A stretch of DNA of 64,000 nt from Anaeromyxobacter sp. (lineage in GTDB: Bacteria; Myxococcota; Myxococcia; Myxococcales; Anaeromyxobacteraceae), in contig JASGJN010000013.1 of assembly GCA_049840735.1 (NCBI GenBank), positions 64,001 to 128,000 on the forward strand, written 5' to 3'. The notes under the pieces are model-generated. The model did no database searches. It worked only from the letters and a program-made list of their open reading frames with translations, and had not been told where the DNA came from. Both the position numbers and the translations under genes were made by a program. This document shows positions 1-64,000 of the stretch, in pieces (position 1 is the stretch's first letter; the number at the start of each line of letters is the position of its first letter).

Positions 1-157
1 CGTAGCGATCCGGGTGGTAGACGCGCGACTCGCGGTAGTAGGCCGCCTTGATCTCGGCCGGCGAGGCGGTCTGCGGCAGCTTGAGCACGCCGAAGTAGTC
101 GAGCTGGTCGAGGGCCTCGGCCAGCGTCTCGACCTCCAGGAGGAAGCCGGCGTCCAT
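1..157 (-). CDS. J-domain (DnaJ-like) protein, N-terminal part; runs off the window edge
   Basis: Manual translation from ATG 157: [52 protein letters not shown]. It has the DY-x-VL and HPD J-domain motifs and starts 3 nt after the Hsp70 stop. Confidence 0.85.
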
Positions 158-160
158 GGG

Positions 161-1775
<1,615 letters not shown>

Positions 1776-1811
1776 TTTGCAGGAGGACCAGGGGTTACGC
1801 CGGGTTACGGA

Positions 1812-1841
1812 ATCCTAGCGGCGGCCTCGGCGGGCTGTCAA
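1812..1841 (-). promoter_or_regulatory. sigma70-type promoter of the Hsp70 gene
   Basis: Minus strand TTGACA-N18-TAGGAT, 36 nt upstream of ATG 1775. Confidence 0.6.
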
Positions 1842-1945
1842 ACGCCCGGCGGCCGCCCTGGGATGTCCATCGGCCGCGGGCCCGTTATTACTCTTGTGGA
1901 GGCGGTGCCGTCCTGCCGCCGCCGCGGAAAAGAGGTCGAAACGCC

Positions 1946-2791
1946 ATGGGTGCGGTCGCCGCGATCCTCCAGAGCGATGCGAGCCTGATGCGCTGCCAGC
2001 TGGCGCGCCTCCGGCCCTACGTGTCGCTCCAGCCGGGCGGAGAGGCCCCGCCCGACGCGTACGGGTTCGGCTACTACCAGGCCGGGAACGTGCTGGTCGG
2101 CAAGCGCCCCGCCGGCGCCGCCGCGCAGCTCTCGCTGCCCGACCTGGTGGGGCGGGTGGACACCGAGGCGCTGCTGGTCCACGCCCGGCGGGCCACGGTG
2201 GGCAAGCCCAAGGACGAGAACACCCACCCGTTCCGGTTCCGCCGCTGGCTCTTCGCCCACGACGGCCAGGTGGAGGGCTGGGACCGGGTGAAGCCGCGCC
2301 TGCTCGACGCCCTGCCGGACTTCCTGCGCCGCAACGTGCAGGGCGAGACCGACTCCGAGCACGTCTTCATGTGGTTCCTCAAGCTGCTCAAGGACGACGG
2401 GGCCCTGGACGACCTCGACCTGGACGCCCAGGCGGCCGGGCGGGCGCTGGGGCGGACCGTGCGGCAGCTGGAGGCCTGGGCGCGCGACGTCGGCGAGGGA
2501 CGCCCCTCGCGCCTGACCTTCGTCGCCACCAACGGGCGAATCCTGGTGGCCACCCGCCGGGGCGGCCCGCTCCACTACGCGCTCCTGGAGGGCATCGTCC
2601 CCTGCGAGCTGGACGAGCTGGCGGTGGACACCCCGGAGAGCGACCCGCGCGTGCGGCCGCACCGGCGCGTGAAGGCCGTCTGCTTCGCCTCCCGCCTCTC
2701 CGCCCCGGACGGCTTCATCGAGGTGCCGGAGGGGAGCGTGGTCTCCGTCGGGCGGACGCTGCAGGTGGCGGTGAACGGGCTGCCGGGGTAG
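1946..2791 (+). CDS. Class II glutamine amidotransferase (EgtC/YafJ-like) fold protein lacking the N-terminal Cys
   Basis: Motifs HARRAT, ENTHPF, WLFAHDG and GETDSE. The N-terminus is MGAVAA rather than MC. Confidence 0.8.
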   Translation: MGAVAAILQSDASLMRCQLARLRPYVSLQPGGEAPPDAYGFGYYQAGNVLVGKRPAGAAAQLSLPDLVGRVDTEALLVHARRATVGKPKDENTHPFRFRRWLFAHDGQVEGWDRVKPRLLDALPDFLRRNVQGETDSEHVFMWFLKLLKDDGALDDLDLDAQAAGRALGRTVRQLEAWARDVGEGRPSRLTFVATNGRILVATRRGGPLHYALLEGIVPCELDELAVDTPESDPRVRPHRRVKAVCFASRLSAPDGFIEVPEGSVVSVGRTLQVAVNGLPG

Positions 2792-2800
2792 CCCCCCCGC

Positions 2801-3850
2801 TCAGACCAGCGACCACGGCCGCGGCACGAACCGCTGCTCCCAGGCGGCGAGCGCGAAGCGGTCGGTCATGCCGGAGAGCCAGTCGGTCACCGCCCGCTCC
2901 AGCGGCTCGCCTGGGCGCGGCGCGACGACCTGCTCCCGCGCCAGGCGCGCCGGATCCTCGAGGCACCAGCCCCACAGGTCCCGCAGGATGCGCTGCGCCT
3001 TGCGGAACTCGTCGTGCACCACCGGGTTCTCGTAGACGCGGGCGTACAGGAAGTCGCGCAGCGCCAGCAGCGCCTCGTGCACGTCGGGTGACATCTCGAT
3101 GTGCCCGCCGCCGTCCACGTCGGAGCGGCGGATCACGTCGTGCACCAGCCGCGCGAAGCGCTCGGAGCGGCCCCCGCCCAGCACCTCGCGGATGCGCGCC
3201 GGCAGGTCGGCCTCGGCGAAGAGCCCGGCCCGCAGCGCGTCGTCCAGGTCGTGGTTCACGTAGGCCACGATGTCGGCGATGCGGACGATCTCGGCCTCGA
3301 GCGTGAGCGACTTCTCTCCCGAGCCCTTGAGCAGCACGTTCCCGCGCCCCTTGGAGTGGCGGAGGATGCCGTCGCGGACCTCGGCGGTCAGGTTGAGCCC
3401 GCGCCCGTCCTTCTCCAGCACCTCCACCACGCGCACCGACTGGACCACGTGGTGGAAGCCGCCCGGCACCACCTCGTTGAGCAGCCGCTCGCCGGCGTGG
3501 CCGAAGGGCGTGTGGCCCAGGTCGTGCCCCATCACCATGGCCTCGACCAGCATCTCGTTGAGCCGCAGCGCCCGCGCGATGGAGCGGCCCACCTGCGCCA
3601 CCTCGAGCGTGTGGGTCAGGCGGGTCCGGTAGTGATCGCCCATGGGCGCCAGGAAGACCTGGGTCTTCCCGGCCAGCCGGCGAAAGGCCTTGCAGTGGAC
3701 GATGCGGTCGCGGTCCCGCTGGAAGGCCGGGCGCTCGTCGTCCGGCGCCTCCGGCCGCTCGCGGCCCCGGCTCCGCGCCGAGCGCGCGGCGCGCGGGTGC
3801 AGCGTCCGCTCCTCCAGGTCCTCCAGCATCTCGCGGATCGAGCCGGGCAT
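2801..3850 (-). CDS. dgt: Deoxyguanosinetriphosphate triphosphohydrolase (HD family)
   Basis: Motifs FQRDRDRI, FRRLAGKTQVF, RTRLTHTLEV, HDLGHTPFGHAGE, ADIVAYVNHD and SGMTD. Confidence 0.92.
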   Translation of the reverse strand: MPGSIREMLEDLEERTLHPRAARSARSRGRERPEAPDDERPAFQRDRDRIVHCKAFRRLAGKTQVFLAPMGDHYRTRLTHTLEVAQVGRSIARALRLNEMLVEAMVMGHDLGHTPFGHAGERLLNEVVPGGFHHVVQSVRVVEVLEKDGRGLNLTAEVRDGILRHSKGRGNVLLKGSGEKSLTLEAEIVRIADIVAYVNHDLDDALRAGLFAEADLPARIREVLGGGRSERFARLVHDVIRRSDVDGGGHIEMSPDVHEALLALRDFLYARVYENPVVHDEFRKAQRILRDLWGWCLEDPARLAREQVVAPRPGEPLERAVTDWLSGMTDRFALAAWEQRFVPRPWSLV

Positions 3851-3856
3851 CCGGCG

Positions 3857-3885
3857 GTTCTAGCGCCGCGGGGAGGGGCTGTCGA
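3857..3885 (-). promoter_or_regulatory. sigma70-type promoter, probably leaderless, of dgt
   Basis: TCGACA-N17-TAGAAC-N6-ATG, with no Shine-Dalgarno sequence. Confidence 0.5.
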
Positions 3886-3944
3886 CGTGGCGTGGTCGGC
3901 GCCGACGGGGCGTGGCGAGACGGCTCACGGGGCGGGGCGCCGGC

Positions 3945-4730
3945 TCACCGCGGCCCGTAGAAGCTCGCCTCCAGCGTGGTCAGGAACAGGTTCGACAGGG
4001 CGTGCACCACCACCGGCGCCACCAGCCCCCCGGTGCGCTCGCGCAGCCAGCCGAACAGCAACCCTGGGAAGAACGTGGCCAGCCGCCAGGGCTGCAGCAC
4101 CACCAGGTGCCCGGCGGCGAAGAGCAGCTGCGTCCAGAGGAAGCCGGCCCCGAGCCGGGCGCCCAGCACGGTCACGCCGCGCCCGGGCGCGCCCCGGGCC
4201 CAGCTGGTCTGGAGGAACCCCCGGTAGAAGAGCTCCTCCGGCAGCGCCACCACCAGCAGCTGCACCAGCGCCAGCGTGGCGAACCCCTCCGGCAGCCGGG
4301 GCGCGAGGTGCGGGGTGCCGACGTACGGCGCCAGCTGGTGGGCCAGCCCCGCCGGCAGGTTCGGCAGCGCCGCCGCGTAGGCGGCGAAGAGGCCGGCGAA
4401 GGGGGGGAGGATCAAGGCGCACACCAGCAGCCCCTGGCGCACGCCGCGGCCCAGCGCCCGCCAGGTGTCGGGATCGCGCGCCGAGAGGTGCGGCAGGCCG
4501 TACGCGTCCCAGCCCTCCCCCCTGGCCCGCAGCTTCGCGTCGGGCAGCCAGATGAAGAGGAAGGCCGCCACGCCGGCCAGGTTCGCCGCCAGGAGCCCGG
4601 TGGGCTCCAGGAGCGAGAGGCCGCGCGCCAGCGCCAGGCCGCCCACCGCCAGGCACCAGGTGGCCACCAGCGCCCGCCGCGGCAGGGGCGCGGGTGTGGC
4701 GTCGTCGGTCGCAGGGGGCTGCGCGCTCAC
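3945..4730 (-). CDS. CPBP/Abi-family glutamic intramembrane protease, myxosortase-like
   Basis: Multi-TM protein with EELFYRG, FAAGH and HALSN CPBP motifs plus WRLATFFPGLLFGWLRERTG. Divergent from a MYXO-CTERM-bearing gene. Confidence 0.85.
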   Translation of the reverse strand: MSAQPPATDDATPAPLPRRALVATWCLAVGGLALARGLSLLEPTGLLAANLAGVAAFLFIWLPDAKLRARGEGWDAYGLPHLSARDPDTWRALGRGVRQGLLVCALILPPFAGLFAAYAAALPNLPAGLAHQLAPYVGTPHLAPRLPEGFATLALVQLLVVALPEELFYRGFLQTSWARGAPGRGVTVLGARLGAGFLWTQLLFAAGHLVVLQPWRLATFFPGLLFGWLRERTGGLVAPVVVHALSNLFLTTLEASFYGPR

Positions 4731-4875
4731 GCGCCGGGGATCTCACGGCCCGGGGAGCCGGTCAACGCTCCTCCCCCTCGAATGTGGGCAGCTTCCCGAC
4801 CTGTGCCGCCAGGCCGCGCGTCCCTCGAACCGGCGACGGGGCGCGTGTTACTCTCCACGCCCAGGAGTGAAAACG

Positions 4876-7800
4876 ATGACCTCTCGCCGCCCGTTCCCCA
4901 GGCGCCGGCTCCTCGCCGGCCTCGTCCCGCTGCTCCTCGTCGCCGCCGCGCTGCCCTTGATGGCGCCGACCTGCGGCGGAGGAGCGGAGGGCTGGCGCAC
5001 CTTCCAGCGGAACTCGCTCATCATCCCCATGGACCGCTGCTGGCAGAACCAGACCGACGCGGTCACGCCGGGCACGGTGGCGAACTGCAGCTCGCCGCAG
5101 ACCGGCGACGTGATCCGCGCCTACGGCCTGGTCTACCAGCTCATCCGCAACAACGTGGCGGTGTACTGGGTCATCAGCCCGGACAAGGCCGCGCTCACCG
5201 GCCAGGACCTGGCCGTCCAGTACTCGGGCGGCTTCCCGGTCCTCAAGTACGACTGGACGGCGGGCGCGCCGGGCGCGGGGCTCGGCGCCGATCACACCAT
5301 CCGCTACCTGGGCGGCCCCTTCATCGTGGACGGGTCCGACTACGACAAGGCGGTGGCGGTGCTGGCCAGGTACCGCACCAGCTTCTCGGCCGTGAACGTG
5401 CACGTGTCCAACGTGGCCTTCCGCGGCTACGTGAAGAAGACCATGGCCGGCGGCTGGAACGCCGGCGGCACCGTGCCGCCCAAGCTGGCGCTGCTCGACA
5501 TCGGCAGCGGCAACATCTCCAGCCTGAGCCCGCTCGCCATCCGCGACCCCAAGAACGCCGAGCCGGTGATCTCCGGCTACCTGAACCGCGCCGGCATCGG
5601 CTCCGGGACCGCGGCCGGCACCGCCACCGGCACGCACGGCGAGATCTACGACCGGCTCACCATCGACGACTTCCAGCCGGCCTCCGGCTCCACCGACCCC
5701 ACCACCAGCCGCCTCTTCACCAACGGCTACCAGATCCTCTGGGTGCCGCACTGGGTCGCGCCGGGCTCCTGCTCCAACTACAGCTCCACCACCAACTGCG
5801 CCAACAGCAAGTACAGCGACGCGCGCATCGCGCAGACGCTCCAGACCATCGGCGCCTTCGTGGCCTCCGGCAAGGACGTGTTCGCCGAGTGCGCCGGCAT
5901 GGGCAGCTTCGAGGGCGCGTTCAAGCGCGGGAACGCCGGCACCTCGGACAGCGCCTACACCATCGACTACCAGAAGGGCGATCCGAGCACGCGGTTCCAG
6001 ACGCTCAACGGGCTCCGCTACAACGAGCTGCCCAACAACCCGTTCCCCGCCCCCACCTTCCCCGGCAACTTCAGCTCCCCGCTGCTGCAGCTGGGCGACT
6101 TCCCGTTCTCGCCCTACACCGGCGCGATCGAGGACTACCGGCCCCAGAACCCCACCTCCGGCGGCGGCTACCACGCCGACGTGACGCGGCTCATCCGCGG
6201 CACCGCCGGCGGCGCCAACACCTCCTACGGCGACCCCTACGACGCCTGGGACTACTTCACCATCCGTCCCTCCGCCTCCGGCCGCGGCACCATCGTGTAC
6301 CTGGCCGGCCACAGCTACTCCGGCGTCCAGGGCACGTTCCAGGTGGCCGGCTCGCGCCTGGTGCTCAACACCCTCTTCAACCTGGGCGCGGGCTGCACCG
6401 ACAGCGGCGTGACCTGCGACACCGGCAAGCTGGGCGTCTGCGCCAAGGGCACCCTGGCCTGCTCCCAGAGCGGCGCGTCGGTGTGCACCCAGTCCGTCTT
6501 CCCCAGCGCCGAGACCTGCAACGGCCTGGACGACGACTGCGACGGCCTGGTGGACGAGGACCTCGAGGTGGGCTGCTACGACGGCCCGGCCGCCACCCGG
6601 AACGTGGGGCTCTGCCGGCAGGGCGTGAGCGCCTGCGAGCGGAAGACCGACGGCAGCTACGGCATGAGCGCCTGCGTCGGCCAGGTGCTGCCGGCGGACG
6701 AGGTCTGCAACGGCCTCGACGACAACTGCAACGCCACCGTGGACGAGGCGCTGCAGCAGGCCTGCTACTTCGGCCCGCTCTCCTCGCTCGACGACCAGGG
6801 CCGGCCGCAGGGCGCCTGCAAGGCGGGCACCCAGACCTGCAGCCAGGGCACCTGGGGGGAGTGCGCGGTCTGCCCGGCCGGCATCCAGCCCTCCGACCCG
6901 GGCTACGCCGCCTGCCAAATCCTGCCGGCGGGCGAGACCTGCCAGGACACCACCGACGTCGACTGCAACGGCTACGTGAAGGAGCTGGCCGGCGAGTGCG
7001 GCAGCTGCACGCCGGGCGCCACGGCCACCTGCTACACCGGTCCGGGCGGCACGGTGAACGTGGGCCTCTGCCACGCCGGCACCCAGACCTGCAGCTCCAG
7101 CGGGAGCTGGGGCCCCTGCGTCGGTGAGGTCAAGCCGGTCTCCGAGAATCTGCACCGCCACCGGCGGCACGCCGCGCGACGAGGACTGCGACCACGAGCT
7201 CGACGAGGGCTGCGCCTGCCGCGACGGCGACACCGAGTCCTGCTACACCGGCCCGACCGGCACCGAGGGCAACGGCATCTGCGTCGCCGGCCACCGCACC
7301 TGCGCCAGCGGCCAGTTCGGCGAGGCCTGCGAGGAGCAGGTGCTGCCCATCCCCGAGACCTGCAACGGCAAGGACGACGACTGCGACGGCGCCGTCGACG
7401 ACGGCGCCACCTGCGCCTCGGGCTTCTCCTGCGAGCACGGCGTCTGCGTGCCCAGCTCCTGCGGCGTGGAGAACGCCTGCCCGGAGGGCTACGACTGCAA
7501 GGTCCCGTCCGGCGCCAGCGCCGCGACCTGCGTGCTCGGCAGCTGCGGCGGCACCACCTGCGCCGACGGCAAGGAGTGCCAGTACGGCAGCTGCGTGGAC
7601 CCCTGCGACAACGTCACCTGCGGCGCCGGCGCCACCTGCGCCTCCGGCGCCTGCGTGGGCGGCAGCTGCTACTTCGAGGGCTGCCCGGCCGGCCAGCTGT
7701 GCCGCAACGGCAACTGCGCCGCCGACGCGTGCGACGGCGTGACCTGCCCCTACGGCACCTTCTGCCGCGAGGGCGACTGCGTGCAGGCCTGCACCTTCGT

Positions 7801-10187
7801 CAGCTGCCGCAGCGGCGAGAAGTGCGGCACGGACGGCTTCTGCGAGTCCGACCCGTGCGCCAACCGGACCTGCGGCCCGACCCAGACCTGCGTGGCCGGG
7901 ACGTGCGTCGAGGACCCGTGCCTGGGCCTCGGCTGCGGCCAGGGCCAGGTCTGCAAGGCCGGCGTGTGCGTTGACGACGCCTGCAACGGCATCTCCTGCC
8001 CGGCCGGCCAGTGCCTCCAGGGCCAGTGCTACCCGGTGGGCAACCCGCAGGACGTGACCACGCCCACGAAGGAGACCAGCAGCGGCGGCTGCGGCTGCGG
8101 GACCGGCGCCGCCAGCCCGCTCACCGCCCTGCTGTTCCTGCTGGCGGTGCCGCTGGCCCGGCGCCGCCGCGGCGGCCAGGGCACCGGCCGCTGGGCCGCC
8201 CTGGCCCTGCTGCTGGTCGCGGCGGGCGCCAGCGGCTGCTCCTCCAAGAGCGACGGCGTCCCGGACCTGGCCCGCTGCGCCGGAGACCGGCGGGACGGTG
8301 TGCGAGGGCGAGAACCGCTGCATCGACACCTGGACCGACCCGGCCCACTGCGGCTACTGCGGCAACGCCTGCGGGGCCGGCAACGTCTGCGTGGACAAGA
8401 CCTGCGGCCCGGCCAGCGGCGTGGCCCCGTTCATCACCGGCCTCTCGCCCGGCTCCGGCCCCAAGGGCGGCTCGGCCCCCGTCACCGTCCAGCTCAACGG
8501 CCAGCGCTTCGCCCAGGGCGCCACCGTGCGCAGCGTCACCCCGGCCGGCACCCACACCTACGAGACCACCTGGGTGTCGGCCTCCTCGCTGCACGTGGAC
8601 CTCGACCTGTCCGCGTCGCCCGCCACCATCAGCTACCTGCGGGTGGTGAACCCGGACAAGGTGATCTCCAACCCGGTCCGCTTCGAGATCACCACCCCCA
8701 CGCCGGCCATCACCGGGCTCTCCCCGGCCGGCGCCGTCACCGGCCAGGTGACCCAGTTCACCGTGGCCGGCACCGGCTTCCTGGCCGAGAGCGAGTGCCA
8801 CTACTCGGGGCAGGGCAACGCCCAGGCGCTCCTCACGGTCGTGAACGGCGACGGCACGCTGACCTGCACCTTCGACGCGACCTCCCTGCCGCCCGCCACC
8901 GGCTTCCAGCTCTGGGTGGAGAACCCGGCCCTGCCCACCTCGGTCGCCTCCCAGCCCCGCTCCTTCAACGTGATCAGCGCGACGCCGGTGGTGAACAGCG
9001 TCAGCCCGAGCCAGGCGGCGTCCAACGAGGCGGTGGCCTTCACCGTGGACGGCGACGGCTTCGACGTCACCAGCCAGGTGCTCTTCGACGGCACGCCCCT
9101 CACCGCCACCACCTTCGTCTCGGCGCGCCAGCTCTACATCCCGCAGTACCTGCCGGCGGCCTGCTCCAGCGGCACCTGCCCGCACGTCGTCCGCGTCCGG
9201 AACGGCACCGCCGGCACGCCCTCCGAGACCTCCGCGACGTTCTACGTCGGCGCGCAGCCGCCGCAAATCACCGGCCTCTCGCCCGGCTCCGCCTATCAAG
9301 GCGCCACCGACGTGGTCCTCACCTTCACCGGCAGCGGCTTCCCGACCGGCACCCAGCTGCAGCTGCAGCCGCCCGGCGGCGCCTTCGGGACGCCCATCAG
9401 CGCCACCGTCAACGGCACCGGCACCCAGGTCACCGCCGTCGTGCCCTCGTTCGTCGACAGCCCCGTGGGCACGGCGCCGGAGGGCACCTGGCTGGTCCGG
9501 CTGGTCTACCCGGGCCCCATCAACTCCGCCTCCTACCCGTTCCGCCTGCTCTCGAACCTGGCCACGCTGGTGAGCTCCAACGTGCGCGGCGAGATGCAGG
9601 GCAAGCAGGTGACGGTCACCCTCTCCGCGGTGAACCTGCGCCCCTCGGCGGCGGCCACCGTCGACCGGGACATCCGGGTGGTGTTCGCCGGCCAGGACCG
9701 GACGCCCAGCGCCGTCAACATCACGCAGGCCTCCTCCGGCACCGGGACCGTCACGGTCCAGCTCAGCACGGTGGACCTCGACACCGGCACCTACACGGTG
9801 CAGGTGAGGAACCCGAGCGCCCAGCCCTCCAACGCGCTCTCCTTCAACGTCACCCCCGGCCAGCCCACGGTGGTCACCGTCACCCCGTCCAGCGCGGTCC
9901 AGAGCGACACCCCCACGCTGATCGTGCTGACCGGGACCAACTTCGCGAAGCCGGACGCCAGCGGCAACGGCGGCTCCATCGTGCACGTGGCCTCGACGGC
10001 GCTGGGCATCCTCGACTTCGCGCTGCCGGCCTCGGCCACCACGGTGGTCAACTCGAAGCGGCTCGAGGTGCGGTTCGACACCCGCACCGGCGTGCCGGGC
10101 ACCTACGACGTCTCGGTCTGGAACCCGGGCGGCCCGACCCCGCCCCAGAAGTCCAACTCGCTCACCGGCGCCTTCACGATCCAGTAG
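4876..10187 (+). CDS. Large Cys-rich surface protein (~1769 aa after removing extra bases at ~7147 and ~8282): signal peptide, globular domain, MopE-like repeats, EGF-like Cys repeats, internal MYXO-CTERM-like anchor, second lipoprotein signal, Cys-rich module, IPT/TIG-like repeats
   Basis: RBS AGGAG at 4863-4867 and ATG 4876. Repeats ETCNGLDDDCDGLVDE, EVCNGLDDNCN and ETCNGKDDDCDG. SSGGCGC-TM-RRRR at ~8078-8170, ASG|C lipobox at ~8228-8239, TDPAHCGYCGNAC, and repeated P-x-ITGLSP / PVVNSVSP / PTVVTVTP units. ORF-track pieces 4465, 7124 and 8298 join in register. Confidence 0.75.
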
Positions 10188-10208
10188 GTCCCGGCCCTGA
10201 AGCGAGGC

Positions 10209-10237
10209 GGCCCCCGGCGCGGACGCGACCGGGGGCC
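10209..10237. terminator. Hairpin between convergent genes, probable terminator
   Basis: GGCCCCCGG-N11-CCGGGGGCC inverted repeat just after stop 10187. Confidence 0.5.
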
Positions 10238-10267
10238 TGCTGCTTCAGCCGGGGGCGAGGAGCGGCC

Positions 10268-10645
10268 TCAGCCCTTCTGCAGGGCCTTCCCGACCAGCTG
10301 GACCGCCAGCGAGGGATCGAACGGCTTGCGCATGATCTCGTCGGCGCCGAGCTTCCGGTAGACGTCCACCTCGCGCTCGCTGATCCGCGAGGACATGAGG
10401 ACCAGGAAGATCTTCCGCCAGTGGGGGTGCGCCTTGACCAGGCGGCACACGTCGGCGCCGTTCAGCTTGGGCATGTAGATGTCCAGCATCACCGCGTCCG
10501 GGCTGGCGGTGGACATCTTCCGGAAGACCTCCTCGCCGTCGCAGGCGCTGGAGACCTCGTAGCCTTCGTCCTCGAAGGCGGAGGTGAGGGCGTCCACCAT
10601 GGAGGGCGAGTCGTCGACGATGAGGACGGTCGGCCGGCGGGTCAT
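10268..10645 (-). CDS. Single-domain response regulator (CheY-like receiver)
   Basis: Motifs VLIVDDS, MLDIYMPKLNG and KPFD. TATAAC lies 9 nt upstream of the ATG. Confidence 0.88.
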   Translation of the reverse strand: MTRRPTVLIVDDSPSMVDALTSAFEDEGYEVSSACDGEEVFRKMSTASPDAVMLDIYMPKLNGADVCRLVKAHPHWRKIFLVLMSSRISEREVDVYRKLGADEIMRKPFDPSLAVQLVGKALQKG

Positions 10646-10716
10646 CGGCCTCGGGTTATACCTCAGTTCGCGCGGGACCGCCGTCCCCGGACACCTGTGG
10701 TAGGTTCCGCCCCGCC

Positions 10717-12132
10717 ATGCCAAAAGTCCGCGTCCGCTTCGCACCCTCTCCCACCGGCTACCTCCACATCGGTGGCGCACGCACAGCCCTCTTCAACTGG
10801 CTGTGGGCCCGGCGCACCGGCGGCGTCTTCGTGCTCCGCATCGAGGACACCGACCGCGAGCGCTCGACGCAGGCCGCCGTGGACGCCATCCTCGACGCCA
10901 TGAAGTGGCTGGGGCTGGACTGGGACGAGGGCCCCGAGGTGGGGGGGCCGCACCCGCCCTACTTCCAGACGCAGCGGCTCGAGCTCTACAAGGCGCACGC
11001 CGAGAAGCTCATCGCCGAGGGGAAGGCCTTCGCCTGCTACTGCACGCGCGAGGCGCTGGACGTGCAGCGCAAGGCCGCCGAGGCCGAGAAGCGCCAGTTC
11101 CGCTACCCCGGCACCTGCCGCCACAAGCCCTACGATCCCTCGAAGCCGCACGTGATCCGCTTCCGCGTGCCGGAGACCGGCGAGACCACCTTCGTGGACC
11201 TGGTGAAGGGGGCCATCTCCACCCCGCACGACACGCTGCAGGACGAGGTCATCCTGCGCGGCGACGGCGTGCCGCTCTACAACTTCGGCGCGGTGGTGGA
11301 CGACATCACCATGGAGATCAACCTGGTCGGGCGCGGCGACGACCACGTCAACAACACCGCCCGGCAGATCCTGATGTACCAGGCGCTGGGCTACCCGGTC
11401 CCGACCTTCGCCCACTTCCCCATGATCCTGGGCGCGGACAAGACCCGCCTCTCCAAGCGCCACGGCGCCACCAGCGTCACCTCCTACCGCGACATGGGCT
11501 TCCTGCCCCAGGCGGTGGTGAACTACCTGGTGCGGCTGGGCTGGAGCCACGGGGACCAGGAGATCTTCTCGCTCGAGGAGCTGGTGCAGCTCTTCGACAT
11601 GAAGGACGTGGGCGCCACCGCCGGCGTGTTCAACCCGGACAAGATGGCCTGGGTGAACCACGAGTGGCTGAAGAAGCTCCCGGACGAGGAGCTGGCCCGG
11701 CGCGCGCTGCCGCACTTCCAGGCCGCCGGCCTGCCGGCGCAGGACGACCAGAAGCTGCGCCACGTCTGCGCGGTGGCCCGCGAGCGCGCCCGCACCTTCG
11801 GCGAGTACGTGGCCCAGTTCCGCTACTTCTACGCGCCCATCGCGCTCGACCCCAAGGCCAAGGACAAGTTCCTGACCGCCGACGCGAAGCCCATCCTCCA
11901 AGGGCTCCGGGAGGCCATCGCCGGGATGGCGGCGCTGGAGACGGCCGCGCTGGAGAAGCTCTTCCAGGACGCCGCCGCGGCGCGCGGCGTGGGGCTGGGC
12001 AAGATCGCCCAGCCGGCGCGCGTGGCCCTCACCGGCGGCACCGCCTCCCCGGGCATGTACGACGTCATCCAAATCCTGGGGAAGGACGAGACGCTGAAGC
12101 GGCTCGACGACGCCCTGGCGCTGATCGGGTAG
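10717..12132 (+). CDS. gltX: Glutamate--tRNA ligase
   Basis: Motifs RFAPSPTGYLHIGGARTALFN, LRIEDTD and RLSKRHGA. Confidence 0.97.
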   Translation: MPKVRVRFAPSPTGYLHIGGARTALFNWLWARRTGGVFVLRIEDTDRERSTQAAVDAILDAMKWLGLDWDEGPEVGGPHPPYFQTQRLELYKAHAEKLIAEGKAFACYCTREALDVQRKAAEAEKRQFRYPGTCRHKPYDPSKPHVIRFRVPETGETTFVDLVKGAISTPHDTLQDEVILRGDGVPLYNFGAVVDDITMEINLVGRGDDHVNNTARQILMYQALGYPVPTFAHFPMILGADKTRLSKRHGATSVTSYRDMGFLPQAVVNYLVRLGWSHGDQEIFSLEELVQLFDMKDVGATAGVFNPDKMAWVNHEWLKKLPDEELARRALPHFQAAGLPAQDDQKLRHVCAVARERARTFGEYVAQFRYFYAPIALDPKAKDKFLTADAKPILQGLREAIAGMAALETAALEKLFQDAAAARGVGLGKIAQPARVALTGGTASPGMYDVIQILGKDETLKRLDDALALIG

Positions 12133-12199
12133 CCCTCTTTCCCAGCAAGAGCGAGAGGTTGCGTCGCAGGCCCCGGTGGAGTACCACCAGGGCTCGACT

Positions 12200-14512
12200 A
12201 TGAGCGACGCCCCTCGCCCCCAGAACTTCCTCGCCGACATCATCGAGGACGACCTCGCGCACGGCCGCACCGGCGGCCGGGTGGTCACCCGCTTCCCGCC
12301 GGAGCCCAACGGGTTCCTGCACATCGGCCACGCCAAGTCAATCCTGCTCAACTTCGGCCTGTCCCGGGCCTACGGCGGCCGGACGCACCTGCGCTTCGAC
12401 GACACGAACCCCGTGACGGAGGAAACCGAGTACGTCGAGGCCATCCAGGCCGACGTGAAGTGGCTGGGCGGCGAGTGGGGCCAGCACCTCTACTACGCCT
12501 CCGACTTCTTCGACCGCATGTACGCGTGCGCCGAGCGGCTGATCCGCGAGGGCAAGGCGTACGTGGACAGCCAGGCCCAGGACCAGATCCGCGAGCAGCG
12601 CGGCTCGTTCGACCGGCCCGGCACGAACAGCCCGTACCGCGACCGGCCGGCGGAGGAGAGCCTGGACCTCTTCCGGCGCATGCGCGCCGGCGAGTTCACC
12701 GACGGCACCTGCGTGCTGCGCGCCAGGATCGACATGGGCCACCCCAACGTGCTCATGCGCGACCCGCTGCTCTACCGGATCCGCCACGCCCACCACCACC
12801 GGACCGGCGACAAGTGGTGCATCTACCCGATGTACGACTACGCCCACCCGCTGGAGGACGCGTTCGAGGGGGTGACCCACTCCATCTGCACGCTGGAGTT
12901 CGAGTCCAACCGCGAGCTGTACGACTGGGTGCTCGACGCCCTCGGCCCCTGGGATCCCCGCCCGCGCCAGTACGAGTTCGCGCGGCTGGCCCTGGGCTAC
13001 ACGGTGATGTCGAAGCGCAAGCTGCTCCAGCTGGTGAACGAGAAGCGCGTCTCCGGCTGGGACGACCCGCGCATGCCCACCGTGGCCGGCATGCGCCGGC
13101 GCGGCGTCACCCCCGAGGCGCTGCGCGACTTCGCCGAGCTGATCGGCGTGGCCAAGAACAACTCGCTGGTGGACATCGGCAAGTTCGAGTTCGCCATCCG
13201 CAGCGACCTGGAGGAGCGCTCGCCGCGCGCGCTGGCGGTGCAGAACCCGCTGCCCATCACCCTCGAGAACTGGCCGGCGGGCAGGATCGAGGAGCTGGAC
13301 CTGCCCTGGTGGCCGGGCGAGCCGGCGCGCGGCGGCAGCCGCAAGGTGCCGTTCGGCGCCGACCTGCTCATCGAGCGCGAGGACTTCACCGAGGACCCGC
13401 CCAAGGACTGGAAGCGGCTGGCGCCCGGGCGCGAGGTGCGCCTGGTGGGCGGCTACGTGATCCGCTGCCTGGACGTGGTCCGCGGCGAGAGCGGCGAGGT
13501 GAAGGCGCTCCGCTGCAGCTACGACCCCGAGTCGCTCGCCGGCGCGGGCGCCACCCGCCGCGTGGCCGGCACCCTCCACTGGGTCCACGCCACGAAGTCG
13601 GTGGCGGCCACGGTCCGGCTCTACGACCGGCTCTTCGGGGTGGAGCAGCCGGACGCCGAGCCCAACTTCCTCGACGTCCTCAACCCGCACTCGCTGCAGG
13701 TCGCGAGGGGCGCCCGGACCGAGCCGGCGCTGCGCCAGGCCGAGCCGGGCAGCCGCTACCAGTTCCTGCGGCTGGGCTACTTCTTCGCCGACCCGGTGGA
13801 GTCCAGGCCGGGAGCGCCGGCCTGGAACCGGACCATCACGCTCAAGGACACCTGGGCGCAGAGGGCGGACAAGCCGGCCGGGGAGACCCGCAAGCCCAAG
13901 GCCAGGAAGGAGCCGGCCGAGGGGGCGGCGCCGCGCAAGGGCAAGGGCGAGGCCCGGGCCGAGGCGCACGCGGCCGATCCCGCCCGCGCGCAGCGCTTCG
14001 CCCAGCTGGTGGCGCAGAAGCTCTCCGAGGACGAGGCCGACATCCTGGCCGCCGACGCCGACACGGCCGCCTGGTTCCAGGCCGCGGTGGGCGCCGGCGC
14101 GAAGCCGGCCACCGCCTCGCGCTGGCTGGTCAACGAGCTGCTGGGGCTGGCCGACGGCGCCCCGCTGGCCTCGCTGCCCCTGCCCGCGCCCGCCTTCGGC
14201 CGCTTCGCCGCGCTGGTGGACGCGGGCCGGCTGGCCACCGCCGCCGCCAAGGCGCTGCTGGCCGACCTGGTCGAGCAGGGCGGCGAGCCCGAGGCGCGCA
14301 TGAAGGCGCTGGGGCTGGAGAAGGTGGAGGACCGCGGGGCGGTGGAGACCGCCGTCGGCAAGGTGCTCGCCGCCCACGCCGCCGAGGTGGCGCGCTACCG
14401 CGCCGGCGAGAAGAAGCTGCTGGGCGTGCTGCTGGGCGCCGCCATGCGCGAGACGCAGGGCGCGGCCGACCCGGCGCTGGTCCGCCAGGTGCTGACGCAG
14501 CGGCTGGGATAG
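12200..14512 (+). CDS. glnS: Glutamine--tRNA ligase with C-terminal YqeY/GatB-like domain
   Basis: Motifs TRFPPEPNGFLHIGHAK, LRFDDTNP, YPMYD and MSKRKL. The C-terminal extension ends YRAGEKKLLGVLLGAAMRETQGAADP. Confidence 0.95.
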   Translation: MSDAPRPQNFLADIIEDDLAHGRTGGRVVTRFPPEPNGFLHIGHAKSILLNFGLSRAYGGRTHLRFDDTNPVTEETEYVEAIQADVKWLGGEWGQHLYYASDFFDRMYACAERLIREGKAYVDSQAQDQIREQRGSFDRPGTNSPYRDRPAEESLDLFRRMRAGEFTDGTCVLRARIDMGHPNVLMRDPLLYRIRHAHHHRTGDKWCIYPMYDYAHPLEDAFEGVTHSICTLEFESNRELYDWVLDALGPWDPRPRQYEFARLALGYTVMSKRKLLQLVNEKRVSGWDDPRMPTVAGMRRRGVTPEALRDFAELIGVAKNNSLVDIGKFEFAIRSDLEERSPRALAVQNPLPITLENWPAGRIEELDLPWWPGEPARGGSRKVPFGADLLIEREDFTEDPPKDWKRLAPGREVRLVGGYVIRCLDVVRGESGEVKALRCSYDPESLAGAGATRRVAGTLHWVHATKSVAATVRLYDRLFGVEQPDAEPNFLDVLNPHSLQVARGARTEPALRQAEPGSRYQFLRLGYFFADPVESRPGAPAWNRTITLKDTWAQRADKPAGETRKPKARKEPAEGAAPRKGKGEARAEAHAADPARAQRFAQLVAQKLSEDEADILAADADTAAWFQAAVGAGAKPATASRWLVNELLGLADGAPLASLPLPAPAFGRFAALVDAGRLATAAAKALLADLVEQGGEPEARMKALGLEKVEDRGAVETAVGKVLAAHAAEVARYRAGEKKLLGVLLGAAMRETQGAADPALVRQVLTQRLG

Positions 14513-14797
14513 GCTCGCCCGCCACCCCGGCGCGCTGCGACGCGGCCCCCGGCCCCCGGGGGCCGCGCTGCTTCAGCGCAGCCACGCGCCGCGGCGGCTC
14601 ACCTCCCGGGTTGCGGCCGCGGCGGGCAGACCGCCGCTGGTCATGCCGCGCTCGCACCTGGCCTGCGACGGAGCGCTGCCCCAGGACCGCGGGGCACGGC
14701 TGCGATCGCCGGGCGGCGGCTGACGTTCGCCCCCGGGAGGGCCGACGTGCTGGCCAGCCCGAGGCGCTACACTCGGGCTGCCAGGGAGGGGAGCCGG

Positions 14798-16510
14798 GTG
14801 CAGCAGGACGTGGCCAGCAGGGAGGCGAGCGAGCAGGAGGCGTGGCGAGCGTCCACGGCCGACCTCGCGCTGCGCGTGAACCTGGCCGTCGGCGCCACCT
14901 GCATGGTGGTCCTGACTCCGCTCTGGGTGCTGGTCCCCCAGGCCGGCTGGGCGGTCCTGGGCGGCTGGGCCCTCACCGCCCTCATGGCCGGCGCCACCTT
15001 CGCCCGCCTGCGCTGGCAGGTGCGCGCTGGCGCGCTGCTGGGCGGGTACTTCGTGGCGATGCTCCTGGCCGCGGCCTCGCTCCGGCCCAGCCCCATCGCC
15101 TTCGCCTTCGGCGTCGCCCTGGTGGTGCTCGCGGGCCTGCTCTTCGGCGGGCGCGGCGCGCTGGTGGCCGCCGGCGGGGTGGTGGCGGCGCTGGCGGGCT
15201 TCGCGGTGGCGGGCACCCTCGGCGCCCGGCCGCCGCCCTCGCTGCCCGCGCCGCTCGACTGGCTGGTGGCCCTCTCCGCCACCGCCGTCCCGCTCCTCAC
15301 GGTGGTGCTGGCGGTGCGGCGGCTGGTGGAGCACCTGCGGGCGGCGTCGGAGGGGGCGCTGCGCGCCCTCCGGCAGCTGGAGAGCACCCGCTCCCGGCTG
15401 GCCGACTCGGAGCGGACCGAGCTGGTGGGGCGGGTGGCCGGCGCGCTGGCCCACGACCTCAACAACACGCTCACCGTGGTCCTCTCCTCGGCCGAGTGGC
15501 TGGAGGAGTCGGCCACCAGCGCCGAGCAGGCGCACGTGGCCTCGCAGGTCCGCGACGCGGCCCGCAGCGCCACCGGCCTGACCCAGCAGCTGGCGCTGGT
15601 GGGGCGGCAGGGACCGCCGCGCCCGCGCGCGCTGGACCTGGCGCGCGCCGCCGCCGACGCCGGCCGGGCGGTGCGCCGGCTGCTGCCGCCGGGCGTGGAG
15701 GTGGAGGCGCGCGCCGCCGGGCCGGTCTGGACCTGGGCCGATCCCAGCCAGCTGCAGCACCTGATCTTCTCGCTGGCGCTCCACGCCGGCGAGGCCATGA
15801 CCAAGGGCGGCTCGCTCGGCATCACCGCGCACCCCGGCCCGGACGGCGCCCCGGTGCTGGACGTCTCGCACACCGGCGGCGACGCCGAGGTGCTGCGCCG
15901 CGCCTTCGCCCCCAACCCCTTCGAGAGCGTCAGCTCCGGCCCGGTCCGCTCGGTGCTGCAGGTGCGGGAGCTGGCCCAGGCGCTGGGGGGCGCGGTGGCG
16001 CTCCGCTCCTTCGCCGGCGCCGGCGCGGTGCTGTCGGTCACGCTCCCGGCGGCGCAGCCTCCCGCCGGCAGCCCGGCGCCCCCCGCCGCCTCCCACCACC
16101 GCGCGCGCGTGCTGGTGGTCGAGGACGACATCCGCGTGCGGGCGCTCATCTGCACCGCGCTGGCCGACGCCGGCCACAAGGTGGACGAGGCCAGCGACGG
16201 GACCAGCGCCATGCGCGCCATCGAGGATCTGGGCGACCTCGACCTGCTGGTCACCGACCTGCTCATGCCGGGCGTGCCGGTGGTGGACGTCATCGCCACC
16301 TTCCGCGCCCGCCACCCCGAGGGGCGCGTGCTGGTCTGCTCCAGCCACGCCGACGACGAGGCCGTGCGCCGCCGCGTGCTGGAGGGCGAGTACCGCGCCC
16401 TCCCCAAGCCGTTCGACCGGGCCGAGTTCCTGGAGGCGGTGGCGGCCACGCTCGACGGCGGCCGCGCCGCGCCGGCCGCACCGGCCACCGGCCACCACGC
16501 CTCGCCCTGA
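14798..16510 (+). CDS. Membrane-bound hybrid histidine kinase/receiver with a degenerate ATPase domain
   Basis: About 5 TM segments, H-box AHDLNN, and receiver motifs VLVVEDD, VTDLLMP and KPF. The N and G boxes are eroded. The GTG start follows GGGAGGGGAG; exact start uncertain. Confidence 0.8.
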   Translation: MQQDVASREASEQEAWRASTADLALRVNLAVGATCMVVLTPLWVLVPQAGWAVLGGWALTALMAGATFARLRWQVRAGALLGGYFVAMLLAAASLRPSPIAFAFGVALVVLAGLLFGGRGALVAAGGVVAALAGFAVAGTLGARPPPSLPAPLDWLVALSATAVPLLTVVLAVRRLVEHLRAASEGALRALRQLESTRSRLADSERTELVGRVAGALAHDLNNTLTVVLSSAEWLEESATSAEQAHVASQVRDAARSATGLTQQLALVGRQGPPRPRALDLARAAADAGRAVRRLLPPGVEVEARAAGPVWTWADPSQLQHLIFSLALHAGEAMTKGGSLGITAHPGPDGAPVLDVSHTGGDAEVLRRAFAPNPFESVSSGPVRSVLQVRELAQALGGAVALRSFAGAGAVLSVTLPAAQPPAGSPAPPAASHHRARVLVVEDDIRVRALICTALADAGHKVDEASDGTSAMRAIEDLGDLDLLVTDLLMPGVPVVDVIATFRARHPEGRVLVCSSHADDEAVRRRVLEGEYRALPKPFDRAEFLEAVAATLDGGRAAPAAPATGHHASP

Positions 16511-16525
16511 GCAGGCGGCGCCGGC

Positions 16526-18307
16526 TCAGCCGGCCAGCCGCGGCGGCGCCTGGGTCCGCGCCCGGGCGGGCTCGCGCGGCAGGATCACGGTGAAGGTGGA
16601 CCCCTCCCCCGGCGCGCTCTCCACCGCGATCCGCCCGCCGTGCGCGTCGATCATCTTCTTGGTGATCCAGAGCCCCAGCCCCAGCCCCTGCGCCACGCCG
16701 GCGTTGGCGCCGCGCTCGAAGCGCTCGAACAGCAGGCCCCGGCTCTCCGGCGGGATGCCGATGCCGTGGTCGCGGATGGTCAGCACCGCCTCGCCGTCGC
16801 GCGCCGCCACCTCCACGTCCACCGGCCGGGCGTTGCCGTACTTGATGGCGTTGGTGAGGAGGTTGGTGACCGCCTGGTCGATGCGGGCGCGGTCCCACAG
16901 GCCGCGCACCTCCGACGCCGCGACGCGCACCGGGCTCCCCGCGCTCTCGGCCACCGGCCGCAGCCGCTCGGCGGCCTCCCGCGCCAGCGCCCCCAGGTCC
17001 ACGCTGGCCAGCTCGAGGCTGAGCTTGCCGTCGTTGATGCGCGAGACGTCCAGCAGCACGCCCAGGAGCTCGTCCAGCCGCCCGATCTGCCCCTCGATGG
17101 CCGACAGGCTCCGGAGCAGCCGCTCGTCCTCCTGGCCGGACGGCCGCCGCAGCCGCCGCCGCAGCATCTCCACCTGCAGCCGCATGGCGGTGAGCGGGGT
17201 GCGGAACTCGTGCGAGGCCATGGAGAGGAAGTCCTGCTTCAGCTTGTCCGCCTGGCGCAGCAGCTCCTGCGACATCTTCAGGTCGTGCACGTCGGTGCAG
17301 GTGCCGAGCCAGGTCCGTCGGCCCGGGCCCACGCCCGGCGCGTCCAGGGCCACCGCCCGCCGGAGGAACCAGCGGAATCCGCCCTCCTGCCCTCGCAGCC
17401 GGTGCTCGATCTCGAACCCCGAGCCGGTCGCCACCGCCTCGCGCCACACCGCCAGCACCCGCTCCCGATCGTCGGGGTGGAGCACCGGGTCCCAGTCCTC
17501 GGTGCCGGCGCGCTGGCCGGTGTAGTCGCGCCAGCGCTGGTTGAACCAGGTGCGCTGGCCGCTGGCGTCGGCGGTCCAGACCAGCTGCGGCAGCGCCTCG
17601 GCCAGGTGGCGCAGCCGCGCCTCGCTGTCGCGCAGCGCCTGGCCCGCCTCGTGGCGCGCCGAGATGTCGCGGATCACCGACACGAGCGTGCGCTGCCCCT
17701 CGTCGCCGGCGCCCTGCGAGCTCACCTCGACCGGGAAGGTGGAGCCGTCACGCCGCCGGTGGACCGTCTCGAAGAGCAGGCCGTGCGCATCGGCCGCCGC
17801 CATCTGCTCGGCGGTGTGCGCCTGGGTGCCGGGCGCGCGCAGGTCGTGGACGGTGAGCCGGCGCAGCTCCTCCTGCGACCAGCCGTAGGCCTTGGCCGCG
17901 GCCGCGTTGGCCTCCAGCAGCCGGCCCTCCCGGTCCATCCAGAGGATGATGTCGCGGCTGTGCGCGGCCACCAGCTGGAAGCGGCGCTCCTGCTCCTGGG
18001 CCCGCAGCCTGGCCCGGCGCCGCGAGCGCTCCAGCGCCAGCGCCGCGCCCACCAGCGAGAGGCTCAGCACCAGCGTGACCACGTGGGCCACCACCGTCCG
18101 CCGGGCCGCCTGCCGCGAGGCCTCGGCCTCCAGCGCCAGCTCGCGCTGCTCGGCCCCGGCCACCCGCTGCGCCATGCGCTCCTCCGCCTCGGCGGAGCGG
18201 CGCACGTTCATCACCACGAGCGCGGCGTTCGCGCCCAGCGCGAGCGCCGCCAGCAGCGCCATGGACGCCGGCACGAGCTGGGCTCTGCGGTCACCTGCGA
18301 TGGACAT
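16526..18307 (-). CDS. Sensor histidine kinase with 2 TM and 2 PAS domains
   Basis: PAS motifs HRRRDGSTFPVEVS and LHPDD; SHEFRTPL, NLLTNAIKYG, DHGIGI, GLGLGL. Confidence 0.92.
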   Translation of the reverse strand: MSIAGDRRAQLVPASMALLAALALGANAALVVMNVRRSAEAEERMAQRVAGAEQRELALEAEASRQAARRTVVAHVVTLVLSLSLVGAALALERSRRRARLRAQEQERRFQLVAAHSRDIILWMDREGRLLEANAAAAKAYGWSQEELRRLTVHDLRAPGTQAHTAEQMAAADAHGLLFETVHRRRDGSTFPVEVSSQGAGDEGQRTLVSVIRDISARHEAGQALRDSEARLRHLAEALPQLVWTADASGQRTWFNQRWRDYTGQRAGTEDWDPVLHPDDRERVLAVWREAVATGSGFEIEHRLRGQEGGFRWFLRRAVALDAPGVGPGRRTWLGTCTDVHDLKMSQELLRQADKLKQDFLSMASHEFRTPLTAMRLQVEMLRRRLRRPSGQEDERLLRSLSAIEGQIGRLDELLGVLLDVSRINDGKLSLELASVDLGALAREAAERLRPVAESAGSPVRVAASEVRGLWDRARIDQAVTNLLTNAIKYGNARPVDVEVAARDGEAVLTIRDHGIGIPPESRGLLFERFERGANAGVAQGLGLGLWITKKMIDAHGGRIAVESAPGEGSTFTVILPREPARARTQAPPRLAG

Positions 18308-18531
18308 CTCGGGAGCGCCGGGGCGCGCAGGAGATTCTGTGGCCAGCGCGGGGAAGCCGCGACCTGGCCAAGCGGGGAGACCTCAGCGGGACGGCCTGGG
18401 AGTGACGGACAGCCGTCAACCGGCGGTCAAGGGCGCTGGCGGGCGGGCGACGCGCCGCCTGGCTGCCCAGGCGCTCCGGCGAGCAGGCCGCCTGGGAACG
18501 CCGGGAGGCGCTCCAGCAGCGGCGGCCCTAG

Positions 18532-18569
18532 AAAGAAGAACCCCGCCAGAGGGACGAGCTCTGGCGGGG
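18532..18569 (-). terminator. Rho-independent terminator after tRNA-Glu
   Basis: 11-bp stem CCCCGCCAGAG / CTCTGGCGGGG, followed on the minus strand by TTCTTCTTT. Confidence 0.8.
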
Positions 18570-18574
18570 CAAAG

Positions 18575-18649
<75 letters not shown>

Positions 18650-18671
18650 ACGAACTCGAAACTTGGGTGGC

Positions 18672-18700
18672 CTTCTACCCTCGGACGCTGCGGCAGTCAA
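18672..18700 (-). promoter_or_regulatory. sigma70-type promoter between tRNA-Gln and tRNA-Glu
   Basis: TTGACT-N17-TAGAAG, 22 nt upstream of tRNA-Glu. Confidence 0.6.
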
Positions 18701-18718
18701 CGCCGAGGAGCAACAAAG

Positions 18719-18793
18719 TGGCTGGGGGACTAGGATTCGAACCTAGATAGCCAGAATCCAGAGACTGGCGTCCTGCCGTTAGACGATCCCCCA
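18719..18793 (-). tRNA. tRNA-Gln(CTG), with one apparent extra base in the anticodon arm
   Basis: TGGGGGATCGTCTAACGGCAGGACGCCAGTCTCTGGATTCTGGCTATCTAGGTTCGAATCCTAGTCCCCCAGCCA: U1-A72 pair, CT-CTG-GA loop, CCA end. Confidence 0.9.
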
Positions 18794-18802
18794 GTAAGCG
18801 CC

Positions 18803-19150
18803 TCACTTCCCTTTCACGAGCACGAAGACGCGGACCTCGCCCTTCAGCTCGTAGACGTTCAACCCTTCCCAGCTCCCCGGCTTCGCGTCCGGGTTCTCGA
18901 TGTGCACGGCCTTCACGCCAGGTTCATCGGCGATCGTCCGTCTCACATACCGCGGCCCGTACACCTGCTTGAAGTACTTGAGCGCGTCCTCGTAGCTCCG
19001 AGGGACGCGGTACCGGTTCTCCGCCACCTTCTCCGAACCGTCCGGGAGGACCGCCCCGGCGACCTTGAGGTCGGCGGCAGCGGCGAGTCCCGGCACGGCC
19101 AGGAGGAGGACCGCGACGAGGGCGGCCTTATATCGAGGAGCGCGGGGCAC
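18803..19150 (-). CDS. Small secreted hypothetical protein (~115 aa)
   Basis: Signal peptide (YKAALVAVLLLAVPGLAAA) followed by an ordinary-composition domain. Start uncertain; a TTGACC-N18-TATAAG promoter-like motif overlaps it. Confidence 0.65.
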   Translation of the reverse strand: MPRAPRYKAALVAVLLLAVPGLAAAADLKVAGAVLPDGSEKVAENRYRVPRSYEDALKYFKQVYGPRYVRRTIADEPGVKAVHIENPDAKPGSWEGLNVYELKGEVRVFVLVKGK

Positions 19151-19318
19151 GGTCAAGGGTTGCAATCGCGTGAATCCGTTCCAGCGAAGCTTGCCCCGAG
19201 CGGCCCCGGGTTTCCAGCGTTTTTCAGGGCTTGGGCGGACGCCGGGCGGACCGTTCTGCCGCAGGCCGCGCGGCCGGGACTCATCGCACATCGGGCCCGG
19301 CGGGGCCCGGCCGGCTCC

Positions 19319-19864
19319 TCAGCGCCAGACGCCAATCAGCTCACCGCGGTGGCCGGGCTCGCGGAGCTTGAGCTCCCCGCGCTTCCAGGCGTCGCCGGCC
19401 CGCGGGCCGACCCAGTAGCCCTTGGGATCGCTCCGCCGCCAACCCTTGCGGAAGAAGTCGCGGCACTCCAGGAAGAGCGCGTTGAGCGCGCGCGGCTTGC
19501 CCTTGCGGTCGTTGGGGTCGTCTGTGACGTCCAGCTCCCCCCAGAGCCGCCCCGCCACCAGCTCGCCCTCGTCGTTCCGCATCGAGCGCTCGAAGTGGAT
19601 CACGGGCGAGGGGATCTCCTCGATCTTCATGAGCCCCTTGTCCGGCCCGCGCTTGATGGGGTGCGCGATGACCGGCCCGAGCCGCTCCAGCGCCAGGTAA
19701 TACGAGGAGCCGTCCAGCTGGGCGGGCGCGTTCTCGTCCGCCTTGATCGGCTGGTAGCCGGGCGGGACGAGCTCCGGGTACACGGTGACCTCGCGGCGCG
19801 CCAGGATGCGGAAGAAGGCGCGCTCGTCCTCGGGGAGCATGAAGTAGTGAAGCGTGGCAGCCAT
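19319..19864 (-). CDS. Hypothetical protein (181 aa)
   Basis: High-GC3 codon usage and normal composition. TATCCT lies 8 nt before the ATG. Confidence 0.75.
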   Translation of the reverse strand: MAATLHYFMLPEDERAFFRILARREVTVYPELVPPGYQPIKADENAPAQLDGSSYYLALERLGPVIAHPIKRGPDKGLMKIEEIPSPVIHFERSMRNDEGELVAGRLWGELDVTDDPNDRKGKPRALNALFLECRDFFRKGWRRSDPKGYWVGPRAGDAWKRGELKLREPGHRGELIGVWR

Positions 19865-19924
19865 CGGCCGGCAGGATACCCGGTCCGGCTCCGCGGCGCA
19901 CCGGCGGCCTGCCAGCGCCCGGGC

Positions 19925-21232
19925 CTACCCACCCCGGACCGCGGAGAGGAGCCGCTCGTAGCTCTGCGCGATGCGCGTGGCCAGGATCAGCAGCTCGCCC
20001 ACGCCGCCGGCGTCCACCAGCGCCCCGCGCCCGGCGTCGCCGTAGAACACGTTGACCACCCGGCCCATGGCCAGGATCGGCACCAGGAAGGCGTTGGCCG
20101 GCACGCCGCCGCCCAGCCCGCGCAGCAGCGCCGCGTTGGCCACGGTGCGCGGGATGGGGCCGAGGAGGTGGGCCTGGGTGCGCACCACCGTGTCCACCAG
20201 GCCCGGCTCGCCCAGCGAGAGCCGCAGCCGGCGCACCATGAGCGGCGTCAGCCCCTCCCCCAACCCCACCCACCCGCTGGCCACCCCGCGGTTGACGGTC
20301 AGGAGCACCGCCCGCTTGAAGTGGCGGCGGGCGTAGCGGAGGACGGCCTCGGCGATGGCGTCGCGGGCCGACACGCCGGCCAGGAGCCGGACCGCCTCGT
20401 CGAAGGAGAGCGGCGCCGGCTCCAGCTCCTCCAGCTCGTCGGTCAGCTCGATGACCTCGTCCGGCGGCGGCGCGGAGGGCGTCCAGGGGCCGGGCACCGG
20501 GGTCCCGGGGAGCAGCGGCCCCTCCTCGAGCGGCGGCGAGGCGAGGGAGGGAGGACCCGGCGGCCCGGCCAGCCGTGGCGGGGGCTGCGTCGGCGTCGGC
20601 GGCGCCCAGGCCGGAGGCGCGGCTGGCGTCGGCGGCCGGGCCAGCAGCGGCTCGAAGGGCGCGCCCGGTGGGCGGGTCCGGTAGAGCGCGTCGAAGGCCG
20701 CCTCGTCCATCAGCTCGACGCCGCCTGCGCCGCTGCCCGCGCCCACCTCGCCCGGCGCCGCGGGGCGGGGCCGCTGCCCGAAGTCCACGTCGATGCCGCG
20801 GAGGTGGTGCTCGATGCCGTAGAGCTGGCGCAGCAGCGCCCAGATGCGCGCCTCGGCGGCCACCAGCGGCTGGACCTGCTTGCCCGAGGCGAACGAGAGG
20901 CCGTCCAGGGCGGCCAGGTCGGACGGGTCCCGCGCCAGCACCGCCAGCTGCCGGCCCTGCAGCGCGTAGGGGACCATCTGGTAGCGGTCGGCCACCTCGG
21001 GCCGGACCAGCCGCACGGCCACGGGGTCGATCCCCGGCGAGCCGGCCACGTAGGGCACGCCGTGGCGGCGCCCCAGGGCGCGGGCCAGCGGCTCCTCCTG
21101 CACCCCGCCCAGCTCGAGCAGGTTGGTGCCGAGGCGGCCGCCGAAGATGACCTGGTTGCGCAGCGCGTCGCCCAGGGCGTCGCGAGTGATCGCGCCCTCC
21201 TCGATCAGGAGCTGTCCCACGCGCTGCGCCAT
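19925..21232 (-). CDS. MshEN/GspE-N (c-di-GMP-binding type) domain protein with Pro-rich linker and no ATPase
   Basis: Tandem RVGQLLIEEGAIT...RLGTNLLELGGV motifs and a T2SSE_N-like region. No Walker A motif. Confidence 0.78.
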   Translation of the reverse strand: MAQRVGQLLIEEGAITRDALGDALRNQVIFGGRLGTNLLELGGVQEEPLARALGRRHGVPYVAGSPGIDPVAVRLVRPEVADRYQMVPYALQGRQLAVLARDPSDLAALDGLSFASGKQVQPLVAAEARIWALLRQLYGIEHHLRGIDVDFGQRPRPAAPGEVGAGSGAGGVELMDEAAFDALYRTRPPGAPFEPLLARPPTPAAPPAWAPPTPTQPPPRLAGPPGPPSLASPPLEEGPLLPGTPVPGPWTPSAPPPDEVIELTDELEELEPAPLSFDEAVRLLAGVSARDAIAEAVLRYARRHFKRAVLLTVNRGVASGWVGLGEGLTPLMVRRLRLSLGEPGLVDTVVRTQAHLLGPIPRTVANAALLRGLGGGVPANAFLVPILAMGRVVNVFYGDAGRGALVDAGGVGELLILATRIAQSYERLLSAVRGG

Positions 21233-21272
21233 CCCCGGGATCCTATCGCGCTCCAGGCCCCGCGGCGCCTTT

Positions 21273-22677
21273 TCAGGCGCGGCCGGGCCGGGTGAGCTTC
21301 AGCGGGTCGAGCAGGCGGCGGGCCTCGGCCGGCCTCAGCGCCGCCATCGAGAACCGCCACCTCCGGGATGGACCGGCCGCTGGCCACCGAGGCCTTCACG
21401 ATCTCCGCCGCCCGGGCATAGCCCAGGCGCGGGGCCAGGGCCGTGGCCAGGCTCACGGTCCGCTCGGCGAAGGCGCGGCAGCGCTCCGCGTCGGCCGTGA
21501 GCCCGCGCGCGCAGCGCCGGTCGAAGGCGGTCACCGCCGCCGCCAGGATCTGCAGCGCGTGGCAGAGATCGAACGCCACCAGCGGCATCATCACGTTCAG
21601 CTCCAGCTGCCCGCCGCTGGCCGCCCAGGCCACCGCGCCGTCGAGCGCGACCACCTGGTAGGAGACCATGGCCAGCATCTCGGCCATGGAGGGGTTCACC
21701 TTGCCCGGCATGATGGACGACCCCGGCTGCACCGGCGGCAGGCGCAGCTCCGCCAACCCGGTGGCCGGCCCGCTCCCCAGCAGCCGGACGTCGCCGCCGA
21801 TGCGGAGCAGCTCCAGGGCCGCGGCCCGCAGCGCCCCCGAGAGCGCCACGAAGGGCGCCAGCGACTGCATGGCGTAGAAGGGGTTCTGCGCCGGCGAGAG
21901 CGGCACGCCGGTGAGCCGCTCCAGCTCCGCCACCACCTCGCGCGCGTAGCGCGGGTGGGCGTTGAGCCCGGTCCCCACCGCGGTGCCGCCGAGCCCCAGC
22001 ACCGACAGCTCCGGCAAGGCGTCGCGCACCCGGCCGGCCGCCGCCCGCAGCGCCGCCGCCCAGCCGGAGACCTCCTGGCCCAGCCGGATGGGCGTGGCGT
22101 CGGCCAGGTGCGTCCGGCCGGCCTTGACCACGCCGTCCCAGGCCCGCGCCTTCTGCTCGAACGTGCCGGCCAGGCCGGCCAGCGCCTCGATCACCCCCGG
22201 CGCCAGCTCCAGCGCGGCCAGCCGGATGGCGGTGGGCACCACGTCGTTGGTGGACTGGCCCAGGTTCACGTCGTCGTTGGGATCGACCCGCTGCCGCCCG
22301 CCCAGCAGCTCGGTGGCGCGGTGCGCCAGCACCTCGTTGACGTTCATGTGGTGCGAGGTGCCGGCCCCGGCCTGGTAGACGTCCACCACGAACTGGTCGC
22401 GGTGGGCGCCGGCCAGCACCTCGCGGGCGGCCTGGGCGATGGCCCGGGCCCTGGGCCGGGGCAGCACGCCCAGCCGGCCGTTGACGCGCGCCGCCGCGAG
22501 CTTGATGCGGACGGTCGCGTCCACGAAGGCCGGGTGCGGGCCCAGCCCGGAGATGGGGAAGTTCTGCAGGGCCCGGGCGGTCTGCGCGCCGTAGCGGGCG
22601 CTGGCCGGCACAATCATCTCGCCCATGGTGTCCCGCTCGACGCGGGTGCTGGCCCTCGCGCGACGCCGCTTCGCCAT
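21273..22677 (-). CDS. aspA: Aspartate ammonia-lyase / class II fumarase family lyase, with an apparent frameshift near the C-terminus (~21350)
   Basis: Motifs QAGAGTSHHMNVNEV, GQSTNDV, GRTHLADA and GSSIMPGKVNP. Removing one base restores the family-like end EARRLLDPLKLTRPG and a TGA at 21273. GAGTS favours AspA over FumC. Confidence 0.8.
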
Positions 22678-22940
22678 CCGGCACCTCCGGTGAGGTTCTA
22701 ACGGCCGCGGGCGTCAAGCCTCGGACCTCAGGTGAAGCGACGCTTCTCCCGAGGCCTGGAATCTGGGGCCTGCGGCGCCGCAGCGAGTCTCGGTACGTCC
22801 CCGCTGGGTCACTGCCCGCGAGACGCCCCTGCGCGGGGTACCGAGGAGCGAGCGGCGGCCCCACCGTGCAACCCCAGGTGCGCTCCCCGCGCTCCGGAGG
22901 CCCACGCCGGGCCGGCCGCCGCGAGGGCACGGAGGACGGC

Positions 22941-25193
22941 ATGGGAACGGTCGGGTGGCGTGGCCTGCTCCTGGCGGCGGCGGTCGCCTTGACGATCGGG
23001 TTCCTGGCCAGCAGCGGCTGCGGCCCGAGCGGGAACAAGAGCGGTGGCAGCGCCGGCGGCACGCCCCCGGCAACGGCGGGAACCAGCCTGCAGCTGGAGA
23101 TCCAGTCGGTGCAGGTCCCGCAGACCGGGACGGCCACCGTCACCTTCCGCGCCACCGACGGGAGCGGCCAGGCCGTGGACCTCTTGCAGGAGATCCGCAA
23201 CGCCGGCGCCGGCGCCTACCCGCGCACCTCCGCGCCCCGGTTCACGCTGGCCGAGCTGCAGCCGGACGGCACCTACCTCTCGGCCTACGAGCGGAGCATC
23301 ACCGGCAAGCCCTACCAGCTGACCGACGGCGGGCCGGAGCAGCCGCCGGCGCTGGCCGCGACCCCGCAGGCGGTGGCTGACCCAGTGCCGGCCGCCGACC
23401 CGGACCTGGGCAACCGCCTCACCGCCCAGGGCGACGGCGTCTACACCTTCCAGCTCTCCGCGCCGGCGCGGACTGACCTGGACCGGACCCGCACCTGGAC
23501 CGTGGCCATGTGGGCCACCCGCACCCTCTCCGCCACCGACGGCGGCCACCCGGCCAGCGCCGCGCTCCCCTTCGTGCCGGACGGCGGCATGGCCCAGGGC
23601 TGGCACGTGGTGATCGACGCGGCCTGCAACACCTGCCACGGGCGGCTCGAGGCGCACGACCGGCGCACCGGCGTGGCCCTGTGCGTCACCTGCCACTCGC
23701 CGCAGACCACCGACCCGGAGAGCGGGAACAACGTGGACCTGGCGGTGATGGTCCACCGCATCCACCGCGGCGCCGGCCTGCCCTCGGTGGCGAACCCACC
23801 CGGGATCCCGTACCGGATCGTCGGCTTCGCGCCCAACAACCCGGCGGTCCTCCCGCCCTCGGCGGTGCAGGACTACTCCGAGGTGACCTTCCCGCGCGCC
23901 ATCGTGGACTGCACCGCCTGCCACCAGGGAGCGGACGCCGACCGCTGGAAGAGCGCCGCCTCCTACCGCGCCTGCAACTCCTGCCACGACAACGTCCGCT
24001 TCGACGTGTCCGCCCCGGCCCGCTGCGCCAGCGGCGCGCCGGACCTCGCGCCCTGCAACCACACCGCCGGCGAGGTGCCGGGCGCCCCCACCGCCAACTG
24101 CGCCGGGTGCCACACCGCCGAGGCGGTCGCGGGCCACCACGTGAACCAGCTGGCGGGCTGGGCCTCGCGCTTCCGCTACGAGCTCGTCTCGGCGACGGTG
24201 GACGCGAACCGGCAGCCGGTGGTCCAGTTCCGGGTGGTGGACCCCACCAGCGGCGACGCGCCCTACGACATCAAGACCGACCCGGCCTTCACCGCAGCAG
24301 GCGGCGCCTCCTCGCTCACGGTGGACGTGGCCTGGCCCACCACCGAGTACAGCAACGCCGGGTCGAGCCGACCCTACGGCCAGCCCATCGCCATGAACGC
24401 GCTCACCACGGCCACGGCCGTGGACGGGCAGCCGGGGGTCTTCCAGGTCACCACGCAGCCGGGCCAGGGCGGCGCGCCGGCCGCCACCGTGCCGGCGGGC
24501 GTGGACGCGATCACGGTGGTGATCGAGGGGCACCCGGCGCAGGGCACCCAGCGGCTCCCGGTCACCTCGCTGGTGCAGGACGTTGCGCTGGGCGGGGGGA
24601 CGCCGCCCGCGCGGCGGGTGGTGGTGGAGACGGCGAAGTGCAACGCCTGCCACGGCCAGCTCTCCGCGCACGGCTCCAACCGCAACGGCGACGTGCGGGC
24701 CTGCCAGGTCTGTCACAACCCCGAGGCCACCGACAAGGGCCGCCGCACCGCGGCCGCCCCGCCCGTCGCCGGCGAGGAGTCGGTGGACTTCAAGGTGCTG
24801 ATCCACGAGGTCCACGGCGTGGGCGTCCGGACCAGCGACGTCACCATCATCGGCTTCGGCGGCAACCCGAACGTCTTCCCCATCGGCCTGCCCTTCACCG
24901 GCGACTGCGCCAAGTGCCACGTCGGCACCAGCTACGCCATCCCGCTGGACGCGGCGGTGGTGCGCGACACCACCGTGGACTCCGGCGCCGACCCGCAGGG
25001 CCCGGACGACAACCTGCGCCGGCCGAAGAACCAGGCGGTCTGCCTAGCCTGCCACGACAACGCCACCATCCACGTGGCGCAGTACACGTCGGACGGGGTG
25101 GAGCGGTGCCAGGAGTGCCACGCCGCAGGCGGGACCGTGGACGTGGCCAAGGTCCACCCGATCACGCCGGCCGCGCAGACAATCAGGCGATGA
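22941..25193 (+). CDS. OmcA/MtrC-family decaheme c-type cytochrome lipoprotein
   Basis: GGAGG RBS and SSG|C lipobox. Ten CxxCH motifs in two groups of five (CNTCH, CVTCH, CTACH, CNSCH, CAGCH; CNACH, CQVCH, CAKCH, CLACH, CQECH), with MVHRIH and LIHEVH motifs. Confidence 0.92.
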   Translation: MGTVGWRGLLLAAAVALTIGFLASSGCGPSGNKSGGSAGGTPPATAGTSLQLEIQSVQVPQTGTATVTFRATDGSGQAVDLLQEIRNAGAGAYPRTSAPRFTLAELQPDGTYLSAYERSITGKPYQLTDGGPEQPPALAATPQAVADPVPAADPDLGNRLTAQGDGVYTFQLSAPARTDLDRTRTWTVAMWATRTLSATDGGHPASAALPFVPDGGMAQGWHVVIDAACNTCHGRLEAHDRRTGVALCVTCHSPQTTDPESGNNVDLAVMVHRIHRGAGLPSVANPPGIPYRIVGFAPNNPAVLPPSAVQDYSEVTFPRAIVDCTACHQGADADRWKSAASYRACNSCHDNVRFDVSAPARCASGAPDLAPCNHTAGEVPGAPTANCAGCHTAEAVAGHHVNQLAGWASRFRYELVSATVDANRQPVVQFRVVDPTSGDAPYDIKTDPAFTAAGGASSLTVDVAWPTTEYSNAGSSRPYGQPIAMNALTTATAVDGQPGVFQVTTQPGQGGAPAATVPAGVDAITVVIEGHPAQGTQRLPVTSLVQDVALGGGTPPARRVVVETAKCNACHGQLSAHGSNRNGDVRACQVCHNPEATDKGRRTAAAPPVAGEESVDFKVLIHEVHGVGVRTSDVTIIGFGGNPNVFPIGLPFTGDCAKCHVGTSYAIPLDAAVVRDTTVDSGADPQGPDDNLRRPKNQAVCLACHDNATIHVAQYTSDGVERCQECHAAGGTVDVAKVHPITPAAQTIRR

Positions 25194-25196
25194 GGC

Positions 25197-25529
25197 CTAC
25201 TCCAGCCCGACCTCGACCGCCTTCGCGCCGCCGTCCTCCAGCACGAACCAGACGCGCACCGGGCGGCCGGCCTGGAGCGCGTCCGCGCCCAGCGGCGCGC
25301 CGGTCCGGTCCAGCACCGGCACGTCCGGCGCCAGGCGGAAGGTGACGATCCCGGCGGCGGTCATGACCTGAAACGTCACGGTCTGGAGCCGGAACCGCTC
25401 CGCGTCCAGCCGCAGCACCGTCCCGGCGTCGGAGCGGAGCCGGTCGGTGACCGGCGCCTGGCGCGGGGCCGGGAACGGGAGCGCGGCCAGGGCCAGCGCC
25501 AGGGTGAGCGCGTGCAGCGCGGCGGTCAT
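25197..25529 (-). CDS. Small exported hypothetical protein (110 aa, beta-rich)
   Basis: MTAALHALTLALALAALP signal peptide. ATGA overlap with the NUDIX stop. Confidence 0.65.
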   Translation of the reverse strand: MTAALHALTLALALAALPFPAPRQAPVTDRLRSDAGTVLRLDAERFRLQTVTFQVMTAAGIVTFRLAPDVPVLDRTGAPLGADALQAGRPVRVWFVLEDGGAKAVEVGLE

Positions 25530-26221
25530 GGGCGCGGAGTATCCGCGATCCCCAGCCGCGCCGCCAGCCGCCTGAAGGCCAGCTCGGTCTTGGCGTCCTC
25601 GATCTCCCCGCGATCGCAGGCGGCCAGCGCCGCGCGCAGCTCGCGCCACTCCAGCTGCGCCCCCTCCTCCAGCGGCGAGCCGTCGCCGACCGCCGGCGCG
25701 TCGTAGGGGCCGGTCACGTCCGCCGGCTTCTCCACCTCCGCCTCGAGCAGGTCGATCTTCTCCGAGGCGATCCCGGGCAGGAGGAAGAACGGCCCGCCCA
25801 GCGGCCGCAGGCGGGCCGGGTCGAGCCGCAGCCCGGCCTCCTCGTGCGCCTCGTCGGCGCCGCGCCGGCACAGCGCCTCGAACCCCCGCTCGCCCGGCTC
25901 CAGCACCCCGGCCACGATCTCCTCGACCAGCAGGTAGCGCGGCTCGGGCAGGGCCGCGGCCTTGCCGGCGCGGAAGAGCGCCGCCGGGCGCAGGCCGCGG
26001 CGGGTGAGCACCTCCACGCCGGCCGGGGTGCGGGCCCACAGGCAGACCGCCACCGCGTCCAGCGTGGGCCGGTCGATGAGGTCGATCCGGTACTCGGGGG
26101 AGGCGCTGCCGTCGGCGCGCCGGTTGACGGCCAGCAGCCGCTTGAGCCGCAGGAAGCCCTCGTCCAGGCGCGAGCGGGCGGTCAGGTCCTCGACGATCTC
26201 GATGTCTGCGACGCGGGGCAT
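25526..26221 (-). CDS. NUDIX hydrolase (ADP-ribose pyrophosphatase-like)
   Basis: Nudix box AGVLEPGE...RGADEAHEEAGL and C-terminal GEIEDAKT. GGGAGG RBS. Confidence 0.85.
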   Translation of the reverse strand: MPRVADIEIVEDLTARSRLDEGFLRLKRLLAVNRRADGSASPEYRIDLIDRPTLDAVAVCLWARTPAGVEVLTRRGLRPAALFRAGKAAALPEPRYLLVEEIVAGVLEPGERGFEALCRRGADEAHEEAGLRLDPARLRPLGGPFFLLPGIASEKIDLLEAEVEKPADVTGPYDAPAVGDGSPLEEGAQLEWRELRAALAACDRGEIEDAKTELAFRRLAARLGIADTPRP

Positions 26222-26381
26222 GGGCCCTCCCGCCCGGCGGCGTGGCCGGGCCAGCCTCATGGTGCACCGGCGCGACGGCGGCGAGAAGGGACCGGACGCC
26301 GCGCTGGCCGCCTGCCCGCCCGGGCCGCGTGCCCGCGACGCGAGGCGTCGCCAGCTTTCGCGGACGGAGGAAGCCCGCCCC

Positions 26382-26939
26382 ATGACCCTGCAGGAGATCA
26401 CCGACGGCGTGACCGAGCTGGCGCAGCTCGATCTGGACGCCATCGCGGCCTACGACCGCGCGCTCGCCGCCCTGGACGACGGCCCCATCGCCCACCAGCT
26501 GGCCGGGTTCAAGCTCGATCACCAGCGCCACGTGCTGGAGCTGTCGCAGCTGCTGCTCGCCGCCGGCCGCTCGCCGCCCGAGGCGCGCCCGGACGTGAAG
26601 GGCGCCATCCTGGGCGGCGTGACGGCGCTCCGCTCGCGGCTGGGGACCGAGCAGGCCCTGGCCGCCATGCGGACCAACGAGTCGCTCACCACCTCGACCT
26701 ACGCGCGCATGCTGGCCCGCCCGTTCCCGCCCGACGTGCTGGAGGCGGTCCGGCGCGGCTACGCCGACGAGCAGCGCCACCTGTCCTGGATCGAACGGGC
26801 GCTCGACCAGCGGCTGTGGGAGCAGGAGGCGGGCGCGGGGATCTCGAGCGCAGGGACGGGGCCCGCCCTTCGACTCCGCCGCGGCGGTGCGCCGCGGCTA
26901 CGCTCAGGGCGAACGGGCGTCCGCGCCCGTTCGGCCTGA
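26382..26939 (+). CDS. Ferritin-like four-helix-bundle protein; C-terminus uncertain because it reads into a REP-like repeat
   Basis: GGAGG RBS. Motifs QLDLDAIAAYDRA, DHQRH, MRTNE and DEQRH. Confidence 0.8.
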   Translation: MTLQEITDGVTELAQLDLDAIAAYDRALAALDDGPIAHQLAGFKLDHQRHVLELSQLLLAAGRSPPEARPDVKGAILGGVTALRSRLGTEQALAAMRTNESLTTSTYARMLARPFPPDVLEAVRRGYADEQRHLSWIERALDQRLWEQEAGAGISSAGTGPALRLRRGGAPRLRSGRTGVRARSA

Positions 26940-26974
26940 GCGTAGCGCCCGCGCAGCGGGCGCGGAGTCGAAGG
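26867..26974. repeat. REP/REPIN-like inverted-repeat element
   Basis: CCTTCGACTCCGC..GCTACGCTCAGGGCGAACGGGCG is inverted to CGCCCGTTCGGCCTGAGCGTAGC..GCGGAGTCGAAGG, each arm with an internal hairpin. Lies between convergent genes. Confidence 0.75.
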
Positions 26975-26999
26975 CCAGGGGCAAGCGGATCCTCCCCGC

Positions 27000-29531
27000 C
27001 TACCGGTACCCCTCAATCTCGTCGAACTGCAGGTACCGGTACACCTGCCCTGCCTTGGGCGCGATCTTCTCCCCGTACGCGGCCAGGTACTCGGCCGGCG
27101 TGGGCAGCCGGCCCAGGCTGGCGGCCACCGCGCCCAGCTCGGCCGAGCCGAGGAACACCTTGGCGCCCTTGCCCATGCGGTCGTCGAAGTTGCGGGTCGA
27201 GGTGGAGTAGACGGTCACGCCGTCCGGGACCCGCGCCTGGTTGCCCATGCAGAGCGAGCAGCCGGCGGTCTCGATGCGGGCGCCCACCTGGCCGAAGACC
27301 GAGAAGAAGGCCTCCTCCTTGAGCTGCTCCTGGTCCATCCGCGTGGGCGGGACGATCCAGGTGCGCGCCACGCCCGTCCCCTTCCCGCCGCGCCACACCT
27401 CGCCGGCGGCGCGGAAGTGGCCGATGTTGGTCATGCAGGAGCCGAGGAAGACGTCGTCGATCCTGGTGCCCTGCACCTCGGAGAGCGGCTTCACGTCGTC
27501 CGGGTCGTTCGGGCAGGCGACGATGGGCTCGGTGATCTGGTCGAGGTCGATCTCGAGGTCCGCCGCGTAGCTGGCGGCCGGGTCGGCCCGGAGCAGCTCG
27601 GGCCTGGCCAGCCAGGCCTCCACCGCCGCGATGCGCTTCTCCAGCGCGGCGCGGTCGCCGTAGCCGTCGGCCAGCATCCTGCGCATCAGCGCCGCGTTGG
27701 ACCGCAGGTAGTCGGCCACGCTCTTCACCGACAGGTCCACCGTGGCCGCCGCCGCGCTCCGCTCGGCCGCGGCGTCGGTCAGCTCGAAGGCCTGCTCCAC
27801 CGTCAGGTCGGGCAGCCCCTCCATCTCCAGGATCCGGCCGTTGAAGACGTTCTTCTTGTTCTTCTTGGGGACGGTGAGCAGCCCCTGCCGGATGGCCCAG
27901 AGCGGGATGGCGTTGACCACGTCACGCAGCGTGATGCCCGGGCGCAGCGCCCCCTTGAACCGGACGCGGACGCTCTCCGGCATGTCCAGCGGCAGGAAGC
28001 CCAGCGCGGCGCCGAAGGCCACCAGCCCCGAGCCGGCCGGGAAGGAGATGCCGATGGGGAAGCGGGTGTGCGAGTCGCCGCCGGTGCCCACGGTGTCGGG
28101 CAGGAGCAGCCGGTTGAGCCAGGAGTGGATCACGCCGTCGCCCGGCCGCAGCGAGACGCCGCCCCGCACCTGGATGAAGCCCGGCAGCGCGCGCTGCATC
28201 TTCACGTCGGCCGGCTTGGGGTAGGCCGCGGTGTGGCAGAAGGACTGCATGACCAGCGGCGCCTGGAAGCGCAGGCAGGCCAGCTCCTTGAGCTCGTCGG
28301 CGGTCATGGGCCCGGTGGTGTCCTGCGAGCCGACCGTGGTCATGCGCGGCTCGTAGTAGCCGCCGGGCAGCGCGCCGGGCAGCCCGCAGGCGCGCCCGAC
28401 CATCTTCTGCGCCAGCGTGTAGGCCTGCGCGGGCGCCGGCTCCGGGTTCTTCGGCCGCGCGAAGGCGGTGGCCGGCCCCTGCCCCAGCGCCTGGCGGGCC
28501 TTGTCGGTGAGCGCCCGGCCCACGATGAGCGGGATCCGGCCGCCGGCGCGGAACTCGTCGGGCAGCGTGACCGGGTCGAGCGCGAAGGTGGCCAGCACCT
28601 CGCCGCCGGCGCCGCGCAGCTCGCCGCGGGCGGTGTCGACCTCGATCACGTCGCCGGTCCTGAGCTTGCTGACGTCGGCGCGGATGGGCAGCGCGCCCGA
28701 GTCCTGCGCCGTGTTGAAGAAGATGGGGGCGATCTGGCCGCCGATGATCACGCCGCCGCGCCGTTTGTTGGGCACGAAGGGGATGTCCTCGCCGATGTGC
28801 CAGAGCACCGAGTTGATGGCGGACTTGCGCGAGGAGCCGGTGCCGACCACGTCACCCACGAACGCGACCTGGAAGCCCTCGGCGCGGAAGCCGGCGATGG
28901 TGGCCAGCCCGCCGGGGAAGCGGGTCTTGCCCATGGCCAGCGCGTGGAGCGGGATGTCCGGGCGCGTGGCGGCGTCGCCCGCGGGCGAGAAGTCGTCGGT
29001 GTCGATCTCGCCGTCCACCTTGAAGACCTTGAGGCGGAGCCGCTCCGGCAGGCCGGGGCGGCCGGTGAACCAGCTGGCCCCGGCCCAGCGCTCCAGCACG
29101 CGCCGCGCCGCCGGGAGGCGCGCCGCCAGGGCGGCCACGGCCTCGAAGCCGTCGTGGACGTAGGTGGTCTGGGCCAGCGCCTGCACCGCCTCCTCGGCCA
29201 GCGCCGGGTCCTCCAGCGCGGCCAGCAGCGGCGGGACGTTGTAGCCGCCCATCATGGTCCCGAGCAGCGCCACCGCCTGCGCCGGCGTCACCACCGGGGA
29301 GCGCTTCTCGCCCCGGACGATGGCGCCCAGGAAGGTGGCCTTCACCTCGGCGGCCGGATCGACCCCGGGGGACACCCGGTCACGCAGCAGCCCCAGGAGG
29401 AACGCCTCCTCCCCGGCCGCCGGGCGCTCCAGCGCCTCCACCACGGCGCGGGCCTGGGCGGGATCGAGGGGACGGGCCGGGATTCCGAGCGCCTTCCGCT
29501 CGGACTCGTGCTGACGGTACTGGTCGAACAA
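27000..29531 (-). CDS. acnB: Aconitate hydratase B
   Basis: TTG start after GAGGAG. Motifs RVSPGVDPAAEVKA, GTGSSRKSA, QDTTGPMT, DSHTRFP, FLGSCMTN and GCSLCMGNQAR. Confidence 0.96.
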   Translation of the reverse strand: MFDQYRQHESERKALGIPARPLDPAQARAVVEALERPAAGEEAFLLGLLRDRVSPGVDPAAEVKATFLGAIVRGEKRSPVVTPAQAVALLGTMMGGYNVPPLLAALEDPALAEEAVQALAQTTYVHDGFEAVAALAARLPAARRVLERWAGASWFTGRPGLPERLRLKVFKVDGEIDTDDFSPAGDAATRPDIPLHALAMGKTRFPGGLATIAGFRAEGFQVAFVGDVVGTGSSRKSAINSVLWHIGEDIPFVPNKRRGGVIIGGQIAPIFFNTAQDSGALPIRADVSKLRTGDVIEVDTARGELRGAGGEVLATFALDPVTLPDEFRAGGRIPLIVGRALTDKARQALGQGPATAFARPKNPEPAPAQAYTLAQKMVGRACGLPGALPGGYYEPRMTTVGSQDTTGPMTADELKELACLRFQAPLVMQSFCHTAAYPKPADVKMQRALPGFIQVRGGVSLRPGDGVIHSWLNRLLLPDTVGTGGDSHTRFPIGISFPAGSGLVAFGAALGFLPLDMPESVRVRFKGALRPGITLRDVVNAIPLWAIRQGLLTVPKKNKKNVFNGRILEMEGLPDLTVEQAFELTDAAAERSAAAATVDLSVKSVADYLRSNAALMRRMLADGYGDRAALEKRIAAVEAWLARPELLRADPAASYAADLEIDLDQITEPIVACPNDPDDVKPLSEVQGTRIDDVFLGSCMTNIGHFRAAGEVWRGGKGTGVARTWIVPPTRMDQEQLKEEAFFSVFGQVGARIETAGCSLCMGNQARVPDGVTVYSTSTRNFDDRMGKGAKVFLGSAELGAVAASLGRLPTPAEYLAAYGEKIAPKAGQVYRYLQFDEIEGYR

Positions 29532-29717
29532 GGGCGCACTCCTCAGGCGGACGGTACCGGGTGTGTATAGCACGCCCCAGGGGGTCAAACCCGCCGCGCC
29601 TGGGGCGCCTCGACCCGGGCGAAGCCACGGCTTTCCGCGGACTTCGAGCGCGGCTAGAGTCTGCCACCGGCGCCGCGCACCCGTCCGGCCCGGAGGCCGC
29701 TTCCGAGCTCGCTCCAC

Positions 29718-32701
29718 ATGACCACCTCTCCCTCGACAGGGCCCCGCCGGACGGACGCTACCGACGTACGCATCCAGGACCACGCCTGCCACCTGTACGA
29801 GACCGCCGACGAGGCGCTGGCCGCGGCGGCCCGGGTGCTGGCCACGGCGCGGGCCCGCGGCGAGCGCGCGCTGTGGCTCCACGCGCCCGGCGCGCCGGTG
29901 GAGCAGGCGCTGCGCGCGGCCGGGGTGGACGTGGCCGCCGAGCAGGCGCGGGGCACGCTGGAGCTGATGCCGGCGCGCCAGTTCTTCCTGCCCGGCGGCA
30001 CCTTCGAGCCGGAGGTGGTGGTGAGCGCGTGGCGCGCCCGCGCCAACGACGCCGCCCGCCACGGCTTCGGCGGCGTGCTGGCGGTGGCCGACATGAGCTG
30101 GGGCCTCGAGCCCCGGCTCGAATCCCGACCGGCTGGCCGTGTACGCGGCCCACCTCGGCCCCGCGCTGGAGCTGGGCGTGGGCGTGCTCTGCCAGTTCAA
30201 TCGCACCCGCTTCCCGCCCGCGGAGCTGCTGGGGGTGGTCCGGATGCACGACCTGGTGCTCCACGCCGGCCGCCTGCTGCGAAACCCGGAGGTCCTGCCG
30301 GCGCACGCGCTGATCACGCCCGAGCCCCCCTCCGCCGCGCTGGACCGCTTCCTGGCCCGGCTCCACGAGCGCGAGTCCAGCGAGGGCGCGCTGCGCGACA
30401 GCGAGCGGCTGCACCGGCTCCTGACCGAGAACGCCAAGGACGTGGTCTTCCGCATCCGGCTCGTGCCCGCGGTCGCGTTCGAGTACGTCAGCCCCTCGGT
30501 CACGGACATCACCGGCTACACGCCCGCCGAGCTCTACCAGCACCCGGAGCTCAACCAGGCGCTCGTCCACCCCGACGATCGCTGGCTGATCGGCGCGTCG
30601 GTCTCGGGCGAGGTCCAGCGCGAGGGCCCGTGGCGGATCCGCTGGGTGGGGCGCGACGGCCGGCTGATCTGGACCGAGCAGCAGGTGGTCTTCCTGCGGG
30701 ACGCCGAGGACCGCGTCGTCGCCGTCGAGGGGATCGTCCGGGACATCACGGCCCGGATCGCCGGGGAGGAGCGGCTGCGCGAGAGCGAGGAGCGCTTCCG
30801 CTCGGTGGTGGCCTCGCTGAGCGAGGGGATCGTCTTCTTCGACGCGCGCGGGCTCATCACCGACTGCAACGCCTCGGCCGAGCGGATCCTGGGGCAGCCG
30901 CGCGACCGGCTGCTGGGGCGCGCCGCCGCCGAAAACTGGAACGCCCTGGGCGACGACGGCTCGCCCGTGCCGCCGGACGCGTATCCGATCAACGTCACGC
31001 TCCGCACCGGCCAGCCGGTGCGCAACGCGATGCTGGGGCTGCCGCAGCCGGACGGCACGCTGCGCTGGGTGACCCTCAGCTCCGAGCCGCTGACCCGGCC
31101 CGGCGAGCCGCGGCCCTACGGCGCGGTCAGCTCGGTGAGCGACGTGAGCGCCGAGCGGCGCGCCTGGGTGGAGGTCCGGCGCCGGGAGGCGCAGCTGCGC
31201 GTGGCCATGGAGTGCGCCGGCCACGCCTACTGGGAGGTGGACGTCCTCACCGGCCAGATGATCGGCACCCCCTGGACGCTGGCCGGCTACGCCGCCGCCG
31301 AGATCACCCCGCAGCTGGACAGCTACACGGAGCTGGTGCACCCCGACGACCGCGGCCGCCGGCACGACGCCTACATGGCCCACGTGGCCGGGGTGGGGCC
31401 GGCGCGCGACGCGTACCGGGCCGAGTACCGGCTGCGCCACCGCGACGGCACCTGGATCTGGGTCATGTCCAGCGGGCGCGCCGTGTCGCGCGATCCGGCC
31501 GGGCGCGCGCTGCGCATGGCCGGGACCATCACCGACGTCACCGAGCACCGCCGGCTGGAGGAGGAGCTGCGCCACGCCGACCGGCTGGCCAGCGCCGGCA
31601 CGCTGGCGGCCGGGCTGGCGCACGAGGTGAACAACCCGCTGGCCTATGTGGTCGCGAACCTGGGCTTCCTGGAGGAGGGGCTGGCCGGCCTCACCCCCGG
31701 CCCCGAGGTGGACGAGCTGCGGCGGGCGGTGCGCGAGTCGCTGGACGGCGCGGCCCGGGTCCGGGGCATCGTGGCCGGGCTCCGCCAGTTCGCCCTCCCC
31801 TCGCGCCGCGCCGTGCCCACGCCGGTGGACGTCCGGCAGGAGATCGACGCGGCGGTGGGCATCGCCCGCACCGAGGTCACCGCCCGCGCGCGGCTGGTCC
31901 TGGACCTGCCGCCCTCGCTGCCGCGGGTGCGGGCCGGCGAGCACGAGCTGGGGCAGGTGCTGGTCAACCTGCTGGTCAACGCGGCCCAGGCCATCCCGGA
32001 GGCCCGCCCCGGCGACCACGAGGTGCGGCTCTCGGCCCGGGCCGAGGGCGGCGAGGTGATCGTCGAGGTGCGCGACACCGGCGCGGGCATCCCGCCCGAG
32101 CTCATGCCCCGCATCTTCGATCCCTTCTTCACCACCAAGCCGGTCGGGACCGGCTCGGGGCTGGGGCTCTCGGTCTGCCACGGCATCGTGCGGACCCTGG
32201 GCGGCGCGCTCACGGTGGCCAGCACGCCTGGTGAAGGGACCACGTTCCGGGTCAGCTTCCCGGCGGTGCAGGAGCGGCCGGCCCCGGAGCCCGCCGCCAC
32301 CGCGCCGGCGGCCGGCCCGGCCCGGCGCGGCCGGGTGCTGGTGATCGACGACGAGCAGCTGGTGGGGCGCAGCCTGGCCCGCATCCTCTCCGGCGCCCAC
32401 GACGTCACCGCGCTCACCTCGCCGGTGGAGGCGCTGCGCCGGGTCGAGGCGGGCGAGCGCTGGGACGTGGTGCTGTGCGACCTGATGATGCCGGAGCTGT
32501 CCGGCATGGACGTGGAGGAGCGGCTGCGCCAGGTGGCCCCGGAGCTGGTGGACCGGGTGCTCTACCTGACCGGCGGCGCCTTCACCGAGCGGAGCCGCGC
32601 CTTCCTCGCCGCCGGGCGGCCCTACCTCGAGAAGCCGGTGGATTCCGGCGGGGCTGCGCCTGCAGGTGGCCGAGCGCGTGGCGCGCGCCGCGCCCCCCTG
32701 A
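29718..32701 (+). CDS. Hybrid histidine kinase (MEDS, 3 PAS, HisKA, HATPase, REC), with apparent frameshifts at 30120-30124 and 32641-32645
   Basis: MEDS motifs DHACHLYE, ADMSW and LCQF; three PAS domains; AHEVNNPL, NLLVNAAQA, DTGAGI, FFTTK, GLGLS; receiver VLCDLMMP. The corrected end is KPVDPAGLRLQVAERVARAAPP*. Confidence 0.88.
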
Positions 32702-32878
32702 TCAGCGGCCGGGCGCGGGAGGGTCCCGCGGCGGCCCGCCCTCCTCGTCGTCGTCCAGCATCCGGTACTTGGGCCCCTCCGGATCCTCGTACTGCCCGCT
32801 CTTCACCGACCAGACGAAGAGCAGCCAGGCGGCGAGCCCCAGCGCCAGCGAGATCACCACCAGGAAGCCGATGGCCAC
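32702..32878 (-). CDS. ccoS: cbb3-type oxidase maturation protein CcoS
   Basis: MAIGFLVVISLALGLAAWLLFVWSVKSGQYEDPEGPKYRMLDDD; last gene of the cco operon. Confidence 0.88.
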   Translation of the reverse strand: MAIGFLVVISLALGLAAWLLFVWSVKSGQYEDPEGPKYRMLDDDEEGGPPRDPPAPGR

Positions 32879-32881
32879 GGC

Positions 32882-35333
32882 TCAGCCCTCCCCGCCCGCC
32901 GGCGCGGGGAAGGCCCGGCGCAGGCGCAGCGAGTTGCCCACCACGAAGAGCGAGCTGGCCGCCATGGCCGCCGCCGCGACGATGGGGTGGAGCAGCCCCG
33001 CCACCGCCAGCGGGATGGCCACCAGGTTGTAGAAGAAGGCCCAGAAGACGTTCTGCCGGATCACCGCCCGGGCGCGGCGGGAGAGCAGCACCAGCGCCGG
33101 CACCAGCCGCAGGTCGTCGCGCACCAGCACCACGTCGGCGCTCTCCAGCGTCACGTCCACGCCCCGCGCCACCGCCACCCCCACGTGCGCCTGGGTGAGC
33201 GCCGGGGCGTCGTTGAGCCCGTCCCCGGCGAAGAGCACCCGCCCGCGGGCGGCCTGGCGGCGGGCCACCTCCTCGCGCTTCTGCACCGGCGTGGCCTCGG
33301 CCTGCCAGGGCAGCCCCAGCCCGCCGGCCACCGCCGCCACCGTGCGCGCCGCGTCGCCGCTGCAGAGCGTGGCGGCCACGCCGGCGGCCCGGAGCGCGCG
33401 GAGCGCCGCCGGGGCCTCGGCGCGGACCGGATCCGCCACCGCCAGCACCGCCGCCACCTCGCCGCCCCGCGCCAAGAACACCGCGGTCTCGCCCGCCGCC
33501 TCGCGCGCCGCCGCCAGCGCCTCGGCCGCCGGCGGGAGCGCCACCCCGCGCTCGGCCAGCAGCGCCCGGTTGCCCAGCAGCAGCGCCGCCCCGGCCACCT
33601 GGCCGGCCACCCCGCGCCCCGGGAGCACCTCGAACCCGCGCGCCTCCGGCTCGGCCCCGGCCGGCAGCGCCCGCGCCGCCTCCAGCACCGCCCGGCCCAG
33701 GTGGTGCTCGCTGCGCCGCTCCAGCGCGGCCGCCAGGGCCAGCGCCTGGTCCGGCGCGAGCCCCGGCCCGAGCGGCAGCACCGCCAGCAGCGCCGGGCGG
33801 CCGCGGGTCAGGGTGCCGGTCTTGTCGAGCAGCGCCTGGTCCACCTCTGCGGCCCGCTCCAGCACGTCGCCGCCCTTGACCAGCAGGCCGCGCGCCGTGG
33901 CCGCGCCGGTGGCCACCAGGACGGCGATGGGCGTGGCCAGCCCCAGCGCGCAGGGGCAGGCGATCACCACCACGGCGATGGCGGTCATCACCGCCCGCTC
34001 CGCCGGCGCACCCGCCGCCAGCCACCCCGCCGCCGTGGCCGCGGCCAGCGCCAGCAGCGAGGGCACGAAGACCCCCACCGCCCAATCGGCCAGCGCCTGC
34101 AGCCGCGGCTTGCGCAGCTGCGCCTCCTCCACCGCGCGCACGATCCCGGCCAGCACCGTGTCCTTGCCGACGCGGGTCACCTCCACCAGCAGGGCCCCGG
34201 CGCCGTTGACCGTGCCGCCGATGACCCCCGCCCCGGGCGCCTTGCCGACCGGCCGCGCCTCGCCGGTGACCAGCGACTCGTCCACCTCCGAGCGCCCGTC
34301 CACCACCCGGCCGTCCAGCGGGATGCGCTCGCCCGGCAGCACCTCGACCCGCTCGCCCGGCCGGAATCCCGCCCACCGGGACGGAGGTCCGGACCAGCCC
34401 CGCCGGCCCTTCCTCCACCCGGCGCGCCTCGCGCGGCGCCAGCGCGGCCAGGCGCGCCACCGCCTCCGAGGCCTTGCCGCGCGCGGTGGCCTCCACGTAG
34501 CGGCCCAGCAGCACCAGCGTGGGGATCATGGCGGCGGTGTCGAAGTAGACCTCCCCGCCGCGGGCCATCCCGTGGATCGACTGCGCCAGCGCGGCCAGCG
34601 AGCCGATGGCCACCAGCGCGTCCATGCCCATCCGCCCGTGGCGCAGCCCGCGGGCGGTGGCCTGCAGGAAGGGGGCGCCGGCGTAGAAGACCACCGGCAG
34701 CGTCAGCCCCAGCGCGATCCACTCCATCAGGCGCCGGGTGCCGGCGTCGATGCCCTGGAAGTACCCGGCGTAGAGGACCACCTGGTAGATCATCAGCTGC
34801 GAGGCCAGGAAGAGCGCGGTCCCGAGCCGGATCAGCAGGTCGCGCGCCTCGGCCCGCCCCGCCGCCAGCTGCGCGGTGTCCGACCAGGGGCGCGGCTGGT
34901 AGCCGCCGGCCTGGATGCGCCCCAGGATCCGGGCCAGGTCCACGCGCGCCGGATCGAACCGCACCCGGGCCCGGTGGGTCGCGTAGTTGACCCGCGCCGA
35001 GACCACCCCGGGCAGGCGCGCCAGCAGCTTCTCGTTGAGCCAGACGCAGGAGGCGCAGCGGATGCCGTCGATGGCCAGGTCCAGCGAGGCCGCCCCCTCC
35101 TCCTGGCGCACGCCGGCCTGGAACGCGCCCAGGTCGAGCGGCGCGGCCGCGGCCGGGCCGGGGTCGGCCCACTGGCGCGCCTGGTACCACCCGCCCAGCC
35201 CCTCGGCGTGCACCAGCTCGAACACGCCGCGGCAGCCGGCGCAGCAGAAGGCCCGCGGCGCGCCGGCCACCTCGGCCCGCAGCGCCTCGCGCTCCGGCAC
35301 CTCCAGCAGGCAGTGGTCGCAGCGGAGGTTCAC
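32882..35333 (-). CDS. ccoI: Cu-transporting P1B-type ATPase CcoI/FixI, with an apparent frameshift at 34364-34368
   Basis: N-terminal CDHC and FCCAGC, HMA CASC, TGE, CPCALGLA, DKTGTLT, GDGLNDAP and YN...MAASS. Confidence 0.9.
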
Positions 35334-36004
35334 GGTCCGTGGACCCCCAGGCCGCGCAGCAGGTAGGACGCGCCCAGCGCCACCACCACCGCGCCGCCGG
35401 CCCGCGCCAGCCACCCGCGCGCGCGCCCTGCCAGCAGCGTCCCGGCCGTGCCGGCCAGCAGCAGCGCCGGCACCGTGCCCAGCGCGAAGGCCAGCGTCAG
35501 CGCCAGCCCGCGGCCCGGGTGGCCGGTGGCGGCCGCGCCCAGGAACATGGTCCAGGACAGCCCGCAGGGCATCACCCCCAGCACCAGCCCCACCGGGAAG
35601 AGCCGGCCGGCGGTGCCGCCCTCCAGCAGGCCGCGCGCGGCCCGCGCCACGCCGCCGGCGGCGCGCGCCTCCAGCCGGCGCAGCGGCGCGGCCAGCCCCA
35701 TCGCGCCCAGCCCCGAGGCGATCATCAGGGCCCCGGCCAGCACGCCGGCCACGGCCTTCACGCCGGCCAGCCGGCCGGCCACGTCGACGAAGGCGCCGGT
35801 CAGCCCCATGATCGCGCCCAGCAGCGCGTAGGTGGTGACGCGCCCGGCGTGGTAGGCCAGCTGGCCCTGGAGCGCCCGGGCCGTGCCCGCCGGCCCCGCC
35901 GCCGCCAGCGCCAGCCCGCCCACCAGCGGACCGCACATGGCCAGGCAGTGGCCGAGCCCGCCCAGCAGGCCGGTGGTGAAGGCCGCGGCCAGCTCCCCGA
36001 TCAC
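35330..36004 (-). CDS. DsbD_2/TauE-like membrane protein of the cco cluster
   Basis: Motifs GHCLAMCG, YHAGRVTTY and GVMPCG. GTGA overlaps on both sides. Confidence 0.85.
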   Translation of the reverse strand: MIGELAAAFTTGLLGGLGHCLAMCGPLVGGLALAAAGPAGTARALQGQLAYHAGRVTTYALLGAIMGLTGAFVDVAGRLAGVKAVAGVLAGALMIASGLGAMGLAAPLRRLEARAAGGVARAARGLLEGGTAGRLFPVGLVLGVMPCGLSWTMFLGAAATGHPGRGLALTLAFALGTVPALLLAGTAGTLLAGRARGWLARAGGAVVVALGASYLLRGLGVHGP

Positions 36005-36537
36005 TCGGCCACCACCGCCCGGAACACCGCCCGCGCCGCCGGCGCGCCGGCCCGCTCCACCGTGACGGAGAGATCCCAGTCCTTCCGGCCGCTGGGGCAC
36101 TCGACCAGCACCGCCTGCCCGGTCCAGCGGCCCGGGCCGGCCGGCTGCAGCGCCACGTGGTTCGGCCCCATGTCCATGCCCGCCATGGCCAGGTCCAGGC
36201 CGACCGCTGCGGCCTCGGCCGGCGCGCCGGCGCGGCGCAGCGAGGCCTCCACCGTCAGCGCGGCCATGGTGCGCGGCGGGCGCGGCGCCAGCGCCAGCGT
36301 CACCTCCAGGCCGTCCCCGGCCGGGAGCGTGCACGGTCCTGCGGCCAGGTCGCAGCCGCCCGGCCGAGGCGCCGCGCCCTGCTGGGCGGCCCGCCGGTCG
36401 GCGTCGTACTGCAGGCCCTGCTCGTAGGGGTGCGCGACCACGGTGTCCTCGCGAACGCCGCTGCCGACCCAGATCGTCCCGACCACCGCGCCCAGCGCCG
36501 TCACCACCGCGACCGCCACCAGCAGCTTGAGCTTCAT
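36001..36537 (-). CDS. FixH/CcoH-like protein with a YtkA-like C-terminal domain
   Basis: N-terminal TM followed by VVAHPYEQGLQYD and MAGMDMG. ATGA overlap with ccoG. Confidence 0.75.
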   Translation of the reverse strand: MKLKLLVAVAVVTALGAVVGTIWVGSGVREDTVVAHPYEQGLQYDADRRAAQQGAAPRPGGCDLAAGPCTLPAGDGLEVTLALAPRPPRTMAALTVEASLRRAGAPAEAAAVGLDLAMAGMDMGPNHVALQPAGPGRWTGQAVLVECPSGRKDWDLSVTVERAGAPAARAVFRAVVAE

Positions 36538-37781
36538 CGGGCCTCCGGCAGCTCGAGCGGCAGGGGGGTGTGCAGGTGGTCGAGCGGCGGCCCGGCCGGC
36601 GCCGCGCTGCCCGCGGGACGGATCTCGGCCCGGAGCGTGGCCTGGATGCGGCCGGGCGGCAAGCCGCGGGCCGTCGCCACCAGCCGCACCTGGCGCCGCT
36701 CGCCCGCCTTCAGCTGGACCAGCGCCGGGGCGATCCGCACCTCGCCCGCACCCGGCGCCCCGGCCTCCAGCGCCACCACCACCGGCTGGCGGGCGTGGTT
36801 CTCCAGCGCCGCGCGGTAGACGTTCACCGCGCCGCCGTCGGGCGTGCGCCGCACCGAGACCGAGGGCTCCGGCACCACCAGCACCGAGACCACCTCCCGG
36901 CCGGCCACCACCGCCACCAGCGCCGCGGCGGCCAGGAGCGTGGCCGCCCCCAGCGCCAGCGAGGCCGGCCTGCGCAGGCGCCGCCGCCCGCCGGGCTCGC
37001 CGGGCTCGCCGAAGAAGTAGCCCACCAGGCCGGTCGGGCGCCGCAGCTTCAGCATGATGGGCGTGCAGGCGTCCACGCAGGCGGCGCAGGCGATGCACTC
37101 CAGCTGAAGCCCCCGGCGGATGTCGATGCCGGTGGGGCAGACGCGGACGCAGGCGCCGCAGTCCACGCAGTCCGCGGCGCGCCCGGCGTCGTAGGCCACC
37201 ACCAGCGAGGAGCGGTCGAGCAGGACGCCCTGCAGCTTGGCGTAGGGGCAGACCGTCTTGCAGAAGGTCTGGCGCACCAGCGCCAGGTCGAGGAAGAGCA
37301 GCGTGCCCAGCGCGAGCCAGGCGCCGCCCAGCACCGGCCCGAGCTGCCCGCGCGCCAGGCGCTCCAGGAACTCGCCCGGGGGCACGAAGTACCAGAGCGC
37401 GGCGGCCGAGAAGAGGACCGAGACGGCGCCGGCCGCGGCGAAGCCCAGCGGACGCCGCCAGCGCCGCGGGCGCCGGCGCGGCGCGGGCATCACCCAGCCG
37501 GTGAGGTCGGACAGGACCGTCTGCGGGCAGGACCAGCCGCACCAGGCGCGGCCGAACAGCAGCGTGATCCACAGGAAGGCGAAGGTGGCGAGCAGGGTGG
37601 CCGCCAGCACCACGAACGCCTCGTCGATGGCGTAGGTGGCGCCGAAGGCCAGCAGCCGGCCGCCGGGCACGTCCAGGCGGAGCGCGCTCTCCCCGCCCAC
37701 CGGGACGAAGGGCAGCCCGAGCACCGCGAGCGCCTGGGCCGCCCCCGCCAACCGCCGCCAGCGCGTGATGCTAGTCGTCAT
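36534..37781 (-). CDS. ccoG: cbb3 accessory 4Fe-4S protein CcoG/FixG
   Basis: Motifs GRAWCGWSCPQT, CKTVCPY, CVDCGACVRVCPTGIDIR and CIACAACVDAC. Confidence 0.92.
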   Translation of the reverse strand: MTTSITRWRRLAGAAQALAVLGLPFVPVGGESALRLDVPGGRLLAFGATYAIDEAFVVLAATLLATFAFLWITLLFGRAWCGWSCPQTVLSDLTGWVMPAPRRRPRRWRRPLGFAAAGAVSVLFSAAALWYFVPPGEFLERLARGQLGPVLGGAWLALGTLLFLDLALVRQTFCKTVCPYAKLQGVLLDRSSLVVAYDAGRAADCVDCGACVRVCPTGIDIRRGLQLECIACAACVDACTPIMLKLRRPTGLVGYFFGEPGEPGGRRRLRRPASLALGAATLLAAAALVAVVAGREVVSVLVVPEPSVSVRRTPDGGAVNVYRAALENHARQPVVVALEAGAPGAGEVRIAPALVQLKAGERRQVRLVATARGLPPGRIQATLRAEIRPAGSAAPAGPPLDHLHTPLPLELPEAR

Positions 37782-37911
37782 CCTTCAGCATCTTGTACTT
37801 GGCCTCTTCCACCCGGTCCTTGCGCCTGCGGCCGTAGTAGAAGACGGCGATGGCCGCCAGGGCCACGCAGAGCGTGGCGCCGAAGATGAGGTAGGCCGTC
37901 TCGGCGCCCAC
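37771..37911 (-). CDS. ccoQ: cbb3 oxidase small subunit CcoQ (46 aa)
   Basis: MGAETAYLIFGATLCVALAAIAVFYYGRRRKDRVEEAKYKMLKDDD: single TM, in the ccoQ position. Confidence 0.75.
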   Translation of the reverse strand: MGAETAYLIFGATLCVALAAIAVFYYGRRRKDRVEEAKYKMLKDDD

Positions 37912-37913
37912 GC

Positions 37914-38183
37914 TCAGCCCTTCTTCCGGCGCTGCGCCGCGATGAGCACCAGCGCCACCGTGGCGGGGATGACGGTGAAGGCCAGGGTGGCCACCAGGTT
38001 GGCCCCGTTCGACGCCCCGCCGTCCGAGGCGTCCTGGGACTGGCTCCAGCCGCCGCCCCAGGGCGAGTAGGCGTAGACGTAGAAGCCCCCGAAGGCAATC
38101 AGCCCCCAGAACAGCAGCGCCCAGCCCACCGGGATGCGGTGCTCGCCCTCGACGGGCGTCACGTCCAGCTCGTTGTCTGCCAT
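37914..38183 (-). CDS. Stand-alone CcoP N-terminal-like membrane peptide (89 aa, no heme motif)
   Basis: EGEHRIPVGWALLFWGLIAFGGFY resembles the CcoP N-terminal motif; a second TM follows. Strong RBS. Confidence 0.7.
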   Translation of the reverse strand: MADNELDVTPVEGEHRIPVGWALLFWGLIAFGGFYVYAYSPWGGGWSQSQDASDGGASNGANLVATLAFTVIPATVALVLIAAQRRKKG

Positions 38184-38192
38184 CTCTCCCTC

Positions 38193-39176
38193 CTAGTGCG
38201 CCGCGCCCGCGTGCTGCGAGCGGATCCAGGCGATGATCGACCAGACGTCGTCGTCGGGCAGGTCGTTGGCGGGCATGCCGCCGTCCGGCTGGCCCTTGCG
38301 GCCCAGCGCGCCCTTGTTGTCGCTGCCGCCCTTGATCAGCGCGAAGTAGGCCGCGTCCGGCAGGTCCGGCTGCTCGCCCAGGAAGGTGTCGTCCACCAGG
38401 CTGGGGACGCCCTCCGCGCCGCGGGCGTCGTCGCCGTGGCAGGCGCTGCACCCGTTGTCGGCGAAGAGGCGGGCGCCGCGCGCCACCGCCGCCGCGTCGC
38501 CGGCCACCGGGTTCTCCATCGCGAGATCCACCGTCCCCGCCGGCGCGCCGCGCTCGACGGCGCGGCCCAGCGAGACGGTGTAGGCCACCAGCGCGTCCAG
38601 CTCCGTCTTGCCCTGGACGGCGGCCGGCGCGCCGTCGATGTCCGCCTGCTGGTAGGGGACGCCCAGCCTCGCCAGCGCGCGCATGCTGGCCTGCACCTGG
38701 GCGCCGTCCACCTGCGCCTCCCCGAGGAACGCGTAGGAGGGCATGTTGGACTTCGGGACCTTGGACTGCGGGTCCACGAAGTGGGCCCGGTGCCAGTCGC
38801 GGGACGGCTTGATCCAGCCCTCGAAGGCCAGGTCCGGGCCGGTGCGCTTGGAGCCCCAGAGGAACGGGTGATCGTAGGCGAACTCGCCGGCCATGGAGTA
38901 CTGCGCGGCCGGCTGGGCCGCCTGGCTGCCCTTGTAGCGGATCACCTCGCTGCGCAGCGGGCGGATCATCTGCGAGTGGCAGTTGACGCAGCCCTCGCGC
39001 TGGTAGAGGTCGCGCCCGGCCAGCTCCAGCGCCGGGAGCGGCCTGAGCGCGTCGATCTTCGGGTGGAGGTCGGAGCGCAGCATGGGCAGCGCCATGGTCG
39101 CGAGGCTGCCAGCCAGGATGACGACGGTCGCGACGACCGCGAACAGGATGGGCTTCCGGTAGATCGTGCCAGCCAT
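38193..39176 (-). CDS. ccoO: cbb3 oxidase subunit II fused to an extra cytochrome c domain
   Basis: Motifs REGCVNCHSQMIRP, WGSKRTGPDL and SNMPSY, plus a second heme motif CSACH...GGMP. Confidence 0.92.
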   Translation of the reverse strand: MAGTIYRKPILFAVVATVVILAGSLATMALPMLRSDLHPKIDALRPLPALELAGRDLYQREGCVNCHSQMIRPLRSEVIRYKGSQAAQPAAQYSMAGEFAYDHPFLWGSKRTGPDLAFEGWIKPSRDWHRAHFVDPQSKVPKSNMPSYAFLGEAQVDGAQVQASMRALARLGVPYQQADIDGAPAAVQGKTELDALVAYTVSLGRAVERGAPAGTVDLAMENPVAGDAAAVARGARLFADNGCSACHGDDARGAEGVPSLVDDTFLGEQPDLPDAAYFALIKGGSDNKGALGRKGQPDGGMPANDLPDDDVWSIIAWIRSQHAGAAH

Positions 39177-39186
39177 GATCGCGCTC

Positions 39187-40614
39187 CTACGCCGCCGAGG
39201 CCGCGGCCGGGGTGGCGCGCTCCGCCTGCAGCGCGTTCCCCTTCCGGATGGTCATGAGGACGTTGTAGACGAACACCAGCATGCCGGCCGCGAAGATGAT
39301 CCCGGCCAGCGTGCGCAGGTGCCAGTACGGATAGTTGCCGGCCAGCCCCTCGATGAAGGTGTACTTCAGCTTCGAGTCCGCCCCCTCCTCCATGGCCTTC
39401 CACATCCAGCCCTGCCGGATGCCGGTGATCCACATGGTCACCGAGAAGAGCAGCTGCCCGACCAGCACCAGCCAGAAGTGCACGTTGGCCAGCTTCTCCG
39501 AGTAGAGCTCGGTGCCGTGGATCCTGGGGATGACGTAGTAGACCGAGGCGCAGACCGTCATCGCCACCCAGCCCATGGTGCCCATGTGCACGTGGCCGGG
39601 GACCCAGTCGGTGAAGTGGATCAGCTGCGAGACCACGCGCAGCCCCTGGGTCGGCCCCTGCACCGTCTGCAGGCCGTAGAAGGTGATGCCCAGCACGAAG
39701 AACTTGGTGAGATAGCTGGTCTTCATCTTCGACCAGTCCTGACCGACCGTGTAGTAGCCGTTCACCACCGAGCCCCAGCTCGGCGCGATCAGGAAGAGCG
39801 TGAAGACGATGGCCAGCGTCTGCAGCCAGTCCGGCAGCGGCGAGTAGACCAGGTGGTGCGCGCCGGTCCACAGGTAGGCGAAGATCAGCGACCAGAAGGC
39901 CACGATGGAGAGCCGGTGGCTGAAGATGGGCAGCCCGGTGGCCTTGGGGAGGAAGTAGTAGAACATGGCCAGGATCGGCGTCGTGAAGACGAAGCCGACC
40001 GCGTTGTGTCCGTACCACCACTGCACGTTGGCGGAGTTCACGCCGGCGAACAGGTGGTAGCTCTTGAAGAGCCCCGCCGGCATCGCCAGGTTGTTCACCA
40101 GGTAGAGGACCGCCACCGCCACCACCGTGGCGAGGACGTACCAGAGCGACACGTACATCTGCTCCTCGCGCCGCTTGAGGACGGTCGCGAAGACGTTGAC
40201 CGCGAACATCACCCACAGCACCACGATGGCGACGTCGAGCGGCCACTCCAGCTCGGCGTACTCGAGCGACTGCGTGTAGCCCATCATCAGCGTCACGGCC
40301 GCCGCGGCGATCCCCACGTTGAAGAGCCACAGCTGCAGCCGCGCCAGCCGCGGGAAGACCAGCGGCCGCTTGCAGAGCCGCATCACGATCCAGTAGCTGA
40401 GGCCGAAGATCGCCCCCACGCCCAGGCCGAAGGCCAGGCCGTTGGTGTGGACCGGGCGCAGGCGCCCGTAGGTGAGGTACGGAGGAAGGTTGGCTGCTGG
40501 GAGCCAGAGCTGCACGCTGATGAGCAGCCCCAGCACGATGCCGACGACCCCCCAGAAGATCGCCGAGAGGATGAACCCCTGGACCGTCCGGTGGTCGTAC
40601 CGATAGTCGTTCAT
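39187..40614 (-). CDS. ccoN: cbb3-type cytochrome c oxidase subunit I
   Basis: Motifs YGRLRPVHTN, EYAELEW, QWWYGHNAVGF, YLWTGAHHL and GHVHMG. GGAGG RBS. Confidence 0.96.
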   Translation of the reverse strand: MNDYRYDHRTVQGFILSAIFWGVVGIVLGLLISVQLWLPAANLPPYLTYGRLRPVHTNGLAFGLGVGAIFGLSYWIVMRLCKRPLVFPRLARLQLWLFNVGIAAAAVTLMMGYTQSLEYAELEWPLDVAIVVLWVMFAVNVFATVLKRREEQMYVSLWYVLATVVAVAVLYLVNNLAMPAGLFKSYHLFAGVNSANVQWWYGHNAVGFVFTTPILAMFYYFLPKATGLPIFSHRLSIVAFWSLIFAYLWTGAHHLVYSPLPDWLQTLAIVFTLFLIAPSWGSVVNGYYTVGQDWSKMKTSYLTKFFVLGITFYGLQTVQGPTQGLRVVSQLIHFTDWVPGHVHMGTMGWVAMTVCASVYYVIPRIHGTELYSEKLANVHFWLVLVGQLLFSVTMWITGIRQGWMWKAMEEGADSKLKYTFIEGLAGNYPYWHLRTLAGIIFAAGMLVFVYNVLMTIRKGNALQAERATPAAASAA

Positions 40615-40810
40615 GTGCCCGTTCCTCCCGCGACGCGGGAAATGATCGGGCGCAACATACAGGACGTGCCGCCGCGCTTGTACCGCCTCGGGAGCAGGCG
40701 ACCGTCTGCGCCCCGGTGTCCCGGAAACGCACCCACCATGCCAGATCAAGGCGGGCGAGCCGCCGGCCCGGGCCCGCCCAGCGCCCGTCCTCGACAGGTG
40801 CAAACCTGTC

Positions 40811-42847
40811 TCAGCCTGGCCGACCTTCGGCGCGAGCGGCGGCGCGCACGTCCACGCGGTTGTCGTAGAACGTCGAGCCACCCGCCTGATCCGTGAGCCG
40901 CTGGGACGTGAGCGCGTTCACGTTCCGGTCGCCGGGCGCGTGGGCCAGCCAGGACACGCCCTCCGCCACCGCCACGCCTGCTGGGACTCCGTCTCGCACG
41001 CGCAGGATGAACATGGCCTCGCCCAGCTCGTTCCAGGCCACCACCGCCTGGCCGTCCGCCAGCCCGCGCGCCGCCGCCTCCGAGGGCGCGAGCTGCAGGA
41101 GCATGCCTCCGTTGCGGCTGCGCAGCTCGGGCCGCTCCTGGAAGGAGGAGTTGAGCGTATGCAGCGCCGGCGCGGTCACCAGCCGCAGCGGGAGCGGGCC
41201 GTCCTCGGCGTGCGTGGGGAGGAAGCGCGGCAGCGGCTCGGGCAGGCGCGGGTTCAGGAGCTCGATGCGGCCCGAGGGCGTGTCCCAGCGCGGCAGCGCG
41301 GCCGGCGGCGCGAGCTCCACCGGCTCGCCCCCTGCCAGCGCCGCGCGGTCCACCCCGGCGAACCAGGCCGGGTCGACGTGCGCCAGCACCAGGTCGATCA
41401 CCTCGTCTGTGCCGAGCCGGAAGAGCGGCTCGTCGTAGCCCATGGCCGCCGCCAGCCGCTGGAACACCTGCCAGTTGGGCAGCGCCTCCGCCAGCGGCGG
41501 GATGGCGGCCGGCGCGCGCTGCACCACGTACTGGCCGTAGGAGCGGTAGAGGTCGGCGTGCTCCAGCGAGGTGGTGGCCGGGAGCACCACGTCGGCGTGG
41601 CGCGCGGTGTCGGTCATGAAGCGCTCGTGCACCGCCAGGAACAGGTCCTCGCGCCGCAGCCCGGCCAGCACCGCGTTCTGGTCCGGCGCCACCGCGGCGG
41701 GGTTGGCGCACCAGACGTACATGGCCCGCACCGGCGGATCGCGCAGCGCGGTGAGGGCCCGCCCCAGCTCGTTCATGTTGACGAGGCGCGCCGGGCCGTC
41801 CGGCTGCAGGTCCTCGCGCTTGAGGACCGAGAGGTCGAAGGCGCGCGACGAGGCGGTGGAGTGGAGGCAGCCGCCGCCCGGGCGCCCGAACGCGCCCAGC
41901 GCCGCCACCAGCGACACCATGCAGCGCACCGTCATGGCGCCGTTCCCGTAGCGGGTGGGCCCGCCCCCGATGCGGAAGAACGGCGCCCGGGCGCGGGCCA
42001 GCGTCCGCGCCAGCGCCTCGATGGCCTCCGGCGCGAGCCCCACCCGCGCGCTCACCGCCGCCGGCGCGTACTCCGCCAGCGCCCGCGCGCGCAGCTCCGG
42101 CCAGCCCACCGCCTCGCGCGCCAGGAAGGCCTCGTCCGCCAGCCCCTCGCGCGCCAGCACGTGGACGAGCGCCAGCGCCAGCGCGCCGTCCGAGCCGGGG
42201 CGGACCAGCACCACCTCGTCGGCCAGCGCGGCGGAGTCGTTGGCGTAGGTGTCGATGAGCAGCACGCGCCCGCCGCCGCGGCGCGCGTCCTTGGCGCGCT
42301 GGGCGAAGTGGATGCTGGTCGCGACCGCGTTGATGCCCCACAGCACCACCAGGTCGCTCTCGCGCGCCACCTCCGGGCTGGGCCCGACGGTGCGCCCCAT
42401 CACCGCCTCCCACCCCGCGTCCTGCGCCGGGGTGCAGATGGTCCGGTCCAGCCGGGAGGCGCCCATGCGGTGGAAGAACGGGAAGCCGGAGTGGCGCTGC
42501 ACGATGCCCATCGAGCCGGCGTAGGAGTACGGCAGGATGGCCTCGGGCCCGTCCTCGGCGATGATCTGCCTCCAGCGCGAGGTGATGAGCGCGACGGCCT
42601 CGTCCCAGCCTGCGCGCCGGAACTCGCCGGCGCCCTTGGGGCCGGTGCGGATGAGCGGGTGGGTGAGCCGGTCCGGCGAGTGCACCGTCCGGTCGTAGCC
42701 GTTCATCTTGGGGCAGAGCGTGCCGCGCGAGTACGGGTGCCCGGGGTCCCCGCGCACGCGCGCCGCCCGCCCGTCCTCCACCTCGACCAGGAGCCCGCAG
42801 GCGTCGGGGCAGTCGAAGGGGCACACGGAGCGGGCGAGGGTGGGCAT
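40811..42847 (-). CDS. Molybdopterin (bis-MGD) oxidoreductase catalytic subunit
   Basis: N-terminal CPFDCPDAC...LCPK Fe-S motif, YSYAGSMG, FMTDTARHADVVLPAT and a C-terminal LNSSF binding domain. Confidence 0.9.
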   Translation of the reverse strand: MPTLARSVCPFDCPDACGLLVEVEDGRAARVRGDPGHPYSRGTLCPKMNGYDRTVHSPDRLTHPLIRTGPKGAGEFRRAGWDEAVALITSRWRQIIAEDGPEAILPYSYAGSMGIVQRHSGFPFFHRMGASRLDRTICTPAQDAGWEAVMGRTVGPSPEVARESDLVVLWGINAVATSIHFAQRAKDARRGGGRVLLIDTYANDSAALADEVVLVRPGSDGALALALVHVLAREGLADEAFLAREAVGWPELRARALAEYAPAAVSARVGLAPEAIEALARTLARARAPFFRIGGGPTRYGNGAMTVRCMVSLVAALGAFGRPGGGCLHSTASSRAFDLSVLKREDLQPDGPARLVNMNELGRALTALRDPPVRAMYVWCANPAAVAPDQNAVLAGLRREDLFLAVHERFMTDTARHADVVLPATTSLEHADLYRSYGQYVVQRAPAAIPPLAEALPNWQVFQRLAAAMGYDEPLFRLGTDEVIDLVLAHVDPAWFAGVDRAALAGGEPVELAPPAALPRWDTPSGRIELLNPRLPEPLPRFLPTHAEDGPLPLRLVTAPALHTLNSSFQERPELRSRNGGMLLQLAPSEAAARGLADGQAVVAWNELGEAMFILRVRDGVPAGVAVAEGVSWLAHAPGDRNVNALTSQRLTDQAGGSTFYDNRVDVRAAARAEGRPG

Positions 42848-42962
42848 GGCCGGAACATAATCGAATCCCCGGCCTCGCGCGATCGACCCGGGGCACGGCC
42901 CGCGTGGCCGCTTGAGGGCGCGCCCGGCCGGGCCCATGCTCCGCCCCGACACGGGAGGGCGC

Positions 42963-44201
42963 ATGCCCACGGAGGCGCGGCAGGTCGGCTACATGGGGCG
43001 GCGCGCGGTGGCGCTGTCCGCCGGGCAGGCCTCGCTGGTGGTGGACGAGCTGGGCGGGATGGTGCCGGTGTTCGGGCTACGGCGCGGCGCAGGGCTGCTC
43101 AACGCCCACTGGATCCCGGAGTTCCGCGACACCTCCGGCCAGCCCTGGTCCGAGGCCGCGCACGGCGCCTACTGGAAGGGGAAGCTCCTCCACCACCTCG
43201 CCGGGGACTTCCCCTGCGCGCCCAGCTTCGGTCCGCCCTGCACCGTGGACGGCGTCGAGCACCCGGCGCACGGGTGGACCGCCGAGGAGGCGTGGCGGCT
43301 GGAAGCCGCGGGCGTGGACGAGGCCACCGGCGCCCCCTTCGCCCGCTTCGCGCTGGAGAGCCCGGCCCCGGGCCTCCCGCTCTCGTTCCAGCGCTGCGAT
43401 CTCCTCCTGCCCGGCGCGCCGGCCTACGCCAGCGTGCTCCGCATCCGCAACCGCGGCGCCGCGCCGGTGGCGGTCAACGCAGCCCGGCACAACACCGTCG
43501 GCGCCCCCTTCCTCGCAGCCGGGTGCCGCATCTCGCTCCCCGGCAACCGCTTCATGGCCGCCGGAGACGGGACCGAGTTCGAGGCCACCGGCCGGCTGCT
43601 GGGCGGGGTCGAGTTCGGCGCGCTGGAGGCCGCGCCGCTGCGGGAGGGCGGCCAGGTGGACGCCGGCGCGGTACCCGGCCCCATCGGCTTCACCGACCTG
43701 GTGGCCGGCGCCATCCCGCCCGGCCTGGCGCTGGGCTGGAGCTGCGTCGTGAACCCGGCGCTGCGGCTCGCCTACCTCTGCTTCTTCCCGGGCGTCGCCG
43801 CGCTGCCGCCGGGCGAGCTCGCGCCCACCTTCAACATCCTCTGGATGCAGTACGGCGGCCGCCCCTTCACCCCCTGGGCGCTGCACGAGGGCGGCGGCGA
43901 CCGCACCTTCTGCCTCGGCACGGAGAACGGCGTCTGCGGCTTCGCCAACGGGCTGGCCTGGTGCCGCGCCCACCCCGCGCTGCTCGGCAACGCCACCACC
44001 GCCGAGGTCCCGGCGGGCGGCGAGCGGACCCTGGTCTATGCCACGGCGCTGGTGCCGCTCGAGCCGGCGCTGCTGGCCGAGGGCGTGCGCGGGGTGGAAG
44101 CCGAGGCCGGCGCGCTGGTGCTCCGCGGCGCGCGGGCGTTCCAGCGCGTGGCCGGGGCGGACCTGGCGGTGGCGCGCGCGGTGGCGGCGGTTGGGCGTTG
44201 A
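42963..44201 (+). CDS. Hypothetical protein, possibly aldose-epimerase-like fold
   Basis: GGGAGG RBS. Motifs GDFPCAPSFG, HPAHG, HNT and CLGTE. Confidence 0.65.
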   Translation: MPTEARQVGYMGRRAVALSAGQASLVVDELGGMVPVFGLRRGAGLLNAHWIPEFRDTSGQPWSEAAHGAYWKGKLLHHLAGDFPCAPSFGPPCTVDGVEHPAHGWTAEEAWRLEAAGVDEATGAPFARFALESPAPGLPLSFQRCDLLLPGAPAYASVLRIRNRGAAPVAVNAARHNTVGAPFLAAGCRISLPGNRFMAAGDGTEFEATGRLLGGVEFGALEAAPLREGGQVDAGAVPGPIGFTDLVAGAIPPGLALGWSCVVNPALRLAYLCFFPGVAALPPGELAPTFNILWMQYGGRPFTPWALHEGGGDRTFCLGTENGVCGFANGLAWCRAHPALLGNATTAEVPAGGERTLVYATALVPLEPALLAEGVRGVEAEAGALVLRGARAFQRVAGADLAVARAVAAVGR

Positions 44202-44233
44202 CGCGGCGGCGCCGCTGGCCCACCCTCCGGCGC

Positions 44234-45208
44234 ATGCGAGCCCTCGTCACCGGCGCGGCCGGCTTCCTCGGCCAGGCCCTGGTCCGCCAGCTCCTGGCGC
44301 GCGGCGACGCGGTGCGCGCGCTGGTCCGCCGCGAGAGCCCCGAGCTCGCCGCGCTGGGCGCGGAGGTGGTGCTGGGCGACGCCACCGACCCGGCGGCGCT
44401 GCGGGCCGCGGTGCGCGACCAGGCGCTGGTCTTCCACCTGGCGGGCGTGCGCCGCGCCACCGATCCGGCCGAGTTCCAGCGCGTCAACGCCGAGGGGACG
44501 CGTGCGGCGCTGGAGGCGTGCCTGGCCGCCGCGCCCGGGCTGACGCGCTTCGTGCTGGCCGGGTCGCGGGCGGCGGTGGCGCCCTCGGCCGAGCCGGTGG
44601 ACGAGGACGCGCCGCTGGCGCCGGTGGAGGCCTACGGCGCGTCCAAGGCGGAGGCGGAGCGGATCGCGCTCGGGTACACCGGCCGGCTGCCGGTGGCGGT
44701 GGCCCGGCCGCCGCGCATCATGGGGGCGGGGGATCGCGAGAACCTGCTCTTCTTCAAGATCGCCCGGCGCGGCCTGGCGCTGGCCTTCGGCCGGACGCCG
44801 CGCCCCCTCTCCTGGATCGACGTCGACGACTGCGCGCGCGGCTTCCTGGCCCTGGCCGGACGCCCCGAGGCGCTGGGGCGCCCCTTCTTCCTGGCCTCGG
44901 AGGAGGCGACCAGCGCGGAGGGGCTCATGGAGGAGGCGGGGCGCGCGCTGGGACTCCGCACCCGGCGGGTGGTGATTCCACCCTCGGTGCTGCGCGCCAC
45001 CGCGCGCTGCGCCGACGTGGTGACCGACCTCACCGGCCGCAAGCTCCCCCTCAACCGGAAGCTGGCGGCGCAGGTGCTGGCACCGGGCTGGCGCTGCTCG
45101 CCCGCGCGGGCCCGCGCCGAGCTGGGGTTCGAGGCCACCACGCCGCTGGCCGTCTCGGTCGAGCGGGCCGCGCGCTGGTACCAGGCCCGGGGCTGGCTCC
45201 CGGCCTGA
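44234..45208 (+). CDS. NAD-dependent epimerase/dehydratase (extended SDR), first gene of the elb-like cluster
   Basis: Motifs VTGAAGFLG and YGASK. Preceded by TTGACG-N17-CACCCT-N7-ATG. Confidence 0.88.
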   Translation: MRALVTGAAGFLGQALVRQLLARGDAVRALVRRESPELAALGAEVVLGDATDPAALRAAVRDQALVFHLAGVRRATDPAEFQRVNAEGTRAALEACLAAAPGLTRFVLAGSRAAVAPSAEPVDEDAPLAPVEAYGASKAEAERIALGYTGRLPVAVARPPRIMGAGDRENLLFFKIARRGLALAFGRTPRPLSWIDVDDCARGFLALAGRPEALGRPFFLASEEATSAEGLMEEAGRALGLRTRRVVIPPSVLRATARCADVVTDLTGRKLPLNRKLAAQVLAPGWRCSPARARAELGFEATTPLAVSVERAARWYQARGWLPA

Positions 45209-45289
45209 CCGCGCACCCTGCGGCGACCCGCCTTGGGTACCGCTTGTCCTTGCCAAGGGGGCGGGGGCCGAAATAGACGTGTCACGACC

Positions 45290-45967
45290 ATGCAGGACAG
45301 ACCCAAGGCCGCGTTCTTCGACGTGGATGGCACGCTCGTGCGCACCAACATCGTGCACGCGTTCGCCTATTACGCCATGAACCAGGGGTCGATCCTGGGC
45401 ACCGCCTGGCAGACGGCGCGCACCGTGCTGTCCTTGCCGGTGTTCCTGGCCACGGATTGGTTCGACCGCAAGACCTTCAACGAGCTCTTCTACACCTACT
45501 ACCGGGGGCAGTCCGAGGACCGGCTCCAGGCGCTCTCCGGGGAGCTGTTCGAGGACGTGCTCCGCCCCGCCATCTACCCGGGCACGCCGCGGCTGGTCGA
45601 GGAGGCCCGCCGCGCCGGCTGCCGCATCGTGCTGGTGAGCGGCGCGCTCGACTTCACCATCCGGCACCTGGCCGGGCACCTCGGCGCCGACGACGTCATC
45701 GCCAACCGGATGCGCTTCGTGCACGGCGTGGCCACCGGCCACGTGGTGCCGCCCATCATCGAGGGCGCCCACAAGGCGCTGGTGATCCGCGACTACTGCG
45801 TCCGGAACGGCCTGGCGCTCGAGAAGAGCTTCGCCTACTCGGACTCGTTCTCCGACTACCCCATGCTCGCGGTGGTGGGCCACCCCGCCGCGGTGAACCC
45901 GGACGCGCGCCTCGGCCGCGTCGCCCGCGCCTACGAGTGGCCCATCCTGCGCACGACGGAGGGTTGA
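45290..45967 (+). CDS. HAD-IB family (SerB-like) phosphatase
   Basis: Motifs [12 protein letters not shown] and [12 protein letters not shown]...AVNPD. Confidence 0.9.
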
Positions 45968-45972
45968 ACCCC

Positions 45973-47587
45973 ATGCGAGAGCCCCGGAGCCTCCAGCGCT
46001 TCTACGAGGCGACCGAGCAGATTGTCACCATCGACCGCGACTCCCCGCCCCGGGTCCTGTTCTCCGGCGAGGACCTGCTGGTCGAGGACCTGCCGGTGGG
46101 CACCAAGGTCATCTACCCCAAGCCGCCCGTGGCGGGCCTGCCCAACGTGAAGGCGGCCATCCGCCAGGCCATCAACCGGCCGCACGGCTGCGACCCGCTC
46201 CACGCCAAGCTGCGGCCGGGCATGAAGGTGACCATCGCCCTGGACGACATCTCGCTCCCGCTGCCGCCCATGCGCACGCCGGACGTCCGCCAGCAGGTGC
46301 TGGAGGTGATCCTGCCGCTGCTGGCCGACTCGGGCGTCGACGACGTCCACCTGGTGATCGCCGTCTGCCTGCACCGCCACATGACCGAGGCGGAGATGCG
46401 GCGCATGGTGGGCGACCGGATCTTCGACGCCTACTACCCGGACCGCTACTACAACCACGACGCCGAGGATCCGGACGGGCTGGTGGTGCTCGGCACCACG
46501 CGCCACGGCGAGAAGGTCATCATCAACCGGCGCGCCGCCGAGTCCGACCTCCTCATCTACGTGAACCTGAACCTCGTCCCCATGGACGGCGGCCACAAGT
46601 CGGTCGGCACCGGGCTCACCAACTACGAGGGCGTGAAGGCCCACCACACGCCGCACCACATCCGCAAGTCCGACTCGTACATGGACCCGGAGCGCTCCGA
46701 GCTGCACCGGTCGGTCGACCGCATCGGCAAGGTCATCGACCAGGAGCTGGACGTCTTCCACATCGAGACGACCATCAACAACCGGATGTTCGACGGCCCG
46801 CTCTCCTTCCTCATGAAGCGCGAGGAGGACTTCACCGAGCTGGACCGGCTGGCGCTGGCCGGCACGCGCACCGCGCTCAAGCACCTGCCCGCGGCGGCCA
46901 AGCGGAAGCTCTTCCAGGCCGTGCCCGCCGCCTACGAGGTGATCGCGGTGGCGGCCGGCAGCACCGAGCCCACCCACGCCGAGATCCTGAAGGCCAGCTG
47001 GAACCAGTACGCGGTGGACGTGGACTTCCAGGCCGACGTGCTGGTCTACGGCGTCCCCTTCGTCTCGCCCTACAACGTCAACTCGAATCCTGAACCCGCT
47101 GCTGGTCCAGGTGATGGCCTGCGGGTACTTCTTCAACTTCTACCGGGGCAAGCCGCTGCTGAAGAAGGGCGGCACGCTGATCCTCACCCACCCCTGCTCG
47201 GACAGCTTCGACCCGGTCCACCACCCCAGCTACATCGAGTTCTTCCACCGGCTGCTGCCCGAGACGCGCGACGCGAAGGTGCTGGAGCAGAAGTACGAGC
47301 GCGAGTTCGCCGAGAACCCGACCTACGTGCACCTGTACCGGACCGGCAACGCGTACCACGGCGCCCACCCGTTCTTCATGTGGTACTGGGGCGAGAACGG
47401 CCGCCAGCACATGGGCCGGATCATCGCGGTGGGCGCGGACAACGCGCACGTGCCGCGGCTCATGGGCTGGGAGGTGGCCGAGACGCTTGCCGAGGCCATC
47501 GACATGGCCCGCTCCACCCACGGGCGCACGGCCGAGATCGCCATGATGCACCACCCGCCCATCGTCATGACCCAGAACCTCGGATGA
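45973..47587 (+). CDS. LarA-N/DUF2088-like protein, with an apparent frameshift at 47085-47089
   Basis: Motifs IALDDIS, CLHR, YNHDAED and DGGHKS. Reading GAATC as GATC joins NVNSILNPLL to the 47111-47587 ORF. Confidence 0.8.
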
Positions 47588-50500
47588 GCGGACACCGCGA
47601 TCATCACGGGCCCACCCCCGCCCGCCCAGGCCGCGCCCCCGGCGCCGGCCCGGCCCCGGCGCTCGACGTGGCGCGCCTGCTGGAGGGGCGGAAGCTCCTC
47701 GTCACCGGGGCCACCGGCTTCGTCGGCAAGGTGGCGCTGTCGCTGCTGCTCCACCGCTACCCGGGCGTGGGGAAGGTCTTCGTGCTGGTCCGCCCCGGCA
47801 CCGGCGGCACCGCCGAGGCCCGCTTCTTCGGGAAGGTGGTGCCCGGGCGCCCCTTCGACCCGCTCCGCGCGCAGCACGGCGACCGGTTCGACGCGTTCAT
47901 GCGGGAGAAGTGCGTCCCGGTGGCCGGCGACGTCTCCGATCCGCTGCTCGGCCTCTCCGAGGCCGACCTGGCGCGGCTGGAGGGGCTGGACCTGGTCGTC
48001 AACTCGGCCGGGCTGGTGGACTTCGATCCCTCGCTGGAGCTGGCGCTGGGCGTGAACGTCCACGGCGCCGCCCACGGCGTCGAGCTCTGCCGCCGCCTGG
48101 GGGCCGGGCTGGTGCACGTCTCCACCTGCTTCGTGGCCGGCAACCGCGACGGCGTGGTCTTCGAGGACGAGCCGGTGGTGGGCTACTTCCCCAGGCGTGA
48201 GGGCGTGGTGGCCGGGCGGGGCAAGGCGCCCGACCTGGCCCACGCCGACTTCGCGGTGGCCACCGAGCTGGCGGACGCCGAGCGGCGCATCGCCGAGGTG
48301 CGCGCGCAGGCCGAGGACCACGTGCAGCAGTCGGCCTTCCGCGAGCGCGCGCTGGAGCGGCTGCGGGCCGAGGGGCGGCCGGTCGAGGACGAGAAGGCGC
48401 TGCGGCTGGCCATGGGACGCGAGAAGCGGCTCTGGCTCTCCGGCAAGCTGGTCGAGGTGGGCATGGTCCGCGCCCGCCACTGGGGCTGGCCCAACACCTA
48501 CACGTACACCAAGTCGCTGGGCGAGCAGGCCATCGCGGCCAGCGACGTGACCTGGGCGCTGGCCCGCCCCTCCATCGTGGAGAGCGCGCTGCGCTTCCCC
48601 TTCCCCGGCTGGAACGAGGGGTTCACCACCAGCGCGCCGCTGGCGTTCATGGGGCTCAAGGGGCACCGCACCTTCCCGGCCGCCGAGAAGGCGGTGCTGG
48701 ACGTGGTGCCGGTGGACCTGATCGCCGCCGGCGTGCTGCTCGGCGCCGCCGACGTGCTGGAGCGGCGCGCGCTGCGCCAGGGCCGGCCGCCCGCCGAGGC
48801 GGACCAGGCGGCGCCGCAGGGCCGCGTGCTGCACCTCGCCTCCGGCGACGTGAACCCGCTCTGGGCGCGGCGCGCGGTGGAGCTGACCGCGCTCTACCGG
48901 CGCCGCTTCTTCCGCGACCGCGAGGAGGGGAACGCCACCTGGAACCGGCTGCTCTCGCGCATCGAGCCGCAGTCGGTCTCCAAGACCCGCTACGAGGCCC
49001 TCTCCAGCCCGGCGCTGGCCGCGCTGGCCCGCGGCGCCAAGCGGCTCATCGAGGAGCAGGGGCCGCGCTGGGGCGCGCCCCGCGTCTCCGCGCTGCTGCA
49101 CGGCCTGGGCAACGAGCTGGACGAGTGGACGCGCCGGTTCGAGCAGACCAAGGCGATGTGGGACCTGTACCTGCCCTTCATCTGGGAGAACAAGTACGTG
49201 TTCCGCTGCGCCTCGGTGCGGGCGCTGCGCGACCGGCTCTCCGCGGAGGACCGGGCCCGGCTGGCCTGGGACCCCGAGGCGCTCGACTGGCGCCAGTACT
49301 GGCTCGAGGTCCACCTGAAGGGCATGGAGGAGTGGGTCTTCCCCGGCCTGGAGGAGGAGGCCGGCCGGCGCGTGCACGCGCCGCGCGCCCACCGCGACCT
49401 GCTCGAGCTGCTCGACGCCGCCTGCGAGGCCTGGAGGGACCGGACCGCGCTGCGCATGGCGGGGGCCGCCAAGGAGCGGTTCACCTACGGTGAACTCCGC
49501 CGCTTCTCGGACCGCGTGGCCGCCCACCTGGCCAGCCGCGGCGTGAAGAAGGGCGACCGCGTCCTGCTGGTCAGCGAGAACCGGCCGGAGTGGGCCGCGG
49601 CCTACTTCGGCATCCTGCGGGCCGGCGCGGCCGCCGTCCCGGTGGACGCCCAGCTCTCCGAGGCCGAGCTGGGCAACCTGTGGCGGACCGCCGGCGCCCG
49701 GCTGGCGCTGCTCTCGGACGAGGTGGCGGAGCGCGTGCCTGGCCTGGCCCCCCTGGCGGCGGCCGCGGTGGCCGGCGCCGAGGTGGTCCGGCTGGCCGAG
49801 GCGCTGGAGGGCGGCCCCGCCGTGCCGGCCGCCCGCATCGGCCCCGACAATCTGGCCTCGCTCATCTTCACCAGCGGCACCACCGGCACGCCCAAGGGCG
49901 TGATGCTCTCGCACCGGAACTTCGCCAGCCTGGTGGCGAAGCTGGTCACCGTCTTCGACCTGGGGCCGGGCGACGGCATGCTCTCGGTGCTGCCGCTCCA
50001 CCACACCTTCGAGTTCACCGCCGGGCTGCTGGTGCCGCTCTCGCGCGGCGCCGAGGTGGAGTACCTGGACGAGCTGACCGCCGACCGGCTGGGCGACGCG
50101 CTCGGCTCCGGCCGCGTCACCGCGCTCATCGGCGTGCCGGCGCTCTGGTCGCTCCTGCACCGCCGCATCACGCAGGAGCTGGCGGCGAAGCCGGGGGTGG
50201 TGGAGCGCGCCTTCGAGGCGCTCATGAAGGGCAACGCCGCCCTCCGCGACTCGCCGCTGGGCTGGAACCTGGGCAAGCTGCTGTTCTGGCCCGTCCACCG
50301 CAAGCTGGGCGGGCGCCTGCGCCTGCTGGTCTCCGGCGGCTCCGCGCTCGACCCCAAGGTGCAGCAGGCCTTCAGCGACCTGGGCTTCGACCTGTACGAG
50401 GGCTACGGGCTCACCGAGGCGGCGCCGGTGCTGGCCGTCTCCAAGCCGGACGGCGACGCGCCGACCGGGAGCGTGGGGCCGGCCCTGCCCGGCGTGGAGC

Positions 50501-52362
50501 TGCGCATCGCCGACCCCGACGCGCACGGCGTGGGCGAGGTGCTGGCGCGCGGCCCCAACGTGATGATGGGCTACTGGCGCGGCGGGGACCGGCCGGGCGT
50601 GGACGAGGCGCTCACCGCCGAGGTCCTGGCCGACGGCTGGCTGCGCACCGGCGATCTCGGCAAGCTGGACGCGGCCGGGAACCTGACGCTGGTCGGCCGC
50701 AAGAAGGACGTGATCATCGACGCGAACGGGAAGAACGTCTACCCGGACGAGGTCGAGGAGCGCTACCGCAAGCCCGGGCTGGTGAAGGAGCTGTGCGTGG
50801 TGGGGCTGCCGGAAGGGACGGCCGAGAAGGTCGCCATGCTGGTGGTGCCCGACTACGGCGAGCGCCCGCGGGCCGAGGTGCGGGCCGAGCTGGAGGGCCA
50901 CCTGCGCGCCGTCTCCGCCGCCCTCCCCTTCCACCAGCGGGTCAAGGTCTGGCACCTGGTGGACGCCGACCTCCCCAAGACCGCCACCCGCAAGATCAAG
51001 CGGGCGCCGGTCCGCGACGAGCTCCTGCGGCTCGAGGAGGCCAGCGCGCGCGGGCGCCGCGTGCGCGAGGGCGGGCGCGAGGCCCGGTCCGGCGACGGCT
51101 GGCTGCTGGAGCTCCTGGCCGAGGTCACGCGCCGGCCCCGGGCCGACGTGACCCGCGAGGCCCGGCTGCAGGCCGACCTCGGCATCGACTCGCTGATGCT
51201 CACCGAGCTGACCGCCGCGCTGGAGGAGGCCGGCGTGCCGCCCGCGGCCGCCGACCAGCTCCACGCCGTGCAGACGGTGGAGGAGCTCTTGCGGCTGGTC
51301 TCCGGCGCGGTGCACCGGGCCGAGGCGCGCCCCGCCGCCGCCCGCCGGCACGCCGAGCCGGCCGAGGAGGAGATCCCTGTTCCGGCGCCGCTGGCCCAGC
51401 TGGGCCGGCGGCTGCTGGCGCTCGGGCAGCGCACGCTCTACGAGGAGCTGTACCGGACGCAGGTGGTCGGCGCGGCCCACGTGCCGCACGGCCGGAACGT
51501 CCTGGTGGTCGCCAACCACGCCAGCCACCTGGACATGGGGCTGGTGAAGGTGGCGCTGGCCGAGGAGGGCGAGAAGCTCGCCGCCCTGGCCGCGCGCGAC
51601 TACTTCTTCGACACGCCGCTCAAGCGCGCCTACTTCGAGAACTTCACCAACCTCATCCCCATGGACCGCGAGGGCTCGCTGAAGACCAGCCTCCGCGCGG
51701 CCACCGAGGCGCTGCGGCGCGGGTATCACCTGCTCATCTTCCCGGAGGGCACCCGCTCCCGGACCGGCGAGCTGGGCGCGTTCTTCCCCACCGCCGGCTA
51801 CCTGGCGCTCCACTCCGGCGTGGACGTGCTGCCCGTCCACCTGGCCGGCACCTTCGAGGCCCTGCCGCCCGGCAGCGCCCTCCCCCGGCGCGCCGAGCTC
51901 GAGGTCCGGTTCGGCCCCGTGATCCCGGTGGCGGCGCTGGAGCAGCGCACCGCCGGCCTGCCGCGCAGCGAGGCCTACCGCGCCGCCACGCAGGTGATGG
52001 AGGAGGCGGTGCGCGCGCTGCGGGACGAGGCGCTGGCCGTCCGCGCCGGGGGCTCGCCGGCCGCCGGCGGTCACCCGGCGGCGACGTCCGCCGCGCCGGC
52101 GGGCCCGGCCGGCGGCGACGGCAGCCCCGGCGGCGCTTCCCCCGCGGCAGGGCGCCCGGTTCCCGCGCCGGCGCACGCCACGCCGTCCGCTTCGCCAGCC
52201 GCCGCGCCGTCCGCTACGCCAGCCGCCGCGCCAGCCGCCGGCGCTGCGCCGGCGCACGCCACCATCGACGCCCCGCCGGGCGCTCCGTCCGCCGGCCATG
52301 CCGGCGCGGGCGCCGCCGGGAGCGGGGAGGCGCCGCGCGGCGCCCGGAGGGAGGACAGGTGA
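47584..52362 (+). CDS. elbD: Multifunctional ElbD-like lipid enzyme: fatty acyl reductase, acyl-CoA ligase/adenylation, carrier (PP-binding) and acyltransferase domains
   Basis: FAR motifs TGATGFVGK and NTYTYTK; AMP-binding motifs [17 protein letters not shown] and LRTGDLG; DLGIDSL carrier serine; PlsC motifs NHASHLD and FPEGTRS. Domain order matches Myxococcus ElbD. Confidence 0.88.
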
Positions 52363-53373
52363 ACCTGCTCGTCACCGGCGGCACCGGCTTCCTGGGCTCC
52401 ACCCTGGTGCCGCTGCTGACCGCAGCCGGCCACCGGGTGCGGCTCTTGCAGCGGTCCGCCGCCCCCGAGGCCGAGCGGCTCGGCGCCCAGGTGCTGCGCG
52501 GCTCCGTGGAGGACGCCGACGCGGTCCGGGCCGCGCTGGACGGCGTGGACGCCGTGTACCACCTGGCCGGCCAGGTCACGTTCGATCCGGACGACCCCGC
52601 CCGGCTCTACGCGCTGCACGTGCAGGGCACCCGCGTGCTCCTGGAGGGCTGCGTGGCCGCCGGCGTGAAGCGGGTGGTGCTCGCGTCGTCGTCCGGGACC
52701 ATCGCCGTCTCGAAGCAGGAGCGGGTGGCCACCGAGGCGGACGACTACCCGCTCCACGCCGTGGGCGAGTGGCCCTACTACCTCTCCAAGATCTACCAGG
52801 AGAAGACCGCGCTCCGGTTCCACCGCGAGGCCGGGCTGCCGGTGGTGGTGCTCAACCCCTCGCTCCTGCTCGGCCCGGGCGACAGCCGCCTCTCCTCCAC
52901 CGACGTGGTCTTCAAGTTCCTCGAGCAGCGCATCCCCGCCATGCCGTCGGGCGGCATCTCCTTCGTGGACGTGCGCGACGCCGCCGCCGCGTTCGTGGCG
53001 GCGCTCGCGCAGGGCCGGCCCGGCGAGCGGTACCTGCTCGGCGGCGCCAACATGACCTTCCGGGACTTCTTCGGCCGGCTGGAGCGGCTCTCCGGCGTGG
53101 CCGCGCCGGTGGTGGCCCTGCCCAGCGCCGTGAACGTCGCCGGCGTGAAGCTGCTGGAGAAGGTGGCCAGCTGGCGCGGCGCCGAGCCGCTCGATCGACG
53201 CGCACTCCGTGGAGATGGGCGAGCGCTGGTGGTACTGCGACTCCGGCAAGGCCCAGGCCGAGCTCGGCTTCGCCGCCCGCGATCCGCACGAGACCCTCGC
53301 CGAGACCGTCCGCTGGCTGGAGCGGAACGTGCGGCGACGGGTGCGAAGCGTCGCGGACCTGCCCGCGCGCTGA
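52359..53373 (+). CDS. NAD-dependent epimerase/dehydratase (extended SDR), last gene of the elb-like cluster, with an apparent frameshift at ~53190-53196
   Basis: Motifs [20 protein letters not shown] and GRPGERY. Removing one base restores [14 protein letters not shown] and a TGA at 53371-53373. Confidence 0.85.
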
Positions 53374-53412
53374 GCCGGGGCCGGCGCCGCGCAACCCCGC
53401 GCTCCGCGCTCC

Positions 53413-53492
53413 ACGTTTGCGCGTTTGCGCGTTTGCGCGTTTGCGCGTTTGCGCGACTGCGCGACTGCGCGACGGCGCGAGCTCGCGACGGC
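53413..53492. repeat. 8-bp tandem repeat (VNTR-like), about 10 units
   Basis: ACGTTTGC, (GCGTTTGC)x4, (GCGACTGC)x2, GCGACGGC, GCGAGCTC, GCGACGGC. Confidence 0.85.
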
Positions 53493-53584
53493 CTCCTCCG
53501 GAAGCCGGCTCCCGTCCTGGAGCCGGCTCCCGCCGGCGCCGGCTGGGCGTGCGCCAGGACGGAGGGGGAGTTAGGCTCGCAGCT

Positions 53585-53900
53585 GTGGCGAGCGAGAATC
53601 TGCCAGTACTGCGGGGTGGACCTGGACGAGGTGCCGCCCGGCCGCGAGGAGGGCTGGCTCTACGGCATCGAGTGCGCTCGCTGCCCGCCGGGGCGGCGGC
53701 GCTCGCTGGTGCTGGCGCGGCGTGAGCGCGTCGCGTCGCTGGAGTGCCCGGACTGCGGCGCTGCGCTGGCCCCGGCCGAGGGGCACCCTGACGTGCTGGT
53801 CGTGAAGCAGGTCAGCTACGAGGTCTGCGCGGCGTGCGGGGAGCGGTGCGGCGTGGCCTCGGTCCGGAAGATCAGGGACGTGTCGGGCGGGACCATGTGA
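53585..53900 (+). CDS. Small Cys-rich double zinc-ribbon-like protein (~104 aa); start inferred after GAATC>GATC correction
   Basis: Four CxxC pairs: CQYC, CARC, CPDC and CAAC. GTG 53585 gives MASEICQYC if one A at 53596-53600 is removed. Confidence 0.6.
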
Positions 53901-53982
53901 CCCCAATCCAGCGGGCGGTCGCGGCCGAGCCGGCGGCAGACCGCGGCCACCCGCACCACCGGGCCAGCCGCGCGGCTCACGC

Positions 53983-54447
53983 TCAGCCGCGTTGACGGCC
54001 GAGCGCGATCCTCGCCACCGGCTGACCGCCGGAGCGGGTGCCGAGGCGACCGCGCGCCGTCAGCAGCTCCAGCGCGGCGATCGCCGCCGGCTCGAGCCCA
54101 TCATCCTTGCTCACCACCGCGTCGGCGCCGGCGGTCCGCAGCGCGTCCGCCCGCACGGAATCCAGGTGCCCGCTCAGGACCACGATCGGGAGGTCCCGCT
54201 CGCCGCCGAGCTCACGGACCGCCATCACCAGCGCGTCCCCCGACAGCCCCGGCATGAGCAGGTCCGTGACCAGCACATCCAGGGAGAGCAGCTCGTCCGA
54301 CAGCCGCCTCAGCCCATCGCGCCCATCGGCGGCCCAGACGCTGTCGATCCCGCGCTCCGCCAGCAGCGCGCCGAGCACGTGCACGACGACCGGATCGTCG
54401 TCGACGATGAGGGCCCGAGGCCGGCTGGTGGCCAACGCTAGCTCCAC
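53983..54447 (-). CDS. Single-domain response regulator
   Basis: Motifs LIVDDD, VTDLLMPGLSG, VVLSG and VSK. Confidence 0.85.
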   Translation of the reverse strand: MELALATSRPRALIVDDDPVVVHVLGALLAERGIDSVWAADGRDGLRRLSDELLSLDVLVTDLLMPGLSGDALVMAVRELGGERDLPIVVLSGHLDSVRADALRTAGADAVVSKDDGLEPAAIAALELLTARGRLGTRSGGQPVARIALGRQRG

Positions 54448-54677
54448 GCATGAACTCCCGGAGAAACCCTAGCGAGCGGCTCCCGGGCTGTAAACGCTCG
54501 GGGTCGGCCAGCGGCGTCCCACGAGGCACCTACGCCTCCCGCGACCCGGCCTGAACGCGTGTCGGCGTGTCGGAGGCCGGAGGTCGGCATGTCGTGTTCG
54601 GCCGTCTTCGCAGCGGCATGTCGGCGGGTCGACGTGTCGGCGTCTGGTCGCGGCCGGCAAGCGGCGCTCAGCGGCGC

Positions 54678-55079
54678 TCAGCACCGTTCGGCGCCGGATG
54701 TGCGATAGACCTCCAGCGCCCACCGGATCGCCTTGAGCAGCGTGGGGACCTCGAGGGGCTTCTGGATGAAGCAGCACGCGCCGCAGGCGAGCATCTCCTG
54801 CTCCGTCCCCAGGTGGCCCGAGACGCCGATCAGCGGCAGCTGCTGGAGGTGGGGAGCGGGCGACTCCTTCACCCACCGGATGAACTCCGCGCCGGTGATG
54901 CCCGAGAGGCGGTGATCCACGACGGCCACGCCGAGCTCCTCCTGCTGCGCAATCCGCACGGCGGCCTCGCCACTCGCCGCACAGACCGGGGCCATGCCGG
55001 CCTGCTCGATGGCGTCCGCGATCATCTCGCGGAGCAGCTCCTCGTCCTCGACGACCAGCACCCGTACCGGCTCCGCCAT
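54678..55079 (-). CDS. Single-domain response regulator
   Basis: Motifs VLVVEDE, VVDHRLSG, GVSG and QKP. Confidence 0.8.
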   Translation of the reverse strand: MAEPVRVLVVEDEELLREMIADAIEQAGMAPVCAASGEAAVRIAQQEELGVAVVDHRLSGITGAEFIRWVKESPAPHLQQLPLIGVSGHLGTEQEMLACGACCFIQKPLEVPTLLKAIRWALEVYRTSGAERC

Positions 55080-55383
55080 GTCGACATCCCCCACTTCGAG
55101 TCCGATGGTAGACGGCGCGGCGAACCTGCACCAGCGGTGGAGGACGGCACTCTCGTGCCGGGTGAAGGTCCGACACGGGTGTGGGCCCGGTACGGTCCAG
55201 TGCGCGTGGGACGACGATGCCGGTGGCCTCAAGTGACCGAGCGTCACATCGGTGCGCGCGCCCCATCGCACTCCGGTTCGCGTGGCGCCTCGGACTGGCA
55301 CGCCGGGAAGGGCCGGATCCCGCGAAACAACAGAGCGGGCCCCCCTGCTTCGGGAGGCCCGCTGGGATTTCCGGTACTTCGAG

Positions 55384-55455
55384 AGGCACCGGGCGGATTC
55401 GAACCGCCGGATACGGGTTTTGCAGACCCGGGCCTTACCACTTGGCGACGGTGCC
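55384..55455 (-). tRNA. tRNA-Cys(GCA), CCA not encoded
   Basis: GGCACCGTCGCCAAGTGGTAAGGCCCGGGTCTGCAAAACCCGTATCCGGCGGTTCGAATCCGCCCGGTGCCT: GCA anticodon, U73. Confidence 0.93.
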
Positions 55456-55470
55456 GTACGGCAGGGGAGC

Positions 55471-55499
55471 CTTTTATCGGAGGCCCGTTTCGGCGTCAA
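55471..55499 (-). promoter_or_regulatory. sigma70-type promoter of tRNA-Cys
   Basis: TTGACG-N17-TAAAAG, 15 nt upstream of the tRNA. Confidence 0.65.
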
Positions 55500-56089
55500 C
55501 GCGCCCCGTGTCGCCGCGCTTGTGGTCGCACCCTGGGGACGAGGGCAACGCTCCGCACCCGGAGGCCTCGCCGGGCGAGCGCGTCCAGCAGGCCCGGGAT
55601 CTCGGCCTCGGCAGCCGCACGGAGCGCTTCGGCCGGCCGAAGCGTGAGCTCCAGCCCAGCCGGGCCCGTCCTGAGGTCCACTGAGAGCGACGTCCCGAAC
55701 CCCAGCGTGAGCAGCCCCGGGCACGCCCCGGCGCGCAGCGCCGCCTCGATGGATACGGGCACCGCCGCCACAGCGGCGGCGAAGGTGCTTGTCTCCGCGT
55801 GCAGGCCCTCCCCCGGACTTGCGCCCGTCCCCTCGCCAGGCAGCGAGCGCGCTGCCTGGGGCGGCCCGCCTTGGTCCAGCGGACTTCCCCCGGTGCCGGC
55901 CCGGTCGTGCCCCCGTCTCGGCCTGCCCGCGCCCGGGGGATCCTGCCGCCCGGAGCCTGCGGGTTCCATCTTCCGCTGCTCAGCAGCCGCGAGGGCGCCG
56001 GAGAACGTCCGGCCCTGACTGGCACGCGAGCCCTCCGCGTTCGCGGGTGATGGAGCGCCGGCGGAGCACGTGGCCGAGCAGGTGGTCAT
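55496..56089 (-). CDS. Hypothetical protein with a possible FliK/SctP-like C-terminal domain; start uncertain
   Basis: Low-complexity N-part, then LSVDLRTGPAGLELTLR...IPGLLDALARRGLRV, which resembles the type III substrate-switch domain pattern. Confidence 0.35.
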   Translation of the reverse strand: MTTCSATCSAGAPSPANAEGSRASQGRTFSGALAAAEQRKMEPAGSGRQDPPGAGRPRRGHDRAGTGGSPLDQGGPPQAARSLPGEGTGASPGEGLHAETSTFAAAVAAVPVSIEAALRAGACPGLLTLGFGTSLSVDLRTGPAGLELTLRPAEALRAAAEAEIPGLLDALARRGLRVRSVALVPRVRPQARRHGAR

Positions 56090-56310
56090 GACCGGCGCGT
56101 CTGCAGGACCAGTGCCGGTGCAAAAGACCGCCCAGCCGCGATGGGCTGGGGAGGATGAAGGTCCGCGCCTCGGCCCCATGGTCCGCGCCGCGGACCATGG
56201 GCCCGGACGACCGGCGCCCGGTCGCATGTCCAGGGCCAAGAGATGAGCGCGCATGAGGCCGCTCCGTCCGGCCGACCTGCCTCGGCACCCGGCATGCATT
56301 CACCTTCGGC

Positions 56311-57600
56311 ATGTCCGCACGCGCAGAAGCCCGACAGCTGGCCGAGCTGCTCAGGAACGAACACGGCATGATGACCGACTTCCTGGTCGCCCTGGCCGAC
56401 TTCGACCGCCGAGGCGGATGGGCTGAGCTGGGCCACGCGAGCCTCTTCTCCTTCCTCCAGAAGGAGCTGCGACTGTCCGCCGGTGCCGCGCAGTACCGCA
56501 AGACCGCCGTGGCGCTGCTCCACCAGTTTCCACAGGTGGAGTCCGCGCTCCGCGAGGGCAGGCTCTGCCTTTCGTCCGTCATCGAGCTCTCGAAGGTCAT
56601 CGATCCGAGCAACGCGGACCAGGTGCTCCCGAGGTTCTTCGGCCTGTCACGACGCGCCGCTGGCGTCCTCGCCGTCTCCCTCAAGCCCGTGCCGAACCCT
56701 CCCATCCGGGACGTCATCACCCGGGAGCGCCAGACCTCGGCGCGAGGGACCGTCTCCGCCGGCACGGTGACCGCGACCACGGCGGCTGCGGCGACCCCGC
56801 AAGCAGACGACGCCTCCCTCCCTCTCGCACCCGACGCAGTCTCCTCGCCAGCGGTTCGGCCGGCCGAAGTGGAACCCCTCGCTCCAGCTGCTGCGCGCCC
56901 ACAAGGGACCGAGCTGGAGCTGCCGCTCGTCCCCGTCGCAGCGCGCGAGCTGCCGCCTGACGAAGCCGTCCCGCTAGCGGCGGGGCGCGCACGGGCCCAC
57001 TTCAACGTGTCCGACGGCTTCCTGGCCAAGCTGGAGGCGGCTCGATCCGCGCTGTCCCACCGGCTGCCCGAGGCCAGCATCGAGGAGATCCTGGAGGTCG
57101 GCCTCGACCTGATCCTCTCCGATGCGAACAAGCGCAAGGGCGTGGTCGAGCACCCGCGCGCCGTTCCGCCGGCCTCCTCGGGCGATCGCATCCCCGCCCA
57201 CGTCAGGCGTGAAGTCTGGAAGCGGTCTGGCGGCGGGTGCGAGGTCCCCCTGGCCTCGGGTGGCGTCTGCGGCTCCACCTTCCAGCTGGAGTACGGGCAC
57301 CTGATCGCCCGTGCGTGGGGCGGAAAGCCCACGAGCGAGAACATCCGTATGGAATGCCGGCCGCACAACCAGCAGGCGGCAAGACGGGACTTCGGCGACG
57401 CCTATGTGGACGCCTGCATCCAGCGCCGCCGAGCCGCTGCCCGCAAGAAGAAGGAGGGGCGGCGGTCGAGCCGCCGCGCATCGGGTGGCGCGAAGGAAGG
57501 AACGGCCCGCTCGGCCCGTGGCGCACGCCGCAAGGCCCAGGCGCGGTCGGGGGGCCGCGGCCGGCGGCGCCGCGGCGGGCGCGGTCGGCCGGAGCGGTGA
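56311..57600 (+). CDS. HNH endonuclease domain protein with a helical N-terminal region and Arg-rich tail
   Basis: IPAHVRREVWKRSGGGCE...CGS...EYGHLIARAWGGKPTSENIRMECRPHN, an McrA-like HNH pattern. Confidence 0.8.
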   Translation: MSARAEARQLAELLRNEHGMMTDFLVALADFDRRGGWAELGHASLFSFLQKELRLSAGAAQYRKTAVALLHQFPQVESALREGRLCLSSVIELSKVIDPSNADQVLPRFFGLSRRAAGVLAVSLKPVPNPPIRDVITRERQTSARGTVSAGTVTATTAAAATPQADDASLPLAPDAVSSPAVRPAEVEPLAPAAARPQGTELELPLVPVAARELPPDEAVPLAAGRARAHFNVSDGFLAKLEAARSALSHRLPEASIEEILEVGLDLILSDANKRKGVVEHPRAVPPASSGDRIPAHVRREVWKRSGGGCEVPLASGGVCGSTFQLEYGHLIARAWGGKPTSENIRMECRPHNQQAARRDFGDAYVDACIQRRRAAARKKKEGRRSSRRASGGAKEGTARSARGARRKAQARSGGRGRRRRGGRGRPER

Positions 57601-57604
57601 ACCG

Positions 57605-58921
57605 TCAGCTGCGGTAGTCGGCGTTCTCGGTGACGTACTCGTGCGAGAGGTCCGCGCCCAGCACTGCGCTGGCGCCCGATCCCATGCCCAGGTCGATCGC
57701 GATCTCCACTCGCCGCTCGTGCGGCGGGAAGTCGACCGAGGGCCGGAAGCCGCCGTCCGCCGCCGCTACGCTCGCGTACAGCTCGGCGGACTTCATGTGC
57801 TCGACGAGGCGCCGCTCCTTGTCGGGGTCGAGCCGCATGGCTCCACCCTCCAGCACCACCTCACCGCCCACGCGCATCACCGCCCGCGCCGGGTCGAGGG
57901 CCAGGCCCGTGGCTCCGGCCAGCTTGCCGACGGCGCAAAGCAGACGCCCGACATTGGGGTCGTTCCCGTTCACTGCCGCCTTGAGGAGGGGTGAGTTGAC
58001 CACCGCCTTCCCGACGGAGCGCGCGGCCGCCTCGGTCGGAGCCCCCGAGACCGCAACGCGGACGACGTGATGGACCCCCTCGCCGTTTCGCACCACATCC
58101 TCGGCCAGGTCGGAGAGCACGCGCGCCAGGGCCGCCTCGAACTCCCCGGGGCCCGGGGCCGGGCGCTTGCGGGAGGAGAGCAGCGCGACCATGTCGGAGG
58201 TGCTGGTGTCGGAGTCGACGGAGATGCGGTTGAAGCTCGCATCGACGGCCTCCTCGAGCGCCGCCCTGAGCGGCGCCCGGCCCACGTCCAAATCGGTGAG
58301 GACGAACACCAGCAGCGTGGCCAGGTTGGGCTCGATCATGCCGGCGCCCTTGGCGAACGCCACGATGCTGCCCTGCCCGACCTCCGCCCTGCGGATCTTC
58401 GGGTAGAGGTCGGTGGTCATGATGGCCTCGGCCGCAGGCAACGCCGAGCCGCCGATCAGCGCGGCCGCGGCCTCCGGCAGCGCCCTGACCATGCGGTCCA
58501 CGGGGAGCTGCCAGCCGATCACGCCGGTGGAGGCCGGCAGGACCTGGTCGGGCGCGAGCCCCAGCAACCGGGCGGCCTCCCCGCACACGCGCTCGGCCGC
58601 CTCCACGCCGCCGGGCGCGCAGACATTCGAGACCTTGTTGTTGATGACCAGGGCGCCGACCGAGGGAGCCTCGAGCCTGCGCCGGCCGATGATCACCGGC
58701 GCACCCGGAAACGCGTTGCGGGTGTAGCGCGCCCCGAACGCCTCGGTGGGCTGGTCGAGCGCCACCAGCGTCAGGCTCATGCGCGAGGGCTTGGGGACCT
58801 CCACCGGCACGAACTCGAACCGGCACGTGCCGACGCGGAAGCCCTGCGGAAGGGCGGCCTGCGTCTCGAGCCACGCGCGGTGGGCGGCGCGGCTGGGGAA
58901 GGTGAGGTTGGTGGTCGGCAT
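57605..58921 (-). CDS. argJ: Ornithine acetyltransferase / N-acetylglutamate synthase
   Basis: Motifs ASTGVIG, AIMTTD, KGAGMIEPNLATLL, DSDTSTSD, SPLLKAA and ENADYRS. Confidence 0.93.
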   Translation of the reverse strand: MPTTNLTFPSRAAHRAWLETQAALPQGFRVGTCRFEFVPVEVPKPSRMSLTLVALDQPTEAFGARYTRNAFPGAPVIIGRRRLEAPSVGALVINNKVSNVCAPGGVEAAERVCGEAARLLGLAPDQVLPASTGVIGWQLPVDRMVRALPEAAAALIGGSALPAAEAIMTTDLYPKIRRAEVGQGSIVAFAKGAGMIEPNLATLLVFVLTDLDVGRAPLRAALEEAVDASFNRISVDSDTSTSDMVALLSSRKRPAPGPGEFEAALARVLSDLAEDVVRNGEGVHHVVRVAVSGAPTEAAARSVGKAVVNSPLLKAAVNGNDPNVGRLLCAVGKLAGATGLALDPARAVMRVGGEVVLEGGAMRLDPDKERRLVEHMKSAELYASVAAADGGFRPSVDFPPHERRVEIAIDLGMGSGASAVLGADLSHEYVTENADYRS

Positions 58922-58927
58922 CCGGCG

Positions 58928-58956
58928 CGTTTACCGCGCCGCCAGCGGCCCGTCAA
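58928..58956 (-). promoter_or_regulatory. sigma70-type promoter, probably leaderless, of argJ
   Basis: TTGACG-N17-TAAACG-N6-ATG. Confidence 0.55.
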
Positions 58957-58975
58957 CGCGCCGGGCGCGCCCGCG

Positions 58976-59641
58976 TCAAGCGAGCGCCAACACCGCCCGC
59001 GCGGCGACCAGGAAGTGCAGGACCGCGGCGCCGATCACCAGCGCGTGGAACACCTCGTGGTAACCGAAGACGCGGGGGAAGGGGTCGGGCCGCCTGAGCG
59101 CATAGACCACGGCGCCCAGGCTGTAGACCACGCCGCCGGCGGCGAGCAGCCCGATGGAGCCCGGGCCGAGCCTGGTCTGCAGCGCGGGGAGCACCGGGAG
59201 CACCACCCAGCCGAGCAGCACGTAGACGATGGCGGAGAGCGGCTTGGGACAGGTGGGCCAGAGCACGGACTGGATGATCCCGAGCGCGGCTCCGCTCCAG
59301 ACCACCACCAGCAACGTCGAGCCGCGCGAGTCGCCCAGCAGGAGGCAGATGGGCGTGTAGGTCCCCGCGATGAGCAGGAAGATGGCCGCGTGGTCCAGGC
59401 GACGCATGAGGAGGCGCGCCCGCGGCGACCAGGTCGGCCGGTGGTACAGGGCGCTCACGGCGAAGAGGGAGAAGAGGCTGGCGCCGTACACCTGCGCGGC
59501 GAGCGTCGCCCTGGCGCTGGGCGCGTGGACGGCCAGGACGGCCCACGCGGCGAGCGCGACGGCGGCGGCGACCTCGTGCGAGACACCGCGGAGCAGCGGC
59601 TTGGTGGCGAACGGCTGGTGAGCAGGGGCGGTGGTGGGCAA
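58976..59641 (-). CDS. Hemolysin III / PAQR family membrane protein
   Basis: Motifs SALYH, RRLDHAAIFLLIAGTYTP and GYHEVFH. GGAGG RBS with TTG start. Confidence 0.92.
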   Translation of the reverse strand: MPTTAPAHQPFATKPLLRGVSHEVAAAVALAAWAVLAVHAPSARATLAAQVYGASLFSLFAVSALYHRPTWSPRARLLMRRLDHAAIFLLIAGTYTPICLLLGDSRGSTLLVVVWSGAALGIIQSVLWPTCPKPLSAIVYVLLGWVVLPVLPALQTRLGPGSIGLLAAGGVVYSLGAVVYALRRPDPFPRVFGYHEVFHALVIGAAVLHFLVAARAVLALA

Positions 59642-60035
59642 GCGGACCTCCGGATGCGACGCCCTTCCTTCTACGCGGCGCCGGTCACCCGTTCGTCACG
59701 GCTCGACCGCCCGCCCCCAAGGCCGCCGGGCGAGGTGCCTCCTGGCCCCCCTCTTCCCCGTTTCCCCGTCGGAACAGCACCCGCGGCGCGGCTTGGCGCA
59801 TGTCGGACGCCGGAGCAGTCTTTTTCCAGGCCAGTGGCCGGGCGGCCGTGGGACTCACGCCCGCCCGCCAGGGTCGTCGGGGGCGGGAGAGGCGTGCGCG
59901 CGGCCACGAGTGCCGAGCGACGGGGGCGGACGCACCGCCCGCTGTGGTGCGCAGGAGACGGGGGGCCGCGCGGGCGAACAGGCGCCCGGCTGGCTGACCG
60001 GTGAGCGCGGCGGGACGGTCCGAGGGAGGGCGGGG

Positions 60036-61562
60036 ATGGCGGGGTTCCGGAGCGCAGCACGGGGCGGGTGGGCGGCGTGGTGCGTGGTGGCTTGCCTGGT
60101 CGTCGGGGTGGCCGGCTTCGCGGGCGGCTGCGGAAGCGACAAGGGGACCGGCGGCGGGGTGCAGGATCCCCCGCCCAGCGACCCGCCTCCCCCACCGCCC
60201 CCGCCGCCGCCTCCTCCTCCGCCTCCCCCACCTCCCCCGCCGCCGGCGGTCGAGCCCCCGGTGCTGATGGGCGGGTACGCCTTCTACTCGGCCGCGCAAG
60301 GGCTCACGACGGACCCCTGGGACGCCTCGGCCGACGAGGGCGGCAACGTGTACGTGGCCGGAGGGGACGCGGTGTACGCCCGCGCCGCGGGCGCGGTGGA
60401 CTTCGCCCGCTTCGGGCCGGAGCAGTCCGGGCTGACCGCGAACTGCCATGACCCGGCGGAGATCGACGTGAAGGACCCGCCGGACGCGGCCTTCACCTGC
60501 CCCATCATCTCGGTGGGGGGCGCCAGCGCCGGGCGAGCGGTGATCGGCTTCAAGGGCGTAGGCACCGACTACGACTACGACGCCCCGTGGGCGCTCGACT
60601 CGGGCGGCATCGACCTCGTCACCTTCGACGGGTCCGCCCTCGTGCTCGACCGGCACGTCCGCATCGCCTCGCCCCCCGGCGTCATCTGCGAGCACTGGCG
60701 CCCGGGCTCGAACAACAGCATCTGCGACGAGACCTGGACCGACTCGCCCTGGATGTCGGGCCGCAAGAAGATGCGCCAGGTGAAGCGGATCGTGGTGAAC
60801 CACGACCGGGCCCGGGCGCTCTCCTACGGCGACGTGTACCTGGGCGCCACCCACGGCACGATCGCTGTGCTGGTGGCCCACCCCGAGCAGCGCGGCTGGA
60901 TCGACTACACCAGGGGTGACCCCGCCTGGGCCGACACCAAGGGCATCTGGGAGCACGAGCACCCGGCCATCGGCGGTCCGGACGGCCGGTTCCTCACCGG
61001 CGAGTCGACCGCGCTGGCGCTCGACCCCGTGCAGAACGTCCCCTGGTTCTCGAACGAGATCCGCACCGCCAGCCTCCCGGAGTACGCCACCGCGCGTCAC
61101 CCGTCCTGGAACGGCTGGTGGGGCGAGATGGGCCCGCCGCGGCCGTTCATGGCCTTCTTCGGCCCGGCGGCCGACAACACGTACTGGGATCGCGTGTCAG
61201 GCCTCTCCTTCTGCGAAGACGGGACGCTCTGGGTGGCCTCTGCGGGCGGCGGACTGGGCGCGTACCACCGGGACGGCAGCTGGACGCCCGTCTCCATGCC
61301 TCCACTCTCCGGCAACGTCGCCAGCGCGGTCGCCTGCGACCCCTCCGATGGTTCGGTGTGGGTGGGCTTCGGATGGGGCGGGTTTGGACGCTGGCGTGAC
61401 GGCGCCTGGGAGTTCCCGGCGGCCGACGCGCCGACGTTCGTGCAGAACCCGGTGCGCAACATCCAAATCAACCGCTGGAGCTCGCCGCGCCAGGTGCTCG
61501 TGGTGCACGGCGCCACGCCCAAGTTCGGACCGGGTGGCCTCTCGGTCTACACCGGCCCCTGA
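60036..61562 (+). CDS. Lipoprotein with a poly-proline stalk and a probable beta-propeller domain
   Basis: GGGAGG RBS, AGG|C lipobox and 21 consecutive Pro. Blade-like motifs DEGGNVYVA, EDGTLWVA and SDGSVWVG. Confidence 0.8.
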   Translation: MAGFRSAARGGWAAWCVVACLVVGVAGFAGGCGSDKGTGGGVQDPPPSDPPPPPPPPPPPPPPPPPPPPPAVEPPVLMGGYAFYSAAQGLTTDPWDASADEGGNVYVAGGDAVYARAAGAVDFARFGPEQSGLTANCHDPAEIDVKDPPDAAFTCPIISVGGASAGRAVIGFKGVGTDYDYDAPWALDSGGIDLVTFDGSALVLDRHVRIASPPGVICEHWRPGSNNSICDETWTDSPWMSGRKKMRQVKRIVVNHDRARALSYGDVYLGATHGTIAVLVAHPEQRGWIDYTRGDPAWADTKGIWEHEHPAIGGPDGRFLTGESTALALDPVQNVPWFSNEIRTASLPEYATARHPSWNGWWGEMGPPRPFMAFFGPAADNTYWDRVSGLSFCEDGTLWVASAGGGLGAYHRDGSWTPVSMPPLSGNVASAVACDPSDGSVWVGFGWGGFGRWRDGAWEFPAADAPTFVQNPVRNIQINRWSSPRQVLVVHGATPKFGPGGLSVYTGP

Positions 61563-61737
61563 ACCGGAGGGGCCAGGTCGCCGACGGAAGCGAGGAGGGA
61601 TGGGTCACTCGGGGTGACATCACCGGTGGTTCGTGGGATTGACGCTGCGTCGTCCATCACTGTCAGTGCCGGTACGCCCGGGGATGGACCCGAAAAGGAC
61701 GCTGCTCGGCTGGGACCCCTTTGCTAATCGTCCCCCC

Positions 61738-61950
61738 ATGGATCTCCTCACCCGCTTCGCCGGCAACGTCAGGCGCCTCCGCTCCAAGAAGAAGCTTTCG
61801 CAGAAGGCGCTCGCCGACAAGGTCGGGATCTCGGTCTCGTACGTCTCCATGCTGGAGCGCGGCCAGCGCTCCCCGCCGCTGGAGACGATCGAGAAGATGG
61901 CGAAGGCGCTGGGCGTACCGCCGGCTGCGCTGCTCGGCGGCGGCCGCTGA
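61738..61950 (+). CDS. XRE-family helix-turn-helix regulator (70 aa)
   Basis: FAGNVRRLRSKKKLSQKALADKVGISVSYVSMLERGQRSP. Confidence 0.9.
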   Translation: MDLLTRFAGNVRRLRSKKKLSQKALADKVGISVSYVSMLERGQRSPPLETIEKMAKALGVPPAALLGGGR

Positions 61951-62223
61951 CGGACGCCAGGCGGCCTCGCTCCGGATCCCACGTTCACCGGCCGGCCTGA
62001 CCGGCACGCCTCGGGCGTGCGGGTCGGCCGGCTGATTCGCTTCCAGGGACCAGCTGCGCAGGGCGCTCGCTGCGGCGCGCAGGTGTCGCGACCTGCCGCG
62101 CACTCCTCCCGCGCACACCACCGCGCCGCGCGCCCTCGCCCTCGCCCTCGCCCGCACCAGGCAGCGCACGCCGCCCGCCCTCGCGCGCACCGATGGACGT
62201 ACCGGGCACGCCACCCGCGCGCC

Positions 62224-62745
62224 TCACCGCTCCAGCGTCGCGCTCCCGGGCGTCCACTCGGCCGGCACCGGCTCGCCGGTCTGGAGCGCCTCCAGCACGC
62301 GCAGCAGCTCCGACACGGAGCGCCCCACCGACAGCGGGTAGACGGCCGCGAACTGCACCACCCCGGCCGGATCGACGAGGAAGGTGCCGCGCGCGGCCAC
62401 CTCCTCGTCATCCAGCCAGACGCCGTAGCGCCGCGCAATCTCCCCGCCCGGATCGGCGGCCAGCGGCAGGTCCACCTCGCCCAGCACCTCGGCGATCCAG
62501 CGCCGGTGCGTGTCCAGCCCGTCGGCCGAGATCGCCACCGGCTCGGCGCCCAGCCCGCGCAGCTCGCGCGCGCGCCGCGACAGCTCGCGGATCTCGGTGG
62601 GGCAGACGCTGGTGAAGTCCCGCGGATAGAAGACCAGCACCACCCAGCGCCCGGCCAGGGCGGCCAGCGAGACCTGGACGGGCTCGCCGCGCCCGCGGAC
62701 CGCGTTCGCCTTGAACTCCGGAGCCCTGTCGAGGAAAGTCGTCAC
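62224..62745 (-). CDS. AhpC/TSA-family peroxiredoxin with a single Cys
   Basis: Motifs FYPRDFTSVCPTE, RGTFLVDP and GRSVSELLR. GGAGG RBS with GTG start. Confidence 0.88.
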   Translation of the reverse strand: MTTFLDRAPEFKANAVRGRGEPVQVSLAALAGRWVVLVFYPRDFTSVCPTEIRELSRRARELRGLGAEPVAISADGLDTHRRWIAEVLGEVDLPLAADPGGEIARRYGVWLDDEEVAARGTFLVDPAGVVQFAAVYPLSVGRSVSELLRVLEALQTGEPVPAEWTPGSATLER

Positions 62746-62831
62746 CCAGCCTCCGTCGCGGTCCCGCCGCGGATCTCCTCCGATACGGCCCGCGGCGGGC
62801 TGCGTCAACCCGACATCACCGGAGCTGCCGC

Positions 62832-63749
62832 ATGACCTCCACCCTGCTCGCGCTCGCCCTGGGGACCTTCAGCATCGTCGCCGCCGATCCGGAGACGGGG
62901 CAGATCGGCGTGGCGGTCCAGTCCAAGTTCCCCGCGGTGGGCGCCATCGTCCCCGCCGCCAAGGCCGGGGTCGGCGCGGTCGCGACGCAGGCCGCTGCCA
63001 ACGTGGCCTGGAAGCAGCAGGCGCTGCAGCTGCTGGCGCAGGGGCTCGCGCCGGACGAGGTGGTGCGGCGGCTGGTGGAGCAGGACCCCGGCGCGCAGGA
63101 CCGGCAGCTCGGCATCGTCGACGCCAGGGGGCGCGCGGCGGCCTTCACCGGGAAGCGCTGCTTCGACCACGCCAGCCACCTCACCGGCGAGGGCTTCACC
63201 GTGCAGGGCAACATCCTGGTCGGGCGCGAGACGCTGGTGGCCATGGCGCGCGCCTACGAGGCGGCCCGCGCCGCGAAGAAGCCCCTGGCGGAGCGGCTGC
63301 TGGCCGCCCTGGCGGCTGGCGCGCGGGCTGGCGGCGACCGGCGCGGGCAGGAGAGCGCCGCGCTGGTGGTGGTGCGCCCGGGCGGCGGCTACGGCGGCGC
63401 GGACGACGTGTGGATCGACCTGCGCGTGGACGACCACCCGAAGCCGATCGAGGAGCTGACCCGGCTCTACCGCGACGTGCACCAGTACTACTTCGGCCTC
63501 ACCGAGCAGGCCCTCCCGCTCGACGCGGCGCGCGCCCGCGAGGTGCAGGGGCTGCTCTCGCAGACCCGCTTCTACAAGGGACCGGTCAGCGGGACCTGGG
63601 ACGCGGCCAGCCAGCAGGCGCTGGAGGACTTCATGGGGTGGGAGAATCTGGAGGGCCGCACCCGCCGGGACGGGACCATCGACGCCCTGGTCCTGGCCCA
63701 CCTCCAGCGGGTCGTGTCCTCGGCCACTCCGCCGAGAAAGTCGCAGTGA
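62832..63749 (+). CDS. DUF1028 (Ntn-hydrolase-like) protein with a C-terminal putative peptidoglycan-binding domain
   Basis: Motifs TFSIVAAD, GAVATQA, QGNIL, GGDRRG, DLRVDDH and WENLEGR. Confidence 0.88.
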   Translation: MTSTLLALALGTFSIVAADPETGQIGVAVQSKFPAVGAIVPAAKAGVGAVATQAAANVAWKQQALQLLAQGLAPDEVVRRLVEQDPGAQDRQLGIVDARGRAAAFTGKRCFDHASHLTGEGFTVQGNILVGRETLVAMARAYEAARAAKKPLAERLLAALAAGARAGGDRRGQESAALVVVRPGGGYGGADDVWIDLRVDDHPKPIEELTRLYRDVHQYYFGLTEQALPLDAARAREVQGLLSQTRFYKGPVSGTWDAASQQALEDFMGWENLEGRTRRDGTIDALVLAHLQRVVSSATPPRKSQ

Positions 63750-63865
63750 GGGCGCCCAGTTGACCCCTGACGAGCCGCCAGCCCCCGGCCGGCCCGCCAC
63801 CCGGCGTTGCGGAATCACCACCCTGCCCCGTAGGTTCACCACCAGGCGGCGGGAGCGCGGGGCGC

Positions 63866-64000
63866 ATGCAACGATTCGGACGGAGAAGCTTCCTCAAAGG
63901 TGCGCTGGTGGTCACGGCCGCCGGCGCTGGCGTCGTGCCGACGGACGGCCTGGCCGGCGACGACGGCCTCCGCCACGAGCAGGTGACGTTCAAGGTGCCC
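63866..64000 (+). CDS. Tat-exported protein, N-terminal fragment; runs off the window edge
   Basis: MQRFGRRSFLKGALVV, a twin-arginine RRxFLK motif. Confidence 0.7.
   Translation, partial: MQRFGRRSFLKGALVVTAAGAGVVPTDGLAGDDGLRHEQVTFKVP

Follow-up and report, generated by a model that had tools for sequence, protein, structure and literature searches.

The window, a 64,000-nucleotide stretch of a contig of Anaeromyxobacter sp., contains a gene for a long, probably exported protein with a MYXO-CTERM sorting tag in the middle of the chain, followed in frame by a predicted lipoprotein signal. The features of the locus are as follows.

3945–4730, minus strand: myxosortase gene mrtX, encoding the CPBP intramembrane protease for MYXO-CTERM tags (NF040593); divergent from the precursor gene
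4863–4867, plus strand: ribosome-binding site AGGAG, 8 nt upstream of the ATG, identified from the sequence
4876–10187, plus strand: precursor gene, 1,769 amino acids, with two +1 frameshifts in the assembly (~7147 and ~8282)
4876–4974, plus strand: N-terminal export signal ending at the invariant Cys33 (Cys in 117 of 117 scored homologues)
4972–6396, plus strand: head domain with a predicted class I glutamine-amidotransferase-like (ThuA/GATase1) fold, from AlphaFold2, structure search, and invariant columns
6397–8080, plus strand: Cys-rich stalk of MopE-like repeats (PF11617), short Cys-rich repeats, and a T/S-rich linker
8081–8170, plus strand: internal MYXO-CTERM tag (TIGR03901), with GGCGC at 8084–8098, a transmembrane segment at 8114–8158, and an Arg run
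8159–8191, plus strand: basic loop, predicted cytoplasmic; Arg tail of the tag as well as n-region of the predicted second signal
8192–8239, plus strand: second hydrophobic segment and lipobox A-S-G-C, a predicted lipoprotein (SPII) signal
8237–10187, plus strand: predicted lipoprotein half, with a short tether, a Cys cluster, and about six Ig-like IPT/TIG repeats

The gene spans 5,312 bases, which after subtraction of two give 1,770 codons, or 1,769 residues and a stop, in agreement with the precursor of about 1,769 residues proposed in a preliminary description of the locus. Both frameshifts are of the +1 type, are located at short base runs, and are likely to be assembly errors. The frame that crosses the junction is free of stop codons from 7148 to beyond 8284, as that description had claimed for the junction itself, and its third-codon-position GC is 1.00 over 8090–8270. 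The frame indicated by third-position GC changes only at about 7147 and 8282; therefore both frameshifts lie outside the junction, as had been proposed. Searches for a sigma-70 promoter and for a terminator gave no match.

An assembly error that deleted a stop codon between two genes could mimic a fusion, and more than one frame was found in two of the 16 assembly genes checked, the precursor gene and a dnaK-like gene at the start of the window. However, independent assemblies, some of them of isolates, show the same in-frame joint in 18 genome loci and 115 proteins. The orthologues reject the error, the probability of which is practically nil, and it is on them that the predicted read-through in the window strain rests.

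Domains of the two halves

Because Cys33 at the end of the export signal is invariant, it was considered as a third lipid anchor. The equivalents of Cys33 and Cys507 co-vary in homologues (both in 126, neither in 18, discordant in 5; 144 of 149 concordant), and no such motif occurs among 180 host signals. The third anchor was rejected on these grounds, which make a disulfide between Cys33 and Cys507 likelier.

The head domain comprises 475 residues and was predicted by AlphaFold2 with a pLDDT of 91.4. The model has a flavodoxin-like GATase1 fold: a structure search returned 54 chains with Z of at least 8, the top rows of which are nearly all GATase1/ThuA-like, and the comparison with 4jqs (VIA) gave Z 13.5 and rmsd 3.8 over 230 aligned positions. 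Foldseek concurs, with weak E-values. Cys339 (5890–5892), positioned after a strand, and His479 (6310–6312) are invariant. The closest folds include non-catalytic domains. The head probably binds or hydrolyses a substrate outside the cell. PilY1-type proteins, too, begin with this domain; the available text of a PilY1 classification paper (PMC13190605) makes no mention of a GATase-like domain. The 93 long-form homologues contain 72–89 Cys. The first product had been described as a MopE-like/EGF-like Cys-rich protein; besides the Cys-rich repeats of the stalk it has the head, with which it begins.

In the second half, the short tether is followed by an eight-Cys STIG1/MXAN_6577-like cluster that reaches ~8411, and the repeats span 8424–10184. 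It matches the profiles NF058597 (five stretches), NF041328, and PF01833, and its residues 135–634 were modelled as an all-beta structure with a pLDDT of 94; the PF01833 match and the model bear out the IPT/TIG repeats recognized earlier. In a sequence search of the PDB, the second half alone drew matches, all of them Ig-like; the ESM Atlas gave no hit at or above 0.9.

It is likely that the two products act as a pair, in which the Ig stalk props or presents the GATase-like head. A predicted complex of the head and the Ig half lends this weak backing: it scored 0.44, against 0.00 for the best of three controls, with contact agreement between runs of at least 0% and partner pLDDT of at least 87; at 0.60 or under, 18 of 157 solved complexes reach the mark, and so do both of the two mismatches, out of 215, that pass. 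The stalk lengths of the two halves correlate with a Spearman coefficient of 0.41 in 103 proteins (five partial and five unparsed rows excluded), but this is due to a short subfamily, and the coefficient is 0.20 (p 0.056) in the 93 long forms; therefore, length matching was not shown.

The junction and its conservation

TIGR03901 matches 8081–8170 with 20.0 bits in a protein scan and 24.1 bits in a genome scan, so that with a cut-off of 20 bits the tag only just reaches it; not every orthologue does, and the tag of the PSR-1 orthologue falls short of E 0.01. The profile thereby recognizes, marginally, the Cys signature, helix, and Arg cluster that had been read as GGCGC, transmembrane segment, and poly-Arg. 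In 113 of 113 parsed junctions, the distance from the Cys to the basic residues is 19–23 amino acids, and the basic loop has 4–38 residues and a net charge of +4 to +11. The tag is internal in 115 of the 120 homologues listed. Its helix contains a conserved Pro, unlike the helices in the model paper, which by the available part of that source have none (10.1101/2023.06.07.544157).

The chain has a hydrophobic N-terminus, and the myxosortase MrtX is encoded next to it (NF040593, 211.6 bits; cut-off 180). The position of mrtX is shared by 26 of 27 loci, the remaining one being too short, and the gene is still adjacent after an inversion in the short subfamily (L171–L175). The available text of PMC11980579 states that Anaeromyxobacter open reading frames divergent from mrtX carry a MYXO-CTERM motif; very probably, these belong to the present gene family. 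The genes lgt, lspA, and gspD are present above cut-off in the genome; the last bears on the T2SS-dependent surface display that characterizes MYXO-CTERM proteins.

The second hydrophobic segment (8192–8236) ends at the lipobox Cys (8237–8239). The signal has the basic n-region, h-region, small residues, and Cys of an SPII substrate but does not lie at the N-terminus of its own frame, as neither a start nor a ribosome-binding site is conserved there. A script found Gly or Ala at −1 in 109 of 113 junctions, the remainder being three mis-picks and one Ser. The frequency of these residues is 0.96 in junctions, 0.89 in host N-terminal signals (n = 180), and 0.30 in internal decoys with a transmembrane segment and Cys (n = 116). 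On a host-trained profile, 97% of junctions fall on the lipoprotein side, and in 105 of 109 the parity of the Cys count leaves the lipobox Cys without a partner. The ASG-C lipobox proposed after the Arg run thus scores like those of host N-terminal lipoproteins. Compared with host signals, the junctions have a longer stretch between the last basic residue and the Cys (median 17 versus 13) and more frequent Gly at −3 (29% versus 4%). The consensus is L-[A/S/T]-[G/A]-C (PMC3222651, available text), but the canonical Leu occupies −3 in only 19 of 113 junctions, where Ala or Gly is more frequent. Lys is present at +2 in 47 of 113 junctions, and the same source links this residue to possible retention at the inner membrane. 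The second half may therefore remain there, which would conflict with a surface location of both halves.

The fusion was followed through the orthologues, as the preliminary description had proposed. A single open reading frame of 1,740–1,876 amino acids is present in 18 of the 27 genome loci fetched, and the fusion is retained in all 18 that cover both halves without an assembly break, including that of the isolate Anaeromyxobacter sp. PSR-1. In three genomes, each a single contig and 100% complete (G006, G014, and G021), the reading frame is likewise open across the junction. Tag, basic loop, h-region, and Cys follow one another in 115 of the 120 homologues listed, none of which ends at the tag, although a 1,100-residue first half would lie within the searched lengths. 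Since the homologues are related by descent, these counts overstate independence. Two other families (L048–L050, L165, and L170) retain the fusion at identities as low as about 30%. The gene is missing from 27 of the 66 family members searched, some of them incomplete. Of the genomes without a head domain, 10 were checked at the mrtX locus, and all 10 lack both halves there.

No split orthologues were found in the genome loci examined, including the ten head-less genomes. Proteins of 352–1,120 residues with the second half gave 12 matches, of which the sole close one is a partial record. P0160 (963 residues), nested among the homologues in a quick tree, ends at the tag, so either the fusion is not strictly required or the record is erroneous. 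None of 79 metagenome loci examined for the DNA behind P0160 matched the head or the Ig half, and two family searches returned only fused forms. A second gene family (L180–L183) has the same joint of tag and lipoprotein signal, there followed by a vWA domain. At no fewer than 16 other loci, as well as in the host gene C26:470465-475675, an SPI-type signal comes after the tag.

The second half could instead be made from its own internal start, as in overlapping genes, with the full-length product incidental. The in-frame GTG at 8147 that was put forward as an alternative start would indeed give a normal-looking signal in the window, and P0159 has a Met in the loop. However, just 5 of 20 junctions contain an in-frame NTG, which lies at three different offsets, and L003, the close pair-mate of L006, has none. 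None of the 20 junctions has a ribosome-binding site in any frame, and a Met before the loop end occurs in 3 of 113, within the first helix. No internal start is conserved, which makes this origin of the second half very unlikely; even with one, the full-length chain would be made, since there is no stop codon.

Predicted processing of the precursor

The comparative tests support a reading to which we assign a probability of about 0.7: the mid-chain MYXO-CTERM tag and the lipoprotein-type signal behind it would form a membrane hairpin that is cut twice, giving two envelope proteins, each with a lipid anchor of its own. That the chain is cut, that the products arise 1:1, and that both reach the surface are predictions from sequence. 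The N-terminal signal would direct Sec export of the head and the Cys-rich stalk. Judging from hydrophobicity and loop charge, the tag helix would stop transfer, the Arg loop would stay in the cytoplasm, and the second helix would restart export with the Ig-repeat half. The Cys of the GCGC motif would be lipidated and MrtX would cut behind it, by analogy with its action on TraA, leaving the first protein with a C-terminal anchor. Lgt would lipidate the lipobox Cys and LspA would cut in front of it, providing the second protein with an N-terminal anchor. The leftover of both cuts would be a hairpin peptide of roughly 45–50 residues.

It is possible, but unlikely, that only one cut is made. MrtX would then free the first half while the uncut hairpin, lipidated or not, tethers the second, or LspA would free the second half while two helices hold the first. 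LspA normally acts on N-terminal signals, and the second h-region is longer than those of host signals. MrtX normally meets tags with a short free tail, according to general knowledge and the available text of PMC11980579, which also reports TraA partly at the surface in the absence of MrtX. However, none of the 113 parsed junctions has lost either Cys motif, while the intervening loop varies. In proteins whose second cargo is a barrel, an SPI-type site replaces the lipobox, which suggests that cleavability governs the choice of the second signal.

A chain that is never cut would be an inner-membrane protein with two helices and both domains in the periplasm, for which the topology is valid, and its motifs would be relics of an old gene fusion. 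Relics should decay, yet both Cys and the small residue at −1 persist at about 30% identity, the lipobox Cys has no partner, and the inversion did not separate the gene from mrtX. We consider an uncut chain quite unlikely.

With slightly better than even odds, the hairpin of the doubly cut precursor is a portable cassette of Myxococcota, consisting of the MYXO-CTERM tag and a second signal, that builds polyproteins. MrtX and LspA would cut on either side of it, with the LspA site over 1,000 residues from the start of the chain. The C- and N-terminally lipidated products would arise 1:1 and join again as a stalked pair, either a receptor or an enzyme, and exchange of lipoprotein for SPI signals would set the anchoring of the second cargo.

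In textbook descriptions, signal peptidase II and Lgt act on N-terminal signals, and C-terminal sorting tags end the protein. Processing as predicted would bend both rules in one molecule. It would constitute a reusable bacterial route from one gene to two differently anchored envelope proteins, comparable to that of viral polyproteins at the ER, and lipoprotein predictors that read only N-termini would miss a class of myxobacterial lipoproteins. The hairpin model lends itself to direct testing, since the gene occurs in Anaeromyxobacter species that are in culture and MrtX cleaves TraA even in E. coli (PMC11980579, available text). With its two Cys sites back to back, the junction may also provide a handle on which enzyme lipidates MYXO-CTERM.

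Comparison with known systems

The second signal resembles substrates of the Lgt/LspA pathway in its basic n-region, h-region, small residues, Cys, and polar tether, and fits the relaxed lipoboxes of the host, but it begins about 1,100 residues into the chain and has no start codon. The literature searched contained no precedent for LspA acting on an internal signal. Among prokaryotes, the FbcH precursor of Bradyrhizobium is cleaved at an internal signal, and an ArtA substrate of H. volcanii with a non-terminal tag is reportedly a precedent for cutting at an internal tag; both involve another protease and no lipobox.

The preliminary description knew of no earlier account of the architecture. 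An internal MYXO-CTERM tag is, however, already in print for MXAN_5598 of Myxococcus xanthus (PMC11980579, available text), so only the version with a lipoprotein signal is undescribed as far as searched. Among the papers listed on MYXO-CTERM, MXAN_5598, internal lipoboxes, and Anaeromyxobacter lipoproteins, none was found to deal with such a signal after the tag, and the matches listed from the broader literature on bacterial polyproteins included nothing relevant. The available parts of PMC11980579 and 10.1101/2023.06.07.544157 do not describe the Anaeromyxobacter tag as internal or as followed by a lipobox.

The TraA–TraB system shares a variable head on a Cys-rich stalk, MYXO-CTERM, and a second envelope protein encoded directly downstream (PMC6372800, available text). 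It differs in its separate genes, PA14-like head, and barrel partner; homology of that head to the present one was not shown, and by the same source Anaeromyxobacter has no traAB. The sorting of TraA by MrtX is matched here by the GCGC motif, helix, Arg cluster, Cys-rich stalk ahead of the tag, and MrtX in the genome (PMC11980579; 10.1101/2023.06.07.544157; available parts). True tags, by the latter source, sit close to the C-terminus, whereas about 650 residues follow the present one.

The closest layout is that of MXAN_5598, a single open reading frame with an adhesin-like region, an internal MYXO-CTERM tag, and a second exported protein, the first part of which its authors propose to be cut and anchored (PMC11980579, available text); the host gene C26:470465-475675 has this layout. 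In MXAN_5598, the second cargo is a beta-barrel with OmpA and the available text names no second signal, whereas in the present gene the tag is followed by Ig/TIG repeats with a lipobox. Loci of the MXAN_5598 type have an SPI-type second signal that lacks the Cys, whereas the lipobox of the present gene would call for a second lipidation and for LspA.

The precursor gene and its junction

The precursor gene at window 4876-10187 (+) is a single gene spread over three successive frames. Its third-position GC is ~1.0 along the whole length, and the frame switches only at ~7147 and ~8282. Both switches are +1 shifts, and the 5,312 bases minus two encode 1,769 residues and a stop codon, which confirms the ~1769-residue precursor of the preliminary description. 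The entire junction between the two halves sits within the middle frame:

8084-8098 (+), GGCGC motif of the internal MYXO-CTERM tag
8114-8158 (+), first hydrophobic stretch of the junction
8159-8191 (+), Arg-rich loop of the junction
8192-8236 (+), second hydrophobic stretch of the junction
8237-8239 (+), lipobox Cys

The third-position GC upholds the earlier claim that one stop-free frame crosses the junction with both indels outside it. The MYXO-CTERM model suggested for this region, TIGR03901, matches 8081-8170 with a score at the model cut-off. Two of the 16 genes checked in this assembly, the precursor gene included, contain frameshifts, and the read-through therefore required outside confirmation. 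A dnaK/Hsp70-like gene at window 1-1775 (-) carries a frameshift that is probably another assembly indel.

An internal in-frame start had been offered as an alternative origin of the second half. This is very improbable, because in-frame NTG codons occur in five of 20 genomic junctions, at differing offsets, and an NTG codon with a ribosome-binding motif was found, in any frame, in none of the 20. The true start of the precursor gene has an AGGAG ribosome-binding motif.

Conservation of the fusion and its neighbourhood

The head domain, used as a query against GTDB contigs, yielded 27 loci, and in 18 of them one ORF of 1,740-1,876 residues covers both halves. Six loci run into a contig edge before or within the junction, two contain several frameshifts (the junction is in frame in L026 and not scoreable in L027), and the ORF of L011 ends at 1,018 residues, ahead of the tag and ~100 bases from the contig end. 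A protein search limited to lengths of 980-3,119 residues gave 133 matches among 7,992 scored candidates. Of the 120 matches listed, 115 carry the tag together with a basic loop, a second hydrophobic segment, and the Cys (113 by script, two by eye). The remaining five comprise the window's own frameshifted call, the product of L011, one PilY1-type protein, and two proteins whose tails look frameshifted. Within that length range, no protein among the 120 terminates at the tag. Orthologues, which the preliminary description had proposed to check, thus keep the fusion, and the counts of loci and homologues make it practically inconceivable that the read-through is an artefact.

A shorter subfamily of 1,243-1,338 residues has the same joint (ten homologues among the matches listed), and the fusion is kept at ~30% identity in five genomes from outside the family, four belonging to one other family and the fifth to another. 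Among 150 listed representatives, one homologue, P0160, terminates at the tag; in the more distant homologues P0251 and P0253, of another architecture, the tag is also terminal or nearly so. A quick tree built from 43 head domains (four rows left out, PilY1-type rows outside) places P0160 within the fused forms with a support of 100. From this nesting, the fusion looks ancestral and P0160 looks like a later split or an error.

The gene of the myxosortase MrtX, at window 3945-4730, is divergent from the precursor gene, and mrtX has the same divergent place in 26 of the 27 loci. In five short-subfamily loci the precursor gene is inverted yet still adjoins mrtX; in these loci (L171-L175) it lies between a response regulator and mrtX, head-to-tail with the latter, and may share its transcript. 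The fused gene is not adjacent to mrtX in the two outside families. The head domain was found in 39 of 66 genomes of the family, and in all ten head-less genomes checked both halves are missing at the mrtX locus, with no split pair there (one locus is shortened by a contig end). Loci L199, L201, L202, and L204, from genomes without the fused gene, encode, 1-2 kb from mrtX, another protein whose MYXO-CTERM tag is terminal; by eye it is possibly a matrixin-like protease. Conserved neighbours at window 1946-3850 and 10268-14512 are a class II glutamine amidotransferase, dGTPase, response regulator, gltX, and glnS.

The second signal and the two halves

The basic loop is 4-38 residues long with a net charge of +4 to +11 in 113 junctions. 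Gly or Ala immediately precedes the Cys in 109 of these; of the other four, three are script mis-picks and one has Ser. The control, taken from the host genome with positions -3 to -1 unconstrained, comprised 180 N-terminal signals with an h-region and Cys and 116 internal transmembrane-plus-Cys decoys. The fraction with Gly or Ala at -1 is 0.96 in junctions, 0.89 in host signals, and 0.30 in decoys, and 97% of junctions fall on the lipoprotein side of a profile trained to separate host signals from decoys. Junctions differ from host signals in that Gly at -3 is commoner and the h-region is longer (median 17 versus 13). The number of Cys residues between the lipobox Cys and the first Ig repeat is even in 105 of 109 scored junctions, which leaves the lipobox Cys as the unpaired one. 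Residue +2 is Lys in 47 of 113 junctions and Ser in the window; Lys at +2 has been linked to inner-membrane retention in M. xanthus (PMC3222651), and the second half may therefore not reach the surface in every homologue. The lspA, lgt, and gspD genes score above cut-offs in the host genome.

With a probability of about 0.7, the chain forms a membrane hairpin that places both halves outside the cytoplasm, and is processed by MrtX and Lgt/LspA. MrtX would cut just after the lipidated Cys of the tag, and the lipobox would be processed by Lgt/LspA, resulting in two anchored proteins. If MrtX cut first, the remainder would be a plain lipoprotein with a long two-helix leader. It is unlikely that only a single cut is made, and less likely still that the chain stays uncut.

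The proposed content of the two proteins holds for the Cys-rich first part and the Ig-repeat second half, but the first half also begins with a head, which the Cys-rich stalk follows. The head (residues 33-507) has no match in Pfam or NCBIfam. Its confident predicted model (pLDDT 91.4) is that of a class I glutamine-amidotransferase-like domain (best Z 13.5, rmsd 3.8, 230 aligned), and Cys339 and His479 are invariant. In many distant homologues the head precedes a PilY1-type propeller, the position of a pilus-tip adhesion domain. The same domain, with conserved Cys and His motifs, is N-terminal in a PilY1-type group (L178:2890-7209 (-), P0124, P0154, P0161, P0169, P0201, P0210, and others); the available text of a 2026 PilY1 survey names no such head domain (PMC13190605). 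In three genomes of another family, the head is the last domain of a stand-alone lipoprotein and is preceded by Ig and STIG1-like domains. These lipoproteins of ~700 residues (L166-L169, P0152; Ig domain of ASH type; two copies in genome G043) look like reshuffled parts of both halves. In the second half, a tether leads into an eight-Cys cluster, and about six Ig-like repeats follow. Predicted as a complex, the head and the Ig half reach 0.44 against 0.00 for the best control, with partner pLDDT of at least 87 and at least 0% of contacts shared between runs; at this level, 18 of 157 solved complexes reach the mark, as do both mismatches that passed among 215. The prediction weakly suggests that the two may form a complex.

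Internal tags in other genes and known systems

A search of 251 genomes of the class with the junction profile gave matches in most, largely ordinary tags. Twenty full-span or near-full-span matches were picked by hand as a sample, not a census, and 15 were parsed: one belongs to the family of the precursor gene, four to a second family, and in the other ten a Cys-less signal comes after the tag. The second family (L180-L183, four genomes of family f6) has a MopE-like stalk, internal tag, lipobox, and C-terminal vWA domain. Six further cases of a tag and Cys-less signal lie outside this sample. None of the statements made here depends on the unpublished genome G118. The host genome has an MXAN_5598-like gene of this kind at C26:470465-475675 (+), whose chain carries three signals: an N-terminal lipoprotein-like signal, the internal MYXO-CTERM tag, and an SPI-type second signal before a barrel/OmpA-like C-terminus. 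In L185, L188, L190, L195, and L196, the internal tag and SPI-type signal are joined to cargo unlike an OmpA-type barrel. A PEP-CTERM-like tag at C11:131116-131178 (+) of the host genome is among the weak MYXO-CTERM matches.

The architecture was not known to have been described. No description of a tag with a following lipoprotein signal was found in the literature searched, mainly open-access papers, but an internal tag is already in print: that of MXAN_5598, whose first part is proposed to be cut (PMC11980579). The available text of that account, which also reports that Anaeromyxobacter has ORFs bearing the tag and transcribed divergently from mrtX, mentions neither a second signal nor a lipobox, whereas the precursor gene encodes a predicted second signal with a lipobox. 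The Haft preprint (10.1101/2023.06.07.544157), in its accessible part, treats true tags as C-terminal and does not contain the words internal, fusion, or polyprotein; in contrast, the tag of the precursor gene is internal. The joint of tag and predicted lipoprotein signal is real and conserved, and MYXO-CTERM sorting of the precursor would need lipoprotein processing at an internal site.
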